Below, one piece after another: positions 1-64,000 of a stretch of 64,000 nucleotides of DNA. Positions within the stretch are counted from its first letter, which is position 1. The number at the start of each line of letters is the position of its first letter. Below the pieces are notes generated by a model that was given only the letters and a program-made list of their open reading frames with translations, did no database searches and was not told the origin of the DNA. Origin of the DNA: Planctomycetota bacterium (GTDB lineage: Bacteria; Planctomycetota; Phycisphaerae; WQYP01); NCBI GenBank assembly GCA_021851715.1, contig JAJZCR010000004.1, positions 8,703 to 72,702 of the forward strand, written 5' to 3'. The translations under genes and the position numbers were made by a program.

Positions 1-50
1 TGATCAACTTCTTCGAGAAGGACCTTCCAGTGGCGATATTCCAGGCCTGA
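1..50 (+). CDS. 3' end of an unseen upstream ORF (...INFFEKDLPVAIFQA*), partial at window edge
   Basis: Frame 3 is open from the window edge to TGA at 48-50. That stop overlaps the ATG at 50-52 (TGATG), a typical translational-coupling junction. No function can be assigned from 15 residues. Confidence 0.35.
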   Translation, partial: INFFEKDLPVAIFQA

Positions 51-508
51 TGGTTTTGGACGCGGCGGCAACTGTGGACTATTACCCAGCCAGATGGATT
101 GGACCAAAAGGACGAACGGGGTGCTATGTGGCGCGCAGAAACCCAGCCTACGGAGCCCCGTTATGGTGTTACGTACAGTTGGAAGACGGGGTAGCAAAAT
201 ACATGGTAGACTTTCCCACGAAAGGCAGCCGATGGAGAGGTTGCGATGAGGCATGGCATCTTCAAATGGCGATTGACGCCCATCGAGGAGTCCCTCAGAA
301 ATTTAAACTCTCCACGGCCCGCCCAGGTTCGTACGACCTACACATGTACTCGCCGTTGCCCATGTGGGCAGAGCGACGGTGGGAGGCGATTGGTACACGA
401 ATTGAAGCGGCCAACTGCTTGCTTGCGTTTCGTTTTCCACAGATTGAGATCGACGAGGAACGCCACTTCGCGGTTTCGTCGCTGTGGCTTGCACAGGTCG
501 GTGATTAG
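50..508 (+). CDS. Hypothetical 152-aa protein, orphan partner of the giant helicase
   Basis: This is a track ORF whose ATG overlaps the upstream stop, and it ends (TAG 506-508) 23 nt before the helicase ATG. It shares the helicase's atypical codon usage. It is Trp/Arg-rich with 4 Cys and has no TM segment, signal peptide or motif I recognise. Confidence 0.55.
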   Translation: MVLDAAATVDYYPARWIGPKGRTGCYVARRNPAYGAPLWCYVQLEDGVAKYMVDFPTKGSRWRGCDEAWHLQMAIDAHRGVPQKFKLSTARPGSYDLHMYSPLPMWAERRWEAIGTRIEAANCLLAFRFPQIEIDEERHFAVSSLWLAQVGD

Positions 509-531
509 AATTATACCAGTTGGAGTAATAT

Positions 532-3500
532 ATGTCGATGACAATTGGAGAGACGATTCAAGAGTTGCACACGGCACTTCGTGACTACATCGAAGCGACG
601 TATCACATCAGCAATCCGGTACTTGTGGAGCAGCGCCGTCAACTCCTGGAACAGCCGGGAATTATCCATCAAAAGCCATACCTGGAAAGTACGCCGCGGT
701 ACAACACTTCGAGCTCATTTGCTTCACTCGGCCTCGACTCCGCCGCGCTGGAGGTATTCTCTGACGTTTCAGAACAAAAGGGTGAGTTGGGCGTGCTCAT
801 CCATGATCCGCCGTATCAACATCAAGCGGCGGCAACGAAACTCGCGCTCGTGGATGGGCGCAGCCTTATGGTCATGACCGGGACGGGCTCGGGTAAGACG
901 GAATGCTTTCTGCTTCCGATTCTTGGAAAGCTCGCACGCGAGGCGAAAGGTAATGGGCCAGAATTCGGCCACACGTCTGCTGTTCGTGCCATGGTGCTTT
1001 ATCCGATGAACGCGCTCGTCAATGATCAACTCGGACGACTGCGGCTGCTATTTGGCGACCCGCGCATCGTCGAGCGCTTCATGAAGTGGTCGGGGCGGCC
1101 CGTACGTTTTGCACGCTACACAGGCCGAACCCTCTATCCAGGCGTTCGCGACGAAGACAAAGATAAAGAGCGCCTCGCACCCATAGGCAAGTATTACGTG
1201 GACAACCTTGAAATCGCTGGCGGTGCAACAAATCCTGGACAAGCCGCAGCGGCCAAGCTGGTTAACGAGTTGCAAAAGCGAGGAAAATGGCCATCGAAGC
1301 CCGACCTGGCCGCGTGGTACGGAAAGAAGAATGCGCGATGGCGTGATGCAAAGACCGGCGAATTCAAGCGATGCGTGACGTTGCCGTCTGATCCTGAACT
1401 GATCACCCGTCATGAAGTACAGGCGGCACCACCCGATGTACTGGTCACCAACTACTCGATGCTCGAGTACATGCTCATGCGGCCCCTTGAGCGGCCGATC
1501 TTCGATGCCACCCGAGATTGGCTGCAAGCGAATCCAGACGAAAGATTTCTGCTTGTTATCGACGAAGCTCACTTGTATCGCGGAGCGGGTGGCGCTGAAG
1601 TTGCGCTTCTTATTCGACGCTTACGCATGCGGCTCGGCATCCCCGCCGAACGTCTTCAGGTGATTTGCACAAGTGCCAGCTTTGAGGATGCGGATTACGC
1701 TGTCCAATTCGGCGCTCAACTCACCGGCAAAGAAGTTTCCGATTTCAGCCAAGTGCAAGGAGGCCTCAATTGGCGGCCTAACGCGGCCGCAGGCACAGCC
1801 GATGATGCCCAAGCACTCGTGGCCATCGACCTTCAACAATTCTACGATGCTGAATCCGACGCAATACGACTGAATCAGGTGAGGTCGTTCCTTGACTACA
1901 GGCATGTCGGCACCGGCTACGGCTTGCAGAAGGCCCTGCATGTGGCTCTCGCTTCATTTCCAGTGATGGCCCAACTAATCAACATCACCATGACTGAGGC
2001 CCAACCACTGGACGGGCTCGCTGACGCGCTCTTTCCGAATAGCCCAACCTTAGTTGCGGCGCACGCTGTCACAAATCTGATTGCGCTGGGCAGTATTGCC
2101 CGACCGTCGCCTTCCGAGCCGGGATTGCTACCTTGCCGGATTCATTCATTTTATCGCGGGTTACCTGGGCTTTGGGTCTGCATGGACCCAGACTGCACTG
2201 CTCTGCCAGCGCTACAGCGCGGCAGAATCTGCGGAAAGCTTTACGGACAACCGGTTGACGCGTGCAAGTGCGGTGCCCGAGTCCTTGAACTGTTCACATG
2301 TCGCGGTTGCGGAACCGCGTACGGTCGGGCATACACGAATGATGTTGAGTCGCCTGACTATCTCTGGTCGGAGGCGGGTAGTGCGTTCCGCACCTCGGCC
2401 GGCGATTTCGACGCACTATCACCAATAGACCTTCTTCTGGAGGAACCAAGCGACCGAGACGGGATTGAGCCAGCGGAATATGACCTCGTTACGGGTCGCC
2501 TAAACCCCAAGAAGCTTGGCAGCAGAAACCGGCAGGTCTTCATTCGCTCTGCCCGCGGCAATGCGCCTGACGATGACGACGGACCGCGCGCAGCAGCGCC
2601 AGGCGAATTCCGACCGTGTGCCGTGTGCGGAGAAACCGCGTCCTTTGGCCGCTCATCTGTCCAGGATCATCAGACCAAAGGAGATCAGCCATTCCAAGCG
2701 CTCATTGCGAAGCAGATTCAGGTTCAGCCCCCAAGCGCTGTGGCGGCCACAAACCTTGCACCGCTGCGGGGTCGCAAGGTTCTGATTTTCTCGGATTCTC
2801 GGCAAGTGGCAGCACGACTTGCGCCAAATCTTCAGACTTATTCCACGCAGGATGCAATGCGCCCCCTCATTTTGGCTGGATACGCAAAACTCTCAAACTC
2901 ACCGATTGTTGCCACTCTGCTTTCACTGGAAGATCTGTATCTCGGCGTGCTGATAGCCTCGAAGGAACTCGGAGTGCGGCTTCGTCCGGAACTGAAAGCT
3001 GGCGAGAGCTTCCAAGACGAGCTTGTTGTCGGAGAAGCCGTGAGAAATGGCGTCGTGTCGAAGGACACAGAGTTGCTGCAACTGTTCAATCAGTTGCGAG
3101 CGTCCGCGCCGCCAGAGTCTTTGTTGCGTGCCATTACGAAGTCGCTCGGTGATCGCTACTACGGACTGGAGTCGCTCGCTCTTGCCTCCTTGGTCGAGCG
3201 CGCCGCCCACACGGGCAAACTTCAAGCACTGCCCGACATTCCCGGCTATGCCGTTACGGCCGCAGAGAAGCTCGCACTCGCGCGAGCGTGGCTGCGCTGC
3301 TGGAACCGGCCCGGACTGTGGCTTAGTCGTATGCCTCCGGCATGGTGGCTCGTCGAAGTGCAATCGCATTCCGGCAAATTCAAGGACATCCAGCAACGAC
3401 TTCTGCCAGACAAAACCGCTCACAAAGTGTTTGAGCATGATTGGATTCCCAAGCTGCTCGCAATCTTTGCCGATCAAGTGTCACCGGGGAAATACCGGAT

Positions 3501-6072
3501 GAAAGGAAGCGAACTGTCGCTATTGATTGGCGGCAGTTGGTCGTACTGTCAATCATGCCGAACGGCGCAGCGCCCATTCCCCGGCCGTGCCACGTGCGTC
3601 AACTGCGGACACAATAAGGCACAACCCATTGATCCCAACACCGACACTGTCTTCGTGGCGAGAAAAAACTACTACCGAGCGAGCACCGTCAATGCTTTGC
3701 GGGACCCGCCAATTCCACCGATGGCATTGATCGCGGCGGAGCACACGGCGCAGCTAAATACGGCACAAGCCCAAGACGTTTTCTCCAAAGCCGAGGAGCA
3801 TGAGTTACTGTTTCAGGACGTAGATCTCGGCGGTGACAGCACCGGCCGTGACCGGCCTGCGATTGACGTGCTTTCCTGCACCACGACGATGGAAGTCGGA
3901 ATCGACATCGGAACTCTATCAGGCGTTTCGCTCAGAAACATGCCGCCGGCACGCGCCAACTACCAGCAACGTGCTGGCCGAGCTGGCCGCCGCGGCAATG
4001 CCGTAGCGACCGTAACGGCCTTCGGTAGCGCAGACAGCCATGATGAGCACTATTTCTCGAATCCCGACCAAATAATTCGCGGGGCGGTGGCCGATCCGAT
4101 TTTAACGCTCGCAAATTGCGAGATCGCCCGGCGCCACGTCACGGCGTATCTGCTTCAGCGTTACCACCAACACAAGCTGCCCAACATCCGTCCCGAGGAT
4201 CAGCCACATCTTTTTGCTGTTCTCGGCACCGTTTCGAGCTTCAAAGACGCCAATTCGGTCCTGAACCGTTCGGATCTTGGCGAGTGGCTTGCTGCGAATG
4301 AGCACATACTCAAGCAGGAGATACTTGCTTGGTTGCCTGCTGAGATACCACACGAAGACCGGCAGCACATGGCGGATGCGCTAATCACTGAGACGCTTCA
4401 GCCGATTGATGCGGCCATTGAATATGCTGCTGGCACCACACCGACAGTCGGCAGTTCAGGACCGCAACAAGGTAGCCCGGATGCACCGGTTTCAGAGGTC
4501 CAGGACGAAGAAGGTGAAGAATGTTCGGTTCAAAATGGAGCCTCGGAAAATCTGCTCGATCGGCTCCTCTACAAAGGCGTGCTCCCGAGGTATGCATTTC
4601 CAACAGACGTGTCCGCGTTTCATGTCTTTGATCCCGAGCGGTCAACAAAATACAGGCCTGCGTTTCGCTTTACTCCGTCGCAGGGTTTACCAGTCGCGCT
4701 TTCAACATACGCCCCAGGCAAAGAAGTCTGGATCGGTAGTAAGCTCTGGACATCGGGGGCGATCTATTCGCCGATTTCGAGCGATCGGTATCGGGCTTGG
4801 GAAGCCCGGCGATATTACTACGAGTGTCGGTACTGCCATTATGCTCGCACGACGAGCATGACGGAGGGAACGCGTGGCGAAGTGAAGGATTGCGAGGCTT
4901 GTGGCAAGGCCGGCACATTCGGGCCAGCCACCTATTGGCTCCGACCACCAGGCTTCGCTCATCCAGTATTTAAGGAAGAAGGAACCTCTCCCGACGATCA
5001 GCCGGCTCGCAGCTATGCTACGCGAGCGAAACTGGCGATGCCGACGCCGCCCGATGAGGCCAAGTGGATCAGACTCAACGACCATGTCCGTGTCTACGGC
5101 ACACGGCAGCATCTTCTTGTGACAAACCGCGGACCTCGTGGGGAAGGCTATACCTACTGCACCAAATGCGGGCTGATTGAACCGACGGCTCTACCCAACG
5201 GGATAGTCGGCGCTGCGCATCGTAAACCATTTCCAGATTTGAAGGAGCCGATGTGTCCCGGTGGCGGAGCCACCCGTGGTATGGTGCTCGGCACGGACTT
5301 TATCAGCGACGTCCTCTTGATTTCCCTCAATATAGACGCGCCGTTAATGCTTCTTCCCGGATTGCTTGCAACCGATGTCGCGCTGCGAACGGTCAGTGAG
5401 GCTCTCACCAAAGCAGCTTGCCTCCGGCTCGAGTTGGAAGCGAACGAGTTGCAGGCCGAGTACCGGCCCGCGTTGACGCCCGACGGCCGCGAGGGTCGCG
5501 AGGCCGAAATCTACCTATATGACACGCTTTCCGGAGGAGCCGGGTTCGCTCAGCGCGTCGGGAAGCTCGGGCCCGCGGTGTTCGAAGATGCGCTTGGGAT
5601 TCTCCGGAATTGTCCGGCGAATTGCGACAGGTCGTGTTACCGCTGTTTGCGAAGCTACAAGAACAAGTTTGAACATGATCTTCTCGATCGTCACGTCGGT
5701 GCAAGTCTCCTCCGCTTCGTCCTACACAACGAGGTTCCGGCCGTGACGCCGGATCGCCTTGAACGCTCCACAGAATTGCTTTTTCAGGACTTGGAACGCC
5801 AAGGGGTCGATGGCCTGACGCTGACCAGAAACGCGGTAGTATCCGTGCCAGGTCTGCCGAACGTGGTAGCGCCGATACTCGCAACCACTGCTGCCGGCCA
5901 GCGAATGGTGATCGGGCTGCATGGCCCGCTGACCCCGGGCACTCTGGACGACGATGCGTTGACTCAACTGAAAAAGTTGCCCCTTGCTGTTCCGGTTGAG
6001 GCAATTGATGAGCTTGTTGTTCGTAGAAATCTTCCCAGCGCGACCGCTTCGCTTCTGTCAAAACTTGGATGA
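532..6072 (+). CDS. Giant SF2 DEAH-box helicase with multiple Zn-ribbons and C-terminal DUF1998/MrfA-type Zn-binding domain (DruE-like / DrmA+DrmB-fusion-like)
   Basis: GGAG lies at 522-525, 6 nt before ATG 532. N-lobe motifs: Q-motif PYQHQ, Walker A MTGTGSGKTE (GTGSGKT = nt 877-897), LYPMNALVNDQ, TNYSMLEY, DEAH box VIDEAHLYRG (DEAH = nt 1561-1572) and TSAS. C-lobe motifs: RecA2 entry KVLIFSDSRQ (aa ~750), motif V TTTMEVGIDIG and motif VI QQRAGRAGRRG (nt 3964-3996). The C-terminal DUF1998-type block is YLYDTLSGGAGF...CPANCDRSCYRCLRSYKNKFEH (nt 5611-5676). Confidence 0.85.
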   Translation: MSMTIGETIQELHTALRDYIEATYHISNPVLVEQRRQLLEQPGIIHQKPYLESTPRYNTSSSFASLGLDSAALEVFSDVSEQKGELGVLIHDPPYQHQAAATKLALVDGRSLMVMTGTGSGKTECFLLPILGKLAREAKGNGPEFGHTSAVRAMVLYPMNALVNDQLGRLRLLFGDPRIVERFMKWSGRPVRFARYTGRTLYPGVRDEDKDKERLAPIGKYYVDNLEIAGGATNPGQAAAAKLVNELQKRGKWPSKPDLAAWYGKKNARWRDAKTGEFKRCVTLPSDPELITRHEVQAAPPDVLVTNYSMLEYMLMRPLERPIFDATRDWLQANPDERFLLVIDEAHLYRGAGGAEVALLIRRLRMRLGIPAERLQVICTSASFEDADYAVQFGAQLTGKEVSDFSQVQGGLNWRPNAAAGTADDAQALVAIDLQQFYDAESDAIRLNQVRSFLDYRHVGTGYGLQKALHVALASFPVMAQLINITMTEAQPLDGLADALFPNSPTLVAAHAVTNLIALGSIARPSPSEPGLLPCRIHSFYRGLPGLWVCMDPDCTALPALQRGRICGKLYGQPVDACKCGARVLELFTCRGCGTAYGRAYTNDVESPDYLWSEAGSAFRTSAGDFDALSPIDLLLEEPSDRDGIEPAEYDLVTGRLNPKKLGSRNRQVFIRSARGNAPDDDDGPRAAAPGEFRPCAVCGETASFGRSSVQDHQTKGDQPFQALIAKQIQVQPPSAVAATNLAPLRGRKVLIFSDSRQVAARLAPNLQTYSTQDAMRPLILAGYAKLSNSPIVATLLSLEDLYLGVLIASKELGVRLRPELKAGESFQDELVVGEAVRNGVVSKDTELLQLFNQLRASAPPESLLRAITKSLGDRYYGLESLALASLVERAAHTGKLQALPDIPGYAVTAAEKLALARAWLRCWNRPGLWLSRMPPAWWLVEVQSHSGKFKDIQQRLLPDKTAHKVFEHDWIPKLLAIFADQVSPGKYRMKGSELSLLIGGSWSYCQSCRTAQRPFPGRATCVNCGHNKAQPIDPNTDTVFVARKNYYRASTVNALRDPPIPPMALIAAEHTAQLNTAQAQDVFSKAEEHELLFQDVDLGGDSTGRDRPAIDVLSCTTTMEVGIDIGTLSGVSLRNMPPARANYQQRAGRAGRRGNAVATVTAFGSADSHDEHYFSNPDQIIRGAVADPILTLANCEIARRHVTAYLLQRYHQHKLPNIRPEDQPHLFAVLGTVSSFKDANSVLNRSDLGEWLAANEHILKQEILAWLPAEIPHEDRQHMADALITETLQPIDAAIEYAAGTTPTVGSSGPQQGSPDAPVSEVQDEEGEECSVQNGASENLLDRLLYKGVLPRYAFPTDVSAFHVFDPERSTKYRPAFRFTPSQGLPVALSTYAPGKEVWIGSKLWTSGAIYSPISSDRYRAWEARRYYYECRYCHYARTTSMTEGTRGEVKDCEACGKAGTFGPATYWLRPPGFAHPVFKEEGTSPDDQPARSYATRAKLAMPTPPDEAKWIRLNDHVRVYGTRQHLLVTNRGPRGEGYTYCTKCGLIEPTALPNGIVGAAHRKPFPDLKEPMCPGGGATRGMVLGTDFISDVLLISLNIDAPLMLLPGLLATDVALRTVSEALTKAACLRLELEANELQAEYRPALTPDGREGREAEIYLYDTLSGGAGFAQRVGKLGPAVFEDALGILRNCPANCDRSCYRCLRSYKNKFEHDLLDRHVGASLLRFVLHNEVPAVTPDRLERSTELLFQDLERQGVDGLTLTRNAVVSVPGLPNVVAPILATTAAGQRMVIGLHGPLTPGTLDDDALTQLKKLPLAVPVEAIDELVVRRNLPSATASLLSKLG

Positions 6073-6082
6073 CGGGCAACGG

Positions 6083-6316
6083 ATGATGAGCACGGCAATT
6101 CCAACGACAACGTGGCCTTGGACAGCGACTTCGCCAACTTCGTGGCCCAACGCGCCGGACGATTTAACTTTTAGCGCGCTGAAGGAAATAGAGACGTGTC
6201 CCCGCCGCTGGGCTTTGGCTTGGACGAGTTATCCCTCGCTTTGGGGTGATCGCGGATATCCCCCGAAACCCAACATCCGAGCCCTTGCCGGAATCATAGT
6301 GCACACTGTGCTGTAA
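6083..6316 (+). pseudogene. N-terminal stub of a Cas4/RecB/AddB-like PD-(D/E)XK nuclease, truncated by in-frame stops
   Basis: It starts 10 nt after the helicase stop. It encodes ...PDDLTFSALKEIETCPRRWAL...GIIVHTVL*, which resembles the Cys-containing N-terminal helix and the GxxxH motif of Cas4-type nucleases. TAA at 6314-6316 and a second TAA at 6335-6337 end the frame, and no D...(D/E)xK core follows. It could alternatively be an intact 77-aa ORF. Confidence 0.45.
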
Positions 6317-6648
6317 TCCATTACCAAGGAACTGTAAACGCCGGGTGCCCGTCGGTGCTTGACGCCTCTGCCGTCGTGGTGCGTCGGTGCTGGGGACCGT
6401 CACCTATTAAATACCGGCGTGCAATTTGCCTTTCCTTGGCCTTCCGGGGGGGTAGTGCGCGCAAGGGTCGTCCGACAAGTTTCTCAAGTTTACTCATGGT
6501 GCTGTCACCGGGCAGCGGCCGGCCGGTTGGCGTGGCCCGGCGACGCATCGCGATTTCTCTTGGATCGTCGGGCTGCCGGAGGAAAGCCTGCCACGCCTGC
6601 GGAGTCGGCCGGGGTCTGCTGACACCGTTGGTGTTCGCCACGGCTGGA

Positions 6649-6800
6649 GGGACCCAGCCGGCTACGGCAGGCTGGACGGGAGACGGGCGGTCCCGATTGG
6701 CGACTCCTGTCACATCGGGATTTCGGCATCCATGCCTCAACGGCGGGGACGCCTGCATCACAAAACAGGAGCATCGCCGGAGAGTGCGGGGGCGGGTTTC
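6649..6800 (+). repeat. Diverged copy (A) of a dispersed intergenic repeat element
   Basis: GGGACCCAGCCGGCTACGG (6649-6667) matches 17449-17467 with 2 mismatches. The hairpin TCCCGAT (6691-6697) / ATCGGGA (6714-6720) is followed by TTTCGGCATCCATGCCTCAACGGC, which matches 17413-17444 with 3 mismatches and 1 indel. The tail to 6800 aligns only loosely with 17449-17506. Confidence 0.4.
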
Positions 6801-8346
6801 AGGGCACAAGCGCCGCCAGGGCTTCCACATCGCCGGAGGTTTCATCCGTCACCCCGTGCGACTCATGGCGCTGGGGGACGGTAGGACCGTACTGGGCATT
6901 TTCCCGACCGGCGTGCACATCTTCGCGCACCTGCTGGAGGCCCTTAAAAATATCCGCAGCCGAACGATAGGTGGCGCTGGCCCCGTCCATCGGGCGGAGA
7001 ACAGCCTCCGTGAGCCGCTTGATCAGCCGGGCTTCCAGAGTTCGCGGACCAAACCGCACCAACCCCCGGAAATCCGGATTGCCGTGCGGCTTATTGAACT
7101 GGACCGCCAGATAAAATAAATCCACGGCCTTGTCCACCTTGTGATGGCCGTCGCTGAGCACGCGCGATGTCACCAGCCCCTGATCTTTCATCTGGCCGAG
7201 CATGCGCTGAATCTGGCTGGTGCGCATCATTTCCTCAAAGAGTGTGGACAAAAGCGAATTGTCCGCGAACTTTTCGCCCACCCGCACCGCCGAGCCAAAG
7301 TCAATGAAGCCCACGCCGTGCTGGGTAACCACAAAATTATCCAAACGCAGATCCAGGTGAATCACGCCGATTTTGTCATGCATCACGGCCAGCAATTCCG
7401 CCGCCTGCGAACAAAAATCCAGTTGGGACAGCCCGGCCCCGCCGTTGCGCATCCAGTTCATGTACAACGTGCGCACGAAACCGCGGGAATCGTGCTCGAC
7501 CCCCAAACACCGCGGCACGCGATTTTTGTATGGTTCGGGCAGATCTCGCTCCAGGATCTTGAGCATGGCCGCTTCCCGTGTCAGAAAGACCGGGAATATC
7601 TTTTCCGTGAACTTTCCCGCCCGCCGCCGGATGTCATCCATGGACGCATCCGGAAATCGTTCCTGCAGCCGGGCCATCACCCGGTCAATGGTGGGCACAC
7701 GCTTCACCACCACATAATTTTCATCCTCGGCATGCCGTTTGGCCAATTGCACGTGATACGTAAAACGATCGGACGATTGTCCGGGTTTGATCAGGTCCAC
7801 CTTCCGCACCACAAAATAATGGACCTTTCTGGACCAGGGCAGCGGCAAGCGGCGTACGCGCGTCACCGGCACATCGATGAGAAACCCCGCCCACCGTCTG
7901 TAACGCTGGGCTAAGTTATGCACGGCCTTTTGATCATCGGAGAAAAAAATCACCCGCCCGCCCCACCGCAGGCTAGAAAATAATTCATCCGGAGTCGCAT
8001 TTTCATTGGCGGGGATAAACAGATGGTAAGTCAACCCGCGCTGATCACCGCTGAAACCATCCGGCAGCGTCTGCAGATATTCGCGGTCATGGTCAAATAC
8101 TTTGTGCTGTAAAACGGGAACCAGCGGCGAAGAGTCCGCCAGTTTAAGCAAGCGGTCCAGAATTACAGAATCATGTGTCGGCATCATATTCAGCCCACCT
8201 GTGAAAACGTCCAGGTCTGATACCGCGTCCTGCTCGAAATTTCCGTCCTTGGCATTGCAGCCGGTATTCTCTACCTGGTCCTTTTCCCGGCGCTGCAGGG
8301 TCGAAGCCTCTTCAGGAACCCCGTCTTTCATCGGTGAGCTATTCAT
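6799..8346 (-). CDS. Atypical protein-kinase-like protein (Kdo/WaaP/RIO-like catalytic loop) with an uncharacterised ~250-aa N-terminal domain
   Basis: The catalytic loop is VIHLDLRLDNFVV (HxDxxxxN), the DFG-type motif is GFIDFGSA, and there is a VVVKRV Lys candidate. Codon usage is host-like. The start is uncertain: ATG at 8346 (MNSSPMKDG) or GTG at 8409. Confidence 0.7.
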   Translation of the reverse strand: MNSSPMKDGVPEEASTLQRREKDQVENTGCNAKDGNFEQDAVSDLDVFTGGLNMMPTHDSVILDRLLKLADSSPLVPVLQHKVFDHDREYLQTLPDGFSGDQRGLTYHLFIPANENATPDELFSSLRWGGRVIFFSDDQKAVHNLAQRYRRWAGFLIDVPVTRVRRLPLPWSRKVHYFVVRKVDLIKPGQSSDRFTYHVQLAKRHAEDENYVVVKRVPTIDRVMARLQERFPDASMDDIRRRAGKFTEKIFPVFLTREAAMLKILERDLPEPYKNRVPRCLGVEHDSRGFVRTLYMNWMRNGGAGLSQLDFCSQAAELLAVMHDKIGVIHLDLRLDNFVVTQHGVGFIDFGSAVRVGEKFADNSLLSTLFEEMMRTSQIQRMLGQMKDQGLVTSRVLSDGHHKVDKAVDLFYLAVQFNKPHGNPDFRGLVRFGPRTLEARLIKRLTEAVLRPMDGASATYRSAADIFKGLQQVREDVHAGRENAQYGPTVPQRHESHGVTDETSGDVEALAALVP

Positions 8347-8575
8347 ACGCGCATCAGGAAAATAACGCCCGCCGCGGATGAAGGCAGTTCGCCGCCAACA
8401 TCCCGGCACTGGGCCATTATGCCCGGTTTTCCGCGGATAACCAAATTATTTTGCCAAACCGACGACATTATAGGATGCCTAGACGTGCCAATACGGCAGT
8501 CCACCACGGCGGGTGGGTTTTATACGCCCCGGAGTATTTTTTGGTTTCCGGACCTGACTGCGGCGGGAACCTGTT

Positions 8576-10201
8576 TTACCTGCCTTGGGCCGCGACCGGC
8601 CGCCCGCCGCTGCCTGCCGCAATAAAGGCACGTACCACTTGCGCAAGTTTGCGCCGCATGGGAGCCGGGTGATAGACCATGTGCCCCCCCCGAAAAAACG
8701 CTTCCTTGATATTGGCCTGAAGTCGCGGGCTCAAGTTCAGATGATCCATCGTGTAGATCGTGGCGAAAAAAGGTGTGGCCAGATCAAAATAGCCGCTGCA
8801 CACCAGCACCTTCATATCCGGATTGCCGATCATCGCCCGCTGCAGATTATCCGCGACATTAAGATAGCCGTTGCCGCGGGTATTAAATTTCCACGGCAGA
8901 TTGGCCAGCGTCTTGTAACGCAGATTGTTGGTGTAGTGCAAATCGCGCCGCACATACCAGTTAAACGCGCTGGTGAACGGTGCCACATAGCGCGACAAAC
9001 CCGGATCATACGGTGCCATACCGGCCGTCGGATCCGGGTTGTACCCGCTCAGCCGGGTGTCCATGCGGCTTACCACCAGCCGCTGGGAACGCAGCAGCCG
9101 CTGTTCAAAGGCAAACGGATTGATGCGCAGGTTGGCCAGCAAAATAAATTTTTCCGGCAGACCGGTATAGCGGGCCAGCTTGGCGGCAATCACCGCCCGC
9201 CGGGCCTTGCTTAAGGTGCTGCCTTCGGCCAGTGCCGGCATGTACACATGCAAGGCCCATCTTTCCACCTTGGCCAGGGTGCGATGAAAATGCGCTTCCA
9301 GATCCGCCGGTAGTTTGTGATGATACCACGCCGTCGCCGTGTAGGATGGCAGATACAATGGGTACGGAACCTCATTGCCGGCCGATGGTTCCAGGGTTTC
9401 AAAATTCAACACCGACGAAATTAAAATCACCCCGTTGAGATCCAGGCCCTCATGCCCGCTTAAATAATCGGCCAGCGCCGCGGCGCGCGTGGTACCGTAA
9501 CTTTCTCCCGCCAGAAACACCGGCGATCCCCAGCGCTGATAGGCGGTCATATATCGGCGTATAAAACTGCCCATCGATTGAATATCCGGCATCACGCCGA
9601 AAAATCTGGAAGCCGGCACTCCGGGGGCCGCCCGGCTGTAGCCGGTGCCCACCGGATCCACAAACACCAGATCGGTGGCCGTCAGCCAGGTCTGATGATT
9701 GGGGGCCAGCCTGTAGGGTGGAGGTGGAACCTTGCCTGTGGGCGTCAGCACCAGCCGCGTCGGCCCGGCGCAGCCCAGATTCAGCCATACCGCCGCCGCA
9801 CCCGGCCCGCCGTTAAATGCAAACGTCAGCGGCCGGGCGGCCTTCCGGCCCGCCGCCACATCTTTGGTGTAGGCAATAAAGAAAATCCGGGCCAGCAACT
9901 TACCGGAGCGATTGGTCATGGGCATGTATCCGCTGGTAATGGTGTAATGCAGCGGATGACCATGGATCATGATCTGTTGATGCACGATCGACAAAACATT
10001 CGGCTTCGCCGCCGGCACATGTCCCACAATGGCCTGGATGGCCGCGGCCGTCGCCGGAGCGGGATGAGGAATGGCCGGGGCCTTGATCACCGCCGGATGG
10101 TGCGGCGTGGAACGCGGCAAATCACCGGCCTGGGCTACAGCCAGGCGGGCATTGAAAATCAGGGCCAAACCACAAGTCATTTTGCATAAAGCTTTGGTCA
10201 T
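8576..10201 (-). CDS. Secreted serine carboxypeptidase, peptidase family S10-like
   Basis: The N-terminal signal-like segment is MTKALCKMTCGLALIFNARLAVAQA. Family motifs are FNGGPGAAAVWLNLG and the catalytic-Ser motif LAGESYGT. The ATG is at 10201. Confidence 0.8.
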   Translation of the reverse strand: MTKALCKMTCGLALIFNARLAVAQAGDLPRSTPHHPAVIKAPAIPHPAPATAAAIQAIVGHVPAAKPNVLSIVHQQIMIHGHPLHYTITSGYMPMTNRSGKLLARIFFIAYTKDVAAGRKAARPLTFAFNGGPGAAAVWLNLGCAGPTRLVLTPTGKVPPPPYRLAPNHQTWLTATDLVFVDPVGTGYSRAAPGVPASRFFGVMPDIQSMGSFIRRYMTAYQRWGSPVFLAGESYGTTRAAALADYLSGHEGLDLNGVILISSVLNFETLEPSAGNEVPYPLYLPSYTATAWYHHKLPADLEAHFHRTLAKVERWALHVYMPALAEGSTLSKARRAVIAAKLARYTGLPEKFILLANLRINPFAFEQRLLRSQRLVVSRMDTRLSGYNPDPTAGMAPYDPGLSRYVAPFTSAFNWYVRRDLHYTNNLRYKTLANLPWKFNTRGNGYLNVADNLQRAMIGNPDMKVLVCSGYFDLATPFFATIYTMDHLNLSPRLQANIKEAFFRGGHMVYHPAPMRRKLAQVVRAFIAAGSGGRPVAAQGR

Positions 10202-10637
10202 GAAAAGTTTCCCCGCGTTAAAACCAAATTTCCACCAATTAAGGTTTTATAAGGCCTATACGTTGATCAGGCAACCGGGTTCAAGCCGCCGGTGCGCACC
10301 AGTACGCTGCCGCCTGCGCGGCCAAGACAACTCGCTTCAGGTGGGCCTGCCGGCCCAATTCACTGCCCCGCCGATGGCCTCCATTGCCGGCCGGACCTGT
10401 GCCATCACCCGCACCGCCGTGCTATGGACTTAATGACCGGTGACCCCTAGAATAGGTTGGATGATAATATCGTTTACATTCTCGTTGAATGTGAATTGAT
10501 TAACAATATATCGGCTTTTACAGTGAGGGTATCCCATCAATTCCAATAATTCCGGTGGTGCGGCATTCGGCGACCAGCCGATTCCGCTCGACTATCAAAT
10601 CCATACAGGCCAGGCCGGTCCGGCGGCTGGTGCGGAC

Positions 10638-13109
10638 TTGGCTCTGCCTGGTCATGCGTCAACAGAAGGCTCCAATGATCCGACATCCGGCAGCGGCAAA
10701 AGATCGCGCCGCCGCCGCAGACGTGGTGGCCGGGGCCGCGGCCGTGGACGCGGGCGCAGTGGTGCAACCGCCGCCAATAAGCTTCCCGCCTCTGCCACCC
10801 AGCAGCCGGAGGAGTCTGATTCACCAGCGACCGACTCCCCCATGACCGCTTTGCCAACCGCGCCGCGGCCGGAAGCTCATCTGGACGATGCTGTGCCGCC
10901 CTCCATCCCGACGGCCCCACCGCTGCCGCAACCATCAAGCCCCTCCGACCGTTCCACCGCGGTGCCATCACCCGTGCAACGCTCAGGTGCGGCGTCGCTA
11001 CGAAGTTCGTCGCGACGCGTGGTCCATGCGGCACCCGGGGCCATCCAGCACCTTGGACGGCGTTCCTTCGGCGGAGCCAACCGCGTGCGCCATCAGTTTC
11101 GCCCGTCTGGAAACCCGCCCTCCCTTGAAGAGGCCTCTTTGCCTCCGAAAACCGCCTCGGAAGTCGGCCCGCAAACGGATGAACCATTGGCCGTTGATGC
11201 CGCCGGCGCACCGGGCGCAATGCAGGCACCGCACGTAGTCCACAGCTACCCGGCAACACCGGCACCCGTGGAACCGGAGCACGATGAACTTTCCAGCGAA
11301 CCGGATGATTTTGCCGCCGCCGCTGATACGGAAGGCGCTGCCAACCCGGATGCCGCGCACGAGGCTCCGGCCGCCCCGCGCCGCAGCGGCCCACCGAGCC
11401 AGTTGCTGATCAACGTGGCCCAGCAGGATGAAGTGCGGATTGCCATGGTGTGCCAGGGCGTGCTGGAAGAACTTTATATGGAGCGGTCCAGCACGGAACT
11501 GCATGTGGGCAACATCTACAAAGGCCGCGTGGTGAATGTAGAACCCAGCATTCAGGCGGCATTTATTGATTTTGGAATTGAGAAAAACGGCTTCTTGCAC
11601 ATCAGCGATCTGCACCCACAGTATTTTTCCGGAGCGCAGCGCCGCATCGGCCAGGCACGCCGGCCTGGCACCGGCGGCCCGGAAGAGGATGGCGCTGCGG
11701 AACCGGCCGACACCGATGATGAGGGTGCCGATGACGAAATGCCCGGCGGCATTTACGGTGACGGCGAACTGGAAATGTCCGAAGACGCGCTCCACGAAGC
11801 GGTGATGGATTCCGGCAGCGAGCACATTCGCCCCATGGAAAAGGTCGGACGCAAAACCCCCCGCCACAGCCGCCCGCCCATTCAGCAATGTCTGCGCCGC
11901 GGACAGGATGTCATTGTGCAGGTGACCAAGGAAGGCATCGGCAACAAAGGCCCCACACTCACCAGCTACATCAGCCTTCCGGGGCGTTACCTGGTCATGA
12001 TGGCGGGCATGAGCCAGTTGGGAGTCTCCCGCAAAATCGAAAATGACGAGCAGCGCCGCGCCATGCGCAAGCTGCTGCAGGAACTGAATCCTCCAAAAAA
12101 TCTGGGCTTTATCATTCGCACCGCCGGCATGGACCGCACCAAAAAGGAACTCCAGCAGGACCTGCTGTACCTGGTGCGCATCTGGAAACTCATCAACGAG
12201 CGAATTGCCACCCTCCCGGCCCCGGCCGAGCTTTACCAGGAAAGCGACCTGGTCATTCGCACCATCCGCGATCTGGCCGTGCAGGATATTGACCGCATCA
12301 TTGTGGATGATCCGGTGGCCGCCGATCGGGTGCATGATTTTCTGGAAATCATCAGTCCAAAATCCGCGGGAATGGTGGAAGTGTATCGTGAGCCGCTCCC
12401 CTTATTCCAGAGATTCAATGTCGAACGCCAGATCGACCGCATCAATTCCCGCCGGGTGGAAATGGCCAACGGCGGCTCGCTGGTCATTGATTCCGCCGAA
12501 GCGCTGGTCGCCATCGACGTCAATTCCGGCCGTTATCGCGAACATCGCGATGCGGAACTGACCGCCTTTAACATCAACAAGGACGCCATTCGCGAAATCT
12601 GCCGGCAACTGCGTCTGCGCGATCTCGGCGGCGTGATTGTGATTGACTTTATTGATATGCGTGAAGACCGGCACAAGCGCGAGATAGAGCGGTTGCTGCG
12701 CGATGAATTGCGCCACGACCGGGCCCGCACCAAGGTTCTGCGCATGAGCCAGTTCTGCATGATTGAGTTGACGCGCCAACGCATGAAACCCAGCCTGAAG
12801 CGCAGTATTTATCAGGATTGTCCGCACTGCCACGGAGCCGCCTTGATCAAAACTCCGGAGAGCGTGACGCTGGATGTGATCCGCCGCCTGGCCGCCGGTG
12901 CCACGCGCGCCGACATCGCCCGCATTGAAGTGCGGGTGTATCCGTCGGTGGCCACGTTTCTGCTGAATCGGCAGCGCAAAGCTCTGGTGGATATGGAAGA
13001 GCGCACCGGCAAACGCTTCAACATCACCGGCGATGCCGGTTTATCCGGTGATGCGGTCCTGCTGGAAGCCTTTGACTCGCGGGGCAATCTGCTCAATTTG
13101 ATTTTGTAG
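10638..13109 (+). CDS. rne: Ribonuclease E/G family endoribonuclease with a long disordered Arg/Pro-rich N-terminal extension
   Basis: The S1 domain is GNIYKGRVVNVEPSIQAAFIDFGIEKNGFLHISD, the DNase-I-like core is ALVAIDVNSGR, and the Zn-link is CPHCHG. An RRRRRRGGRGRGRGRGR tract lies near the N-terminus. The track start is a TTG, so the true start is uncertain. Confidence 0.85.
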   Translation: MALPGHASTEGSNDPTSGSGKRSRRRRRRGGRGRGRGRGRSGATAANKLPASATQQPEESDSPATDSPMTALPTAPRPEAHLDDAVPPSIPTAPPLPQPSSPSDRSTAVPSPVQRSGAASLRSSSRRVVHAAPGAIQHLGRRSFGGANRVRHQFRPSGNPPSLEEASLPPKTASEVGPQTDEPLAVDAAGAPGAMQAPHVVHSYPATPAPVEPEHDELSSEPDDFAAAADTEGAANPDAAHEAPAAPRRSGPPSQLLINVAQQDEVRIAMVCQGVLEELYMERSSTELHVGNIYKGRVVNVEPSIQAAFIDFGIEKNGFLHISDLHPQYFSGAQRRIGQARRPGTGGPEEDGAAEPADTDDEGADDEMPGGIYGDGELEMSEDALHEAVMDSGSEHIRPMEKVGRKTPRHSRPPIQQCLRRGQDVIVQVTKEGIGNKGPTLTSYISLPGRYLVMMAGMSQLGVSRKIENDEQRRAMRKLLQELNPPKNLGFIIRTAGMDRTKKELQQDLLYLVRIWKLINERIATLPAPAELYQESDLVIRTIRDLAVQDIDRIIVDDPVAADRVHDFLEIISPKSAGMVEVYREPLPLFQRFNVERQIDRINSRRVEMANGGSLVIDSAEALVAIDVNSGRYREHRDAELTAFNINKDAIREICRQLRLRDLGGVIVIDFIDMREDRHKREIERLLRDELRHDRARTKVLRMSQFCMIELTRQRMKPSLKRSIYQDCPHCHGAALIKTPESVTLDVIRRLAAGATRADIARIEVRVYPSVATFLLNRQRKALVDMEERTGKRFNITGDAGLSGDAVLLEAFDSRGNLLNLIL

Positions 13110-13115
13110 CCGCGG

Positions 13116-14396
13116 TTATTGATCCGGATCGTTCTGATTGACGCGGCGAATTTTAGCCCCCAGGGCGTTAAGCCGTTCTTCAATCCGCTCGTAACCGCGA
13201 TCAATGTGGTACACGCGGTTGACCGTGGTGGTGCCCCGTGCCGCCATCCCCGCCAGCACCAGGGCCGCCGAGGCCCGCAAATCACTGGCCATGACCGGTG
13301 CCCCGATCAGACGCTGTTCACCCTCGACAATGACCGTGGCCCCTTCGCGATGCACCCGCGCACCCATGCGCGACAGCTCGGCCACGTGCAGAAAGCGATC
13401 CGGGAAAATTTTCTCCGTGATAATGCTGTTGCCATCCGCCAGGGCCAGAAGCGCCATAAACTGGGCCTGCAAGTCCGTGGGAAAGCCGGGGTGCGGCTGG
13501 GTGGTGATGGTGGTCGCCCGCATCCGGCCCAGGGCCGCCACCGTGCAATTGCCGCCATCCTTTTCCACCGACACCCCGATGCCGCGCAATTTATCAATCG
13601 CCGCCAGCAGATGATCCAGTCGCACATTTTCCAATGTCACTTCACCGCTGCAGATGGCCGCGGCCACCATAAACGTGCCCGCTTCAATGCGGTCCGGGAT
13701 AATGCGATGCTCGCAGCCGCGCAGTTCCTTGACCCCTTCAATCACGATCCTCGGGGTGCCATGGCCGCTGATTTTTGCGCCCATGGCAATAAGATAATTT
13801 GCCAAATCCACCACTTCCGGCTCGCAGGCCGCGGATTCAATCACGGTGGTTCCCTCGGCCAGGGCGGCGGCACACATCACGTTGTCGGTGCCCAGCACGG
13901 TCGACCCGAAATTGCCGCCCAGAAAAATTTCCGCTCCGCGCAGGCGCGGCGCGTCGATGACAATATCGCCTCCATCCAGTTCCACCGTGGCCCCCAGCGC
14001 CTTGAGGCCCCGCAGGTGAATATCCACTGGCCGATCGCCGATGGCGCAGCCGCCGGGCATCGAAACCCGGGCGTGTTTGCGCTTGGCCAGCAGCGGCCCC
14101 AGCACGCAGATGCTGGCCCTCATTTTCCGGACCAGATCGTAGCGGGCGAGGCTGTTGGATTCGTCTACAACCTCAATGCGCAAGCCGCCGTCTTTTTGCC
14201 GCTGCACCTGCGCCCCCAGTTCCATGAGCAGGCCGTTCTGATGGGTAATGTCGGAAAGATCCGGAACATCGTAGATGACCGACGGGCCGTTGGCCAGAAG
14301 CGCCCCGGCCATAATGGGCAACGCCGCGTTTTTGGAGCCATTAATACGTATAGCGCCTTTGAGGCGCGTTCCACCTTCAATAATCAGTGAATCCAT
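13116..14396 (-). CDS. murA: UDP-N-acetylglucosamine 1-carboxyvinyltransferase
   Basis: [35 protein letters not shown] is the canonical MurA N-terminus. A strong AAGGAGGA SD (reverse complement of 14405-14412) precedes the ATG at 14396, and the longer track ORF is rejected. Confidence 0.95.
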
Positions 14397-14564
14397 GGAA
14401 GAAATCCTCCTTGATCTTGGTGATAAACCCGATGGACCATGCCGCCGGCGTCCATACCCGCGGTGAAAATCCGTCCTGGAATAATGTAACCGATAACGAT
14501 CCGGGCGCATACCGCCCGCCCATCCGCAATCTCCGGCCGACGCCCCCGCACACCGGACAGCAGG

Positions 14565-17111
14565 TCAGTGCTGCCACACAATATGCTCTACTTCCAGGGG
14601 AACGGATACGCCGTCGTCATGGGCTATGATGCGGGCGGTATAGTCCGCTGCCGGGCGTTTGGCCGGCACCTCGGCGGTGTAGGCATACCCGCCCGTTGCA
14701 CCGATAAGGCACCGCACACATTGCATGGGATGCCGCTCGGGCGGACCGCCGTCGGCAGAATCGGCGAAAAGTTCAACCCGCACCCAGGCCGGGTCAAAAT
14801 CATTGATATACACTTGTACATCAAACGTATGCTTATCACCATCGGTGGTCACATGCATTTCACCAAACCGAACCTCAGCCCATTTTTCCTGCAGCTTCCC
14901 CTGCCATTCCAGTATTTTCGCGCCTTCCCGCCCCTGGTTGGCGGCGCGGACCAGGTACCGGGCCGCGGCCGGCACGTAATGAAGTTCGGTGTATTGGCGT
15001 ACCGTGCGATTGGTGCAGAACTGCGGCGTAAGACGGGCCATGCTTTCGCGCATCTTGGCCACCCAGCCGGTGGGAATGCCATTGGCATCACGCGTGTAAA
15101 ATTCCGGTATTACCTGCTCCTCCAGGCGGTCGTACAACTGCTGCGCTTCCTGGCAATCCCAGGCCGCATCTTCGCCGCGTTCCCGGCCATCACCCAGCGC
15201 CCAGCCAAGCTCCGGCGCATAAGCTTCAGCCCACCAGCCATCCAGTTCCGACAGGTTCAGGCCGCCGTTTACCAGCACCTTCATGCCGCTGGTTCCGGAT
15301 GCTTCCCACGGGCGGCGCGGGGTGTTGATCCAGATATCCACACCGCGCACCAGCCGCTGTGCCAGGCGCATATCGTAATCGCGCAGAAATACAATGTGCG
15401 GACGTACGTCCGGCCGCCGAATAAAGCGAATCCATTCCTGGATGAGATGCTGGCCGGCGACATCCGCGGGATGAGCTTTCCCGGCAATAATCAGTTGCAC
15501 CGGCCGGTGCGAGTTGGTCAAAAGTCGCAGCAATCGAGCCTGGTCATACAGCAGCAGGTTGGGCCGTTTGTAGGTGGCGAAGCGCCGGGCGAAACCCAGC
15601 GTTAGCACATTGGGATCCAGTACGTGACGGGCGGCGGCGACCAACTCCGGCGGACGTCCCAATGCCTCCCATTGGTGGGCCAGACGGGTTCGGGCCTCTT
15701 CCACCAGCAACTGCCGGCCGGTGGTGCGCAATTGCCAAAGCTGTGCATCGGGCACGGACCGAATTTTTTCCGCCAGCGTTTCCGTCGTACCCAGCCAGCG
15801 GTCCGCCCCGCAGGCATCGGCCCAGAATGCATCCGCCGCCGCCGATTCCCAACTCGGCACATGAATGCCGTTGGTAATATGGGAAACCGGCACTTCGTCG
15901 CGCGGCCAGCGTGGAAACAGCGGCGCAAACAATTCGCGGCTCACCTGCCCATGCAGACGGCTGACCGCGTTGACGGCCCCGCTGCCACGCAGGGCCAGGT
16001 ACGCCATATTGAAAGGCTCCTGATCATCTGCGGGATTCTGCCGGCCCAGGGCGAACAAATCTCGGTGCGAAATACCCAGTTTTTCCTGGGCATAACGGCC
16101 CAGATACTGGGCGATCAGGGCCGGGGCAAAGCGGTCAAACCCCGCCGCCACCGCCGTGTGGGTGGTAAATAAATTGCCGGCCCGTGTGGCCGCCAGCGCG
16201 GCATGAAAGCTCTGCCCGGTCTTATCCTTAAAGCTGCGGGCCCGCTCCAACACGGCAAAGGCGGCGTGCCCTTCGTTCAGATGACACACTTCCGGATGCA
16301 GGCCCAGGGCTTCCAGCAGCCGCCACCCGCCGATGCCCAGCAATATCTCCTGCTTTAATCGCAGTTCCGGCCCGCCACCGTAGAGTTCGCTGGTAATACC
16401 GCGATGAATGGGATAATTAGCCACATCGTTGCTATCGAGCAGGTAGAGTTTGCGCCTGCCCACCACCACCTGCCACGCCCGCAGCCAGACCGAATAGCCC
16501 GGCAACGCTATTTCCAGCCGCAGCCATTCGCCATTGGTCTGGCGCAACGGCGTGATGGGCAATTGGCCGGGGTCATTGTATGGAAACAGGGCCTCCTGAT
16601 TGCCATCATGATCGATGGCCTGCCGGAAATAACCCTGCTGATAAAGCAAGCCAACCGCCACAACGGGCACATCCAGATCGCTGGCGGACTTGAGTTGGTC
16701 ACCGGCCACGTTCCCCAGCCCGCCGGAATAAATCGGCAGTGCTTCGCTTAACATGTATTCCATGCTGAAATAGGCCACGCACGTCAATGGCGACTTGGAA
16801 TAATGCCGACCAAACCAGCTTGGAGCGTCCAAACAGCGCTGCCGCTCCTGCACCTGAGCCTCCACCTGGCTGCGAAATTCCGGATCCGCCAGCAGGTTCC
16901 GCAGCTTTTCGGGTGATACCGTTTGCAGTACCACCCACGGGTTGCGCGTCTCTTCCCACAAGGCTCCATCCAGTTGCCGCCAGAGGCCGTCGGCGGCACG
17001 GTTCCAACTGGAACGCAGATCCAATGCCAGCGTGGCCAGCGCGTCCACGCCGTCAATTTTCAAAGGCAGGATAGTATCAAACCGGCTGTGGCTGTCGGAA
17101 GATGGCGTCAT
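14565..17111 (-). CDS. glgP: Alpha-glucan (glycogen/maltodextrin) phosphorylase, GT35 family
   Basis: Family motifs are YSGGLGNVAGDQLKSASDL and the PLP-Lys region EASGTSGMKVLVNGGLNLSELDGWW. The ATG at 17111 (MTPSSD) is preferred over the TTG at 17138. Confidence 0.9.
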   Translation of the reverse strand: MTPSSDSHSRFDTILPLKIDGVDALATLALDLRSSWNRAADGLWRQLDGALWEETRNPWVVLQTVSPEKLRNLLADPEFRSQVEAQVQERQRCLDAPSWFGRHYSKSPLTCVAYFSMEYMLSEALPIYSGGLGNVAGDQLKSASDLDVPVVAVGLLYQQGYFRQAIDHDGNQEALFPYNDPGQLPITPLRQTNGEWLRLEIALPGYSVWLRAWQVVVGRRKLYLLDSNDVANYPIHRGITSELYGGGPELRLKQEILLGIGGWRLLEALGLHPEVCHLNEGHAAFAVLERARSFKDKTGQSFHAALAATRAGNLFTTHTAVAAGFDRFAPALIAQYLGRYAQEKLGISHRDLFALGRQNPADDQEPFNMAYLALRGSGAVNAVSRLHGQVSRELFAPLFPRWPRDEVPVSHITNGIHVPSWESAAADAFWADACGADRWLGTTETLAEKIRSVPDAQLWQLRTTGRQLLVEEARTRLAHQWEALGRPPELVAAARHVLDPNVLTLGFARRFATYKRPNLLLYDQARLLRLLTNSHRPVQLIIAGKAHPADVAGQHLIQEWIRFIRRPDVRPHIVFLRDYDMRLAQRLVRGVDIWINTPRRPWEASGTSGMKVLVNGGLNLSELDGWWAEAYAPELGWALGDGRERGEDAAWDCQEAQQLYDRLEEQVIPEFYTRDANGIPTGWVAKMRESMARLTPQFCTNRTVRQYTELHYVPAAARYLVRAANQGREGAKILEWQGKLQEKWAEVRFGEMHVTTDGDKHTFDVQVYINDFDPAWVRVELFADSADGGPPERHPMQCVRCLIGATGGYAYTAEVPAKRPAADYTARIIAHDDGVSVPLEVEHIVWQH

Positions 17112-17386
17112 CTTGCAACACTGCACTTTCTGTATCAACCGCCGAACATTAAACCATCATAGTGGCGGCCGGTCCCGGCAATCAAGCGATCGGTGCGCCT
17201 CGAGCCAGCCGGCCCCACGCAGCACGGCCGTCAGCCAGGCCCCGTGTTCGTTCCTCCAACGACATCAATTTTGTGCAGGCAGACGGCGACGAGGTCCGCA
17301 AGAACCCTGGCTGTGTCCACCGCCTGAGCCCACCGGCCAGGTCCGCCGGTGTGCTCTGGCAAGGCGGAAGCACATTGCGCCTGGTC

Positions 17387-17506
17387 AATCCCGATAGCTT
17401 GCTCATTGCCGCATCGGGATTTCGGCGTCTGTGCCTCAAGCGGCTGAAGGGGTCCAGCCGGCTACGGAAAAACGAAAACGCCCGTGAGGAAGCGGCGTTA
17501 CAATCG
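17387..17506 (+). repeat. Most complete copy (B) of the dispersed intergenic repeat element
   Basis: Hairpin 1 is AATCCCGAT (17387-17395) / ATCGGGATT (17413-17421) with a 17-nt loop. Hairpin 2 is GGCGT-CT-GTGCC (17424-17435). GGGGTCCAGCCGGCTACGG lies at 17449-17467. A 28-nt core at 17479-17506 is identical to 45140-45167. Confidence 0.6.
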
Positions 17507-17552
17507 TGAACCAGCCGGAAAAATCGCACCCGGGCTGGGAGCACGCTGGATA

Positions 17553-18533
17553 TCAGCGTGGTACCGGGCCGGCGTGGGGGTCGCGGCATAAATTGCCGGG
17601 TGGATTGAGAGCGTCAACGGCTTTAAGTTCTTCCGGGGTTAACTGCACCGTCAGAGCCGCCATGTTATCCTGCAACTGGGCCAGCGTGCGCGGGCCGATG
17701 ATGGGGCAGGTGACGCCGGGCACGTGGAGGCACCAAGCGATGGCGAATTGACTGCTGGAGATGCCTTTGGCGTCGGCGAGCTTGTCGAGAGCTTCCATCA
17801 GCGGCCATTGGCTGGCGGGAAAATCGGTCTTCTGCTGGGCGTGGTACCAGGTGCCTTGGGGAATTTTGCGGCCACCGCGTGTATACGTACCGGCCAGGCG
17901 ACCACGGGCCAGCGGTGCCCAGGTGATGGTGGCGAGTTCATATTTGCGGCAGAACGGAAGGACCTCGGCTTCAATTCGCCGGTCAATGATGTTGAATTGC
18001 GGTTGTTCCACATCAAAGCGGGCGGTGCCCAATTGCCGGGCGATGAAGTGGGCTTCGGCCAACTGCCAGGCGGCAAAGACGCTGCTGGCCAGATACAGAA
18101 CTTTGCCCTGCCGCACCAGATCATCCAAGGCGCGCAGGGTTTGGTCGATGGGGGTGTCCGGATCGGGGCGGTGAATGTGATAAACATCAATGCGTTCGGT
18201 GCGCAGCCGCCGAAGCGAATTTTCCACTTCGCGCACAATGTGCCAACGATGATTGCCGGCGTCATTGACATACGCGGATCGTCGGCCGTGCACCTTGGTG
18301 GAAAGCACGATTTGATCGCGTTTATGGGTGTCCGCCATCCATCGTCCGATGATTTCCTCGGATCGTCCGTCGTTATAGACGTTGGCGGTGTCAATGAAAT
18401 TGCCGCCCGCGGCAACGTAACCATCGAGAATTCGCCGCGATTCGGTTTCGTCACTGCGCCCGCCGAAGTTCATGGTGCCCAGGCAAAGCGGCGTCACTTT
18501 GACCCCAGTTCGGCCTAAAATACGGTATTGCAT
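17553..18533 (-). CDS. Aldo/keto reductase family oxidoreductase
   Basis: MQYRILGRTGVKVTPLCLGTMNFGG...IDTANVY...LSTK is the typical AKR N-terminus. An AGGAGG SD lies upstream of the ATG at 18533. Confidence 0.9.
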   Translation of the reverse strand: MQYRILGRTGVKVTPLCLGTMNFGGRSDETESRRILDGYVAAGGNFIDTANVYNDGRSEEIIGRWMADTHKRDQIVLSTKVHGRRSAYVNDAGNHRWHIVREVENSLRRLRTERIDVYHIHRPDPDTPIDQTLRALDDLVRQGKVLYLASSVFAAWQLAEAHFIARQLGTARFDVEQPQFNIIDRRIEAEVLPFCRKYELATITWAPLARGRLAGTYTRGGRKIPQGTWYHAQQKTDFPASQWPLMEALDKLADAKGISSSQFAIAWCLHVPGVTCPIIGPRTLAQLQDNMAALTVQLTPEELKAVDALNPPGNLCRDPHAGPVPR

Positions 18534-18699
18534 GGTGGCCTCCTGTATTGATTGCCGTCAATACTATAGCGGCCGTTCGCCGCGGGGGCAAGCCGGCTGG
18601 GGCCATGCTTACCCCGGGGCCACATGGCCTCCCCGGCGGGACGTGCCGTAGCCCGCCCCGGCGGTTATAATGAGATTGGTTTAACTGGTTTGGAGCCGC

Positions 18700-19479
18700 A
18701 TGAACACACCCCCAGCATCTTCACCGGTCCCGCCGTCATCGTGGGATCCCTTGAGTTTGAGCAATCCGCATGCCGTGGCGGATAAGGCGGGCCGGGTGTG
18801 CGCGATGTTTTCAGCCATCGCCTGTTCCTATGATTTGAACAACCATTTACATTCGCTGTGGATTGACCATTATTGGCGCCGCGCGGCGGTGCGCATGGCC
18901 GGGGTGAAGTCCACGGATGTGGTGGCGGATATCGCCTGCGGCACGGGAGACTTGTCGCTGGCGTTTTTGAAAGCCGGTCCGAAACGGGTGATTGGGATCG
19001 ACTTTTGCCATGCAATGCTGCAGGGTGCCTGCCGGAAGATGCCGACGGGCGAGGCGGCTGCGAGGCTCTCTTTTCAGGAAGGGGATGCCTTGCGGTTGCC
19101 GCTGGCGGACCAAAGTGTGGATATCGCTTCCATTGCGTTTGGCATCCGCAATGTTGCCGACTGGCAGGGCTGCCTGCGGGAATTTCACCGCATTTTACGT
19201 CCCGGCGGGCGGTTGATCATCTTGGAATTTTCGCTGCCGCGCCATGCACTTCCGCGGGCCCTGTATAATTTTTATTTTCGGCGGGTAATTCCCTGCACCG
19301 CCACGCTGATCAGTCGCGATCGCACCGGGGCATACCGTTATCTGCCGCGCAGCGTGAGCACCTTTATCACCCCCCAGCAGATGACCAGCGGCATGCTGCA
19401 GGCGGGTTTTTCGCATGTGGCGGCCCGCTCGCTTACCTTTGGCATCAGCGTTTGTTACCGCGGGGTGCGGGGTGGCTAA
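18700..19479 (+). CDS. ubiE: Demethylmenaquinone / ubiquinone C-methyltransferase (UbiE/MenG family)
   Basis: YDLNNHLHSLWIDHYWRR is the UbiE signature and DIACGTGDLSLAF is the SAM motif. A GGAG lies upstream of ATG 18700. Confidence 0.9.
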   Translation: MNTPPASSPVPPSSWDPLSLSNPHAVADKAGRVCAMFSAIACSYDLNNHLHSLWIDHYWRRAAVRMAGVKSTDVVADIACGTGDLSLAFLKAGPKRVIGIDFCHAMLQGACRKMPTGEAAARLSFQEGDALRLPLADQSVDIASIAFGIRNVADWQGCLREFHRILRPGGRLIILEFSLPRHALPRALYNFYFRRVIPCTATLISRDRTGAYRYLPRSVSTFITPQQMTSGMLQAGFSHVAARSLTFGISVCYRGVRGG

Positions 19480-19558
19480 ACCTCGGCCAGCGCAGCGACC
19501 GGGACGGCGCGGGGGCCGGTTGGTCCCTGTGGAAGCGGTTGGCGATCAGTCGAAATTC

Positions 19559-19849
19559 ATGCGGCGCATTGTGTGCTGTTCCTGGTGGTGCCGGCGCTGC
19601 GGCCAAAGCATCGGATCGGAAAACGTGGCCTTGTACTGCCATAAACTGCCGGATGTGGTGAAAGGGTCGGGATTTTTCGCGGGGATGGCCCTGCTCGACC
19701 ATCTGCGGGATTGCCAGGGGCATGATTTTGGCCCGGAGCTGCGAGCCTCGTTGGGAACGGATTTTTTGAATCATCCGCGGATTTGGGAATGGTTTCATGA
19801 ACATGCCCGCCGGGAATCGCGGTTGCTGGCGGAAGAGCCGGTGGAATAG
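19559..19849 (+). CDS. Small hypothetical protein (96 aa) with a Cys-rich N-terminus, between ubiE and ubiX
   Basis: The ORF ends with TAG immediately before the ubiX ORF. Its codon usage is host-like (CTG, GAT, TTT, AAA). The sequence is MRRIVCCSWWCRRCGQ... followed by an acidic/His-rich tail. The opposite-strand ORF 19445-19876 is R/H/P-rich and looks like a shadow. No homology was recognised. Confidence 0.35.
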   Translation: MRRIVCCSWWCRRCGQSIGSENVALYCHKLPDVVKGSGFFAGMALLDHLRDCQGHDFGPELRASLGTDFLNHPRIWEWFHEHARRESRLLAEEPVE

Positions 19850-19867
19850 ATGCCGGCGTGTGAGGTA

Positions 19868-20566
19868 ATGATGCACTTTGAAAAGACAGTGGTTGTGGCC
19901 ATATCCGGGGCGTCCGGGGCCGTTTATGCGCGTAGAATTCTCCAGGGCCTCACCGCCGGCGGCGTGCGCAGCTACGTGGTAATTTCACCGGCAGGTCGGC
20001 GGCTTTTGCATGATGAACTGGGGCTGGAACAGCCCACCCCGGGGGCCATTTTGGGACCAGACGTGGTGCCCGCAGAAGGTCAAATCATCCCGCTGGCCTA
20101 CCAGGATATCGGAGCGTGCATTGCGTCGGGTTCATTTAACCACCAGGGAATGGTGGTCGTGCCGTGTTCAAGCAATAAACTTGCTCAAATCGCGCATGGC
20201 CTGTCGGAAAATCTTATCAGCCGGGCGGCCCAGGTGACGCTGAAGGAACGCCGCCGGCTGGTGTTGGTGCACCGCGAGATGCCGCTGGGGCTGGTGGAAT
20301 TGCGCAACATGGTTTTGGCCACGGAGGCGGGTGCGGTGGTATGTCCGGCGAGCCCGGGGTTTTATTTGAATCCGCAGTCAATCGATGACCTGGTGGACAC
20401 GGTGGCGGGTCGCGTGCTGGACTTTTTTGGTATTGAGCATACATGGAATACGCGCTGGCTGGGGGCGGGAACGCGAAAGACCGGCACCGCAGCGCCGCAT
20501 CCTGCAGATGCCAGCAGGGGCTCGCACGGCAGCAGCGGCTTGGCAGACGCAAACAAGCCGGCCTGA
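19868..20566 (+). CDS. ubiX: Flavin prenyltransferase UbiX
   Basis: VVVAISGASGAVYARRIL and SGSFNHQGMVVVPCSSNKLAQIAHG are canonical UbiX/Pad1 motifs. There is a ~40-aa C-terminal extension. The start is one of the ATGs at 19850, 19868 or 19871. Confidence 0.9.
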   Translation: MMHFEKTVVVAISGASGAVYARRILQGLTAGGVRSYVVISPAGRRLLHDELGLEQPTPGAILGPDVVPAEGQIIPLAYQDIGACIASGSFNHQGMVVVPCSSNKLAQIAHGLSENLISRAAQVTLKERRRLVLVHREMPLGLVELRNMVLATEAGAVVCPASPGFYLNPQSIDDLVDTVAGRVLDFFGIEHTWNTRWLGAGTRKTGTAAPHPADASRGSHGSSGLADANKPA

Positions 20567-20665
20567 ATGGCTTTGGCTCGGGCACTGTACAGTAGATCGG
20601 AATACAACGCGGCAGCCCGGGCGGCGATGGATTGATTTTTCACAGGTTTATTGGAATCGGCGCAG

Positions 20666-21655
20666 ATGAGCACCACAGGCACGGGACAAAACCAGCCCGC
20701 GGATTTACCATCAGTGGTTGGCTTGGGTATGGCGAAAAAGCCAACCGGATGGTTGGGGCGGGTGGTAGTATTTTTGGACCTGATAAAATTTTCGCACTCG
20801 ATTTTCGCGTTGCCCTTTGCCCTGATCGCCACATTTCTGGCCTCCCGGACCGTCGGGCTGATGTGGCCGGGCTGGCTGCGTCTGGGATTGATTGTTGCGT
20901 GCATGGTCCTGGCCCGGACGTTTGCGATGACGTTTAACCGGCTGGCGGACCGGCACATCGACGCCCGCAACCCGCGCACGGAAAACAGGCCCAGCGTCCG
21001 CGGCGAGATATCGCCGGCTTTTATGGTTCTCGTGCTGGCGATCAGCGGGGCGCTGTTTGTGCTTGCCACGGGCCTTTTTTACACACTGCTGGGAAACGCC
21101 TATCCCGTGAGTCTGGCCCTGCCAGTGCTGACGTTTATCGCGTTTTACAGCTTCACCAAGCGCTTTACATGGCTTTGCCATTTTTTTATCGGTGCCTCGC
21201 TCATGCTCGCTCCACTCAGCGCCTGGGTGGCCATTGTGCCGCCGCGGGGGCCGGTCCTTGGCTGGCAGGTGATATTTTTGGGCGTGGGCGTACTTTTTTG
21301 GACGGCGGGCTTTGATATTCTCTATGCCCTGCAGGATCAGGCGGTGGACCGGCGAGAGCGACTCTTTTCAATTCCGGCCCGGGCTGGGGCGGCCACGGCG
21401 TTATGGATATCCCGCCTTTGTCATCTGCTGACCATTCTGGCGCTGGCGGCATTTGGAGCCGGCATCGGGGGTGGCATGCGGCTGGGCATCACGTATTGGA
21501 TCGGTTTGGCCGCGGTCGCAGCGTTGTTGGCCATCGAGCAGTCCCTGGTAAAGGCCGATGATATTTCCAGGATCAACCTGGCCTTTATGACCATCAACGG
21601 CCTGGTGGGAGTGGTATTCGGCATTTTATCCATTGCGGCGATTCTGTGGACTTGA
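20666..21655 (+). CDS. UbiA-family aromatic prenyltransferase (4-hydroxybenzoate polyprenyltransferase / MqnP-like)
   Basis: The Asp-rich motif is NRLADRHIDARNPRT and the protein has multiple TM helices. Possible starts are TTG 20651, ATG 20666 and ATG 20729. Confidence 0.85.
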   Translation: MSTTGTGQNQPADLPSVVGLGMAKKPTGWLGRVVVFLDLIKFSHSIFALPFALIATFLASRTVGLMWPGWLRLGLIVACMVLARTFAMTFNRLADRHIDARNPRTENRPSVRGEISPAFMVLVLAISGALFVLATGLFYTLLGNAYPVSLALPVLTFIAFYSFTKRFTWLCHFFIGASLMLAPLSAWVAIVPPRGPVLGWQVIFLGVGVLFWTAGFDILYALQDQAVDRRERLFSIPARAGAATALWISRLCHLLTILALAAFGAGIGGGMRLGITYWIGLAAVAALLAIEQSLVKADDISRINLAFMTINGLVGVVFGILSIAAILWT

Positions 21656-21929
21656 ACCTCCCCTGTATCGCCACCACCGACGCCTGCCCGGAAGCATGGC
21701 CTTATGATGCCCGCGGCATTGTCCGGACAACACCCTTAACTCCACAACATATATAACCTTATAACATGGAAGGGGTGCAGTTTTTCAGGTACACATTTAT
21801 CGGATTCATGATGAAGCCTTCATGGATTCCTAGCGCTGATGGCCATAATGCCTCCTGTATTCACCGGCTCGGTGTAGGGTCGTGTGGATTTCAGGACAAG
21901 GGAAGGCTGCTGTAAAAAAGGAGAAAAAA

Positions 21930-23420
21930 ATGGCAGACCAAACATCCATCGGCAGAGCTAAAGGACGCCTTATGTTGGCGTCTTTGGTAGCTCAACTGGC
22001 GCTGGCCACGGTAGCGTGGGCTGGAACTCCGACCAATTCAGTGGTTCCGGCCGCAGCCGGCGCGACCGCCACCCAAAGCGACACCGTGGCCCAGTTGCAG
22101 AAGGAAATTGAGTCGCTCAAGTCCGCGGTTAACACGCTCAAGGCCCATCAGGATTCCGCGTGGATGGCCAAACAGCGGGCGGCTGAAGTGCGGGCCATCG
22201 TGGAAAGCACGCTGAAAGAATCGAAAAAGGAATCCCAGTATCTGGATAATCCGATTCAGGCGGGCTATGACAACGGCTTTTTCATCCGCAGTGCCGATAA
22301 AGATTTTCAACTGAACATCAACGGCTACTTGCAGTTCCGGTATAGCTATGCCGCCGCCGGCACCGCCAGCACGCCCGCCGGAGCCAGCAGCGCTCATAAG
22401 AACTACAGCGGATTTAACTTTCGCCGGGCCCGGCTGATTCTCTCGGGCAATGCGTTCCAGAATTTCATCTACTGCATCTCCGGTGACTTTCAAACCGGTA
22501 TCAGCGGGGCATCGGCCGGCAGCAACAACGCCTTTGCCATCCTCGATACATGGGCCGGGTATAAGTTCAGCCCCATGTTTGTGGTGCGGGCCGGTTCCAT
22601 GCTGGTGCCGTTTACCCATGTAGAATACTTCTCATCTGGAACGGAATTTCCGGATTTTGCGGTGGTGGAAGCCCCGTTCGACCCGGTACGATCTGATGCC
22701 GTGGACTTGGATGGCACTCTCATTACCCATAAACTCAATTACGAAATCCAGGTGAACAACGGCTCCACCTCCCAGGATAACGGTGCCGTGGGCCCAGGCG
22801 GCCACTTTGGCAACCGGATGGGCGTTTATGGCCGTGTCAATTTCGCAGGTGCTGGAAAGATTTCAGATTTCAACGACTCCCCAGATGTCGAAGATAACCA
22901 GCACTTTGTGTGGTTGCTTGGTGCCGCTGCGGGTTATGAATCGCAGAATTCAGCACTTCAGCAGACCACCAGCAATCCCGGCTTGCCCACCACCGCCGGA
23001 AATTTCGCTTCTTACACGCTAAACGGCGGCCTGGTACGCGCCACTGTTGACGCTCACGCCAAGTACCGCGGCTTCTCGTTCAACAGTGCGGTGTATTACC
23101 AGCACTACGACAATACGCCGGTGGCTACCTTCGGCTACAGCTCACTTGGAGAACTGGGTTACTACGGCGAAGTAGGCTATTTCCTGGTGCCGCATAAGTG
23201 GGAAATTGCCGGTCGCGCCGGTGAGTTGCTCTTCAGCCACACCGGTCAGCACATGTACGAAGGAACGCTCGGTCTGAATTACTACATCTTCGGTGAAAAC
23301 GCCAAGATTCAGACCGCGGTTACCTACGTCAACAATGCCGCCTATACCAATACCAACTTGGGCACCACGGCTGGCACCAACGACTGGATCGGCCAGGTAC
23401 AGTTCCAGTTCAAGTTTTAA
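21930..23420 (+). CDS. Outer-membrane porin, phosphate-selective porin O/P-like
   Basis: An AAGGAG SD precedes ATG 21930. It has a signal peptide ending ATVAWA and an N-terminal coiled coil (LQKEIESLKSAVNTLKA). GYDNGFFIRSADKDFQLNINGYLQFRY is typical of OprO/P porins. The C-terminus QFQFKF ends in Phe. Confidence 0.7.
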   Translation: MADQTSIGRAKGRLMLASLVAQLALATVAWAGTPTNSVVPAAAGATATQSDTVAQLQKEIESLKSAVNTLKAHQDSAWMAKQRAAEVRAIVESTLKESKKESQYLDNPIQAGYDNGFFIRSADKDFQLNINGYLQFRYSYAAAGTASTPAGASSAHKNYSGFNFRRARLILSGNAFQNFIYCISGDFQTGISGASAGSNNAFAILDTWAGYKFSPMFVVRAGSMLVPFTHVEYFSSGTEFPDFAVVEAPFDPVRSDAVDLDGTLITHKLNYEIQVNNGSTSQDNGAVGPGGHFGNRMGVYGRVNFAGAGKISDFNDSPDVEDNQHFVWLLGAAAGYESQNSALQQTTSNPGLPTTAGNFASYTLNGGLVRATVDAHAKYRGFSFNSAVYYQHYDNTPVATFGYSSLGELGYYGEVGYFLVPHKWEIAGRAGELLFSHTGQHMYEGTLGLNYYIFGENAKIQTAVTYVNNAAYTNTNLGTTAGTNDWIGQVQFQFKF

Positions 23421-23452
23421 CAACCGCAAAAAGGTTATGGGTTTTGAACGCT

Positions 23453-23486
23453 GGGGCGGGCCAAAAAGGCCCGCCCCTTTCTGTTT
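23453..23486 (+). terminator. Rho-independent terminator downstream of the porin gene
   Basis: A perfect 10-bp GC-rich stem, GGGGCGGGCC (23453-23462) / GGCCCGCCCC (23468-23477), has an AAAAA loop and is followed by TTTCTGTTT. Confidence 0.75.
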
Positions 23487-23629
23487 ACAGCGTTACCAAG
23501 TCTCGTAACCAGGACCAATCGAGCCAACTGCAACCAAACGTCCGTGCAATCGTGTAGTTATGTGGGGGCCTTGCAGACCCTGGAATGGCCCGGGGATTTG
23601 CACGCGCCGTGCAAGGAAGGCAGACTGGT

Positions 23630-24622
23630 ATGACGTGGGAAAAACAGACGGTGGTAGTGGTTTTGGGTACGCCGCGCAGCGGCACCAGTGCCCTGACCCG
23701 AATGTTGCCGGTGTTTGGGATTAAGCTCGGCGACGACCTGGTAAGGCCCAATTTGAATAATCCGTCCGGATTTTGGGAAGATGTACCTACGCAGCGCATC
23801 AATACCAGGTTGTTGGAGCTGGCAGGCCGCCATTTGGGCTGGCCGGTATGCCGGCGGGAAGTGGTGGAATCCGCAGAAGAGTACGCTGGATTGCTGCAAG
23901 AAGCCAAAAGTTTACTAAAGAATAAATTCGCAGATGAAAACGTTTGGGCCTTCAAGGACCCACGGGCCAACCGGCTGCTTTTTTTCTGGCAGCGGGTATT
24001 TGCGGATTTGAATTATCAAGATCGCTATATGCTCGCTTTGCGCAATCCCGCCAGTGTGGCCCAGTCACTCTTGGTTTCGTCAGGTCTCAAACTCGCAACG
24101 GGCCTGGCCTTGTGGCTGGAGTGTACAGTGCAAGCTGTGCAGGACACCCTTGGAAAACCCCTGGTGGTTGTTGCTTACGAGCGGCTGTTGGCCGACACCC
24201 GCCGGGAAATCCTGCGGGTTGCCCGCGGACTGGCGATGACCTGGCGGTTGGTGGAGGATGAGATGGTTTATTATGAACGGCAATTCATCGATACTTCGCT
24301 GCGGCATGTGGAGTATTCCCGAGCGGAGTTGACGCGACTGACCAAAATGTTGCCATTGGCTCTGGACGTGTACAATCTGCTAAGCCAGCGAGCCGCCGAT
24401 GAGATCTGCGATGATGAGTTCCGGCAACGATGGGATGCGTTGTATGCCCGATACAAGGTGGAATACCCGGCCTTTGTTGCCGCCAATTCGTGGCTGGGAG
24501 ACCGGCATGCGATATCGGTGGCCGACGTGCGCCGCATATATTGGCGGATTTCGTACCATGGATCGGCGGAAATATGGCGATTGGCCAGACGGGCTGTGGG
24601 CAAGGTGCTGATGGAAGCGTAA
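23630..24622 (+). CDS. Sulfotransferase-family protein
   Basis: The PAPS 5'-phosphosulfate-binding loop is VVLGTPRSGTSALTRML. An AAGGAAGG SD lies upstream of ATG 23630, and ATG 23585 is an alternative start. Confidence 0.6.
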   Translation: MTWEKQTVVVVLGTPRSGTSALTRMLPVFGIKLGDDLVRPNLNNPSGFWEDVPTQRINTRLLELAGRHLGWPVCRREVVESAEEYAGLLQEAKSLLKNKFADENVWAFKDPRANRLLFFWQRVFADLNYQDRYMLALRNPASVAQSLLVSSGLKLATGLALWLECTVQAVQDTLGKPLVVVAYERLLADTRREILRVARGLAMTWRLVEDEMVYYERQFIDTSLRHVEYSRAELTRLTKMLPLALDVYNLLSQRAADEICDDEFRQRWDALYARYKVEYPAFVAANSWLGDRHAISVADVRRIYWRISYHGSAEIWRLARRAVGKVLMEA

Positions 24623-24815
24623 AACGGCTACCACGCTGTACAGTCTGCCGCAGCTTTAAGCCATTCTCAAAAGCAAGGCCAGTGTAAAAACCTCATCGCT
24701 TGATCCCGATGATTCCGAAGGTGTCTTTTTCAATCCGACGGCGCGGCCGGGTTGAGACAGTGACGGCTGGTGGATTTTCAGGTGAATTGCGACTAGGATA
24801 CCGGCTCGAAGCTAC

Positions 24816-24897
24816 GCGGGCGTGGCGGAATTGGCAGACGCGCCAGATTCAGGTTCTGGTATCGCAAGATGTGGAGGTTCGACTCCTCTCGCCCGCA
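24816..24897 (+). tRNA. tRNA-Leu (anticodon CAG), type II with long variable arm
   Basis: I folded it by hand. The acceptor stem is GCGGGCG/CGCCCGC with discriminator A, and the D-stem is GCG/CGC with a GG-containing loop. The anticodon stem is CCAGA/TCTGG with loop TT-CAG-GT. The variable arm is ATC-GCAA-GAT, and the T-arm is GGAGG-TTCGACT-CCTCT. No CCA is encoded. Confidence 0.9.
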
Positions 24898-25134
24898 TAT
24901 AAATCCTGCCCATCCAAGAATATATGATCAGGCTTCCACAGCCTCCATGGCAAGTGCCGCCCCGTGCGGGCCAGCCGCCGGCGGCGAACCCACTTCCTTC
25001 AGCCCGATAATAACTGCAATGCTCCATCAGTTCCGAGTGTTTTTGTAGCCGTCCGCAGGCCTGCCGGCATCCATTGCCTCAAACTCAGGTTTATTCACCC
25101 ATGTGCCGATAAATCAGGTGAGGTTTGGGAATAC

Positions 25135-28100
25135 ATGCAACAATTGCTCAGAGGTCTCCAACACCGACTGATCCAATCCAGGGCGGTTCTTCTGGTCGGG
25201 TGTGCCATTGCCTTGGCCATTGCGGTACCGGCCATCCAATACTACTTTACGCAAGCGGAACAAATAAGATCGGCTAAGCGCGAATTAAGCTGGGCTGTTT
25301 ACGTGCGGCCTTTAATCCCCTTGATGCAGTTGCTGCAACTGCATGAGCGCAACCTGTTGCAGGCCCGGAACGGTGACCAGGCCGCCGCCGTGCACCTGAA
25401 TCAGATTGCCGCGCGGATCAATCATAAAATCCAGAGTTTCAATCCCATCAACCAGAAGCTCGCCGCCCAGTTGCATATCAATGCCCGTTGGAATATCTTC
25501 ACGCATGATTGGCGGAATATACTTGCCAATCAAAATGTGTTCACCAAGTCAGACTTCCGCCAGCGCTACGCGGCACTGCGAACCAACTTGTGGACCACCA
25601 TTGTGCGCGGTGCGGAGAGCGCCCAGGTGCTGTCCCAGGACAGTCCTGCCACTCTCTATCAGATCAATGTGCTGCGCATGCAAATTCCGGCCATCCTGGT
25701 ACGGCTGACCGTATTACAGAATCTGATTCTCACCTTGCCTCCGGACCATGGTGCTTCGCCAACACGCATGCATGAACTGCGGCAGGTGATCGATCAGCTC
25801 GAGGCGGCGGCATTTACCACGCGCAGCGACCTGGTGCATACGCTGGCCCTGCAGGCCACGCAACCGCATGACTTTACCAGGGGGCTGGACCAGTTGATCG
25901 TGAACACTCGGGCCATACGTCAATGGAGCCGGAACGCGGGCTACCAGTTTGCCAAACGCGACCAACGAGCCATGATGCTCAAACAATTGTCGGATGCCGC
26001 CCTGAATGCACGCCGGGTGTATGAAGCCTGCGCCCGGAATCTGGCCCAAAGCACGCAAGATCGCGTTACGTATTTGCAATGGCGTTTCTTTATTTCGCTG
26101 GCCATCACGCTGATTGTAGCCGTGAGTGTGCTGCTTTTATTTCTGGCCATGTATCATTCCATGAAAACGGCGATGGCCGAACAGGTGGGCGCGCAGCGCA
26201 ATCTGCGCCGGGCCAACAACCTCTATGCCGCCCTGAGCCAGACCAATGAACTCATCGCCCGCCATTGTGAACCGGACAAGCTGTTCACCCAGATCTGTGA
26301 AATCGCCGTGAAGTATGGTGGATTTGCGCTGGCCCTGATTGCCGAAAAGGATCCGGCCAGTGGCAAAATTGCCATCGTCGCCGCGCACGGCGACCTGCGT
26401 GAACATCTGCGTGATTTTCTGGATACCACGCATCCCGAACTTATGTCTGCGTCCAATCCCATCATCCGGGCTTTTACCATTGACGAGCCGGTGGTGAATA
26501 ATCATCTCAAGGCCGTATCCGACGTGGATATGGCGGCCACATTTGGAACCATGGGCCTGAATTCGGCGGCGATTTTCCCATTGCGCCGCAACGGAAAAAC
26601 CACTGCGGTATTGGCCGTTTACGCGTTAGCCGAAAACTTTTTTGATTCGCAGGTCAGCGGACTGCTCATTGAAATGTCGCACGGGATTTCTTTTGCGCTG
26701 GACGATATGGAACGTGAAAAGCACCGCCGCAACACTGAACAGGCCCTGCGCGATTCAGAACTGCGTTACCACCTGATTATGGAAAGTGCCGGAGATGCCA
26801 TTATTTTGATGGATGACACCGGCCGTATTATTGACCTGAATCGACGCGCTGCGGAACAATTCGGCTATACGCGATCGGAAATGCAGGAGTGTCACGGCGA
26901 GATACTGTTTCCCAGGGAAATTCGGCCGGAATGCATGCTGCGGCAAAAGGGCGTGCTGGAAAGCGGCCAGAGCATCAATACCACCGTCATGGCGGTGCGC
27001 AAGGATACCACCACATTCCCGGTGGAACTGGCTGAGTCCCGCGTGGTGTTTCAGGGGAATCCCCTCCTGCTGGGCATTTTTCGCGACATCAGCGAACGCA
27101 AACTCGCCGAAGACCGCATCCGCTACCTGGCCTATCATGATGCCCTGACTGATCTGCCCAATCGCATGTTGCTGAACGACCGGCTCGGACAAACCATCCG
27201 CCATGCCCGCCGGCACGACCAGATGGTAGGGGTGATTTTTCTGGATCTGGATAACTTCAAAAACGTCAATGATACATTGGGCCATGACAGCGGCGACGAT
27301 CTGCTGAAGATGGCGGCCCATCGCATCAAATCCAGCCTGCGCGAGGCGGACACGGTGGCCCGCCTGGGTGGCGATGAATTTGTGGTGCTTTTACCCGAGG
27401 TTCCATCCGAAGCGGAAGTCAACCGGGTGGCGGAAAAAATCCTGGAATCCATGAATGTGCCGTTCGTAATTTCCGGCCACACCTTCCATGTTACGTGCAG
27501 TATGGGCCTGAGTCTGTTTCCGCGCGATGGCGCGGATTGCAGCGACCTGCTGCGTAACGCGGATGAAGCCCTCTACCGGGCCAAGAAAGACGGGCGCAAT
27601 TGCGTGGCCATTCATTCCCCCGAACTGCATGCCGCCACGGTTGAAAATCTCTGGATGGAAAATGATCTGCGGCTGGCCTTGACCCGGGATGAACTGTCCA
27701 TGCACTATCAGCCGCAGGTGGATCTGAATTCCGGGCGCATTATCGGTGCGGAGGCCCTGCTGCGCTGGCAACATCCGACGCGCGGGCTGATTTCTCCCGC
27801 TAAGTTTATTCCGCTGGCGGAAGACAAAGGCCTGATGCCCGTACTGGGTGAATGGATTCTTAAAACTGCATGCAATCAAATCCGGCTCTGGCAAGATGCC
27901 GGGTTGCCCGTCGTGCCGGTGGCCGTGAACCTCTCCGCGCTGCAATGCCGCGAGCCTAGCCTGCCGGACACCGTACGTCGTGTTCTTAAGAATTCCGGCG
28001 TCGACCCGACGCTGCTGGAACTGGAAATTACCGAAGGCACCCTGATGGCCCAGACCGATGTGCTGTGCAATCGGATGGTGGAAATCAAAAAAACCGGCAT

Positions 28101-28479
28101 TCGCTTCTCGCTGGATGATTTCGGTATTGGCTATTCCAGCTTGAGTTACCTGACCCGATTCCCCATTGACACGCTGAAAATTGATATCTCTTTTGTGCGC
28201 GGCATGATGGATGATCCTAAAGATCTGGCGGTGGTGGATACTATTATTGACCTGGCCGACAATCTGCAGTTGCGCACCGTGGCCGAAGGGGTGGAAAAAG
28301 AAGAACAGTTGACGTTGCTGAGATTGCTGGGTTGCCAGTCGATGCAGGGATACTTCTTCAGCAAGCCTTTACCGGCGGCGGAATTTGCCGATCTTCTGCG
28401 CACCGACAAACACCTGCCGGCCCCCACCACTCCGCCGCAGCCATCGGTTTTCCAACCGGCCGTCGCAGTTGTGCGTTAA
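25135..28479 (+). CDS. Membrane sensor diguanylate cyclase/phosphodiesterase (periplasmic domain-TM-GAF-PAS-GGDEF-EAL)
   Basis: There are two TM segments (AVLLVGCAIALAIAV..., FFISLAITLIVAVSVLLLFLAM). The GGDEF site is intact (RLGGDEFVVLL) and the EAL site is EALLRW...DDFGIGYSSL. ATG 25135 has an upstream AGGTGAGG. Confidence 0.9.
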   Translation: MQQLLRGLQHRLIQSRAVLLVGCAIALAIAVPAIQYYFTQAEQIRSAKRELSWAVYVRPLIPLMQLLQLHERNLLQARNGDQAAAVHLNQIAARINHKIQSFNPINQKLAAQLHINARWNIFTHDWRNILANQNVFTKSDFRQRYAALRTNLWTTIVRGAESAQVLSQDSPATLYQINVLRMQIPAILVRLTVLQNLILTLPPDHGASPTRMHELRQVIDQLEAAAFTTRSDLVHTLALQATQPHDFTRGLDQLIVNTRAIRQWSRNAGYQFAKRDQRAMMLKQLSDAALNARRVYEACARNLAQSTQDRVTYLQWRFFISLAITLIVAVSVLLLFLAMYHSMKTAMAEQVGAQRNLRRANNLYAALSQTNELIARHCEPDKLFTQICEIAVKYGGFALALIAEKDPASGKIAIVAAHGDLREHLRDFLDTTHPELMSASNPIIRAFTIDEPVVNNHLKAVSDVDMAATFGTMGLNSAAIFPLRRNGKTTAVLAVYALAENFFDSQVSGLLIEMSHGISFALDDMEREKHRRNTEQALRDSELRYHLIMESAGDAIILMDDTGRIIDLNRRAAEQFGYTRSEMQECHGEILFPREIRPECMLRQKGVLESGQSINTTVMAVRKDTTTFPVELAESRVVFQGNPLLLGIFRDISERKLAEDRIRYLAYHDALTDLPNRMLLNDRLGQTIRHARRHDQMVGVIFLDLDNFKNVNDTLGHDSGDDLLKMAAHRIKSSLREADTVARLGGDEFVVLLPEVPSEAEVNRVAEKILESMNVPFVISGHTFHVTCSMGLSLFPRDGADCSDLLRNADEALYRAKKDGRNCVAIHSPELHAATVENLWMENDLRLALTRDELSMHYQPQVDLNSGRIIGAEALLRWQHPTRGLISPAKFIPLAEDKGLMPVLGEWILKTACNQIRLWQDAGLPVVPVAVNLSALQCREPSLPDTVRRVLKNSGVDPTLLELEITEGTLMAQTDVLCNRMVEIKKTGIRFSLDDFGIGYSSLSYLTRFPIDTLKIDISFVRGMMDDPKDLAVVDTIIDLADNLQLRTVAEGVEKEEQLTLLRLLGCQSMQGYFFSKPLPAAEFADLLRTDKHLPAPTTPPQPSVFQPAVAVVR

Positions 28480-28620
28480 TCCGGTTCGCAGATCAATTCC
28501 GCCCGAACTTGACGGATAAGGTCTAAAGCGATCATACCTTGGCGTAAGAACCGACCCGGTGCGCCATCTATGTAGCCGCTGATCCAGTCAGCAGGAGCTT
28601 AGCTGTCTGGCGGTCCCGAT

Positions 28621-29700
28621 TCACCGCCCGCCACGCCAGGCCAGTAAAGCCAGTGTTTGCTCAATCACCACGGTCGGGCTGGACCACACGAAGAAAAACA
28701 ACGATTCTCTGGCCCGCCGCTGGGCCGGGCTTTCACACATGAATCCGCGTCCCTTGGCCAGTTCCAGCGCCGCCAGCGCGCTGCACGCCGCAAGATGATT
28801 GCTCTGTGCCCTTAATTGTGCGCCGATCCCCGGCTTCTGCAAAAGCCGCGAACTTGCCCCCACCCGGTACACCCGTGCGGCCAAATGGGTATATTCTCGG
28901 CGTAAATCGGTGATGGCACCGCGACAAGTGTGAAACCTGGCTTTTGCCAGATCCTCGGCCATGCTCAGAGCTCCGGCCGCCACCCCCAACGGCAACACAC
29001 ACGTACTTAAACCAAACGACCTGTGCCCGCTGCGGAGCGCCAGGGCGTTGTTGCAGGGCGGTATGAGTACATCGGCATCCGGCACCAATACATGCCGGAG
29101 TTGCACCGCCCCGGTGCAGGAGGCGTTAAGGGCCACCATATCCCTGCGGGTTTCCACCACCACGCGAGGCTGGCGGGCGCGCAGGGCCAAGAGTATTTGC
29201 CGGCCATCGCTGGTGACCGCTCCCACAATGATGCGCTGGGCCTGCGCGGCCCCGGTTACCCAGGGTATTCGACCGGAAACACGAAAGCCGCCGGAAGTTC
29301 GGCGGGCCACGACCGCCGGCGGCAGATGCCGGCCGGAGGTGGTCAACTGGGCAATGCCGATGGTAGCGAAAACTGTTCCCCGGGCCATGGACCTCAGCAG
29401 TTGCGCCGAAATTGGCGCATTGGCGGCGGACACTAAAAAGCCCACGGCCGAGTCACGCTGGGTAAAAATTAAGGCCGTGGTCAGGCATCGCCGGGCCAGT
29501 TCTTCATACCGCTGGTGCAACAGCACTGCATCCATCCCGGTGCCACCGAACGCACGGGGAACAGCCCAGGTCAAAGCTCCACAACGTTTCAGATCGGCCA
29601 TATTCTCGGCCGGCCACGCGGCAGAAACATCAACGCGCTCGGCCCTGGCTTCAATCAGAGCCAAGGCACGCCGCCAGGTTGTTCTGGTTTTGGTCAACAC
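28621..29700 (-). CDS. Acyl-CoA dehydrogenase-family protein
   Basis: The N-terminal region (WPAENMADLKRCGALTWAVPRAFGGTGMD...) and the overall length resemble ACAD-fold proteins. It has a GTG start 4 nt after the upstream gene's stop. Confidence 0.6.
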   Translation of the reverse strand: MLTKTRTTWRRALALIEARAERVDVSAAWPAENMADLKRCGALTWAVPRAFGGTGMDAVLLHQRYEELARRCLTTALIFTQRDSAVGFLVSAANAPISAQLLRSMARGTVFATIGIAQLTTSGRHLPPAVVARRTSGGFRVSGRIPWVTGAAQAQRIIVGAVTSDGRQILLALRARQPRVVVETRRDMVALNASCTGAVQLRHVLVPDADVLIPPCNNALALRSGHRSFGLSTCVLPLGVAAGALSMAEDLAKARFHTCRGAITDLRREYTHLAARVYRVGASSRLLQKPGIGAQLRAQSNHLAACSALAALELAKGRGFMCESPAQRRARESLFFFVWSSPTVVIEQTLALLAWRGGR

Positions 29701-29704
29701 ATCC

Positions 29705-30745
29705 TCATTGTAGTCCCGCCGCCGCCGGCTGGACAGGCGTGGCGATGCCAGGGATTGTGCGCAGCGAGAAAAACACGATTTCCGGTGCGGCCAACATGCG
29801 CAGCGGCGTGCTATAACCCACGCCCCGATTCACAAACATACGCTTTTCAACAGGTCCATCGGCCGGAAAACAAAACAGCCCGCGAATCCACTGCCGGTTC
29901 TCCATCGGCAAAAACAGCGGGCCGATGATGGGCAGCACCACTTGCCCGCCGTGGGAATGTCCGCAGAGCATCCATTGCCACGGATAACTTTTAAGTCGTG
30001 GATAACCATCCGGATTGTGCTGCAGGCAGATGCAAGCCGCCCCCGGCGGCACCGACGCAAAAGCCCGCTCCGGATTCGATTTGCCCACCCACATTTCATC
30101 GAGTCCCACAAACCAGAGACGCTCACCGGATCGCTCCACCGGCCGGGCCTCATCCACCAGAAGGTGCACACCATGCTGTTGCAACATTCGTCCCAGCCGC
30201 TTGTGAATGCTTCGGTGAGAGGATCTGGCCCCTACGTGCCGCCAGGAATATTCATGATAATCGTGATTGCCGAAAATTCCGGTCACACCATCCCGGGCCT
30301 GCAGCAGGGGCAAAATTTCAGCCAGTTTGTCCAATGACTCCGGGTGATAATCAATCCAGTCGCCGGTCACCACGATCATATCCGGTTTTTCCGCGGATAC
30401 TGTTTCCGCCAATTGCCGCAGAAACCGCTGACGCGTGGTTCCGGTGTGCAGATCACTGATATGGGCGATGCGATAGTTTTCAAATGCGGCCGGCAGCGCC
30501 TTGATGGGCATCTGGTAATGTGCCACGCGGCACCAAAACGGGGCGACAAACCGCGGCCAGACCATGGCCGTGAGCGCTAACCGCCCAATTTGCCGCAGGG
30601 CTTTGCCGGCCAGTCCGCGGTGCAGCATCACCCGCTCCAGCGGTCGCCCGGCAAGCTTTTTGGCAACATCAAATTGGGGGATGGCTTTTCGCAGAGAACC
30701 ACCGATTACTTCAACCTGGGCCGGCCGCCTAGCCGGCGTTAACAT
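29705..30745 (-). CDS. Calcineurin-like metallophosphoesterase
   Basis: Metal-binding motifs are IAHISDLHTG, VVTGDWIDY, GNHD and CGHSHGG. The start is ATG 30745 or TTG 30802, and either overlaps the upstream gene's end. Confidence 0.8.
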   Translation of the reverse strand: MLTPARRPAQVEVIGGSLRKAIPQFDVAKKLAGRPLERVMLHRGLAGKALRQIGRLALTAMVWPRFVAPFWCRVAHYQMPIKALPAAFENYRIAHISDLHTGTTRQRFLRQLAETVSAEKPDMIVVTGDWIDYHPESLDKLAEILPLLQARDGVTGIFGNHDYHEYSWRHVGARSSHRSIHKRLGRMLQQHGVHLLVDEARPVERSGERLWFVGLDEMWVGKSNPERAFASVPPGAACICLQHNPDGYPRLKSYPWQWMLCGHSHGGQVVLPIIGPLFLPMENRQWIRGLFCFPADGPVEKRMFVNRGVGYSTPLRMLAAPEIVFFSLRTIPGIATPVQPAAAGLQ

Positions 30746-31877
30746 TAATGCTCTCTTGCCAGTAGCTACGAATGGGAATATTGTTCTTGCGGGCAGGAAC
30801 AAACTTCCAATGATTCAGAATCGCTCCCTTGAATAAGTGGTCAATGGTGGGATGGCCCGATGATTTCACAATCGTTACTTTTCTGACCCGGCCATCCGGC
30901 AGCACCAACACCCGAACCTCAATTTGCACCTTGGCACCAGCCAGCATGTATTTTAACGGCAATTCAGGAAGAGGATCCTGTTTGGGGGTAGCCAGACTAT
31001 CCGCCGACCAACCACCGCGTCCCCTGGCGGAGCCGCCCGCTCCAGGAAAGTTGGATGGATCTTTCACGAAATTAAACGTGACGCCATCATCTTGGCCGCC
31101 CGGCTGGAAAGGCCCGCGACTGCGCGGACCGCGCGATCTCGGATGGACCGCAGAGTTCACATGGTGCATGTGTGTATCACGATGCTGCCTGGGACGGGCC
31201 AGCACATGCGGAACTTTGGGTAGCCGCGGCTGATCCCATGTATTGGGCCCCTGGGCCACACCGATCACCAGATGCTTCTGCGGAATATCCATGGCTCCCG
31301 TGAGCAGAGACCCGGACGATTGCCGGGAGCGCCCGGTGAGAGAAAGCAACTCTGAAGGCGGTGGTAGCGCCGACATCCGCCAGTTGTGAAGCGGATCCGT
31401 TGGTTTCGCCCGGTGAGGTGCGCCGGACAATACCAGGCCGCCAATAGCCGTGCTATCGTGATGGGCCGTAACGCCGATGTCCTGGGTTACGGCCGCCGGC
31501 CTGGACCATTTCACGTGATTTAAAAAATACAAACCGCCCAGGAGGAGACTATCCAAAAGAAGGGCGGCGAAAATTGAAAAAAGCGTGGAGTACGCCACTC
31601 CATCGTGTTTGTGAACCACCACAATCCGTTGCCCGGCACTGGTTGCAGCGATATCGCTGAACACCTCCGGTGGAAGACCGAAGGTATCCGGCCATTTCAC
31701 CAGGACATGTTCCTCCAGTTCGTGATCCACAAGATCAGAGGGATTGATTTCCGCGCCATCGACAGCCACCCCCATGAAGGAATCCTGCGCGCCAACAGTG
31801 ATGCCGTCCGTAGATCCCGGCTCATCAAGAACCGTCGCTTGCGATTCGGATAACCCTATGTGATCAACTGTATCCAT
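30729..31877 (-). CDS. TonB C-terminal-domain membrane protein
   Basis: It has a single TM segment (YSTLFSIFAALLLDSLLLGGLYFL), then a Pro/Arg/Gly-rich linker with a PRSRGPRSRGP repeat. The TonB_C-like end is GAKVQIEVRVLVLPDGRVRKVTIVKSSGHPTIDHLFKGAILNHWKFVPA. The start is ATG 31877 or TTG 31913. Confidence 0.65.
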   Translation of the reverse strand: MDTVDHIGLSESQATVLDEPGSTDGITVGAQDSFMGVAVDGAEINPSDLVDHELEEHVLVKWPDTFGLPPEVFSDIAATSAGQRIVVVHKHDGVAYSTLFSIFAALLLDSLLLGGLYFLNHVKWSRPAAVTQDIGVTAHHDSTAIGGLVLSGAPHRAKPTDPLHNWRMSALPPPSELLSLTGRSRQSSGSLLTGAMDIPQKHLVIGVAQGPNTWDQPRLPKVPHVLARPRQHRDTHMHHVNSAVHPRSRGPRSRGPFQPGGQDDGVTFNFVKDPSNFPGAGGSARGRGGWSADSLATPKQDPLPELPLKYMLAGAKVQIEVRVLVLPDGRVRKVTIVKSSGHPTIDHLFKGAILNHWKFVPARKNNIPIRSYWQESINVNAG

Positions 31878-31941
31878 ACTGGAAGCTCTGCCCGTTGTTC
31901 CGTCCTTCCCCAAGCCGCGCTGTCGGCGGCCACGTGGGTTG

Positions 31942-32421
31942 CTAACTCACAGCAATAATTTCATAGCGGATTTCACCACGCGGCACATTCACGCGCACAG
32001 TCTGTCCAACCCTGGCGCGCATCAGTGCCTCTCCCAGCGGACTCTTCGCCGATACTTCCATGACGTCAGAATCCGCATCAAAGGATCCTTTGTCGATTTC
32101 GCCCACCAGCCGAAATAGTTCCATATCCTTGGTTTTCAAATCCCGGACTTTCACCGTGCTGCCGAGGAATACCATGTCCGCCGGAATATCGTTGGGATCC
32201 ACCACGGAGGCAAAACGCAACCGCAGTTCCAAGTCCTTGATGCGGGCCTCCAGCAGCGCCAGTTCTTCGCGGGCGGCATGATAATCGGCGTTTTCCTTGA
32301 GATCCCCCTTCTCTCGCGCCTCGGCAATGCGCGCAGCGATTGAAGGACGGGTATCAATCATCTTTTTCAGGTGCTCCTGAAGTTTCTGTTTTTCTTCCTT
32401 GGTCAGCAGTTGCATTTCCAT
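31942..32421 (-). CDS. greA: Transcription elongation factor GreA
   Basis: The N-terminal coiled coil (REKGDLKENADYHAAREELALLEARI) and C-terminal globular domain span the full length. A GAGGTG SD is present. Confidence 0.95.
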   Translation of the reverse strand: MEMQLLTKEEKQKLQEHLKKMIDTRPSIAARIAEAREKGDLKENADYHAAREELALLEARIKDLELRLRFASVVDPNDIPADMVFLGSTVKVRDLKTKDMELFRLVGEIDKGSFDADSDVMEVSAKSPLGEALMRARVGQTVRVNVPRGEIRYEIIAVS

Positions 32422-32484
32422 TGGTCACCTCTTGCTTAAAACGAATTATCCCGCGTCAGGTTTCGGACCGTCCACGGCAGGCTA

Positions 32485-33090
32485 TCACCGAGCTTCATCC
32501 AAACCCAGGAACTGTTTCATGTGCTGGTCATAAATCTCCTGGGCGTCCGGCTCCGTTAAATTCAGCCGCAATTCGTTGATAACTTTCGTGCCCTGGCGGA
32601 TCCATGATTGAAAACAGCCATGACAGACACTCTGGTAAATTTGCTCTCCCAGTGCCCCGCCAAACGGCCTTTCCACCATTTTTGCCGTCACACGCCCGCA
32701 GTGCCGGCATTGGATATTGCCCGCCGCAGCCAGTTCCGGTGTCAACTGGGCGACTTTTTCGGCCGGAACTTCGGCCCCCATGTCCTTGAGCATATCCGCC
32801 ATCTGGTTGCGCGGCATTAAATCTCCCTTTTCCTGGGCAATTTTATACCCCCGGGTCAAGGTATTCACGGCCCCTTCCGTATCGCCAACGCCGCGCTGGG
32901 CCAGGGCCAAGAGAACATACCCCTGCGAAAGACCGGGGTTAAGCTTAATGGCCTGCAACAACACCGGCACTGCTTCCTTAAAGGCCGCACCATCCACGTA
33001 AGTTCGCCCGAGTGAAAAATAGCCCAGCTCATTTTCTGGATCGGCAAGAACCATATTTTTAAATCGTTCTACCCGTTGCTGGTCCAGCAT
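32485..33090 (-). CDS. TPR-repeat protein fused to a YggX-like Fe(2+)-trafficking / oxidative-damage-protection domain
   Basis: The C-terminal ~75 aa (IQCRHCGRV...GALGEQIYQSV...WIRQGTKVINELRLNLTEPDAQEIYDQHMKQFLG) align by eye with E. coli YggX. The N-terminal half is TPR-like. An AGGAG SD precedes ATG 33090. Confidence 0.65.
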   Translation of the reverse strand: MLDQQRVERFKNMVLADPENELGYFSLGRTYVDGAAFKEAVPVLLQAIKLNPGLSQGYVLLALAQRGVGDTEGAVNTLTRGYKIAQEKGDLMPRNQMADMLKDMGAEVPAEKVAQLTPELAAAGNIQCRHCGRVTAKMVERPFGGALGEQIYQSVCHGCFQSWIRQGTKVINELRLNLTEPDAQEIYDQHMKQFLGLDEAR

Positions 33091-33221
33091 TATGCACTCC
33101 TGTAAATTCCACTGCTCTATACCGGGAGAAACCAACGCCCACTGCGGCCACGCCATATTGTAGCGTGTACACCGTCAGGTTCCAAAGAACCAACCTGTGG
33201 CGGCACCATTGAAACAAACTA

Positions 33222-33247
33222 ATACAGACGACGTATACAGACGACGT
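33222..33247. repeat. Perfect tandem duplication of a 13-mer (ATACAGACGACGT x2)
   Basis: I read it directly from the sequence, at 33222-33234 and 33235-33247. It lies in the divergent intergenic region between the TPR-YggX gene and nadK. Confidence 0.85.
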
Positions 33248-33287
33248 ACGCTGGCCGCAACGGCTACCTCAGGGTATCCTGTCCTTC

Positions 33288-34163
33288 ATGCGCATGGCTT
33301 TAATCGCCAATATGAATAAACCCGATGCCGCCAGCGCGGCGCAAGAACTGGCCGACTGGGTTCCCCGCCAGATGCCCAATACGCAGACTCGATTTTTCAC
33401 CGTAGCCTGTGCCCAGAGTCTGGCAGACTTTCAGCCGGATATCGTGGTAACCCTTGGCGGTGACGGCACCATTTTGCAAGCCGCGCGCGTGCTGCTGGGA
33501 CAGGGCACGCCGGTGCTGGGAATCAATTTTGGCAAGCTCGGTTATCTGGCTGGATTCTCCATGGAGGAGTTCAAAACTCATATTGCCGCTATTGTTGCCA
33601 ATCGTATGCCCCTGACCACGCGCTTGATGATCCGCGGCGGAATCTACGGGCCGTACGAAGGCAGCCCCGGCCACCACAACGCAACGTCCCCGGCTCCGCT
33701 TTTTGAACATGTGGCCCTCAACGATATTGTCATTAATTCCGGGGCCCCGTTCCGCATGATCGAAATAAAAGTACGTATCGATGGCCATCACACCACCACC
33801 TTCCGCGGAGATGGTCTGATTGTTTCCACACCATCCGGTTCCACCGGCTACAACCTGTCAGCCAATGGACCCCTGCTTTCCCCGGATGTGTCCGCCATGG
33901 TCATTACCCCCATTTGCGCCCATTCACTGTCGTTTCGCCCCGTTGTCATTGCCGATCATGCCCTGGTTCGCATTGAACCGGTCCGCGTCAATGAAGGCAC
34001 GCGCGTCTGCTTTGACGGGCAGGTGCTCGAACCTTTGCGGCCGGATCATTACGTTCTGATCCAGCGGGCGGAGCAATCGCTGAAACTGGTGGAAAACCCC
34101 ACCCTGTCGCACTGGCAATTGCTGGGTACTAAACTGCAATGGGCCACCAGCCCCGGGGCCTGA
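33288..34163 (+). CDS. nadK: NAD(+) kinase
   Basis: Motifs are VVTLGGDGTILQAAR and the NDIVI region. The length is typical. Confidence 0.9.
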   Translation: MRMALIANMNKPDAASAAQELADWVPRQMPNTQTRFFTVACAQSLADFQPDIVVTLGGDGTILQAARVLLGQGTPVLGINFGKLGYLAGFSMEEFKTHIAAIVANRMPLTTRLMIRGGIYGPYEGSPGHHNATSPAPLFEHVALNDIVINSGAPFRMIEIKVRIDGHHTTTFRGDGLIVSTPSGSTGYNLSANGPLLSPDVSAMVITPICAHSLSFRPVVIADHALVRIEPVRVNEGTRVCFDGQVLEPLRPDHYVLIQRAEQSLKLVENPTLSHWQLLGTKLQWATSPGA

Positions 34164-34194
34164 CTGCCGCCGACTTTTCTCGCAGGAGCCATCG

Positions 34195-35925
34195 ATGTCA
34201 TCCATGCCTTCAACGCCCCCCGCCATCAATGATCAGCCGCCGCCGCGACAGTACGTTTTGCGCCAGGCCCAATGGGAATCCATGTTTGAATTCAGCCGTA
34301 TCTTCAAGGCTTTTCGTCAGGCCATCCAGCCCACGTGCCTGCTGGCGGCGCTGGCGGCTATTGCGATTATCTACGCCAGCGGCCGGCTGCTGGATCTGTG
34401 CTGGGGGCCGCAGGTGTTGCCCGGCGAAATCACCGCCTACGTATCGGCACCGCACACCTATTACCGGCAATTGCTGCAATCCAACCGCGATTCGCGCGTG
34501 GCGCAGCTTGGCGAACTTATGGAAACCTGCGGAGAGCCTTTCAGCCTGGCCGATTACAAAACGCTGCCCGCATCGCCGCGACTGGCCTATGCCCGGTTAT
34601 GCAGCGCCTATGAAAAAAGCTATTTTTCCCGTTTGCAAGCCACGCCCCCTGTTTCCGCCGCCGAGCGCCGAATTGCCTCCGGGCGATTGCAAAGTAAAAT
34701 GCGGGTGCTGCGGCAAACCGTGGGAACAGGCATCTTTGCCGCCTTCCTGCGTTACGAAACGCGTCAATTTTCCGCCCTCTGCTCGAACACCCTCCATCCG
34801 CTGACGATTGTACCGGTCGGCAACCATGGTGCCGCCGGATTCGCTTCTAACCTGGCGATAACCGGCAATTTACTGCCCGAATATCGCAAACCAGTGCTCA
34901 CCTCACCTTCTATGGTCGGATCCATCGCGGACATGGTGTGGGCCGGACCGGTCTGGCTGCTGGCCGGCGCACCGCCGCTTTATCGGATGCACGGCGAAAC
35001 CGGCATGTCTCTGTGGCTGCATCGCGCGGCTTACCTGCTAAGCATTGTGGCTTTTCTGGCCATTTCCCTCATCGCCATTGCCCTGGCCGGGGCGGTTATA
35101 TGCCGCCGCGCCATGCTTCAATCCACGGGCCGCGCCGCCGATTGGCCCGTGCTCTGGCGTTTTGCCCGCCGCAAACTTTTCACGTTTATTCTGACCCCGC
35201 TGCTGCCGTTTCTGACCATTTTGGGCACCGGTCTGGTTTTAACTTTACTGGCGCTGCCGGGAGCCATTCCATTCATTGGAGAGATATTTATCGGGGTATT
35301 TTTCGTGATTTTTCTCCTGGGCGGCCTGCTGATCATGCTGATGCTGCTGGGACTTCTGGGAGGTTTCATGCTGATGTATCCGACCATTGCGGCGGAAGAC
35401 TCGGATTCTTTTGATGCCATCAGCCGCAGTTTCAGTTACGTGTATGCGGCGCCGTGGCGGCTGGCCTTTTATTCTCTGCTGGGCCTGGTTTACGGCGTTA
35501 TCACCAACCTGTTTGTAAGTTTTTCCCTGTTTTTACTGCTGGCGGCCACACATCTTTTTCTCGGATGGGGCATGAATATGTTTGGCCATGTGCATGGATG
35601 GTATTCCGGACAAGGTAAGCTGGATTCGATCTGGCCCACCCCGACTTTCGAGCATCTTAGCCCGCACATCAACTGGTGGGCCATGAGCGGGTCGGAATTT
35701 CTGGGGGCCCAGGCCCTTTACTTCTGGCTGTTTTTAACCATCAGCCTGATTGGGGCCTATACCATTTCTTATTTTTTCTGTGCTAATTCGGCCATTTACC
35801 TGTTGATTCGCCGACATGTGGATGGTCAACCACCGGAAGATATCGCCGATATTCCCGCGTCGATGCAGGCGGTGGCCAAATCCTCCCTGGCCCCACCCGC
35901 TCCCGCCGTCGCCTCCAGCGCGTAA
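34195..35925 (+). CDS. Polytopic integral membrane protein of unknown function (576 aa)
   Basis: A CAGGAG SD precedes ATG 34195. There are many hydrophobic helices (e.g. GEIFIGVFFVIFLLGGLLIMLMLLGLLGGFMLMY). No catalytic motif was recognised. Confidence 0.7.
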   Translation: MSSMPSTPPAINDQPPPRQYVLRQAQWESMFEFSRIFKAFRQAIQPTCLLAALAAIAIIYASGRLLDLCWGPQVLPGEITAYVSAPHTYYRQLLQSNRDSRVAQLGELMETCGEPFSLADYKTLPASPRLAYARLCSAYEKSYFSRLQATPPVSAAERRIASGRLQSKMRVLRQTVGTGIFAAFLRYETRQFSALCSNTLHPLTIVPVGNHGAAGFASNLAITGNLLPEYRKPVLTSPSMVGSIADMVWAGPVWLLAGAPPLYRMHGETGMSLWLHRAAYLLSIVAFLAISLIAIALAGAVICRRAMLQSTGRAADWPVLWRFARRKLFTFILTPLLPFLTILGTGLVLTLLALPGAIPFIGEIFIGVFFVIFLLGGLLIMLMLLGLLGGFMLMYPTIAAEDSDSFDAISRSFSYVYAAPWRLAFYSLLGLVYGVITNLFVSFSLFLLLAATHLFLGWGMNMFGHVHGWYSGQGKLDSIWPTPTFEHLSPHINWWAMSGSEFLGAQALYFWLFLTISLIGAYTISYFFCANSAIYLLIRRHVDGQPPEDIADIPASMQAVAKSSLAPPAPAVASSA

Positions 35926-36107
35926 CCTTTGCAATCTCCAGCCACACAACGCGTTGAATGGATGGGGCCCTTTGGACAGCCGCCCCGGCGATGTGGCTCC
36001 GACATGAATGCTGCTCTGTTGCGGCGTTGTGTACCTGCCGCCCGAAAGATGCGTATCTCCAAACGGGCACTCTATAAAACCGGATATATTACTTAAGGCA
36101 ATAAGAC

Positions 36108-37139
36108 ATGATACTGACCAATATTCTTGCCGCCACGAACTGGGTTAAATTCCTGGGGCATTTTCATCCGCTTTTGGTGCATCTGCCGATCGGCTTTCTG
36201 GTACTGCTTGGCTTGATGGAATTGGTGGCCCGGTTCAAGAGATACCGGCATATCAGTGCGGCCCGTGGGTTTATTCTGGTGATTCTCGCACCCGCGGCTT
36301 TGGTGACAGCGACGTGTGGCTGGTTGCTGGCCAGCGGCGGCGGCTACAATCATCATATCCTGTTCTGGCATCGCTGGCTGGGAACCACCGTGGCGGTGCT
36401 GAGTGTGGCGCTTCTGGGCATCTGGTTATGGCGAAAGAACGTGGGGATCGTCTACTATTCCGTGCTGCTGCCCGCTTTGGTCATCATGGCCGTTGCCGCG
36501 CACTTTGGTGGAGCACTGACTTTTGGTGGGCGTTATCTAAGCAAATATGCGCCGCCGCTGCTCAAGCCGCTGTTGGGCAATCGGCAGACGGGGCGTTCCG
36601 GCGACCACGCTACCGGCGGTCTGGAAACGCGTCCCCTGGCCTCCGCGGCCGGTCAGACCGGCGGCTGGATGTTGCAACGCCCAATGCTCCGGCCGGTCTT
36701 GGATAGCCAAACCAGCTTTTATGGGCGTTACGTACAGAAAATTTTTACCCAGAATTGCATTCGTTGTCATGGGCGCGACAAACAGAAGGGCCATTTACGC
36801 TTGGATTCCTACTGGTGGTTGCGGCATGGCAGCCGGGGCCGGCCGGTGGTCATTGCCGGTAATCCGGACCGAAGCTTGCTGTATCGGTTGATAGCCCGTC
36901 CACTGTGGCAGCGACATCACATGCCGCCGCGCAGTCGCCGCCAGCTTACTTCGGGGCAGATCGCTGTTATCCGCTGGTGGATTGCCAAGGGTGCCAGCGG
37001 CACGGCCACATTGGCGTCCATGCACCCGCCGGGCAATATCCGAAACATCATTGAACATCTGCCGGCCCGGAGCCGGTCCGTCCCCACCGCCGGAGAAAAT
37101 CATGCCCATGCACTGGTCTGGCGCAGCTCCATCCATTGA
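36108..37139 (+). CDS. Membrane protein with DUF2231-like N-terminal TM domain and planctomycete-type cytochrome c (PSCyt1-like) domain
   Basis: LGHFHPLLVHLPIG lies in the TM region. The heme site CIRCHG sits in the context FTQNCIRCHGRDKQKGHLRLD...NPDRSLLY...MPP...WIAKGA, typical of PSCyt1. Confidence 0.7.
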   Translation: MILTNILAATNWVKFLGHFHPLLVHLPIGFLVLLGLMELVARFKRYRHISAARGFILVILAPAALVTATCGWLLASGGGYNHHILFWHRWLGTTVAVLSVALLGIWLWRKNVGIVYYSVLLPALVIMAVAAHFGGALTFGGRYLSKYAPPLLKPLLGNRQTGRSGDHATGGLETRPLASAAGQTGGWMLQRPMLRPVLDSQTSFYGRYVQKIFTQNCIRCHGRDKQKGHLRLDSYWWLRHGSRGRPVVIAGNPDRSLLYRLIARPLWQRHHMPPRSRRQLTSGQIAVIRWWIAKGASGTATLASMHPPGNIRNIIEHLPARSRSVPTAGENHAHALVWRSSIH

Positions 37140-37384
37140 CACTGGTGCCAGGACAGTGGACGTTGTTTTTTCGGCTTGACGCTTCCGTGGGTCGCGATGT
37201 TCGCAGGACACTTCCTTGACGCGACACAGCGCGGGCCTGCGCTGCACAAAATCCTCTACTCGCTTATGATACCCACCTTGCATTGGGCGCGGTCGGAGGC
37301 ACCAACAGCGAGCTGGGCCGCGATGGCCAAGCGCCCCTACGGATGCGATGAGGGACTGGCTTTTTATAAGAAGAGGTTTCTGGT

Positions 37385-38107
37385 ATGGCCGGACATTCCC
37401 ATTGGAAGTCGATCAAACATAAAAAGGCGGTCGTTGATGCCCGGCGCGGCAAAGTGTGGAGCAAGCTGGCCCGACTGATCATCATCGCCGCCAAGCGCGG
37501 CGGAAATCCTGATGACAACCTGGCTTTGCGCTACGCCATGGACAAAGCCCGGGCCGCCAATATGCCCAACGATACGATTGAAAAAGCGGTCAAACGCGGC
37601 ACGGGCGAACTGGGCGGCGCTAACTACGAAAGCGCTATTTACGAAGGTTATGGTTCCGGAGGAGTAGCTATTTTGGTGGACGCCCTTACCGACAACCGCA
37701 ACCGCACTGCCGGGGAAATTCGCATGATTTTCGACAAAAACGGCGGGGCGGTGGGAGCGGCGAATTCAGTGGGGTGGATGTTCTCGGTGCAGGGAATTAT
37801 CGCCATCGATAAAGCCTCCATCGCAGAAGACGCCCTGATTGAACTTGCCCTGGAAGCCGGCGCTCAGGATGTGCAAACCTCGCCGGAAGGTTATGTCATC
37901 CAAACCCAAATGGCCGATCTGGAAAAAGTTCGCAAGGCGGTGGCCGCCGCCAACGTGCCGATTGTGTCCGCTGAATTGGTAAAAGTTCCCAGCCAGACCA
38001 TTGCGGTCACCGGTGAAGCGGCGGCAAAGATACAAGCCCTGATCGACGCCCTGGAGGACAACGACGACGTACAAAATGTTTATTCCAACGCCCAGTGGGA
38101 AGATTAA
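37385..38107 (+). CDS. yebC: YebC/PmpR-family DNA-binding transcriptional regulator
   Basis: It has the canonical MAGHSHWKSIKHKKA N-terminus and full-length similarity. Confidence 0.95.
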   Translation: MAGHSHWKSIKHKKAVVDARRGKVWSKLARLIIIAAKRGGNPDDNLALRYAMDKARAANMPNDTIEKAVKRGTGELGGANYESAIYEGYGSGGVAILVDALTDNRNRTAGEIRMIFDKNGGAVGAANSVGWMFSVQGIIAIDKASIAEDALIELALEAGAQDVQTSPEGYVIQTQMADLEKVRKAVAAANVPIVSAELVKVPSQTIAVTGEAAAKIQALIDALEDNDDVQNVYSNAQWED

Positions 38108-38116
38108 GCCGAGTCC

Positions 38117-38575
38117 TTAGCGCGATAAATTCACTGCCACAATACCAATGGCGTTCACATCGGCAAGGGCATTATCGAGCGTTCCCGCCATGGCGGTGTG
38201 ATTTTCCGTTTGCACCACCCCCACGACGGAAGGGCCCGTCGCTGCGCCGGTGTTGACCCTGCCTGGCACCGCGGCATCCAGATTGATGAGCAGCACGCTG
38301 GCATTGTGTGGATCTACACATACCCCGGAGTTGTCATCTTCGGCGCTGGAAAGAACCTCCTGGCCCAGCGATTGGCCGCTGATACGGACGGAGACAACAT
38401 GGTTATACCTCAAACGAACCTGATGGCCCGCGGACGACCTGGCTGCCAAAGAGTGAATCGCCGGTGCAGCCCCGGCGCAAGGCGCAAGGCCGACCAGAAC
38501 CGCCGCGAGTATGCCGGCTAAAACGCGACGAGTTTTGCCTGGTGACATCTCTATTGAACAAACACGACCACTCAT
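38117..38575 (-). CDS. Small secreted hypothetical protein
   Basis: A GGAG SD lies upstream of ATG 38575. The signal-like segment is RRVLAGILAAVLVGLAPCAGAAPA. No homology was recognised. Confidence 0.5.
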   Translation of the reverse strand: MSGRVCSIEMSPGKTRRVLAGILAAVLVGLAPCAGAAPAIHSLAARSSAGHQVRLRYNHVVSVRISGQSLGQEVLSSAEDDNSGVCVDPHNASVLLINLDAAVPGRVNTGAATGPSVVGVVQTENHTAMAGTLDNALADVNAIGIVAVNLSR

Positions 38576-39185
38576 GGATTGCTCCAGAATATCCGTAACC
38601 GTAACGAAAATTTTCGATGGGTAGACTATCCCTCGATAGCACTCCCGTTAACACCTGGCATCCAGCCATTGCCACCAAGAGCCATCTTGTGACACGACAA
38701 ACGCCATGCCAGCACTCGACCCCGCAAATCTTTGCGGGATACAAGCGTCGCAGTCCATGATAGGTTGATGTAGATCAGAAGTCAAATGAAAAATTTTAAA
38801 AGGATGGCCAGATTTTCACATGAGACGCAAAATCACTCTTTAATGATCCAAAACTCTTGTTCCTTCCCGGTCTTTTCCGGGCAGGGCCAAGAATGTTTCG
38901 GTTAGACTCCAGATGCCCAAGCGGGCCGCACGCGCTGCCCGGTTTACCTCCCGTTGCACCTCCATCGCACGCTTCGCCACCAACCGTTCCTCTTCGCTAT
39001 TGACTTCGATTGGTTGGATCCTTTTGAATCCTCCTTAATCGAGCTGTGGGAGTGGCCGCCTTATAGGATCTATCCGATTCCAGCCGGAATTCATGGGGAA
39101 GCCAAAGCCGCCCGCTCGCCGCCGCCGCAGCCGCGGTGCTCTCTGGCAAATGGGCTGAATTCGGTTAGGATTCACGGTGGAAAAG

Positions 39186-40151
39186 ATGGATCGCCCTGTA
39201 CTTAAACTTGGTTCCCGCGGCAGCCTGCTGGCCACAACCCAGGCCCGGCAAGTTATCGGCTTGCTGGAGCCATTTCTGGGTGGGCGGAAAATCGAACTGG
39301 TCATCATCACCACGTCCGGGGATAAAGCCGTCGATACTCCGCTGGCCCAATCCGGCGGCAAGGGACTGTTCATCAAGGAAATTGAAAGTGAGCTGCTGGC
39401 AGGCCGCATTGATTTAGCCGTCCATTCCGCCAAGGATATGCCCACCGAAATTCCGCCCGGCTTGGTCATTGCCGCCACCCCCCCCCGCCAGCCTCCCAAC
39501 GATGTGTGGATTGGCCATGCCGGTTTGGCATTGGCGGACCTGCCGCCCGGTTCGGTCGTCGGCACATCATCGCCACGGCGCCAGGTGCAGGTACTGGCCC
39601 GTCGGGCCGATATTCGCGTGGAGCCGCTGCGGGGTAATATAGACACACGGTTGAAGAAAGTTCGCGATGGCGTGGTGGCTGGTACGCTGCTCGCCCAGGC
39701 GGGGTTAATGCGTGCGGACATGCTGCCGCCGGAGAGCCTGATTTTATCCTGCGAAGAATTCATCCCTGCCGCCGGCCAGGGCACGCTGGCCATTGAAGCG
39801 CGGTGGGATGACGAATTGGTTTGCACCTTGGCCAAATCCATTCACCACCGCCCCACCTTCTGGGCCTTGGACTTTGAACGCAAAATTGTGCGGGCCTTGG
39901 CCGGTAACTGCATGGCTCCAATCGGCGTGTGCGCCCAACAACGCGGGGTCGTGGATGGTGTAGCGCAAGCGGGATGGATCGTTCGTGCGATTGTTGCCAC
40001 CCCCGACGCCCGCCATGTCGCCCGCGGAACCCTGTTGACGGAAAATCCTTCCGCAGCGGGCTTAAACGCCCTGCTCCAACCGCTGCTGGATATGCTCCAG
40101 AGCCGCGGCTCTGATGAGATTCTTGCACAAATCGCCACTTCGGGCCATTAG
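39186..40151 (+). CDS. hemC: Hydroxymethylbilane synthase (porphobilinogen deaminase)
   Basis: LKLGSRGSLLATTQA, SGDK, GGKGLFIKEIE and GNIDTRL are HemC motifs. The start is ATG 39186 or GTG 39177. Confidence 0.9.
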   Translation: MDRPVLKLGSRGSLLATTQARQVIGLLEPFLGGRKIELVIITTSGDKAVDTPLAQSGGKGLFIKEIESELLAGRIDLAVHSAKDMPTEIPPGLVIAATPPRQPPNDVWIGHAGLALADLPPGSVVGTSSPRRQVQVLARRADIRVEPLRGNIDTRLKKVRDGVVAGTLLAQAGLMRADMLPPESLILSCEEFIPAAGQGTLAIEARWDDELVCTLAKSIHHRPTFWALDFERKIVRALAGNCMAPIGVCAQQRGVVDGVAQAGWIVRAIVATPDARHVARGTLLTENPSAAGLNALLQPLLDMLQSRGSDEILAQIATSGH

Positions 40152-40289
40152 CAACCTTTTTGGCCGCCGGTGCCGAGCGTACGTCGACTCACGAGCCTGC
40201 CACTTGCCCGGAGGCGCGGCCTTCTGTAATCTTTGCGGAAAAGGGCCGGAACAACTTTCCCGGCGGGACTTCAATGCTGGAAGGTTTCC

Positions 40290-42320
40290 ATGAAAATTTC
40301 CCTGGACTGGATCGCTCAATATGTAGACAAAGGCGTTGCGGTGCAAGAAGCCCGCGAGGCTTTACTCAATGCCGGGTTGCCGGTTGAATCGGTGGTGGAG
40401 ACCGAGCACGGCCCGCTTCTGGATGTGGAAGTGACGAGCAATCGCAGTGACTGCCTGTGCCACATGGGCATGGCCCGTGAATTGGCGGCGCTGCTGGGCC
40501 GAAAATTCCACCTGCCGAAAGTGGAATTGCGGGAATCCGGCCGCCCCGTAAACGAACTGGCCCAGGTGCGTATCGAAGATGCCGCCGGCTGTGTGCGTTA
40601 TGTGGCCCGGGTCATCAACAATGTGCGCGTCGGAGCATCTCCGGCATGGCTTAAAAACGCTTTGGAATCCGTGGGCCAGCGCAGCATCAACAATGTAGTA
40701 GATGTCACTAATTATGTGCTGCTGGAAACGGGCCAACCGCTGCACGCGTTTGATCTGGATCAATTGGCGAAACGGCAAATTGTGGTCCGACGGGCCAGAG
40801 CCGGTGAAAAGCTGGTAACCATTGACGGCCAAACCCGTGTGCTCCAGCCATCCATGCTGGTCATTGCCGATGAGCAGTTGCCGGTAGCGGTGGCAGGCAT
40901 TATGGGAGGGAAAAATTCCGGCGTAACCGAGGCCACCGTGAATGTACTGCTGGAATCGGCGAGGTTTGATCCATTAACCATTCGCCAAACCGCCCGGGCT
41001 TTGACCTTGAGCAGTGAATCATCCTATCGCTTTGAACGCGGTATAGATCCCGCAGCCACGGAATGGGCTTCGGGCCGCGCGGCGCAGTTGATCTTGGAAG
41101 TCGCCGGCGGAGATTTGGCCCGCGGGGTGTGTGCGGTTGGGAATGTGGCTGACAGCAGCCGCGAAGTTCGCCTGCGGCTGGGGCAGGTCAAGCGCATTGT
41201 GGGAGTTGATATTCCGCCGGAGCAGATCCGTGAAATTCTGACCCGATTGGAATTTTCACCCCGCGCAGATGGCCCGGATTTCGTCTGCCGGGTGCCTGCC
41301 CATCGGCTGGATGTGTCGCGGGAAATTGATTTGATTGAAGAAATTTGCCGGGTGTGGGGTTATGGCAAAATCCCGGTGGAGCAAAAAGTTTCTCATGCGG
41401 TGCGGCTGATGGACCGGGCGGAGGAAGCCGGACGATTGATAAGAACCTTCCTGGCCGGTGCCGGCGCCAGCGAGGCGATTACGTTTAGTTTTGTGGATGC
41501 GGCCGAAGCACAATTGTTCCTGGACCCAACGGCAGGTCGGCCGCTGCGCGTGAGCGATGCGGTCCGCAAAGTGAGCAACACCCTGCGGACCAGCATATTT
41601 CCGGGATTGCTGCGTTCGCGGCGGCATAACGAAACCAATGGCCAGATGAACGCCTTTTTGTTTGAGGTTGCCGGCATTTATTTTCAGGCCGCAGGCAAGC
41701 CCGGCGACAAGCCTTTTGAGGAGCCACAATTGGCCTTGGTCGGCGATACGGTGTCCCAGATGACCGGTGCCATGGAATTGCTGGTACATAAATTAAATCG
41801 GCAAGCGGTAGTGCGGGTGCATCCGAAGGATTTTACCATGTTTGCCCGCGGCACCTCCGGCGAGGTGCGAGTCACCGTGGACAATCAAGGCGAAACGGTG
41901 CTGGGCGCTGTGGGCATGTTCAGCCCGGCGGTGCAGGCGTACTACGATTTAAAACATGCCGCGGCCGGTATCCAGGTACGTTGGTCCACATTGCTGCATT
42001 TATTTGAGCCGGTGCCTGGTGCCCGCCCGATTCCGCGTTTTCCCGCGGTGCGGCGGGATTTATCAGTGGTGGTCGATGAGGCAGTGCGTTGGGGAACCCT
42101 CCGGGATCTGCTGATGAACTTAGCGCTGGAATTTCTCCAGAGCGTGGAGTTTGTGGGCGTGTTTCGCGGTAAACAGGTTGGAACCGGACGTAAAAGCGTT
42201 ACCTTAACGCTGGTTTTTCGCAATCCTCAGGCCACGCTGCGGTCACAGGAGGTGGACCTGCAGATTCAACGAGCCTTGGCTGCTTTGCAGCTTCGCTGCG
42301 GCGCGGTGTTGCGGGTATAA
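40290..42320 (+). CDS. pheT: Phenylalanine--tRNA ligase beta subunit, short form lacking the N-terminal OB (tRNA-binding) insert
   Basis: The MKISLDWIAQYV start runs directly into DVEVTSNRSDCLCHMGMARELAA. The B3/4, B5 and FDX-ACB-like C-terminus are present. No pheS is adjacent. Confidence 0.9.
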   Translation: MKISLDWIAQYVDKGVAVQEAREALLNAGLPVESVVETEHGPLLDVEVTSNRSDCLCHMGMARELAALLGRKFHLPKVELRESGRPVNELAQVRIEDAAGCVRYVARVINNVRVGASPAWLKNALESVGQRSINNVVDVTNYVLLETGQPLHAFDLDQLAKRQIVVRRARAGEKLVTIDGQTRVLQPSMLVIADEQLPVAVAGIMGGKNSGVTEATVNVLLESARFDPLTIRQTARALTLSSESSYRFERGIDPAATEWASGRAAQLILEVAGGDLARGVCAVGNVADSSREVRLRLGQVKRIVGVDIPPEQIREILTRLEFSPRADGPDFVCRVPAHRLDVSREIDLIEEICRVWGYGKIPVEQKVSHAVRLMDRAEEAGRLIRTFLAGAGASEAITFSFVDAAEAQLFLDPTAGRPLRVSDAVRKVSNTLRTSIFPGLLRSRRHNETNGQMNAFLFEVAGIYFQAAGKPGDKPFEEPQLALVGDTVSQMTGAMELLVHKLNRQAVVRVHPKDFTMFARGTSGEVRVTVDNQGETVLGAVGMFSPAVQAYYDLKHAAAGIQVRWSTLLHLFEPVPGARPIPRFPAVRRDLSVVVDEAVRWGTLRDLLMNLALEFLQSVEFVGVFRGKQVGTGRKSVTLTLVFRNPQATLRSQEVDLQIQRALAALQLRCGAVLRV

Positions 42321-42524
42321 TGGCTGTGGTGCCGGTGTGTACATCGGCCAAAAACTGTTTTGTGCGGGCAGCGGTGAATTTTAAGCTTCCTCTGGCCGAT
42401 AAACAGTAAGGGTGTGTTGCCCCTGCGTTGACAGGTGCGGCTTGATTATTGGAATCGGGTCGGCCTAGAATAAACCGCCACGGGAAAAGATTCTGTGGTG
42501 TGAAACCGCTTTTAGGAGCGTTGG

Positions 42525-45035
42525 ATGTACGAGAGATTTACAGATCGTGCCCGCAAGGTAATGGCCCTGGCCAACCAGGAGGCACAGCGCTTTAACCATG
42601 AATACATTGGTACCGAACACATTTTGCTCGGACTGGTGAAAGAAGGGTCGGGCGTGGGTGCGACGGTGCTGAAAAATCTGGATATTGACCTGCGCAAGGT
42701 TCGCCTGGAAGTGGAGAAATTGGTCAAAAGCGGACCGGATATGGTCACCATGGGTAAACTCCCGCAGACGCCACGGGCCAAAAAAGTCATTGAATACGCC
42801 ATTGAAGAAGCCCGCAATCTGGGCCACAACTATGTCGGTACGGAACATCTGCTTCTGGGCCTGCTCCGCGAGCGCGATGGCGTTGCGGCCCAGGTGCTGA
42901 TGAACCTGGGGCTGAAGCTCGAGGAAGTGCGCGAAGAAGTGCTGAACTTGCTGGGTGCCGGGGTCGAAAGCGAAGCCAACCCCGAAAGCAAGGAGACTAA
43001 AACCAAATCGCGCACACCCGCGCTGGATTCCTTCGGCCGTGATCTTACCGAACTGGCCCGTGAAGGAGCGTTGGACCCGGTCATTGGTCGATCCAATGAA
43101 ATTGAACGAGTGATTCAGATTTTGTGCCGGCGCACCAAAAACAATCCGGTGCTGCTGGGCGAAGCGGGTGTCGGTAAAACGGCCATTGTGGAAGGCCTGG
43201 CGCAGAAAATTGTGGCCAATGATGTTCCGGAAATTTTATTTGAAAAGCGGATTGTAGTGCTGGATCTGGCGATGATGGTGGCGGGCACCAAGTATCGCGG
43301 ACAGTTTGAAGAACGCATCAAGGCGGTGATGAACGAAGTGCGCCGGGCCAAAAATGTGGTGCTCTTCATTGATGAGTTGCACACCCTGGTCGGAGCGGGC
43401 GGGGCGGAAGGTGCTATTGACGCCAGCAATGTGCTCAAGCCTTCCCTGGCCCGCGGCGAAATTCAGTGCATCGGGGCCACCACCCTTGATGAATACCGCA
43501 AATACGTGGAGAAAGACAGCGCCCTGGAACGGCGATTCCAGACCATTATTGTCGAGCCGCCCAGCAAGGACGAAACGCTGGATATTTTGCGCGGCCTGCG
43601 CGATCGTTATGAAGCTCACCACCGCGTTCAGATTACGGACGGGGCTTTGCGTGGAGCAGTGGAACTTTCCACGCGCTACATCACCGGGCGCTGCCTGCCG
43701 GACAAGGCCATTGACATTATTGACGAGGCGGGTGCCCGGGTGCGGCTGAAAAGCATGACCAAGCCGCCGAATCTGACGGAAATTGATGAGCAAATTGAAC
43801 GCCTGACCATGGACAAGGAGGAGGCTGTAAAAAATGCCGATTATGAACGTGCCGCTGAACTGCGCGATCAGGCCGAGGCGCTGCGCCGCAACAAGGAAGA
43901 GGCTCAAAAGAAATGGCGTGAGCAGGCCAAGGTGGTCGATGGCATTGTGGATGAAGAAATCGTGGCTGAAGTGGTCAGCAAAATGACGGGGGTTCCGCTC
44001 ACCCGGCTCGAAAAGGCCGAGGCATCGCGCCTTCTGGAACTGGAAAGTGAACTCCACAAGCGGGTGATCAGCCAGGATGAAGCCATTAAATCCATTTCGC
44101 GGTCTATTCGCCGCGCCCGGTCCGGCCTCAAGGACCCTGCCCGGCCCATGGGCACATTCCTGTTTTTAGGGCCTTCCGGCGTGGGCAAAACCTTGCTATC
44201 CAAGGCCATTGCAGAATTTCTGTTCGGCAATGAGGCTTCGCTGATTCAAATTGACATGTCGGAATACATGGAAAAGCACAATGTCAGTCGGCTCGTCGGG
44301 GCCCCGCCGGGCTACGTCGGTTACGAAGAAGGCGGACAGCTCACTGAACGCATTCGCCGCCGGCCCTACGCGGTGGTGCTGCTCGATGAAATTGAAAAAG
44401 CCCATCCGGATGTGTTCAATATGCTCCTGCAGATCATGGAAGAAGGACACCTCACGGACAACGTCGGCCGCAAGGTGGATTTCAAAAACACCATCCTTAT
44501 CATGACCAGCAACATCGGTGCGGATCTGATCAAGAGTGGCGGCATCCAGAGTTTCGGCTATGGCAAACGCGACAGCGAACAGGACTTTGAAGGAATGAAA
44601 AAAGGCCTGCTGCGCGAAGTTGAAAAGTTTTTCCGGCCGGAATTCATCAATCGGCTGGATGAAACCATCATCTTCCGCCCGTTAAGCAAGGAAGATCTCT
44701 ATCGCATCATCGATATCGAAATCCGCAAGGTCACCAAGCGCCTGGTGGAACAGGGTGTCGGGCTGGAAACCACCGCAGCCGCCCACGATTTCCTCATTGA
44801 AAAGGGGTACAACCCGGACTTTGGCGCCCGGCCTCTCCGCCGTGCCATCGAGCAATACGTGGAAGACCCGCTGTCCGAGGCAATCCTGCGCGGCGAATAT
44901 AAACAGGTCCGCAAGGTGAAAATCGACCGCGATGGTGATTCTTTGCGGTTTGAATCGGTGCCTGCGGAGGTTCCGCCGGAGCCTGCATCCGCCGCACCAG
45001 CTGTGGCCGGAACCAGTGCCGCCGACGCCACCTGA
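42525..45035 (+). CDS. clpC: ATP-dependent Clp protease ATP-binding subunit ClpC
   Basis: It has a double Clp_N repeat and two Walker A motifs ([28 protein letters not shown]). A UVR-like segment is [27 protein letters not shown] is present. Confidence 0.95.
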
Positions 45036-45116
45036 TCCGGTGCTCTGCGTGCAATCGTGAGGGCGGATTTTTAAAAGACTTCGCAAAAATAAATTCTTGC
45101 GTTACGGCGCAGAAGT

Positions 45117-45167
45117 GTCGGCCGATTAAGCTTGATCCGCGCCCGTGAGGAAGCGGCGTTACAATCG
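45117..45167 (+). repeat. Short, internally deleted copy (C) of the dispersed intergenic repeat element
   Basis: 45140-45167 (CGCCCGTGAGGAAGCGGCGTTACAATCG) is identical to 17479-17506. The preceding GTCGGCCGATTAAGCTTGATCCGC resembles the 5' hairpin arm and loop start of copy B (GTCAATCCCGATAGCTTGCTC). Confidence 0.6.
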
Positions 45168-45318
45168 CCACCCCGTCGCCAATCGACCCCGTCCTTCGTG
45201 TATCCTTCGGTCCTTTGTGGTGCAACCCCCTGCGCCCGGCCCATGAACCAATTTGCTTGCGCTGCGCCACATGGCTAGCATATCAATGGCGAACGGCAAT
45301 ACGAAAGGCAGGTCTGCC

Positions 45319-47688
45319 ATGGCCAGTAACACGCTTACGCCGGATGTGCTCGCCAAAATGGATGCGTACTGGCGAGCCGGCAACTACATCTCCGTCGGAC
45401 AGATTTATCTCTATGACAATCCCCTGCTGAAAAAGCCCCTCAAGCTGGAACACATCAAGCCGATGCTGCTGGGCCACTGGGGTACCACGCCCGGCCAGAA
45501 TTTTATCTACACCCACCTCAACCGCGTGATCAACAAGTACGATCTGGACATGATTTACCTGTCCGGTCCCGGCCATGGCGGCCCGGCAGTGGTCGGCAAT
45601 GTGTACCTGGAAGGAACATACAGCGAGGTCTACCCCAACATAAGCCAGGATGAAGCGGGGCTGAAAAAGCTATTCAAGCAATTTTCATTCCCCGGCGGAA
45701 TTCCCAGCCATGCCGCGCCGGAAACTCCGGGGTCCATTCACGAAGGAGGCGAGCTTGGCTATTCTCTCAGCCACGCCTTTGGCGCGGTCTTTGATAATCC
45801 GGATTTGATCGCCGCATGCGTGGTTGGCGATGGCGAGGCGGAAACCGGTCCGCTGGCCACCAGTTGGCATTCTAATAAATTCTTAAATCCGAAAACCGAC
45901 GGCGCGGTACTGCCCATTCTCCATCTTAACGGTTATAAAATTTCCAACCCAACTCTATTGGCCCGTATTGAACCGGAAGAATTGGAACAACTGCTGCGCG
46001 GTTACGGGTGGACGCCTTATTTTGTGCAAGGCGAAGAACCCGCACTGATGCATGAAGCCATGGCTACCGCGCTGGATGCGGCGGTGGAACGCATCAAAGA
46101 AATTCAATATCAGGCCCGTAGCCAGAATAATATCATGCGCCCACGCTGGCCGATGATTGTGCTCAAGTCACCCAAGGGCTGGACTGGCCCGAGATTTATT
46201 GACGGCCTGCCCGTGGAAGGCACTTTTCGCGCCCATCAGGTGCCGCTATCCGACCCGGCGAAAAATCCAGAGCATTTAAAGATGCTGGAAAGCTGGATGA
46301 AAAGTTATCGCCCCGAGGAACTTTTTGACGATTCCGGCCGTCTGAAACCCGAACTCGCCGCCCTTGCGCCAAAAGGTACGCGGCGGATGGGAGCCAACCC
46401 GCACGCCAACGGCGGTCTGCTGCTGCGCGATTTGCGGATGCCGGACTTTCGCGATTATGCCGTGGCCGTACCCGCGCCCGGCATTGGCGGCATCGGCGAT
46501 ACACACGTGCTGGGACCATTTTTGCGCGATGTGGCCAGGCTCAATGAGCATCCGCGGAATTTCCGCATACTCGGTCCGGATGAGACACTTTCCAACGGGT
46601 TGGGGGCGGTGTTTGAGGCCACCCATCGCCAATGGGATGCCCGCGCAGTGCAACAGGATGAATTTCTCGCGCCGGCGGGCGGCGTGCTCGACTCCATGCT
46701 CAGCGAACATCAGTGTGAAGGCTGGCTGGAAGGATATTTGCTCACCGGACGGCATGGCGTATTCAACTGCTACGAAGCGTTTACCCACGTGGTTGCTTCC
46801 ATGTTTAACCAGCACGCTAAGTGGCTGGAAGTGACTCGCGATTTGCCGTGGCGAGCGGATATTGCTTCGTTGAATTATCTGCTTTCTTCGCATGTATGGC
46901 GGCAGGATCACAACGGCTTTACCCATCAGGATCCCGGCTTTCTGGACCTGGTGGTGAATAAAAAAGCGGACGTGGTGCGAGTTTATCTGCCGCCGGACGC
47001 CAACTGTCTGCTTTCCGTGATGGATCACTGCCTGCGCAGCCGACAGTACGTCAACGTGGTGGTGGCCGGAAAACATCCCGCTCCGCAGTGGCTGTCGGTG
47101 GATGCCGCGGCCGCCCATTGCGCACAAGGCATCGGGATATGGAAATGGGCCAGCAACGATGCCCGCGGCGAACCGGATGTGGTGCTGGGCTGCGCCGGCG
47201 ATGTGCCCACGCTGGAGGCGCTCGGGGCGGTTTCCATTTTGCGGCGGGAATTGCCGGATTTAAAAATCCGCGTGATCAATGTTGTCGATCTTATGAAACT
47301 TCAGCCGAACAGCGAACATCCGCACGGCTTGCCGGATGCTGATTTTGATTCTCTTTTCACCCGGGATAAGCCGATTATCTTTGCCTTTCACGGCTACCCT
47401 TGGCTGATTCACCGGTTAACCTATCGGCGCACCAATCACCGCAATCTGCACGTACGCGGCTACAAGGAAAAAGGCACCATCACCACCCCGTTTGATATGA
47501 CCGTCCTGAATGATATGGACCGATTCCATCTGGTGCAGGATGTGGTGGATCGGCTGCCGCAGCTCGGTGCCAAGGCGGCGTATCTCAAGCAAATGGTGCG
47601 CGACAAACTCATCGAACACAAGCGCTACATTGACCAGCACGGACAGGACCTGCCAGAAATTCGCAACTGGAAATGGAGTGCCCGGTGA
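45319..47688 (+). CDS. xfp: Xylulose-5-phosphate/fructose-6-phosphate phosphoketolase
   Basis: [18 protein letters not shown]...[20 protein letters not shown]...GPGHGGPA are canonical phosphoketolase signatures. ATG 45319 is preferred over the track start. Confidence 0.9.
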
Positions 47689-47974
47689 AGGGACCGGGCG
47701 TGCTGGGAACATTTCTTTACGGATGGAATCTTGTAATGCTGGTGTGACATAGCGGCCGGAGTTTCGCTGCCGACGCAGTACATGATGGTGGAGCAACTTT
47801 GAGAAAAGTTGGTTGTCCAGAGTTGCCGGGCTGGAGAGAGGCAACTTGACAGCTACAGTCCTATAAAATATTGTAGAAATGTGATTTGCAGGCTGATTCG
47901 GTATGAGGTGTTCGCTTTGTGTGTGAACGTTGCCAACGGCCAAAATGGGGTTGGGTATTTATAGGAGAATTCTT

Positions 47975-48697
47975 ATGTCAGTGCGTTCATTTTTAGTCAG
48001 CGTTACCGCTGTGACTTTGCTTGGTGCTTCAGCAGTCCACGCGGCCGCCAATTTAAAGACGCCGCTGGGTGCTTTGCGCACCTACGCAGCCGCCATTCAC
48101 GCGCAAAGCGTGCCCCATGCGATGGCGTGTGTCAGCAGCACCGGCAAGCGCGAAAAAGCCGTGGTGAAATCCATGTTGACGATGATGGTGGCCAATGAAC
48201 ATTTATCCAAAATCGCGGTGGCCAAGCTGGGACCACCCACCAGTCGCGGAGGCAAGGAATTGGCCAGCGCTTCCAGTGGTTACAAGGCCATGCAGACCAA
48301 AATAAAACATGCCACAGTGCGCATCAAGGGTACTGAGGCCACCGTCACGATGCCGGCGCCAAAAGGCACCACTGCAGGTAAAACCGGCATACTTTATTTT
48401 AAGAAAGTTGGCACCAATTGGAAAATTGACGGAGAAAGGCTTTTTCATCTGGATGCCGTGAAGAAAATTCCGGCCAAGGCGCTGTCCCAACGGCTGGAAA
48501 TGAGCGATCGGATGGCCGGGGCCTTTAATGCTGCGGCCAAGGATATTCAAACAGGCAAGGTAAAAACTTGGGAACAATTGCACAACGACATCTATCTGAA
48601 AATGATGGCCGTGATGAACATGGGCGGCATGGGCGGTGCCCCGGCTAATAACGGTGGTGCAGGTGGCGGGCCGGCTGGCGGCGGCATGGGCCATTAA
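47975..48697 (+). CDS. Secreted hypothetical protein with Gly/Met-rich C-terminus
   Basis: An AGGAG SD lies upstream of ATG 47975. The signal peptide is MSVRSFLVSVTAVTLLGASAVHA. The tail is NMGGMGGAPANNGGAGGGPAGGGMGH. Confidence 0.6.
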   Translation: MSVRSFLVSVTAVTLLGASAVHAAANLKTPLGALRTYAAAIHAQSVPHAMACVSSTGKREKAVVKSMLTMMVANEHLSKIAVAKLGPPTSRGGKELASASSGYKAMQTKIKHATVRIKGTEATVTMPAPKGTTAGKTGILYFKKVGTNWKIDGERLFHLDAVKKIPAKALSQRLEMSDRMAGAFNAAAKDIQTGKVKTWEQLHNDIYLKMMAVMNMGGMGGAPANNGGAGGGPAGGGMGH

Positions 48698-48805
48698 GGC
48701 CATTGGCCGTTCCTCGCGGCCCGGCTTCGTGCCCTTTTGCGCGACACCCGCGATGGCCGCCCCACTGCAAAGGTTTGCCGCAGCCCGGTGCCATCAACGA
48801 CACTG

Positions 48806-49789
48806 TCACTCCGGCTTGCCGGTGGTAATGGATGGACGGAAAAGCTGACTGCTGAAAGCCTTCTGGTATTCCGTCCAGTTGCCGTCTTCGCTGGGAGCGG
48901 CCACGGCATCAAGTGCCATTTGAGTTTTGGCATCCAAATTATCAATCATGTTCACTAAAATAGCCTCAGGCGTTTTGGGGCGCACCGCGGCACCGAACTC
49001 CGGTTCACCATGGTGCGAAAGAATAATGTGCTCAATGACCATCAGCAGGTCCGGGCGGAAGGCCTTGCCGGTCTGCTGCGAAATTTTTTCCGCTCTTTGA
49101 TGCACCCACATCGTACCGATGGCAATATGCCCCACCAGGCGGCCGGTATCGGTGTAGTCAAAACCGGTGGCAAAGGCCAACTCCGCCGTTTTGCCGATGT
49201 CATGCAGGAACAGTCCGGCCAATACCAGGTCCTGATCGATATCCGGATAGCGCGGACATATCACCAAGGCCAGTTCCAGCAGGCTTAGCGTGTGTTCCAG
49301 AAGGCCGCCGATCCAGGCGTGGTGCATACTTTGCGCCGCCGGGGAAAGCGAAAAACGCTTCATCAGTTCCGAATCATCCACAAACGAAGCCATGAGCTGC
49401 GCCAGGTCTTTGTCATTGATCTTTCCCAGGATCGCCTTCACCCGGGTCAGCATCTCCGGCACATTTTTCTGCGTATGTTTGAGAAGCTCCATCAGATTCA
49501 GCCGGGAAGCATCCTCAATTTTCTGCATTGCCTCCGCAACAAGCTGTAAATGGCCCTGATAATTTTCCACCCGTCCACGTACCTGCACGTAGCCGGTGCC
49601 GGGCAGGCGGTCATACAATTCACGGACGATGTTCCACATGCGGCAATGAATTTTTCCGGTGGCATCGGAACATTCGGCCTTCAAGTATGGCTTGTTGGAA
49701 GTGGTGGTGCCAAGCTGCTTGCCGCCCAGCACAAACACTTGATCCACAACATCTCCTTCACGGAGTTGGGAAATAGCAATGCGTGTCAT
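48806..49789 (-). CDS. OB-fold + HD-domain 3'-5' exoribonuclease (YhaM-like)
   Basis: An N-terminal OB-fold segment is followed by the HD motifs HAWIGGLLEHT...FLHDIGK...SHHG. The ATG is at 49789. Confidence 0.75.
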   Translation of the reverse strand: MTRIAISQLREGDVVDQVFVLGGKQLGTTTSNKPYLKAECSDATGKIHCRMWNIVRELYDRLPGTGYVQVRGRVENYQGHLQLVAEAMQKIEDASRLNLMELLKHTQKNVPEMLTRVKAILGKINDKDLAQLMASFVDDSELMKRFSLSPAAQSMHHAWIGGLLEHTLSLLELALVICPRYPDIDQDLVLAGLFLHDIGKTAELAFATGFDYTDTGRLVGHIAIGTMWVHQRAEKISQQTGKAFRPDLLMVIEHIILSHHGEPEFGAAVRPKTPEAILVNMIDNLDAKTQMALDAVAAPSEDGNWTEYQKAFSSQLFRPSITTGKPE

Positions 49790-50189
49790 AATAACCCTTT
49801 GAGTGTTCAAAAGCTCAGCGTCTGAAACTCTACGCGAATACAACTTTTTATACAACCGCAACTTTCACTGGCCGCGAGAATGGATCGTTACGCCCACTGC
49901 GAGCGTTTTGCCCATGTCAATTTCTCACGCGATTGCTCTTGCTCCGCGGCGGCTCCATCCGCATAAGTGTTGACTTATCGGCCGAGTCAGCCGAAGGTCG
50001 CGGGCGGCCCCGTCCAGCCCTGCTCATGTGCCCCTCGCGCAGCCCCCTGCACGGCCGACAGCCTTTCATGGGAGAGTGGACTTGCCTTTTGTTAACAGGC
50101 GGATAGCATGATCTGTGGACAGGATCGTTGGGGGCCTGGCTGCCCCGGTGGCTCGGACCATGCTATAAACCCTGCAAGGTAAAAACTTC

Positions 50190-52043
50190 ATGTCGATTAT
50201 TCCGCGCTGCGAATATCCCCGCCCACAATTTTGTCGCGAGAAATGGTTGTGCCTTAATGGCTGCTGGGAATTTGAAATAGATTTCGGCGACAGCGGCTTG
50301 GAACGTGGCTTGTTGACTCGCCCGCTGAACGCAAAAATCACGGTTCCATTCTGTCCGGAATCGAAACTTTCCGGAATCGGTAATACAGATTTTATGCCTG
50401 CGGTCTGGTATCGCCGCACCGTGACGGTTCCCGCGGATTGGAAAACCGGTCGCGTATTGCTGCATTTTCAGGCGGTGGATTATGATGCCACCGTGTGGAT
50501 CAACGGCCGCGAGGTTTACAGGCATCGCGGAGGTTTTACACCATTTACGGTGGATCTGCGCAGCGGTGTGGAAGCCGGAACGGAGTTGATCATTGTGCTG
50601 CGGGCACGTGATGATGCGCGATTTTCGCCGCAACCGCTGGGAAAGCAATCCCGGGAGTATGCCAATCAAGCGTGTCTGTACACACGCACCACGGGTGTCT
50701 GGCAGACGGTATGGATGGAGCCTGTGCCCGCGGAAAGCTATTTGCATCGGCCACGCCTCACGCCCGACGTCGCCGCGGGCCTGATTCGCCTGGTGCAGCC
50801 CATTAGTCGCAATTGCCCAGGCTGGAAGCTACGTGCAGTACTTGCTGATGCGGGCGGGGCGCTGGCCACCGCTATCACCCGGGCGGATCTGGATTTAAGC
50901 CCCACCGTGGACTTGCCCATTCCGGCGGATCGCCGTCGGTTATGGTCGATCGCGGATCCGCATCTATATGACCTGACAATTGAGCTTCTCAATCCGCAAA
51001 ATGAAGTGGTGGATACCGCCCGCAGTTATGCCGGACTGCGCAGTGTAAGCCTTGATGGTCACCGGCTGCTGCTGAATGGAAAACCGATCTTCCAGCGGCT
51101 GGTGCTGGATCAGGGTTATTATCCGGACGGAATTTTGACGGCTCCGACCGATGCGGCCCTCAAAGCGGATATCGCGCTGTCACAGGCGGCTGGTTTTAAC
51201 GGTGCCCGGCTGCATCAGAAGGTTTTTGAAGAACGATTTCTCTATCACGCCGACCAGATGGGTTACTTGTGCTGGGGTGAATTTGCCGACTGGGGCGCAG
51301 CGGGGTTTGGTCCTGCCCAGGATCATCACAGACACTCCATAACGTACGCCGGCCAATGGTTAGAGGCTTTGCAGCGCGATTATTCTCATCCCAGCATCAT
51401 TGGATGGTGTCCCCTGAATGAAACACACCAGCCCATTGGCGACCGGATCAGCGGCCTGGATGATGTAACCAGGGCCCTGTTTCTGGCCACCAGGGCGATG
51501 GACCCGACCAGGCCCGTGTTGGATACTTCGGGCTATTCCCACCGTGTTTATGAAGCGGATGTTTATGACTCCCATGATTACGGCGACAACGCCGACTTCT
51601 GGAAAAGCTTCGCGGGTTTCAAGCTGCGACATCAGGCGGCCGCAACATTTACGCCTTTTGTCAATGGTGCCACCGACGCACGGCCGGCCTCCATTGCCTA
51701 CCGCAGCCAACCCTATTTTGTGAGTGAATTCGGCGGCATCGGCTTTAACCTGAAAGAGGTTACCCAGGACAAAACCGCTGTCGAATCCGCCAGCGCCTGG
51801 GGTTATGGCCAGATTCCCGCTACCGAAGCGGAATTTCTCAAACGTTTTGCCGCCTTGTGTGATGTGTTGCTGGATAATCCGCGTATGTTCGGATATTGCT
51901 ATACGCAGTTGACGGATGTATTTCAGGAGCAAAATGGAATTTTTACCTTTGATCGCCGTCCCAAAGTAGCCCTGGAGAAGATACGCGACATTCAGGAACG
52001 AATGGCCGCATTTGAAGTGGACAGCGGCGCACGATCCACATAA
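50190..52043 (+). CDS. Glycoside hydrolase family 2 protein
   Basis: The GH2 sugar-binding N-domain is VLLHFQAVDYDATVWINGREVYRHRGGFTPFTVDL, followed by a TIM-barrel region with NGARLHQ and WCPLNE. Confidence 0.8.
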   Translation: MSIIPRCEYPRPQFCREKWLCLNGCWEFEIDFGDSGLERGLLTRPLNAKITVPFCPESKLSGIGNTDFMPAVWYRRTVTVPADWKTGRVLLHFQAVDYDATVWINGREVYRHRGGFTPFTVDLRSGVEAGTELIIVLRARDDARFSPQPLGKQSREYANQACLYTRTTGVWQTVWMEPVPAESYLHRPRLTPDVAAGLIRLVQPISRNCPGWKLRAVLADAGGALATAITRADLDLSPTVDLPIPADRRRLWSIADPHLYDLTIELLNPQNEVVDTARSYAGLRSVSLDGHRLLLNGKPIFQRLVLDQGYYPDGILTAPTDAALKADIALSQAAGFNGARLHQKVFEERFLYHADQMGYLCWGEFADWGAAGFGPAQDHHRHSITYAGQWLEALQRDYSHPSIIGWCPLNETHQPIGDRISGLDDVTRALFLATRAMDPTRPVLDTSGYSHRVYEADVYDSHDYGDNADFWKSFAGFKLRHQAAATFTPFVNGATDARPASIAYRSQPYFVSEFGGIGFNLKEVTQDKTAVESASAWGYGQIPATEAEFLKRFAALCDVLLDNPRMFGYCYTQLTDVFQEQNGIFTFDRRPKVALEKIRDIQERMAAFEVDSGARST

Positions 52044-52062
52044 ACAATCATCTGGAACAGCC

Positions 52063-55000
52063 ATGAAACTTGTCATTCATCTGATCGGTAATGCCCATCT
52101 GGACCCCGCCTGGCTATGGACCTGGCCGGCCGGTGTGGATGAATCCATTAATACGTGCCGCACGGCATGCGACCTGCTGGATTTATACCCGGACCTGCAC
52201 ATCACGCGCGGCGAAGCGTGGGTTTATGACCAGGTGCGCAAGGCGGATCCGCGCACGTTTGGGCGTATTCAGGCACACGTTGACGCGGGGCGATGGCATA
52301 TCGTCAATGGCTGGTGGATTCAGCCCGATTGTAATCTGCCCGGGGAAGCGTCATTTCTAAAGCAGGCGGAAATCGGCGGCCGATTTTTTCAGGAATATTT
52401 CGGCGTTCACGTGGATGTCGGTTATAATGTGGATTCTTTCGGCCACTGCGCCATGCTTCCCAGTTTTCTTACTCGTACCGGCATGAATGCGTATGTATTT
52501 ATGCGGCCGCAAGTGACGGAAAAGCAGCTTCCGTCCGATCTGTTCCGGTGGCAAAGCCCCGCCGGCGATACGGTGACGGCATTCCGCATTTCCGCAGCGT
52601 ATCTCGCGACAAACGTATCGAGTTTAATCAGCAACATCCACGCGACTGTGGCCGCGGCGGATCGCCGCGTGGGCCACGCCATGTGTTTTTACGGTGTGGG
52701 CGATCACGGCGGTGGACCGACACGGGCCCAAATTGAATGGATCCGGAAGAACCGGCAATTCTCAGAGGATGTGGAGTTGCGATTCAGCCACCCACGGGCA
52801 TTTTTTGATGCGGTCAAGGATAAGGCCGCACAATTGCCCCTGGTGGTCGGTGAATTACAAATGCATGCGGTAGGCTGTTACACCGTGGTCCGTGACATTA
52901 AACAGGGTGTGCGGCAGGGCGAGGCGGCGTTAATACAGGCGCAGATTCTGGCCAACGATCTGCCGGAACCACAAGCATCCGACACCCGGCGGAAACTGCT
53001 GGAAGCATGGTGCCGGCTGCTCTTTAATGAATTTCACGATGTGCTCGGAGGCAGTTGCATTGACAAGGCCTGTCGGCAGAGTATCGATGACCTCGGCTAT
53101 GTTCATTCAGTGGCCCGCGAGGCCATCGTGGATATCACCCGCAGGAATATGACCAGCCTGGAACCGTGCCCTCGTCAGCGCCTGGTGATCTGCAATCCTT
53201 CCGAAAAACCATGGATCGGGTTGGCCGAGTTTGAGCCTTATCTGCCAGCGAATGGACAATCGCCTGAATTTATATTGCGGGATGAAGATGGAGCGGTGGT
53301 CCCATCCCAGGATATCGTGGCGGACGCAGCCACGAATCTAACGCCCAGAATATTGTTTCCGATACGTGTGCCGCCCAACGAACGGCAAATCTTGCAACTT
53401 TACCGCAGGCCTGAAGCTCACCGGGAACCTTCCCATTTTGACGTACAAGTTGATAAGATGGCCTATGGACAACTCCAACTCAGGGTCGGTCGCACCGGCG
53501 TGGAACAACTGACTTTTCATTCCCAGTCTATGCTGGGAACCGGTGGAATCCAGATTGTCGTGCTGGAGGATTTGTCCGATACATGGTCGCACGGCCTGGT
53601 CGGCTACCAAGGTCCGCTGCTGGGCACCTTTACCGCAGCTACACCATGGCGCGTCCGCGAGCAGGGACCGCTGCGTGCGGCTCTGGAAAATTTCTTCAGC
53701 TTCCAGGGCAGCTTTTTACACTGGACTGTACTGCTGGAACAAGATTCACCTATGATTCGGATGAAACTGCGGCTGAATTGGCATGGGCATCGCAAAATCG
53801 TGAAGCTGCTGTTGCCGGCGGGCTTTTTGGTGCAGTCGCGCCGCGACGGCACGCCGGGTGCTCTGATTGACAGGCCGTTGGACGGACGGGAATATCCACT
53901 GCGCGATGTGGTGACGCTGCAAGGCAAGGACCGGTCGCTGGCCATGGTCAGCGCGAATATCTCCGGCGTGGATGTACAGGCGGACGGCCTTATTCGTGCA
54001 ACGTTGCTGCGCTGCCCGTACTATGCCAACCATGATCCCTTCGTGGTGCTGCCGGAAAACGCCTTTCCGGTTACCGACCAGGGAACGCATGAGTACGAAA
54101 TAGCTATTTTGGCCGGCACGGCTGATCTGGCACCACAAGCCCTGGATGTAGCCCACCGCATGAACTTTCCGCTCTGGATTTCGGAGGCCACCCAAGGTAT
54201 GGCTGCAGGCTGGACCTACGACCCGGCGCTGACGGTCGCTGCCTGCCCGGACGAACCTCCGATCATGCCCTTTGAAGCCTTAGGGGCATGGGAACTCTGT
54301 GCCCGACTGGCGGATTCCCAGGCGATAAGCGTGGTGCCCAGTGAAACCATCAGTCCACGGTGGCCGGGAGAAAAGCTTATTTTCACCACAGCGGCGGGCA
54401 TCGCCATCGATTGGCTCATGCCGTGCGATTCACGTTATTGTATCACCGCCGGATACGTGGAAGGCGGGGAGTTTGGTGCCCTGGATATTTATGCAGATGG
54501 AAAACTGCTCGGGATCCCCGGGGCTGATGGCAGCGCACCACAGGCTCTCGTGACGGCGGAGGCTTTGCCCGCAGGCAAAGTGCGGCTGGAACTGCGCCGC
54601 CGCGGCGGCAGCAAAACAGCTCTTGGTTTCTTGGAATGCCTACCGGTGCTGCGCGATATTGGCGGGGCGTCGTGGATGGCGGTTGGTCCGTTTCCGTATG
54701 ATTTGAAATCAGGCTTGGCACCGGAGCAACTGCTGGAAACCGCCGTACATGAGCCGGAAACATCGCGTGATTTTCAATCCGCCGTGGTTTTGAACAAACA
54801 TGCCACCGCACGCTGGACGCGCATGAGCGCCTGTGATGATTATGTGGACTTTAAAAAAGTTTTCGGCGCCGGCGAAGGTTCGATTCATTATGCGGCGACG
54901 CATTTATTTTTGCCGCGCCCCTGTCGCGTACGACTGCGGTACGGCATGGATTATTACCTGCGGATGTGGCTGAACGGGAAACTGGTGCTGCCATTTGCCC

Positions 55001-55182
55001 GGGGCCATGGACCGGCATGCAAGGGACAATTTTTCCTCGATGTGGATTTGCCCGCGGGACACAGCGAATTGCTGGTTAAAGTGGCTGCAGGTTCGGGCGG
55101 TAATGGGTTTTGGATGGCAGTCAGCGATCTGGAGGATCTGGTTGTCGAGGCGATGCCGAACCGGCCCATGCGTCCGGGGTAG
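52063..55182 (+). CDS. Glycoside hydrolase family 38 alpha-mannosidase
   Basis: The N-terminal metal site is HLIGNAHLDPAWLW, with DSFGH and FNEFHDVLGGS motifs. The length is ~1040 aa. Confidence 0.85.
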   Translation: MKLVIHLIGNAHLDPAWLWTWPAGVDESINTCRTACDLLDLYPDLHITRGEAWVYDQVRKADPRTFGRIQAHVDAGRWHIVNGWWIQPDCNLPGEASFLKQAEIGGRFFQEYFGVHVDVGYNVDSFGHCAMLPSFLTRTGMNAYVFMRPQVTEKQLPSDLFRWQSPAGDTVTAFRISAAYLATNVSSLISNIHATVAAADRRVGHAMCFYGVGDHGGGPTRAQIEWIRKNRQFSEDVELRFSHPRAFFDAVKDKAAQLPLVVGELQMHAVGCYTVVRDIKQGVRQGEAALIQAQILANDLPEPQASDTRRKLLEAWCRLLFNEFHDVLGGSCIDKACRQSIDDLGYVHSVAREAIVDITRRNMTSLEPCPRQRLVICNPSEKPWIGLAEFEPYLPANGQSPEFILRDEDGAVVPSQDIVADAATNLTPRILFPIRVPPNERQILQLYRRPEAHREPSHFDVQVDKMAYGQLQLRVGRTGVEQLTFHSQSMLGTGGIQIVVLEDLSDTWSHGLVGYQGPLLGTFTAATPWRVREQGPLRAALENFFSFQGSFLHWTVLLEQDSPMIRMKLRLNWHGHRKIVKLLLPAGFLVQSRRDGTPGALIDRPLDGREYPLRDVVTLQGKDRSLAMVSANISGVDVQADGLIRATLLRCPYYANHDPFVVLPENAFPVTDQGTHEYEIAILAGTADLAPQALDVAHRMNFPLWISEATQGMAAGWTYDPALTVAACPDEPPIMPFEALGAWELCARLADSQAISVVPSETISPRWPGEKLIFTTAAGIAIDWLMPCDSRYCITAGYVEGGEFGALDIYADGKLLGIPGADGSAPQALVTAEALPAGKVRLELRRRGGSKTALGFLECLPVLRDIGGASWMAVGPFPYDLKSGLAPEQLLETAVHEPETSRDFQSAVVLNKHATARWTRMSACDDYVDFKKVFGAGEGSIHYAATHLFLPRPCRVRLRYGMDYYLRMWLNGKLVLPFARGHGPACKGQFFLDVDLPAGHSELLVKVAAGSGGNGFWMAVSDLEDLVVEAMPNRPMRPG

Positions 55183-55262
55183 ATGGCGGGAAAGCAATCG
55201 GACTGAGTTCCGCAACCCGCCCCGCGCTTTGCATGGAAGCCGGTTTATGCTATAAGACTGTA

Positions 55263-55994
55263 ATGGCAAAACCCATGGTCATGGCGATTGCTCATCGTGG
55301 AGCATCGGCTATTGCCCCCGAAAACACCGTTGCCGCATTCGATGAAGCGATTCGGTTGGGATCGTCAGCGGTTGAGTTTGATGTGAGAATGTCCGCCGAT
55401 GGCGTTCCAGTGGTCATCCACGATGACCAGATCGACCGAACAACCAATGGCCATGGGCGCGTGGCGGATTTTACGGCGCTGGACTTGCGCCGCTTTGACG
55501 CCGGTTCGTGGAAAGGTCATCGGTTTGCGGCAGCACGCATTCCCACGCTGGAAGAGGCCCTGCTGGCAATTGCGGATCCCACGATTCCAGTCCTTGAAAT
55601 CAAAGTCCATGTTCCGGCAGCAGTGCTGGCGGAATTGCTGCACCGCCACCATGCGGCGGCCCGGGCGATGGTGATCAGCTACCATGCAGAACTGCTGGCT
55701 CCACTGAAGGCATTGCTGCCGAAACTGAAAATCGGATTGCTGCTGGATGACTGGAGCAAGGATCCGCTACGGCCGGCGCGGGCGCTGGCTGCAACCACCG
55801 TGGTGGCAAACGTGCGGTGTCTGACGATGGAGCATGTAGCGGCGGCGCATGCTGCCGGCCTCAAAGTGTGGTGCTTTACGGCCAATGATGTCGGACTGGT
55901 GGCGGCAATGGCGGCAATGGGAGTGGAAGGGATTATTACGGATTATCCTGACCTGATCCGTTCTCAACGTGGATGGTCGGCCAGGACAATTTAG
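55263..55994 (+). CDS. Glycerophosphodiester phosphodiesterase family protein
   Basis: AIAHRGAS...PENT...AVEFDVRMSADGVPVVIHDDQIDRTTNG is the GDPD signature. Confidence 0.85.
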   Translation: MAKPMVMAIAHRGASAIAPENTVAAFDEAIRLGSSAVEFDVRMSADGVPVVIHDDQIDRTTNGHGRVADFTALDLRRFDAGSWKGHRFAAARIPTLEEALLAIADPTIPVLEIKVHVPAAVLAELLHRHHAAARAMVISYHAELLAPLKALLPKLKIGLLLDDWSKDPLRPARALAATTVVANVRCLTMEHVAAAHAAGLKVWCFTANDVGLVAAMAAMGVEGIITDYPDLIRSQRGWSARTI

Positions 55995-56011
55995 CATAGC
56001 GAGACGATGGA

Positions 56012-57139
56012 ATGGAAAACCAAGTGACTGGGTTGCTGGAAATAACCGAAAAAGGCCATGGATTATTGCGAGCCCAGCAGCGAAAATTCAAGCCGAACCC
56101 CACAGATGCCATGGTTTCCAGTGAAATGATTGAGGCCTTGCGCCTGCGGCCCGGCCTGATACTCACGGGCACGGTGAACTCCAATGGTAAAGGATCCGTG
56201 GCGCAGGTTGCGGAAATAATTTCCGTCAACGGCAAAACGCCCGCGGAGTATCAGCAGATTACGCCATTTTCCGAATTGACGGTTATTGACCCGCGGCAGC
56301 GCATCGTGCTGGAGACCAAAGGTGGGCCGGAATCCATGCGCATCATGGATATGCTCACGCCGATAGGCCGCGGACAGCGGGGCTTGATTGTGGCTCCACC
56401 CAAAACCGGCAAAACCACCCTGCTCAAGCAAATTGCCGAGGCGGCCTTGATCAACCACCCGGATATGAAAGTGTTCATTTTGCTCATTGATGAGCGCCCG
56501 GAGGAAGTAACCGATTTTCGCCGCTCGCTATCGGCGGAAGTCTGGGCCAGCAACAATGACGAAGACGTTCCATCCCACGTGCGCGCCGCGCGGGGCATGA
56601 TAGAGCGGGCCCGGCGCCTGGTGGAATTTGGTGCCGACGTGCTGGTGGTGCTGGATTCGATCACGCGCCTGGGACGGGCGTTTAACCATTTTGTAGGGTC
56701 CAGCGGTCGCACGATGTCCGGCGGTGTGGATTCGTCAGCGCTGCTGGAACCACGCAGCATCTTTGGAGCGGCACGCAATATCGAGCATGGCGGCTCCCTG
56801 ACCATTATCGCCTCAGCCCTGATTGATACCGGCAGCCGGATGGATGAGCTGATCTTTCAGGAATTCAAGGGAACGGGCAACATGGAAGTAGTCCTGTCGC
56901 GCAAGCTCGCCGAACGGCGGGTGTGGCCGGCCATTGATCTGCCCGTCAGTGGCACGCGCAAGGAAGAATTGTTGCTGGGGCCGGAAATGGCGCACAAGTC
57001 GGCGCTGCTGCGGCGCAACCTGATTCATCGCGATCCGGTGCAGGCCATGCAGACTCTTCTCACAGCCATGAAAAAATATCCGACCAACGTGGAATTTCTC
57101 AACAGCTTCCGTGAGCCCGCCCCGCTGCGGCGCCGGTGA
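56012..57139 (+). CDS. rho: Transcription termination factor Rho, lacking the N-terminal helix-bundle subdomain
   Basis: The OB/CSD region GLLEITEKGHGLLR aligns with E. coli GVLEILQDGFGFLR (residue ~50). The Walker A is PIGRGQRGLIVAPPKTGKT, and the Q- and R-loops are conserved. An in-frame TAG at 55997-55999 precludes a longer N-terminus. Confidence 0.9.
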   Translation: MENQVTGLLEITEKGHGLLRAQQRKFKPNPTDAMVSSEMIEALRLRPGLILTGTVNSNGKGSVAQVAEIISVNGKTPAEYQQITPFSELTVIDPRQRIVLETKGGPESMRIMDMLTPIGRGQRGLIVAPPKTGKTTLLKQIAEAALINHPDMKVFILLIDERPEEVTDFRRSLSAEVWASNNDEDVPSHVRAARGMIERARRLVEFGADVLVVLDSITRLGRAFNHFVGSSGRTMSGGVDSSALLEPRSIFGAARNIEHGGSLTIIASALIDTGSRMDELIFQEFKGTGNMEVVLSRKLAERRVWPAIDLPVSGTRKEELLLGPEMAHKSALLRRNLIHRDPVQAMQTLLTAMKKYPTNVEFLNSFREPAPLRRR

Positions 57140-57144
57140 TCCGC

Positions 57145-58365
57145 TTATTTGCGGCGGGCCGCCCGGGCGGCCAATTCCGCAGCTTTGTCGGTTTTTTCCC
57201 AGGTGAATTTTTCCCCGGTGCGGCCGAAATGACCATGCCGCGCGGTTGCCTGGTAAATCGGACGCAGCAAGTTCAGATGTTGAATGATGCCCGCAGGCGT
57301 CAGCGGAAATATTTCCCGCACCAGATCGCTGATGAAGGCATCTTCCAGGGTGGATGTTCCTTCCGTGTCCACGGCGACGCTGACCGGTTCAGCCACGCCG
57401 ATGGCATAGCCCAGTTGAATCTCACACGCGGTGGCCAGTTTCGCCGCCACGATGTTTTTGGCGATATACCGGGCCATATAACTCGCGGAGCGATCCACCT
57501 TGGAAGGATCCTTGCCGGAAAACGCGCCCCCGCCGTGACAACCCCGGCCACCATACGTATCAACGATGATTTTTCTGCCGGTCAGGCCGGAATCTCCGTG
57601 CGGTCCGCCGACCAGAAAATTGCCGGTGGGATTGATATGAAACTTGATCTGATTGTTCCAGAGTTTCGGACATTCCTCCATAATCACCGGCTTGATGATC
57701 TGCTCGATGATGACCTTGCGGGACGCGTCGGAAAAACTCTGGCCTTTCATGGCCGCTTCCGTGTGCTGCGTGGAAAGTACAACGGTGTGAATTCGCAACG
57801 GCGATCCATGCGAATCGTATTCCACGGTGACCTGACTTTTGGCGTCCGGGCGGAGCCATTTAATTTTACCCGTTTGTCGCAGATCGGCGTGGCGCTCCAT
57901 GAGGCGATGGCTGAGGTAAATGGGCAGCGGCATGTAGGATTTCGTTTCGTTGCAGGCGAAACCGAACATAATGCCCTGGTCACCGGCACCCTGATCCCTG
58001 GTCTTGGTGGCGGTGACGCCGCGGGAAATATCCGGCGACTGGCCGTGAATGACCCTTAGCACCGCGCAACTGCGCGCGTCGAAACCGGTGGCCGGATCGT
58101 TATAGCCGATCTCGGCGATGGTTTTGCGCGCCACCTCATCCACTTCATTGAGGGCCTTGATCCCCGCTGCGTTGACCGTCACCTCACCCGCCAGAACCAC
58201 CAGGCCTGTGGTAACCAGCGTTTCGCAGGCCACACGGGCGTGGGGGTCCGCACTCAAAAGCAAGTCCAGAATGGCATCGGAAATTTGATCGGCGACCTTG
58301 TCCGGGTGGCCCATACTTACCGACTCGCTGGTAAATAACTGCGTTCCCTGATTCACTTTTACCAT
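57145..58365 (-). CDS. metK: S-adenosylmethionine synthase
   Basis: [30 protein letters not shown] and GGGAFSGKD are MetK motifs. A GAGGT SD precedes ATG 58365. Confidence 0.95.
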
Positions 58366-58537
58366 TAAAAACCTCACTACAGTAACGTAAAGACTTCCGT
58401 CAAAAACCACAAACCCAAAAGTATACGGTATTTATCAATGGTTGGAAAGCAATTTTGACACGAAAAAAGCCGCATAGCCGCATTGCGTACCCCAGCCCCA
58501 CCTGCATCGCTGCCCATAGTCCGGTTTTTGAGGGTGC

Positions 58538-61500
58538 TCAAGCCGGAATAACATCCCCGTCAAAAATCTTCCGGGACGAATCCACTGCCGCCTCCGGAGG
58601 AGCCTCGGTGCGCTCCGCCACCATGCCCCGGCCCGGCCCGCGCAGGACTACCGGGCATTGATGCCAAAAGGTTTTGCCGGTTTCGGTAGCCAAGTCCACC
58701 ACGTTGATGGCCCGCCGAAGGGCAATGCAGACCTTGGCCGACGGTTCCTGGCTTTGGTCCATAATCTCCAGCTTGACGGGAATATTGCCTTTGCGCGCAG
58801 TGATAAACGCATCGAGTTCGGACAGCAGGCCCGGCTCGATAGCCATGGCCTGAAGGCGAATGGTGGCTTCACGAGTAAGTTTTTCCACCACATGTTTGAC
58901 GGTCAGCGCTTCACTGCACTGAAAGCTTGGCTCTTCGCGGGAACGGTCCACCCGTCCACGGAAAAACACTACCGTTTCCGGCACCAGCAAGGACGAATAT
59001 TTCTGATATTCGCCGCTGAACACCAACACCTTCATGCTGCCGCTTAAATCTTCCAGGGTCACGGTGGCCCATTTCTGGCCGACGCTGCGGCCAGTGCGGG
59101 CGATGCGCGTATCGATTTTCGCAATCAACCCACCGATAATGCCTTCCCGCCTGTCATCAGCGTTTTGAATGGTGCGGCTGTTAAAGGTGGTATAACCGGC
59201 CAGGAGTTCTTCCAGATCGCGCAAGGGATGGCTGCTGACATAAAAGCCCAGTGCGGTTTTTTCAAAGGCCATTTTCTGGCCCTGGCTCCATTCGGGCACG
59301 GTGGGCAATTTCAGCGACACCGGAGTTTGCACCGGGGAATTGCCGCCACCAAACAACGATTCCTGGCCCGAGCGCTTGGCATCCTGGGCCGCCGCTCCGC
59401 TTTGCATTGCACTTTCAATGGCGGTGGTGGTGGCTGCCCGATTGTTGTGCAGGGAGTCAAACGCCCCGCATTTGACCAGGGCCTCCATGACCGATTTATT
59501 CACCAACCGCAGGTCCACACGTTCACAAAAATCGTAAATGCTGGTGAAGGGACGTATCGCTGAACCGGCGTCATCGCCGCGCGCAGCCACAATCGATTCC
59601 ACCGCTTTACTGCCCACTCCTTTCACCGCCGCCAGGCCGAAACGGATGGTACCGTCCACAACGCCGAAATCCGCCGCACTGGAATTGATATCCGGCGGCA
59701 GCACGGCAATGCCGACTTTGCCGTCAGGACGGGTTAAAAAGCGGCACTCATCAATATTTTCCGTCAGCTTGGATTGATCGGTCATTTCAAAGGTGAGCTG
59801 GGCAGCCATGAATTGCAGCGGAAAATAAGTCTTCAGGTAGGCCGTCTGAAAGGCAATAATCGCATAGCGTGTTGAGTGGCTTTTGTTGAAGCCATATTTG
59901 CCGAACTCTTCAATCAATTCAAAAATCTCGGCCGCCGACTTTTCCTCCACGCCGTTGGCACTGGCCCCCTTGATGAAATTCACTTTTTCCGCGGCAATCA
60001 CCTCCACGTGCTTTTTACTGATGGCCTTGATGACCTTGTAGGCTTTGGCCAACGGTATACCGCCCAACTGGTTGAAAATGCGCATCACCTGTTCCTGGTA
60101 CACCATGATGCCGTAGGTTTCCTCCAGAATGCGGTCCATGACCGGATGCACCTTCGGCACGGGCTTGCGTTGGTGTTTGCGCGCGCAATAATCCGGAATC
60201 AGGTCCATCGGTCCAGGTCGAAACAGGGCATTGGCGGCGATGAGGTCTTCAATGCGATCAGGCTTCATCTTGATGAGCAGCTCACGCATGCCCGGCGATT
60301 CAAATTGAAATACCGCCTGTGTGCGGCCCTTTTGAAATATCTGCGTATACACCCGCTGGTCGGCAAGATCCACACCTTCAATATCCAGCCGCCCCGGCCG
60401 TCCCGGCAAAGTGGGATGGGCGGCCTGGACGGCCGACCCGTCCGGCCCAATGCACACGCGGTCGGGCAACCCTCCGCCATGGTCGCGTTCAATAAGATCC
60501 AATGCCCGTTCGATGATGGTGAGGGTCCGCAAACCCAAAAAGTCCATCTTCAGCAGGCCTACGGACTCGCACGTGGGACCGTCCCATTGGGTCATCACCT
60601 CCGGACCGTTTTTGTACAGCGGCACCACTTCATCCAGGGGCTTGTTGCACACAATGACTCCGGCGGCGTGCATCCCGGCGTTGCGGCACAGGCCTTCCAG
60701 GCGGCGGGCAATATCAATCACCCGTGCCACGGTCGGATCGCTTTGATAAAGCTTCTTTAAGTCCGACACCTGCATGGCGGCTGCCAGCTTGACATTCACG
60801 CCGGTGGGAATCAGTTTGGTTATCTTATCCACCTCGGGCAAGGGGACACCCAGTACGCGCCCCACATCTTTGACGGCGGCTTTCGCACCCAGGGTGGAAA
60901 AGGTGATGATCTGCGACACATTGCCGTACTTTTTGCGCACATAGTCAATGACCTTGTCCCGGCCATTCTGGCAAATATCAATGTCGATATCCGGCATTTC
61001 CGATCGGCTGGGATCCATGAATCGCTCAAAGAGCAGATCGTAGCGGATCGGATCGACATTGCACAGACCGAGTACGTATCCCACCAGCGTGCCCACGCCC
61101 GAACCCCTGGCCCCAACCGGTATTTTATTTTGCCGGGCGTAATTGCAGAAATCCCACACAATCAAAAAATAGCTGGAAAAACCTTTGCTCTCAATGACGG
61201 CAAGTTCCTGATCCAGCCGCTGGTTGATCGCTTCAACGGCCTGGCCGTAGCGTTCCACCACGCCGCGCCGGCAAAGCTGGCGCAGGTATTCATCGGGCGT
61301 GGGCGACCGACCGGTGGCGTCATCTACCGGCGGGTGATAGACCGGGGCGTGCCGCTGGGAAAAGTCCAGTGTAACATCGCACATCTCCGCGATTTTCAGC
61401 GTGGCGTCGCACGCTTCCGGAATATCCTTGAAGATGCGGCGCATTTCCGCGGGACTTTTCAGGTACAAGTGCCGGGAATAATGCAACCGGCCGGGGTCAT

Positions 61501-62203
61501 CCAACGTTTTGCCCATGCTGATACAGCATAAAACGTCGTGGGCGTCGTAATCTTTTTCCAGCAGGTAATGATGATCGTTGGTGGCCACCACAGGCGTGCC
61601 TGACCGCCGCGCCACTTCCATCAGTTGCGGAATCATCGCAATCTGCGCCGGATCATCGTGGTTCTGCAGTTCCACAAAAAAGTGCTCGCCGAAAATATCC
61701 TTGTATTGACCGGCTACGGCCACTGCGGCCTGGTAGTCATTGCGCTCCAGGCAGGCGGATATCTCCGTGCCAAAATGGCCGTTGATCACCACCAGGCCTT
61801 CGCGGTATTTCGCCAGAGTTTCCTTATCCACCCGCGGGCGGTAATAAAATCCTTCCAGATAGGCCAGACTGGCAAGCTTCAGCAAGTTCCGGTAGCCCGC
61901 CTCATTGCGGGCCAGTACCACCAGGTGATACGCGGCCTCGCTGATACCGTGGGCCTCTTTGTCAAAGCGCGAACCCGGTGCCACGTAAAACTCGCACCCG
62001 AGCAGCGGCTTGATACCCGCCGCTTTTGCCGTTTTGTAAAATTCCACCAGGCCAAATAAATTGCCGTGATCGGTCAAGCCCAGAGCCGGCATCTTCATCT
62101 CCGCGGCTTTCTCGCACAGGTCGCCAATGGTGGCCCCGCCGTCCAGCAGAGAATAATGGCTGTGGCCGTGCAGATGTACAAATGACTGGGAATAATCCGT
62201 CAT
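58538..62203 (-). CDS. dnaE: DNA polymerase III alpha subunit
   Basis: The PHP domain is FVHLHGHSHYSLLDG. Polymerase core motifs, an HhH region and an OB domain are present. An AAGGAGG SD lies upstream of ATG 62203. Confidence 0.95.
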   Translation of the reverse strand: MTDYSQSFVHLHGHSHYSLLDGGATIGDLCEKAAEMKMPALGLTDHGNLFGLVEFYKTAKAAGIKPLLGCEFYVAPGSRFDKEAHGISEAAYHLVVLARNEAGYRNLLKLASLAYLEGFYYRPRVDKETLAKYREGLVVINGHFGTEISACLERNDYQAAVAVAGQYKDIFGEHFFVELQNHDDPAQIAMIPQLMEVARRSGTPVVATNDHHYLLEKDYDAHDVLCCISMGKTLDDPGRLHYSRHLYLKSPAEMRRIFKDIPEACDATLKIAEMCDVTLDFSQRHAPVYHPPVDDATGRSPTPDEYLRQLCRRGVVERYGQAVEAINQRLDQELAVIESKGFSSYFLIVWDFCNYARQNKIPVGARGSGVGTLVGYVLGLCNVDPIRYDLLFERFMDPSRSEMPDIDIDICQNGRDKVIDYVRKKYGNVSQIITFSTLGAKAAVKDVGRVLGVPLPEVDKITKLIPTGVNVKLAAAMQVSDLKKLYQSDPTVARVIDIARRLEGLCRNAGMHAAGVIVCNKPLDEVVPLYKNGPEVMTQWDGPTCESVGLLKMDFLGLRTLTIIERALDLIERDHGGGLPDRVCIGPDGSAVQAAHPTLPGRPGRLDIEGVDLADQRVYTQIFQKGRTQAVFQFESPGMRELLIKMKPDRIEDLIAANALFRPGPMDLIPDYCARKHQRKPVPKVHPVMDRILEETYGIMVYQEQVMRIFNQLGGIPLAKAYKVIKAISKKHVEVIAAEKVNFIKGASANGVEEKSAAEIFELIEEFGKYGFNKSHSTRYAIIAFQTAYLKTYFPLQFMAAQLTFEMTDQSKLTENIDECRFLTRPDGKVGIAVLPPDINSSAADFGVVDGTIRFGLAAVKGVGSKAVESIVAARGDDAGSAIRPFTSIYDFCERVDLRLVNKSVMEALVKCGAFDSLHNNRAATTTAIESAMQSGAAAQDAKRSGQESLFGGGNSPVQTPVSLKLPTVPEWSQGQKMAFEKTALGFYVSSHPLRDLEELLAGYTTFNSRTIQNADDRREGIIGGLIAKIDTRIARTGRSVGQKWATVTLEDLSGSMKVLVFSGEYQKYSSLLVPETVVFFRGRVDRSREEPSFQCSEALTVKHVVEKLTREATIRLQAMAIEPGLLSELDAFITARKGNIPVKLEIMDQSQEPSAKVCIALRRAINVVDLATETGKTFWHQCPVVLRGPGRGMVAERTEAPPEAAVDSSRKIFDGDVIPA

Positions 62204-62242
62204 ATTTTTGATGCCTCCTTGCAGTACACCGGCAAGCCGCGG

Positions 62243-63379
62243 CTAAAGGCTCTCGCGCATCGCCCGTGGATCCAGCCCCACCTTTGCACACCAGTCGCGG
62301 TAGGCCTGCGGTGCTATTTCGCTCGGCTTGATCTCACTCCGCCCGCCCCAGAACACATTGGTATACCGAATCGGTATCCCCATCGCCGCCAGATGGCGAT
62401 CAATGGCGGCTTTGTGTTCCAGCAGCAGGTTTTTTTCTTTGCCGTGGGCCACCCCCATGATGTTGACATTGCCGAAATCCGGCCCGCCTTCACGCCAGTA
62501 GGCATGGGTCATAATATGAAACCGCCCCACCTGCTGCCCGGTTTCAATTTCCCGGCCCACCGGAGCCGCCCAGTGAAAAAGAGCGTTGTATTGTGTAACC
62601 CGTTCGCCGGTGGCCAGAGGCTTTACGTGTTCCAGAAACGTGGAAAATCTACCGATCACACCCAGCCGGGCCAGTTCTTCGGCCACTTCGCAAAAGGTGT
62701 TGAAATTCACCCCGGCCTGGCGGGCGCGGGGTTGCCATAAATCGCAGGATAATTCCTCCGGGGTAAATTCCCGCTTGAGTGCAACCAAAATTTTCCATTG
62801 GAGATCATTGAGTTTCACGATCTCCGTATCCAGCACCTCCGCAGGTACCTCGGCCATGCTGCCCGGGATCAAACCTTTGCGGCGAACATGGCCCACGCCC
62901 AGGGCAAAAAGGCGGCAGGCAGGCATTATTTTGTAAGACGTACCGCCCACGCGACCCAGGAGAAAATCACAGTGTTTCGCAAGGTCAAAGCCCTGCGGCA
63001 CTTTCAGTGTGGTCCAAAGCTTGAATTTAGACCCCGCCGTTTCGCCATCGGTGGAACGAATGACCACATGGCCGGAAAAAGGATCTTCCCGGAACATATA
63101 GTCAAAGGCCGCATTGAGTTGCTCCGGCGGAATCTGCCACGCCACCAGCGCCCCTTTGGCCAAATTGGTGGCCAGCAACGTTTGACGAATTCGGCGGATG
63201 ACTCCTGCACGCAGCATGGCCGACAGACGTTCGATGACGGTTTGAACCGGTACGCCGCTGAGCGCCGCAATTTTACCCAGCGGGTCACGCTGGAAGCCTT
63301 CAATGCGATCCTCTGAAACAGCCAGAATTCCGGCGTTGACCTTATCTTCAATTTCCACAGGAATACTGGCCAGGTTCAT
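62243..63379 (-). CDS. Tandem AsnC/Lrp-like protein, siroheme decarboxylase (NirDL / AhbA-AhbB fusion)-like
   Basis: There are two repeats of a winged-HTH plus effector-type domain. ALVAWQIPPEQLNAAFDYMFREDPFSGHVVIR and NALFHWAAPVGRE...HIMTHAYWR resemble the NirD/L/G/H-AhbA/B signature. I recognised this by eye only. Confidence 0.5.
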   Translation of the reverse strand: MNLASIPVEIEDKVNAGILAVSEDRIEGFQRDPLGKIAALSGVPVQTVIERLSAMLRAGVIRRIRQTLLATNLAKGALVAWQIPPEQLNAAFDYMFREDPFSGHVVIRSTDGETAGSKFKLWTTLKVPQGFDLAKHCDFLLGRVGGTSYKIMPACRLFALGVGHVRRKGLIPGSMAEVPAEVLDTEIVKLNDLQWKILVALKREFTPEELSCDLWQPRARQAGVNFNTFCEVAEELARLGVIGRFSTFLEHVKPLATGERVTQYNALFHWAAPVGREIETGQQVGRFHIMTHAYWREGGPDFGNVNIMGVAHGKEKNLLLEHKAAIDRHLAAMGIPIRYTNVFWGGRSEIKPSEIAPQAYRDWCAKVGLDPRAMRESL

Positions 63380-63457
63380 CCGATAGTCTCACATCTTGGA
63401 GTTCTTCTCGCGGCACAAAGTTACGTCCGGGGCCGGCCGCACAGATCCCTGTCCAGC

Positions 63458-63961
63458 CTAATAGCGGGACCCGTCGTGGCGGATATGCACCACCGGCTTG
63501 GCTCCATCCGGACCGAGAATATCACCCAGGGTGGCAATGCCAATGTACAGATCGTGGTCGGCTTGCAGATCCACCTTGTGGGAAAAATCGCACCAGAGAT
63601 AGGCGCACGCATCCAGCAGGATCACCCCCCCATTATCCAGTCGGCGGGTGGCCAGGCCGTCAAACGCTTCCGCACCGCTCAAGGCGTGCCGGGCAAACCG
63701 CCGCAGCAGGTTCTTGTCGCCGGCGTGGCAGACATTGATAACAAAGCCCCGATTTTCTTCGATCAGTTGCCCGATGGATCGCCCGTTGTGCAGGCTAACG
63801 CCGATGCACAGCGGCTCAAAACTTAACTGCTGCACAAACGAAACCAGTGTTGCCGATGCCGCCTCTCCGCTGCCCGCGGTCAACACAAAAAGGCCCGTGG
63901 CAATTTTTCCCACTGCTTTAAGCAACGGTAAAACGGGGTCAACGGTACTGTCAATAATCAA
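63458..63961 (-). CDS. Flavin reductase-like (FMN-binding split-barrel) protein
   Basis: ATGLFVLTAGSGEAASATLVSFVQQLSFEPLCIGVSL is typical of flavin reductase domain proteins. It has a TTG start. Confidence 0.65.
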   Translation of the reverse strand: MIIDSTVDPVLPLLKAVGKIATGLFVLTAGSGEAASATLVSFVQQLSFEPLCIGVSLHNGRSIGQLIEENRGFVINVCHAGDKNLLRRFARHALSGAEAFDGLATRRLDNGGVILLDACAYLWCDFSHKVDLQADHDLYIGIATLGDILGPDGAKPVVHIRHDGSRY

Positions 63962-64000
63962 AACAAAACTCCGAGCAGTATCAGCCGATCAGGCAGCGAC

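Follow-up and report, generated by a model that had tools for sequence, protein, structure and literature searches.

The druA-X-druD-druE operon and its nuclease remnant

The analysed window, 64,000 nt of a contig from a Planctomycetota bacterium (JAJZCR010000004.1), opens inside a gene cluster that runs past its first base. Positions 1-6375 very probably form the 3' half of an operon of ~11.7 kb that was acquired horizontally and encodes an anti-phage system of the Druantia type I family. A public contig, L001, matches the window exactly (0 mismatches over 16,072 nt) and adds 9469 nt on the left, revealing druA, a gene for a 963-aa protein termed X here, and the start of druD upstream of base 1. 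The gene order is druA, X, druD, druE and a dead nuclease gene. The first four encode 403, 963, 356 and 1846 aa, respectively, and all are full length, as in relatives. Because X and druD are joined by an ATGA overlap and the other spacers measure 10-30 nt, the genes are read as a single operon. The first-pass annotation of a helicase-centred foreign defence operon with a DruE-like core, continuing beyond base 1, is supported.

The operon is headed by druA (L001 4777-5988). Its product matched PADLOC DruA1 (PDLC00002, 9e-177) and Pfam PF14236 (7.8e-79) and is 52-54% identical to canonical DruA. The 3' part of druD, comprising the last 168 codons and the TAG stop (506-508), occupies positions 2-508 of the forward strand, where frame 2 is open from base 2. 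The complete gene has 356 codons (L001 8907-9977) and starts 562 nt to the left of the window. The fragment in the window matched PADLOC DruD1 (PDLC00010, 3e-55, profile positions 206-353 of 359); the complete gene matched the same model in one stretch (4.7e-108), as well as PDLC00012, also named DruD1 (6e-93). Consequently, the 152-aa "orphan" annotated here is the C-terminal part of a DruD-family protein, and the TGATG at 48-52, present but taken for a stop/start overlap, falls within druD, the ATG at position 50 encoding an internal Met. The supposed block of four packed genes is likewise not retained, as no real gene underlies the frame-3 ORF that stops at 48-50 and the "orphan" is the druD tail.

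As in canonical type I systems, druD adjoins druE on its upstream side. Canonical DruD is matched by a different PADLOC model, PDLC00009, and the R. solanacearum DruD matched PDLC00010 only at 2e-5. Profile-profile alignment with hhalign (probability 74%, E=2.7e-5, 234 columns) indicates that the DruD of this operon and canonical DruD are remotely related subfamilies.

The intact druE gene lies on the forward strand at 532-6072. Direct reading of the sequence located the annotated GGAG ribosome-binding site at 522-525, 6 nt ahead of the ATG at 532, and the 10-nt gap (6073-6082) between the druE stop (6070-6072) and the next ATG at 6083. Its 1846-aa product is an SF2 helicase of the YprA/MrfA family, with GSGKT at aa 119, DEAH at aa 344, the Pfam domains DEAD (PF00270) and Helicase_C, and an MZB/DUF1998 domain (PF09369) at aa 1622-1706, in agreement with the earlier description of a helicase of more than 1800 aa carrying a DUF1998 module. 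PADLOC DruE1 (PDLC00013) was matched at E=0 and 1946 bits over profile positions 4-1773 of 1776, versus at most 652 bits for the DruE2, DruE3 and DruE4 models, of which DruE2 (652) came next. The DruE chains 9tu7 and 9wae in the PDB matched at 6e-82 and 6e-67. In length (~1800 aa), YprA-like SF2 core, DUF1998/MZB domain and best model, the protein corresponds to canonical type I DruE, with which it shares 33% identity along its entire length.

Downstream of druE, positions 6083-6375 of the forward strand hold the remnant of a gene for a Cas4/DruK-like Fe-S PD-(D/E)XK nuclease, recognised by tblastn with the intact 411-aa nuclease of a related locus, L006. Residues 14-81 of this query aligned to 6131-6334 with 78% identity across an in-frame stop, and residues 82-95 to 6334-6375 in a different frame; for the part beyond residue 95, tblastn found no window match downstream of 6375. 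The remnant is therefore interrupted by an in-frame TAA (positions 6314-6316) and by a frameshift near 6334, loses homology past ~6375 and keeps approximately residues 1-95 of ~410, the 3' three quarters being deleted. It retains the first cluster Cys only and no catalytic motif, and the last ORF at this end of the operon (77 codons) alone matches no family. Since nuclease homology continues to ~6375, past the TAA and the frameshift, the sharp end of the block once placed at 6320-6340 does not hold.

Foreign composition, genomic context and a recombination breakpoint

Codon usage and tetranucleotide composition confirm the foreign origin of the operon. Specifically, the per-codon log-likelihood under host usage was 1.29-1.40 for druA, X, druD and druE, versus 1.07±0.06 (maximum 1.23) for 28 host ORFs, corresponding to z=3.4-5.1; a deviation that had previously been judged by eye is thus supported by counts. 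Leu-CTG accounted for 23% of Leu codons in the operon versus 52% in the host, Ala-GCC for 28% versus 51% of Ala codons, and GC3 was 0.53-0.60 versus ~0.66. The k-mer comparison agreed, with a tetranucleotide distance of z≈7-9 across the operon that reached the background level by the 5.5-8.5 kb segment.

The border between island and host DNA is approximate and was placed at 6376-6670 from GC content and contig ends. In this junction zone GC climbs to 0.62-0.66, and two Logan contigs of sample SRR13201268 end or overlap at ~6638-6667; a search for a tRNA, an integrase or a flanking direct repeat found none. Relatives of the operon are found on plasmids and next to integrases, toxin-antitoxin systems, prophage genes and restriction genes.

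These data also bear on two other identities for the helicase, a housekeeping DNA-repair enzyme of the MrfA/YprA type or a part of DISARM (DrmA/DrmB). The SF2 core and MZB/DUF1998 domain are shared with MrfA (PDB 6znp, 1e-14, partial), and DrmA models gave weak matches. However, these matches were confined to the helicase C domain and reached only ~40 bits, a single protein carries both the helicase and MZB, and DruE1 models fit best by a wide margin. Moreover, the protein has 1846 aa against 751 aa in MrfA, its partners are DruA and DruD, and neither MrfB, DrmB, DrmC nor a methyltransferase is encoded in the operon. Together with the foreign composition and the mobile or defence contexts of relatives, this already contradicts both identities, which we regard as exceedingly improbable; the DISARM likeness noted at first is rejected.

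A recombination breakpoint was located inside druE, between 1470 and 1710 on the forward strand, with a best estimate of base ~1627 (codon ~365). The nucleotide sequence is 75% identical to that of L006 left of this point and 92.5% identical right of it, and the synonymous p-distance falls from 0.78 at codons 1-365 to 0.17-0.22 at codons 366-1846. The pattern, drawn from this one close relative, suggests that druA-X-druD-druE(1-365) was exchanged by recombination as one block. Such a natural chimaera would show which part of DruE travels with its partner proteins.

Protein X, the nuclease and the state of the operon

Four canonical type I loci served for comparison: R. solanacearum UW163 pUW163a, P. 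putida pKF715A, Enterobacter hormaechei and P. aeruginosa. Relative to these, X occupies the DruB/DruC slots between druA and druD. Searches of NCBIfam, Pfam and PDB sequences with X gave no match, nor did PADLOC with the threshold relaxed to E<=10, and no gene of the operon matched DruB (the PDLC00005 type with its CoiA_N motif). Nor did X match DruC (the PDLC00006 type). As controls, known DruB proteins matched the PDLC00005 type at 4e-203 and 6e-230, and known DruC proteins the PDLC00006 type at 2e-257 and 6e-272. X is a conserved protein, and its modelled structure (pLDDT 83.6, pTM 0.43) has tandem beta-sandwich domains flanked by helical domains at the N- and C-terminal ends. Because a search with the model matched only generic Ig/FN3/macroglobulin folds (TM ~0.1), any role given to X is a guess.

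It is quite improbable that the operon is a fully canonical DruABCDE system in which X is a diverged or fused DruB and DruC. In favour of this reading, DruA and DruE share the identities given above and hit the PADLOC models that also recognise the R. solanacearum and P. putida systems, X holds the DruB/DruC position, and PADLOC files this DruD subfamily as DruD1. Against it, X is shorter than DruB and DruC together (~1100-1180 aa), lacks both the CoiA_N motif of DruB and the coiled-coil signal of DruC, and is modelled as beta-sandwich arrays instead. In addition, BLASTP, phmmer and hhalign detected no similarity between X and the DruB and DruC of R. solanacearum and P. putida or their families; with hhalign profiles of 72, 65 and 117 sequences, the probability was 0.6% for DruB and 0.2% for DruC.

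The presence of an unrelated 963-aa protein in the DruB/DruC slots therefore places the locus in a sub-architecture of type I Druantia that departs from the canonical one. It is type I-family Druantia, as opposed to a system with entirely non-canonical partners: the first-pass annotation had named canonical Dru genes upstream as the finding that would speak against it, and two of these, DruA and DruD, were found. The description as non-canonical thus fails for DruA and DruD, both with PADLOC matches, and stands for the slots held by X. The sub-architecture lacking textbook DruB and DruC is common and widespread. The X family comprises 1545 cluster representatives, and among 80 related genome loci collected through DruD, X adjoins druD and druE in all 80. 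A description of the X-containing form was sought in the literature and none was found.

Intact nuclease homologues matched PF12705 PDDEXK_1 (1.9e-17), PADLOC DruK (1e-12) and Cas4 (3e-9), and across the 32 intact homologues conservation reaches at least 90% at C39, D200, D213, K215, Q226, Y230, C301, C304 and C310. Among the 72 loci with enough downstream sequence, 34 have the intact nuclease and 36, a plasmid copy included, naturally miss it; L008 and L058 gave partial matches only. With half of the related loci lacking it, the nuclease may be an accessory rather than the effector. The suggestion of a Cas4-like effector holds in that a PD-(D/E)XK gene belongs downstream in this lineage, but the copy in the window is a truncated pseudogene and no effector.

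The window copy of the operon is partly decayed, and with its nuclease lost it may be inactive. A decaying relic without a defence role, the pseudogene signalling that the system as a whole has lost its function, is nevertheless the less likely interpretation, although a serious one. The nonsense codon, frameshift and 3' deletion agree with it, an intact nuclease is the rule in the closest DruE clade (22/28 loci), and decay also occurs elsewhere, as in Sinorhizobium plasmid copies disrupted by IS21 and IS3 and in the two loci with partial nucleases. Conversely, druA, X, druD and druE are all full length, the nuclease is naturally missing from half of the loci, and comparison of DruE with L006 (dN/dS ~0.1; pN 0.03-0.04, pS 0.17-0.22) shows a signature of purifying selection.

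Proposed mechanism and comparison with known systems

Among the defence systems tested in E. coli, type I Druantia is one of those with the broadest action, and the form studied is the proteobacterial five-gene one, DruA-DruB-DruC-DruD-DruE (Doron et al. 2018). Experimental type I data come solely from the E. coli system (DruABCDE), which gives broad defence and for which host m6A modification was reported (10.1101/2024.04.14.589459); no methyltransferase candidate for this link was found in the present operon. Among the Druantia types, a mechanism has been worked out for type III alone, centred on the DruE helicase (10.64898/2026.05.13.724758, 10.64898/2026.05.12.722862). By analogy, the DruE described here would load where invading DNA exposes single-stranded stretches and then unwind this DNA 3'->5' with ATP. 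DruA, X and DruD might form a sensing or regulatory module coupled to the N-terminal RecA1 part of DruE, and the Cas4-like nuclease, where present, would degrade the unwound strand. The C-terminal Vsr-like domain of type I DruE is predicted to be inactive, its Vsr domain being reported as inactivated (PMC12458937), so the nuclease may supply the missing cleavage. Any activity of the system in this genome would come from the four-gene core, which is also the set found in half of the related loci.

The arrangement druA-X-druD'-druE, with or without the nuclease, is tentatively a distinct, unnamed Druantia subtype, a view that we hold with slightly less than even confidence. X could replace DruB and DruC as a sensor or scaffold and the Fe-S nuclease could cut, while recombination in druE just past the DEAH motif might swap the partner-plus-RecA1 module and thereby diversify specificity. 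By cluster counts, this form might also be commoner than DruABCDE in environmental bacteria. For the present genome the consequence is modest, namely a defence operon of foreign origin in which one gene is dead. More broadly, most relatives in public genomes and metagenomes appear to use the X middle module, often with a stand-alone Cas4-like nuclease, a candidate effector. Because annotation tools have no model for X, such loci may be under-called.

Compared with known systems, the nuclease family resembles Cas4/AddB-type proteins and DruK in its RecB-type D...D-x-K and Q-x3-Y motifs and its C...CX2CX5C cluster, but differs from true Cas4 in its length (~410 aa), its additional N- and C-terminal regions and a TIGR00372 score of 30 bits (cut-off 65). 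The YprA-family helicase beside a separate nuclease gene recalls the MrfA-MrfB (YprA-YprB) repair pair; here, however, the helicase is far larger and multidomain, the nuclease fold is another one, and the context is a mobile defence locus with DruA, X and DruD. In type III Druantia (DruH-DruE), DruE is likewise a large helicase of the YprA family that carries Zn-binding modules and MZB, but it has C-terminal PLD domains and DruH as partner. This operon has no DruH, and the PADLOC DruE3 models scored at most 574 bits on its DruE, versus 1946 for DruE1. Partners of types II, III and IV (DruM/DruF/DruG, DruH and DruF/DruL) had no matches among the operon proteins. With type I, the operon shares DruA (DUF4338/PF14236), a DruE1-type DruE, a DruD-family protein right before druE, co-directional and tightly packed genes, and a mobile or defence context. 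In contrast to type I, with DruB (CoiA_N, ~550 aa) and DruC (~625 aa, coiled-coil), it has one unrelated ~960-aa protein, and a Cas4-like nuclease often follows druE in X-type loci but in none of the four canonical loci. Furthermore, the named DruB and DruC homologues of type I are from Proteobacteria, whereas X-type loci span wider phyla, with record titles that include Planctomycetota, Chloroflexota, Acidobacteriota, Myxococcota, Nitrospirota and Pseudomonadota. DruA, DruD and DruE emerge as the invariant core.

A type I DruE helicase and its upstream partners

The operon is a genuine representative of the Druantia type I family and is of foreign origin. Its helicase gene, druE (532-6072), was delimited by ORF listing and translation as an ORF of 5541 nt encoding 1846 aa. 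In line with the first-pass annotation, which had read a large helicase ending in a DUF1998 module, the product combines DEAD and Helicase_C domains with an MZB/DUF1998 domain, and ORF listing and translation confirmed both the GGAG at 522-525 ahead of the start and the 10-nt spacer between the druE stop and the ATG at 6083. The PADLOC model DruE1 covered the helicase over its full length, aligning at profile positions 4-1773 of 1776 (1946 bits, E = 0); the DruE2, DruE3 and DruE4 models reached at most 652 bits, and matches of the PADLOC models DrmA, DpdJ and Cas3 in DruE were limited to short helicase motifs.

The ORF with its stop ending at 508, previously described as a 152-aa orphan, matched the PADLOC DruD1 profile (3e-55), with the match confined to positions 206-353 of 359. 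Because its reading frame is open back to base 2, it must be the C-terminal end of a larger gene, druD, and the TGATG at 48-52, formerly taken for a gene overlap, sits inside that gene. An exact-protein look-up with DruE returned three public contigs, the longest of which (DAHZYE010000009.1, hereafter L001; MAG GCA_027435975.1) matches the window without a single difference across the 16,072 bases that they share, and extends it leftwards by 9,469 nt. Left of the window, L001 carries druA (403 aa; PADLOC DruA1, 9e-177; Pfam DruA, 7.8e-79) and a 963-aa gene, here named X, which overlaps druD at an ATGA; the full druD encodes 356 aa (DruD1, 4.7e-108). Canonical Dru genes upstream, which at first pass had been held to speak against a novel system, were thus found in the case of DruA and DruD, and the operon partners are not wholly non-canonical.

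Composition, recombination and decay of the island

The impression of foreign codon usage was borne out, all four genes lying beyond each of 28 host ORFs (z = 3.4-5.1) by log-likelihood under host usage. Additionally, tetranucleotide distance was raised across the island (z≈7-9) and had dropped to background in the 5.5-8.5 kb interval. The island borders showed no tRNA gene, no integrase and no convincing flanking direct repeat, and no "empty site" contig was found via the right-flank proteins. In one Logan assembly, breaks lie near -5090 (left of base 1; L001 ~4379) and at ~6638-6667; they may stem from a graph branch at each end of the island, and so from its presence/absence polymorphism.

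Several features were observed around the island. Upstream, L001 2600-3400 (window about -6870 to -6070) is repeat-rich and apparently non-coding, with two 79-nt copies (95% identity), two identical 22-nt copies, and a CAAGGNGGC array of 9-nt period with strong GC skew. Downstream, a 169-aa ORF on the minus strand (6321-6830) spans the high-GC junction (0.62-0.66), overlaps the nuclease stub and gave no family hit, and a 515-aa minus-strand gene (6799-8346) gave weak APH/protein-kinase matches (5.5e-5). In the Logan sample SRR13201268, an 11.8-kb contig carries the island alone, and the host-flank contig ends about 30 nt into it.

Compared with L006, the closest relative locus, nucleotide identity rose from 62-79% across druA, X, druD and the initial ~1.1 kb of druE to 88-95% across the remainder of that gene. 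The best change point lay at base ~1627 (codon ~365; window ~1470-1710), just past the DEAH at aa 344. Synonymous divergence from L006 was saturated (0.78) left of the break, a portion comprising druA, X, druD and DruE 1-365, and 0.17-0.22 to its right; against four other relatives it was saturated along the whole span. This pattern of synonymous divergence indicates recombination within druE rather than rate variation.

The 77-aa product of the fourth ORF, which follows druE, had no family match by itself. Both of the nearest relatives, L006 (92% identity in DruE) and Planctomycetes bacterium syqfu (CP087563; 79%), encode a PDDEXK_1 protein of 409-411 aa whose start lies 11-18 nt past druE. 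In tblastn of this nuclease onto the window, residues 14-81 corresponded to 6131-6334 (78% identity), running across the TAA at 6314-6316, residues 82-95 fell in a different frame (6334-6375), and no homology was detected past residue 95 (window 6375). Such an interrupted, frame-shifted and shortened match marks the fourth ORF as a pseudogene stub without any catalytic motif; the window copy has lost its nuclease. The Cas4-like nuclease initially placed here therefore stands as an intact family in close relatives but not in the window, where only the stub occurs. The intact family matched PDDEXK_1 (1.9e-17), PADLOC DruK (1e-12) and Cas4 (3e-9) and conserves D200, D213-x-K215 and Q226/Y230 together with cysteines C39, C301, C304 and C310, the signature of a Cas4/AddB-type Fe-S nuclease. 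Island remnants end at the stub, as window 6300-8500 had no tblastx match in any of the loci.

Decay was also observed in other related loci. Partial nuclease matches comprised residues 7-56 alone in a Phycisphaerae MAG (L008 8718-8867) and residues 2-220 alone in an Acidobacteriota MAG (L058 16624-17279). On S. medicae plasmids (Sinorhizobium, L005), X/druD and druE are broken by IS21 and IS3 insertions.

Distribution of the X-containing architecture

A DruD-anchored scan with one genome per species recovered 171 relatives; 80 loci were kept, and X adjoins druD and druE in every one (80/80). Lineages in their record titles include Planctomycetes, Dehalococcoidia, Acidobacteria, Polyangiales/Myxococcaceae, Nitrospirales, and Gamma- and Alphaproteobacteria, and druA-X-druD-druE was also found on a Nitrosococcus plasmid. 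Scanning viral contigs for DruD gave four loci, all of the X type. The X profile retrieved 1545 cluster representatives at 50% identity, and word-index searches, which are less sensitive and make the contrast in counts indicative but inexact, gave 74 clusters for DruB and 136 for DruC, with all organism names given being proteobacterial. A nuclease follows druE in 34 of the 72 loci with enough downstream sequence, and in 22 of 28 within the clade of the window (DruE at least 69% identical).

Some loci showed further variation. A six-gene version in Halotalea, Castellaniella and Desulfobulbus (L021 3293-6951, L071 and L017) has a long DruA (683 aa; PADLOC PDLC00001), preceded with a 4-nt overlap by a 536-aa GHKL ATPase (HATPase_c_3, MzaB-like, 1e-20). 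In a candidatus Porisulfidus MAG, a DruA-like match (39% identity; L043 16930-17961) lies 3' of druE, not 5'. Further genes of defence type lie near related operons: a dGTPase and MazF/RelE toxins adjoin the operon on Nitrosococcus pNWAT01 (L004 2816-4183 and neighbours), and a ScoMcrA-like HNH restriction gene adjoins the canonical Enterobacter system (L094 20748-21617).

X and the canonical type I system

X had no match in NCBIfam, Pfam or PDB sequences, nor in PADLOC when the threshold was relaxed to E<=10, and PDB sequence searches with X and with DruD gave nothing usable. Five-gene Druantia comparators were obtained by two routes: tblastn of DruE against plasmids yielded those of R. solanacearum UW163 pUW163a and P. 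putida pKF715A, and DruC homologues then led to those of Enterobacter and P. aeruginosa; a gammaproteobacterial druE had no match in 5,426 E. coli genomes (blastn, distant mode). As controls, DruB, DruC and DruD of five-gene systems matched PDLC00005, PDLC00006 and PDLC00009 at 1e-116 to 1e-272. X showed no similarity to canonical DruB or DruC by BLASTP or phmmer, and profile-profile comparison (72 X, 65 DruB and 117 DruC sequences) gave a probability of at most 0.6%. A reading of DruB as a nuclease was dropped, as Pfam backs a small CoiA_N motif alone.

For an X homologue, AlphaFold modelled a helical N-terminal domain, a series of beta-sandwich domains and a helical C-terminal domain (pLDDT 83.6). 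Foldseek matches of this model in the PDB were limited to generic Ig/FN3/macroglobulin beta-sandwich arrays (TM about 0.1), which left X without an assigned function.

To our knowledge, mechanistic dissection of a Druantia DruE is limited to type III, where the helicase binds ssDNA that is exposed and has 3'->5' unwinding polarity (10.64898/2026.05.13.724758; 10.64898/2026.05.12.722862). The Vsr-like C-terminus of type I DruE is predicted to be inactive (PMC12458937), and type I Druantia of E. coli gives very broad defence and has a reported link to m6A (10.1101/2024.04.14.589459). In the present operon, DruE might serve as an ssDNA-loading motor, with DruA, X and DruD forming a sensing or regulatory module that works via the N-terminal RecA1 region of DruE; the Cas4-like nuclease, where intact, would supply the degrading activity.

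Literature searches on DruB/DruC/DruD or DruK yielded no account of druA-X-druD-druE, which is a widespread sub-architecture. Compared with canonical type I Druantia (DruA-DruB-DruC-DruD-DruE), DruA of the present operon is 52-54% and its DruE 33% identical, and its DruD subfamily is just remotely related in profile comparison (probability 74%, E = 2.7e-5), whereas neither DruB nor DruC was recognized by the membership tests, and X occupies their place.

Follow-up and report, generated by a model that had tools for sequence, protein, structure and literature searches.

Canonical Druantia type I is encoded by druABCDE (Doron et al. 2018). MrfA has about 750 aa and lacks a BrxA-like domain, a double zinc module, a Cap, OB zinc ribbons and a C-terminal nuclease-like domain. 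In DISARM, the helicase has one gene and OB-CON-DUF1998 another, and the partners are DrmC, DrmD and DrmM. Cryo-EM structures have been reported for type III DruE from E. coli ATCC 8739 (Hu et al. 2026, 10.64898/2026.05.12.722862) and P. aeruginosa (PDB 29DU/29DP; 10.64898/2026.05.13.724313). For DruE, earlier work (PMC12458937; 2026 cryo-EM papers) already describes insertions of whole domains in RecA2, several zinc modules and, at the C-terminus, a nuclease-like domain that is inactive. No experimental structure of a type I DruE was found in our searches of the PDB and the literature.

We analyzed a stretch of 64,000 nucleotides from a Planctomycetota bacterium (contig JAJZCR010000004.1, here referred to as the window) and focused on the open reading frame at 532-6072. 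The results show that this frame is very probably the DruE of a Druantia type I operon, with the standard DruE layout of the YprA/MrfA family.

Family assignment of the reading frame

The feature under study is as follows:
532..6072, + strand: druE, 1846 aa, YprA/MrfA-family SF2 helicase, Druantia type I

Translation gave one stop-free frame of 1846 aa. Its product is matched end to end and in one stretch by the PADLOC profile DruE1 (PDLC00013), with 1946 bits over aa 2-1844 and profile positions 4-1773 of 1776. The same profile scores 2300 bits on the DruE of Ralstonia solanacearum pUW163a and 2006 bits on a Pectobacterium DruE; the best DruE3 profile reaches 573 bits on our protein, in three partial stretches. 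Pfam recognizes only three short pieces, namely DEAD (8e-18), Helicase_C (8.5e-7) and MZB (PF09369, 9e-14). The initial annotation was right to see a helicase of the DruE/YprA type that carries a DUF1998 (MZB) module.

In the PDB, phmmer matched chains 9tu7 (6e-82), 9wae (6e-67) and MrfA 6znp_A (1.1e-14). By length and sequence match, 9tu7 and 9wae are taken to be type III DruE. Two family representatives as long as the solved chains, P0155 (2108 aa) and P0169 (1970 aa), were also considered as the solved proteins and rejected, since their bit scores against the solved chains (about 190-240) are too weak for identity. The alignment with 9tu7 runs through five collinear stretches, which cover the Cys knuckles as well as the entry strand of RecA2. 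We then modelled the protein with AF2 in two parts, aa 1-1200 (pLDDT 85.7) and aa 1160-1846 (pLDDT 78.4). Foldseek ranked MrfA 6znp_A first for both models (1.4e-8 and 1.5e-6), followed by DrmA and HamB for the former and by DrmB 7s9v_B (7.8e-4) for the latter; these rankings refer to a fold library up to 2026-04-08 that is without 9tu7, 9wae and 29DU, chains that were compared by sequence alignment.

Relatives are encoded in at least 589 GTDB species genomes, and 119 close homologues with 70-87% identity have the same length as our protein. A homologue with 79% identity is encoded in the planctomycete genome CP087563.1. Conservation was analyzed among 96 representatives with 29-55% identity to it. 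The landmark spacings equal the family median in this set, the inserted domains are present in 96/96 representatives, and the gap fraction within the inserts is at most 0.10.

The canonical type I example is plasmid pUW163a of R. solanacearum UW163 (NZ_CP012941.1), a reference locus taken from a plasmid collection. WP_061581103.1, the representative of Bell et al. 2025, is probably an earlier accession of the pUW163a DruE, judging by the adjacent accession number only. The Pectobacterium druE had no blastn match in 5,426 complete E. coli genomes that would indicate a canonical type I locus there, and a search with the DruB1 profile through 401 genomes from the order to which the Pectobacterium genome belongs was negative.

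The protein could in principle come from another YprA-based defense system, such as DISARM (DrmA/DrmB), Dpd (DpdJ), ARMADA or BRIGADE. Weak partial PADLOC matches over the RecA motifs point in this direction (DpdJ 87 bits, BrxH 61 bits, DrmA 40 bits), and an ARMADA/DISARM-like array is present elsewhere in the same genome. However, DruE1 scores over 20 times higher than these, with a match from end to end, druA and druD lie directly upstream, and no SNF2, methylase or PLD gene was found in the operon. Unlike in DISARM, the helicase and DUF1998 are fused. We consider this origin extremely improbable, and the protein is treated below as a DruE.

Domain map and predicted zinc sites

The helicase motifs were placed by script. 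Motif I (GTGSGKT) lies at aa 117-123, DEAH at 344-347, TSAS at 380-383, the RecA2 entry strand (KVLIFSDSRQ) at 749-758, motif V (TTTMEVGIDIG) at 1117-1127 and motif VI (QRAGRAGRRG) at 1146-1155. The distance from motif V to motif VI is 33 residues in 97/97 proteins. The domains are divided as follows:

532..801, + strand: N-terminal region, aa 1-90; a pair of helices followed by a beta-strand, aa 50-53 (AF2 aa 1-1200)
802..1761, + strand: RecA1, aa 91-410; motifs I 117-123, II DEAH 344-347, III 380-383
1144-1386, + strand: helical insert in RecA1, aa ~205-285
1762..2106, + strand: all-helical inter-lobe domain, aa 411-525; helices 423-522 (AF2)
2107..2676, + strand: beta-rich double zinc module (predicted), aa 526-715, ahead of the first RecA2 strand; strands 535-672 (AF2)
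2677..2811, + strand: RecA2 first piece, aa 716-760; helix 718-731, strand 750-754 (AF2)
2812..3639, + strand: helical insert in RecA2 (aa 761-1000) and zinc ribbon (aa 1001-1036); helices 757-979, strands 980-1033 (AF2)
3640..4116, + strand: RecA2 remainder, aa 1037-1195; Pfam Helicase_C at aa 1110-1155; aligned to 9tu7 1099-1207
4117..4551, + strand: post-RecA2 helical domain, aa 1196-1300, followed by an acidic linker, aa ~1301-1337, that is disordered
4552..5271, + strand: OB-fold region, aa 1341-1580; two small zinc modules (predicted); beta-rich in the AF2 model
5272..5706, + strand: CON beta-hairpin (aa 1581-1660) and MZB/DUF1998 module (aa 1661-1725); Pfam PF09369, 9e-14, at aa 1622-1706
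5707..6069, + strand: C-terminal alpha/beta domain, aa 1726-1846; weakly resembles the restriction-endonuclease fold

In MrfA and YprA proteins, a strand of the N-terminal region (NTR) forms part of the RecA2 sheet (Bell et al. 2025, PMC12458937), and by analogy the N-terminal strand here may be its equivalent. The same study reports that RecA1 of type I DruE carries an inserted HTH; in our protein the RecA1 insert is the least conserved part of this lobe, with 32-40% identity against 51-66% elsewhere in RecA1. The inter-lobe helical domain, present in 96/96 representatives with a gap fraction of at most 0.03, has been named the BrxA-like or five-helix domain (Bell et al. 2025, PMC12458937; Hu et al. 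2026, 10.64898/2026.05.12.722862). The double zinc module has its counterparts in ZBM_L, for which two zinc motifs are described (Hu et al. 2026, 10.64898/2026.05.12.722862), and in the INS domain (10.64898/2026.05.13.724313).

The first piece of RecA2 has 50-64% identity family-wide, and its entry strand aligns to RRLLTFTDSRQ of 9tu7. The helical insert that follows, together with its zinc module, has been called MarR-like, Cap or Stalk (PMC12458937; 10.64898/2026.05.12.722862; 10.64898/2026.05.13.724313). This Cap/Stalk-like insert is the most divergent region of DruE, with 20% identity to distant representatives, and phmmer gave no match to PDB chains for the Cap region at aa 760-1110. About 650-700 aa lie within RecA2 or between the lobes, at aa ~411-715 and ~761-1036.

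In the AF2 model of aa 1160-1846, helices occupy model residues 37-137 and pLDDT falls below 50 at 142-178. The post-RecA2 helical domain is the counterpart of the domain called wHTH-like in YprA proteins (10.64898/2026.05.12.722862; PMC12458937), and in the OB region a pair of inserted ZBM domains has been described for every Druantia type (Bell et al. 2025, PMC12458937). The C-terminal domain had non-significant Foldseek matches to VRR_NUC 4qbn (E 0.09, TM to target 0.50) as well as to EndoMS and Exo5. It shows no conserved catalytic residues: the conserved polar positions are R1742, D1753 and N1833 only, none of them in a beta-strand. The nuclease-like domain is probably inactive, consistent with the inactivated Vsr-like domain predicted in type I DruE (Bell et al. 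2025, PMC12458937).

DruE contains 8 CxxC pairs, many more than chance would give: 20,000 shuffles of the same protein averaged 0.57 and never exceeded 5. The Cys pairs are, in order along the gene, CMDPDC (nt 2179-2196), CRGC (2299-2310), CAVC (2617-2628), CQSC (3547-3558), CVNC (3595-3606), CRYC (4825-4836), CEAC (4891-4902), CTKC (5158-5169) and CPANC/CDRSC/CYRC (5611-5646). The predicted zinc ligands comprise 23 Cys and one His in six four-ligand sets:

Double zinc module, two predicted sites: C550, C555, C578, C580, C590, C593, C696, C699
RecA2-insert ribbon (predicted): C1006, C1009, C1022, C1025
First OB-region set (predicted): C1432, C1435, C1454, C1457
Second OB-region set (predicted): C1543, C1546, H1563, C1575
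MZB set (predicted): C1694, C1698, C1702, C1705

These ligands are highly conserved. Those of the double module are kept in 119/119 close and about 96/96 distant homologues, with C590 being Cys or His in relatives. The ribbon Cys are kept in 94-96 of the 96 representatives, the OB-region ligands in 93-96 and the MZB Cys in 92-96, and Cys outside the clusters are not conserved in this set. Furthermore, the double-module motifs align to CSNKQC..CDCG..CSGCG..CVCCG of 9tu7, and CRYC, CEAC and CTKC align to its CRKC, CSHC and CLSC.

Much of the initial annotation holds at this level. The helicase motifs (I-III at aa 117-383, the entry strand at 749-758, V-VI at 1117-1155) were confirmed by script, and the Cys pairs are exactly at the nucleotides that it had given; the split lobes with about 700 aa of insertions agree with the 650-700 aa counted above; and its Cys pairs are candidates for conserved metal sites, kept in 92-96 of the 96 representatives. 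Its first two Cys clusters (a and b) jointly form two sites, so that its "at least six" zinc clusters is correct by ligand count.

What does not hold is the judgment that the architecture is unusual, possibly new, with zinc modules and unnamed inserts that would set this protein apart from known DruE, DrmAB and MrfA. The protein does exceed MrfA (~750 aa) by about 1100 residues, and the three short Pfam pieces leave most of it unnamed. However, alignment to characterized DruE sequences revealed the same insertions and Cys clusters, with all inserts and ligand sets at equivalent positions in the canonical pUW163a DruE, in 9tu7 and in 96/96 representatives, and this organization is already in print. 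The inserted regions, which had been called unnameable, have published names (Bell et al. 2025; Hu et al. 2026; 10.64898/2026.05.13.724313). A new architecture is therefore very improbable. The documented ground plan of DruE already has the split RecA2 lobe and the six zinc sites, which are thus no new biology; what is gained is a residue-level map of domains and ligands for a type I DruE.

DruE is very probably the ATP-driven SF2 DNA helicase/translocase of a type I anti-phage operon. From the N-terminus, its layout has a strand, RecA1 with its helical insert, the BrxA-like domain and the beta-rich module, in which two zinc sites are predicted. Next comes RecA2, split by the Cap/Stalk-like domain ending in a zinc ribbon, and after it the helical domain, an OB-CON-MZB "canopy" with two further zinc ribbons and the four-Cys MZB site, and the degenerate nuclease-like domain. 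For its mechanism we draw throughout on type III DruE and MrfA, whose identity to our protein is only about 20-50% per domain. Judging from the 2026 type III structures and MrfA, the RecA core may translocate along single-stranded DNA in the 3'->5' direction at a duplex junction. The double zinc module may sit at the nucleic-acid entrance, and the zinc sites may mainly staple small inserted domains. The Cap/Stalk-like insert could serve oligomerization and provide a partner surface, the partners here being DruA, the 963-aa protein described below and DruD rather than DruH. Since it evolves fastest, this insert is the likeliest partner interface; since its sequence matches none of the type III proteins with solved structures, its interface role is an analogy. 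The fused C-terminal domain looks catalytically dead, so DNA cleavage would have to come from a partner.

Operon context and the decayed nuclease gene

The operon runs in the order druA, a gene of about 963 aa, druD and druE, all of which are full-length open frames. The features around druE and the 963-aa gene are:

L004:4010-5221: druA, 403 aa; PADLOC PDLC00002 9e-177; Pfam DruA 7.8e-79 (DUF4338)
L004:8128-9210 (start G000:C124:8128, upstream of the window): druD, 360 aa; PDLC00010 2.9e-108; directly upstream of druE
2..508, + strand: C-terminal half of druD; PADLOC DruD1 PDLC00010, E 8e-59, profile 190-353/359
6086..6340, + strand: stub of a Cas4-like PD-(D/E)xK nuclease gene, decayed; the gene follows druE in related operons

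The GC content is 0.55-0.57 in the operon and 0.576 elsewhere in the window, with no clear signal of foreign composition.

A single 963-aa ORF takes the positions of druB and druC between druA and druD. Its product has no PADLOC match even at E 10, and no Pfam or PDB match was obtained with either the single sequence or a 32-sequence profile. Compared with DruB and DruC of pUW163a, the family profile reached an hhalign probability of 0.1%, and no similarity to DruA or DruD was found either. The DruB1 and DruC1 profiles matched nothing in the whole genome. The same single-ORF layout occurs in all related loci with enough upstream sequence (about 70 of 80 loci), and the literature searched yielded no description of a sub-lineage with such a protein.

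Downstream of druE, tblastn matched aa 16-93 of a 409-aa nuclease product at 6134-6367 with 64% identity. In the genome-wide search, the stub matches aa 8-91 and contains two in-frame TAA codons, about 76 codons remaining; no further match to the nuclease gene was found in this 88%-complete genome. The intact nuclease of relatives carries D199, D212-x-K214 and four Cys, all of which lie beyond the stub. A Cas4-like gene follows druE in 32/80 related loci, and 48/80 have no match, several of them being too short downstream to tell. These 48 loci suggest that the four-gene core probably works without the nuclease.

Such decay raises the question of whether the operon is a non-functional relic that lost its effector together with the nuclease, druE being transient. 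The two in-frame stops in a gene reduced to about 76 codons would fit a relic, as would the fused nuclease-like domain without conserved catalytic residues. Against it, full-length open frames remain for druA, the 963-aa gene, druD and also druE, the helicase motifs and ligands are all intact, a nuclease match is missing from 48/80 related loci as well (with the same reservation about short downstream sequence), and canonical type I likewise has no separate nuclease. A relic is therefore unlikely. Nevertheless, with no DruB or DruC and a decayed nuclease gene, the system may differ in its working from canonical type I or may be impaired.

We tentatively suggest, at somewhat less than even chance, that DruE, itself an ordinary helicase, belongs to a widespread sub-lineage of type I. 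In this sub-lineage, an orphan protein of about 930-1010 aa would replace DruB and DruC, a Cas4-like Fe-S nuclease would be an optional fifth gene, and co-evolution would have shaped the Cap/Stalk-like insert (aa 761-1036) for docking the orphan. If so, the sub-lineage might use a sensing or effector route unlike that of canonical type I. Mildly useful leads are the partner gene, which is non-canonical, and the Cas4-like nuclease as an optional member.

Comparison with known systems

Four known systems come close to this locus. First, DISARM DrmA/DrmB (PDB 7s9v, 7s9w) is a YprA-family helicase with DUF1998 and zinc modules that acts in phage defense, and was the second-best Foldseek family. 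DruE here is one fused ORF without a DrmC, DrmD or DrmM partner in its operon, and the DrmA profiles, with about 40 bits, cover motifs V-VI only. Second, MrfA/YprA of Bacillus subtilis (PDB 6znp, 6znq, 6zns) shares RecA1, RecA2, OB, CON and the four-Cys MZB.

Third, type III DruE shares the RecA2 split by a zinc insertion and the Cap/Stalk domain, the Cys-rich zinc motifs and the OB/CON/DUF1998 canopy. However, it has about 2000-2100 aa and ends in two PLD-like domains, whereas our protein ends in a degenerate nuclease-like domain of about 120 aa. A protruding dimerization subdomain has been reported as type III-specific. The partner of type III is DruH, in contrast to druA, the 963-aa gene and druD here.

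The fourth is canonical type I. A single collinear BLASTP alignment to the pUW163a DruE covers all 1846 aa at 33% identity; the two proteins are only 33-36% identical but equally long (1846 against 1851 aa), and 22/24 ligand positions are identical in the MAFFT alignment, the exceptions being C590 (His) and C1457 (Thr). The two systems share the helicase motifs, the inserts, the six ligand sets and the druA and druD partners, although druD falls into PADLOC cluster PDLC00010 here and PDLC00009 in pUW163a. They differ in that canonical type I has druB and druC where this operon has one unrelated gene of about 963 aa, and in that canonical type I is without a separate nuclease, whereas a decayed Cas4-like gene follows druE here.

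The druE gene and its helicase motifs

Translation showed that window ORF 532-6072 (+) is stop-free and encodes a protein of 1846 aa (here referred to as the query). Its landmarks were located by script search, and only three domains were detected by Pfam.

Helicase motifs and Pfam domains of the query
aa 117-123: motif I, GTGSGKT (script search)
aa 344-347: DEAH (script search)
aa 380-383: TSAS (script search)
aa 749-758: strand KVLIFSDSRQ (script search)
aa 1117-1127: motif V (script search)
aa 1146-1155: motif VI (script search)
aa 96-175: DEAD (Pfam)
aa 1110-1155: Helicase_C (Pfam)
aa 1622-1706: MrfA zinc-binding domain MZB/DUF1998 (Pfam)

The initial annotation had described this ORF and its helicase landmarks accurately, and the script search found all of its Cys-pair nucleotide positions again. 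The query contains 33 Cys in total and eight CxxC pairs, compared with 0.57 expected and a maximum of five in 20,000 shuffles; this clustering is not by chance. The PADLOC DruE1 profile (1776 positions) covered aa 2-1844 in a single stretch with 1946 bits, while those for other defence helicases of the YprA type (DpdJ, DrmA and BrxH) obtained 40-87 bits and matched the RecA motifs only. Judged from its sequence, the query is a member of the DruE family with intact catalytic motifs and six conserved sets of predicted zinc ligands.

Another locus of the source genome (G000:C146, ~45.5-56 kb; L005:7536-17999) looks like an ARMADA/DISARM-like array. It encodes a second helicase of the YprA family, 1736 aa long, which matches DruE1 and DruE3 only in part (~320 bits), and then, in the same direction, a 940-aa SNF2 helicase (PADLOC DpdE 2e-250, DrmD 6e-88) and a DrmMI-like methyltransferase (3e-73).

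Conservation of the zinc ligands and inserts

When 1.84 billion cluster representatives were searched exhaustively with aa 520-1715 (HMMER), 1696 proteins were obtained at E ≤1e-30. The family alignment comprised the 96 near-full-length ones (1700-2400 aa), with 29-55% identity to the query. In this alignment, a check proposed in the initial annotation, the clustered ligands are kept in 92-96 of the 96 representatives (C590 being Cys or His), while the nine Cys outside the clusters show no conservation. His1563 emerged as the remaining ligand of the fifth site. The gap fraction in the inserts is at most 0.10, and therefore all inserts are present in all representatives. Landmark distances in the query also agree with the family median.

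Distances between landmarks (query; family median)
motif III to C550: 169; 179
C699 to RecA2 strand: 54; 53
RecA2 strand to C1006: 253; 255
C1006 to motif V: 112; 107

A word-indexed protein search gave 3115 matches, of which the best 120 are 70-87% identical to the query and nearly all 1840-1871 aa long. The ligand Cys are invariant in the 118 near-full-length close relatives aligned with the query, and at least 589 GTDB species genomes, spread over many phyla, encode relatives. Among the 80 related loci (L011-L090), DruE proteins with 70-80% identity to the query were observed in Planctomycetota, Eubacteriales, Dehalococcoidia, Treponemataceae, Halotalea, Desulfobulbus, Polyangiaceae and others. 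Because such similar proteins occur in these taxa, the cassette seems to move freely between phyla.

A variant operon around druE

The window covers positions 8703-72702 of its contig (G000:C124); its left edge falls inside druD, and the 8.7 kb upstream on the same contig carry druA, a 963-aa ORF and full-length druD.

Genes around druE
upstream of the window: druA, 403 aa (PDLC00002 9e-177, Pfam DruA 8e-79)
G000:C124:5252-8143 (L004:5252-8143, source contig): 963-aa ORF that replaces DruB and DruC, flanked by druA and druD
start 575 nt before the left edge of the window: druD, 360 aa (PADLOC 2.9e-108)
window 2-508 (+): C-terminal half of DruD, overlapping ORF 50-508
window 6086-6340 (+): decayed stub of a Cas4-like PD-(D/E)xK nuclease gene, first ~76 codons kept (6086-6313), then two in-frame TAA
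window 6799-8409 (-): 536-aa ORF, convergent with the stub

The 152-aa ORF 50-508, considered as an orphan, is in fact this half of DruD. The 963-aa ORF obtained zero PADLOC, Pfam or PDB matches and no similarity to canonical DruB/DruC (hhalign probability 0.1%), and the DruB1 and DruC1 profiles found nothing in the source genome. Its homologues (927-1009 aa) occupy the same position in every related locus with sufficient upstream sequence, about 70 of the 80, including Pectobacterium odoriferum. In many of the 80 loci, mostly nuclease-carrying ones, the best DruA-like match is only partial (~aa 166-366), in many cases on the opposite strand and most often downstream of druE.

In 32 of the 80 loci, the nuclease gene that is a stub in the window begins within a few bases 3' of druE and encodes a PDDEXK_1 protein of 405-470 aa. 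Across 29 full-length copies, C38, D199, D212-x-K214, Q225, Y229, C300, C303 and C309 are kept, a Cas4/AddB-like pattern. Unrelated GC-rich DNA follows the two TAA codons of the stub, and no further nuclease match was found in the source genome (88% complete). The 536-aa ORF has weak kinase-fold matches (Pfam APH 9e-5, Pkinase 2e-3), which leave its N-terminal half without assignment. The variant operon, with the 963-aa gene and the nuclease, is the only mildly novel element and is separate from the question of helicase architecture.

Comparison with characterised DruE proteins

AlphaFold2 modelled aa 1-1200 with pLDDT 85.7 and pTM 0.83 (61-sequence alignment) and aa 1160-1846 with 78.4 and 0.75. 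In Foldseek (library to April 2026, without DruE entries), MrfA ranked first for both models, followed by DrmA and HamB for the N-terminal and DrmB for the C-terminal one. Among PDB sequences, phmmer matched 9tu7, a chain of 2108 aa, in five collinear stretches (E 6e-82); 9wae, with 1970 aa, came next (6e-67), and then MrfA 6znp (1e-14). On length and sequence match, 9tu7 and 9wae are taken to be type III DruE.

Query motifs and the 9tu7 segments aligned to them
CMDPDC..CKCG..CRGCG: CSNKQC..CDCG..CSGCG
CAVCG: CVCCG
KVLIFSDSRQ: RRLLTFTDSRQ
CRYC / CEAC / CTKC: CRKC / CSHC / CLSC
CPANCDRSCYRC: C--SCDKFCHHC

By homology with MrfA and type III DruE, the query would use ATP to translocate 3'->5' and to unwind DNA where ssDNA meets duplex; the predicted double zinc module may lie at the DNA entrance, and the Cap/Stalk insert may offer a surface for oligomerisation and partners. 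No other region is conserved so poorly as this insert (20% identity with distant representatives, versus ~50% in the RecA core), and it had no match to the type III structures in the PDB sequence search, which is compatible with, though not proof of, a partner-specific interface. In the C-terminal domain, only R1742, D1753 and N1833 are conserved, none of them in a strand (alignment and AlphaFold2 model), in agreement with a predicted inactive nuclease. The zinc modules may serve nucleic-acid recognition, or they may only give stability to the small inserts.

In Druantia helicases, according to Bell et al. 2025 (PMC12458937), RecA1 is followed by a BrxA-like domain, and a beta-barrel module that has at least two CxxC motifs is inserted at the RecA2 start. 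Next to this module lies a MarR-like domain that carries another zinc module; all Druantia types have a pair of zinc-bearing inserts within the OB region, and the DUF1998 cluster is present. Types I and II also have an HTH inserted into RecA1, and their C-terminal domain is an inactivated Vsr-like one. The cryo-EM structure of Hu et al. 2026 (10.64898/2026.05.12.722862) contains a Cap domain, a five-helix domain and a large zinc module that holds two zinc motifs. The query follows these descriptions domain for domain, and its architecture is therefore ordinary for characterised DruE. Each insert for which the initial annotation could name no motif corresponds to a published domain.

A plasmid collection search led to R. 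solanacearum UW163 pUW163a, where annotated DruA is followed by four genes; PADLOC named DruB1, DruC1 and DruD1, and the DruE1 profile gave the helicase 2300 bits. The type I representative of Bell et al. 2025 (PMC12458937) is WP_061581103.1, and an adjacent accession number in the plasmid record suggests that it may be the pUW163a DruE. This protein (1851 aa) aligned with the query in one collinear HSP at 33% identity (BLASTP). In a MAFFT alignment, the two proteins share the positions of all helicase landmarks and have the same residue at 22 of 24 predicted metal ligands, with His at query C590 and Thr at query C1457. The same inserts and Cys clusters thus stand at equivalent positions in pUW163a DruE, 9tu7 and the 96 representatives, which is the outcome that the initial annotation had named as refuting its own reading. 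The interpretation of the architecture as unusual is not supported, and the query adds a member to a family that is already known and structurally described.
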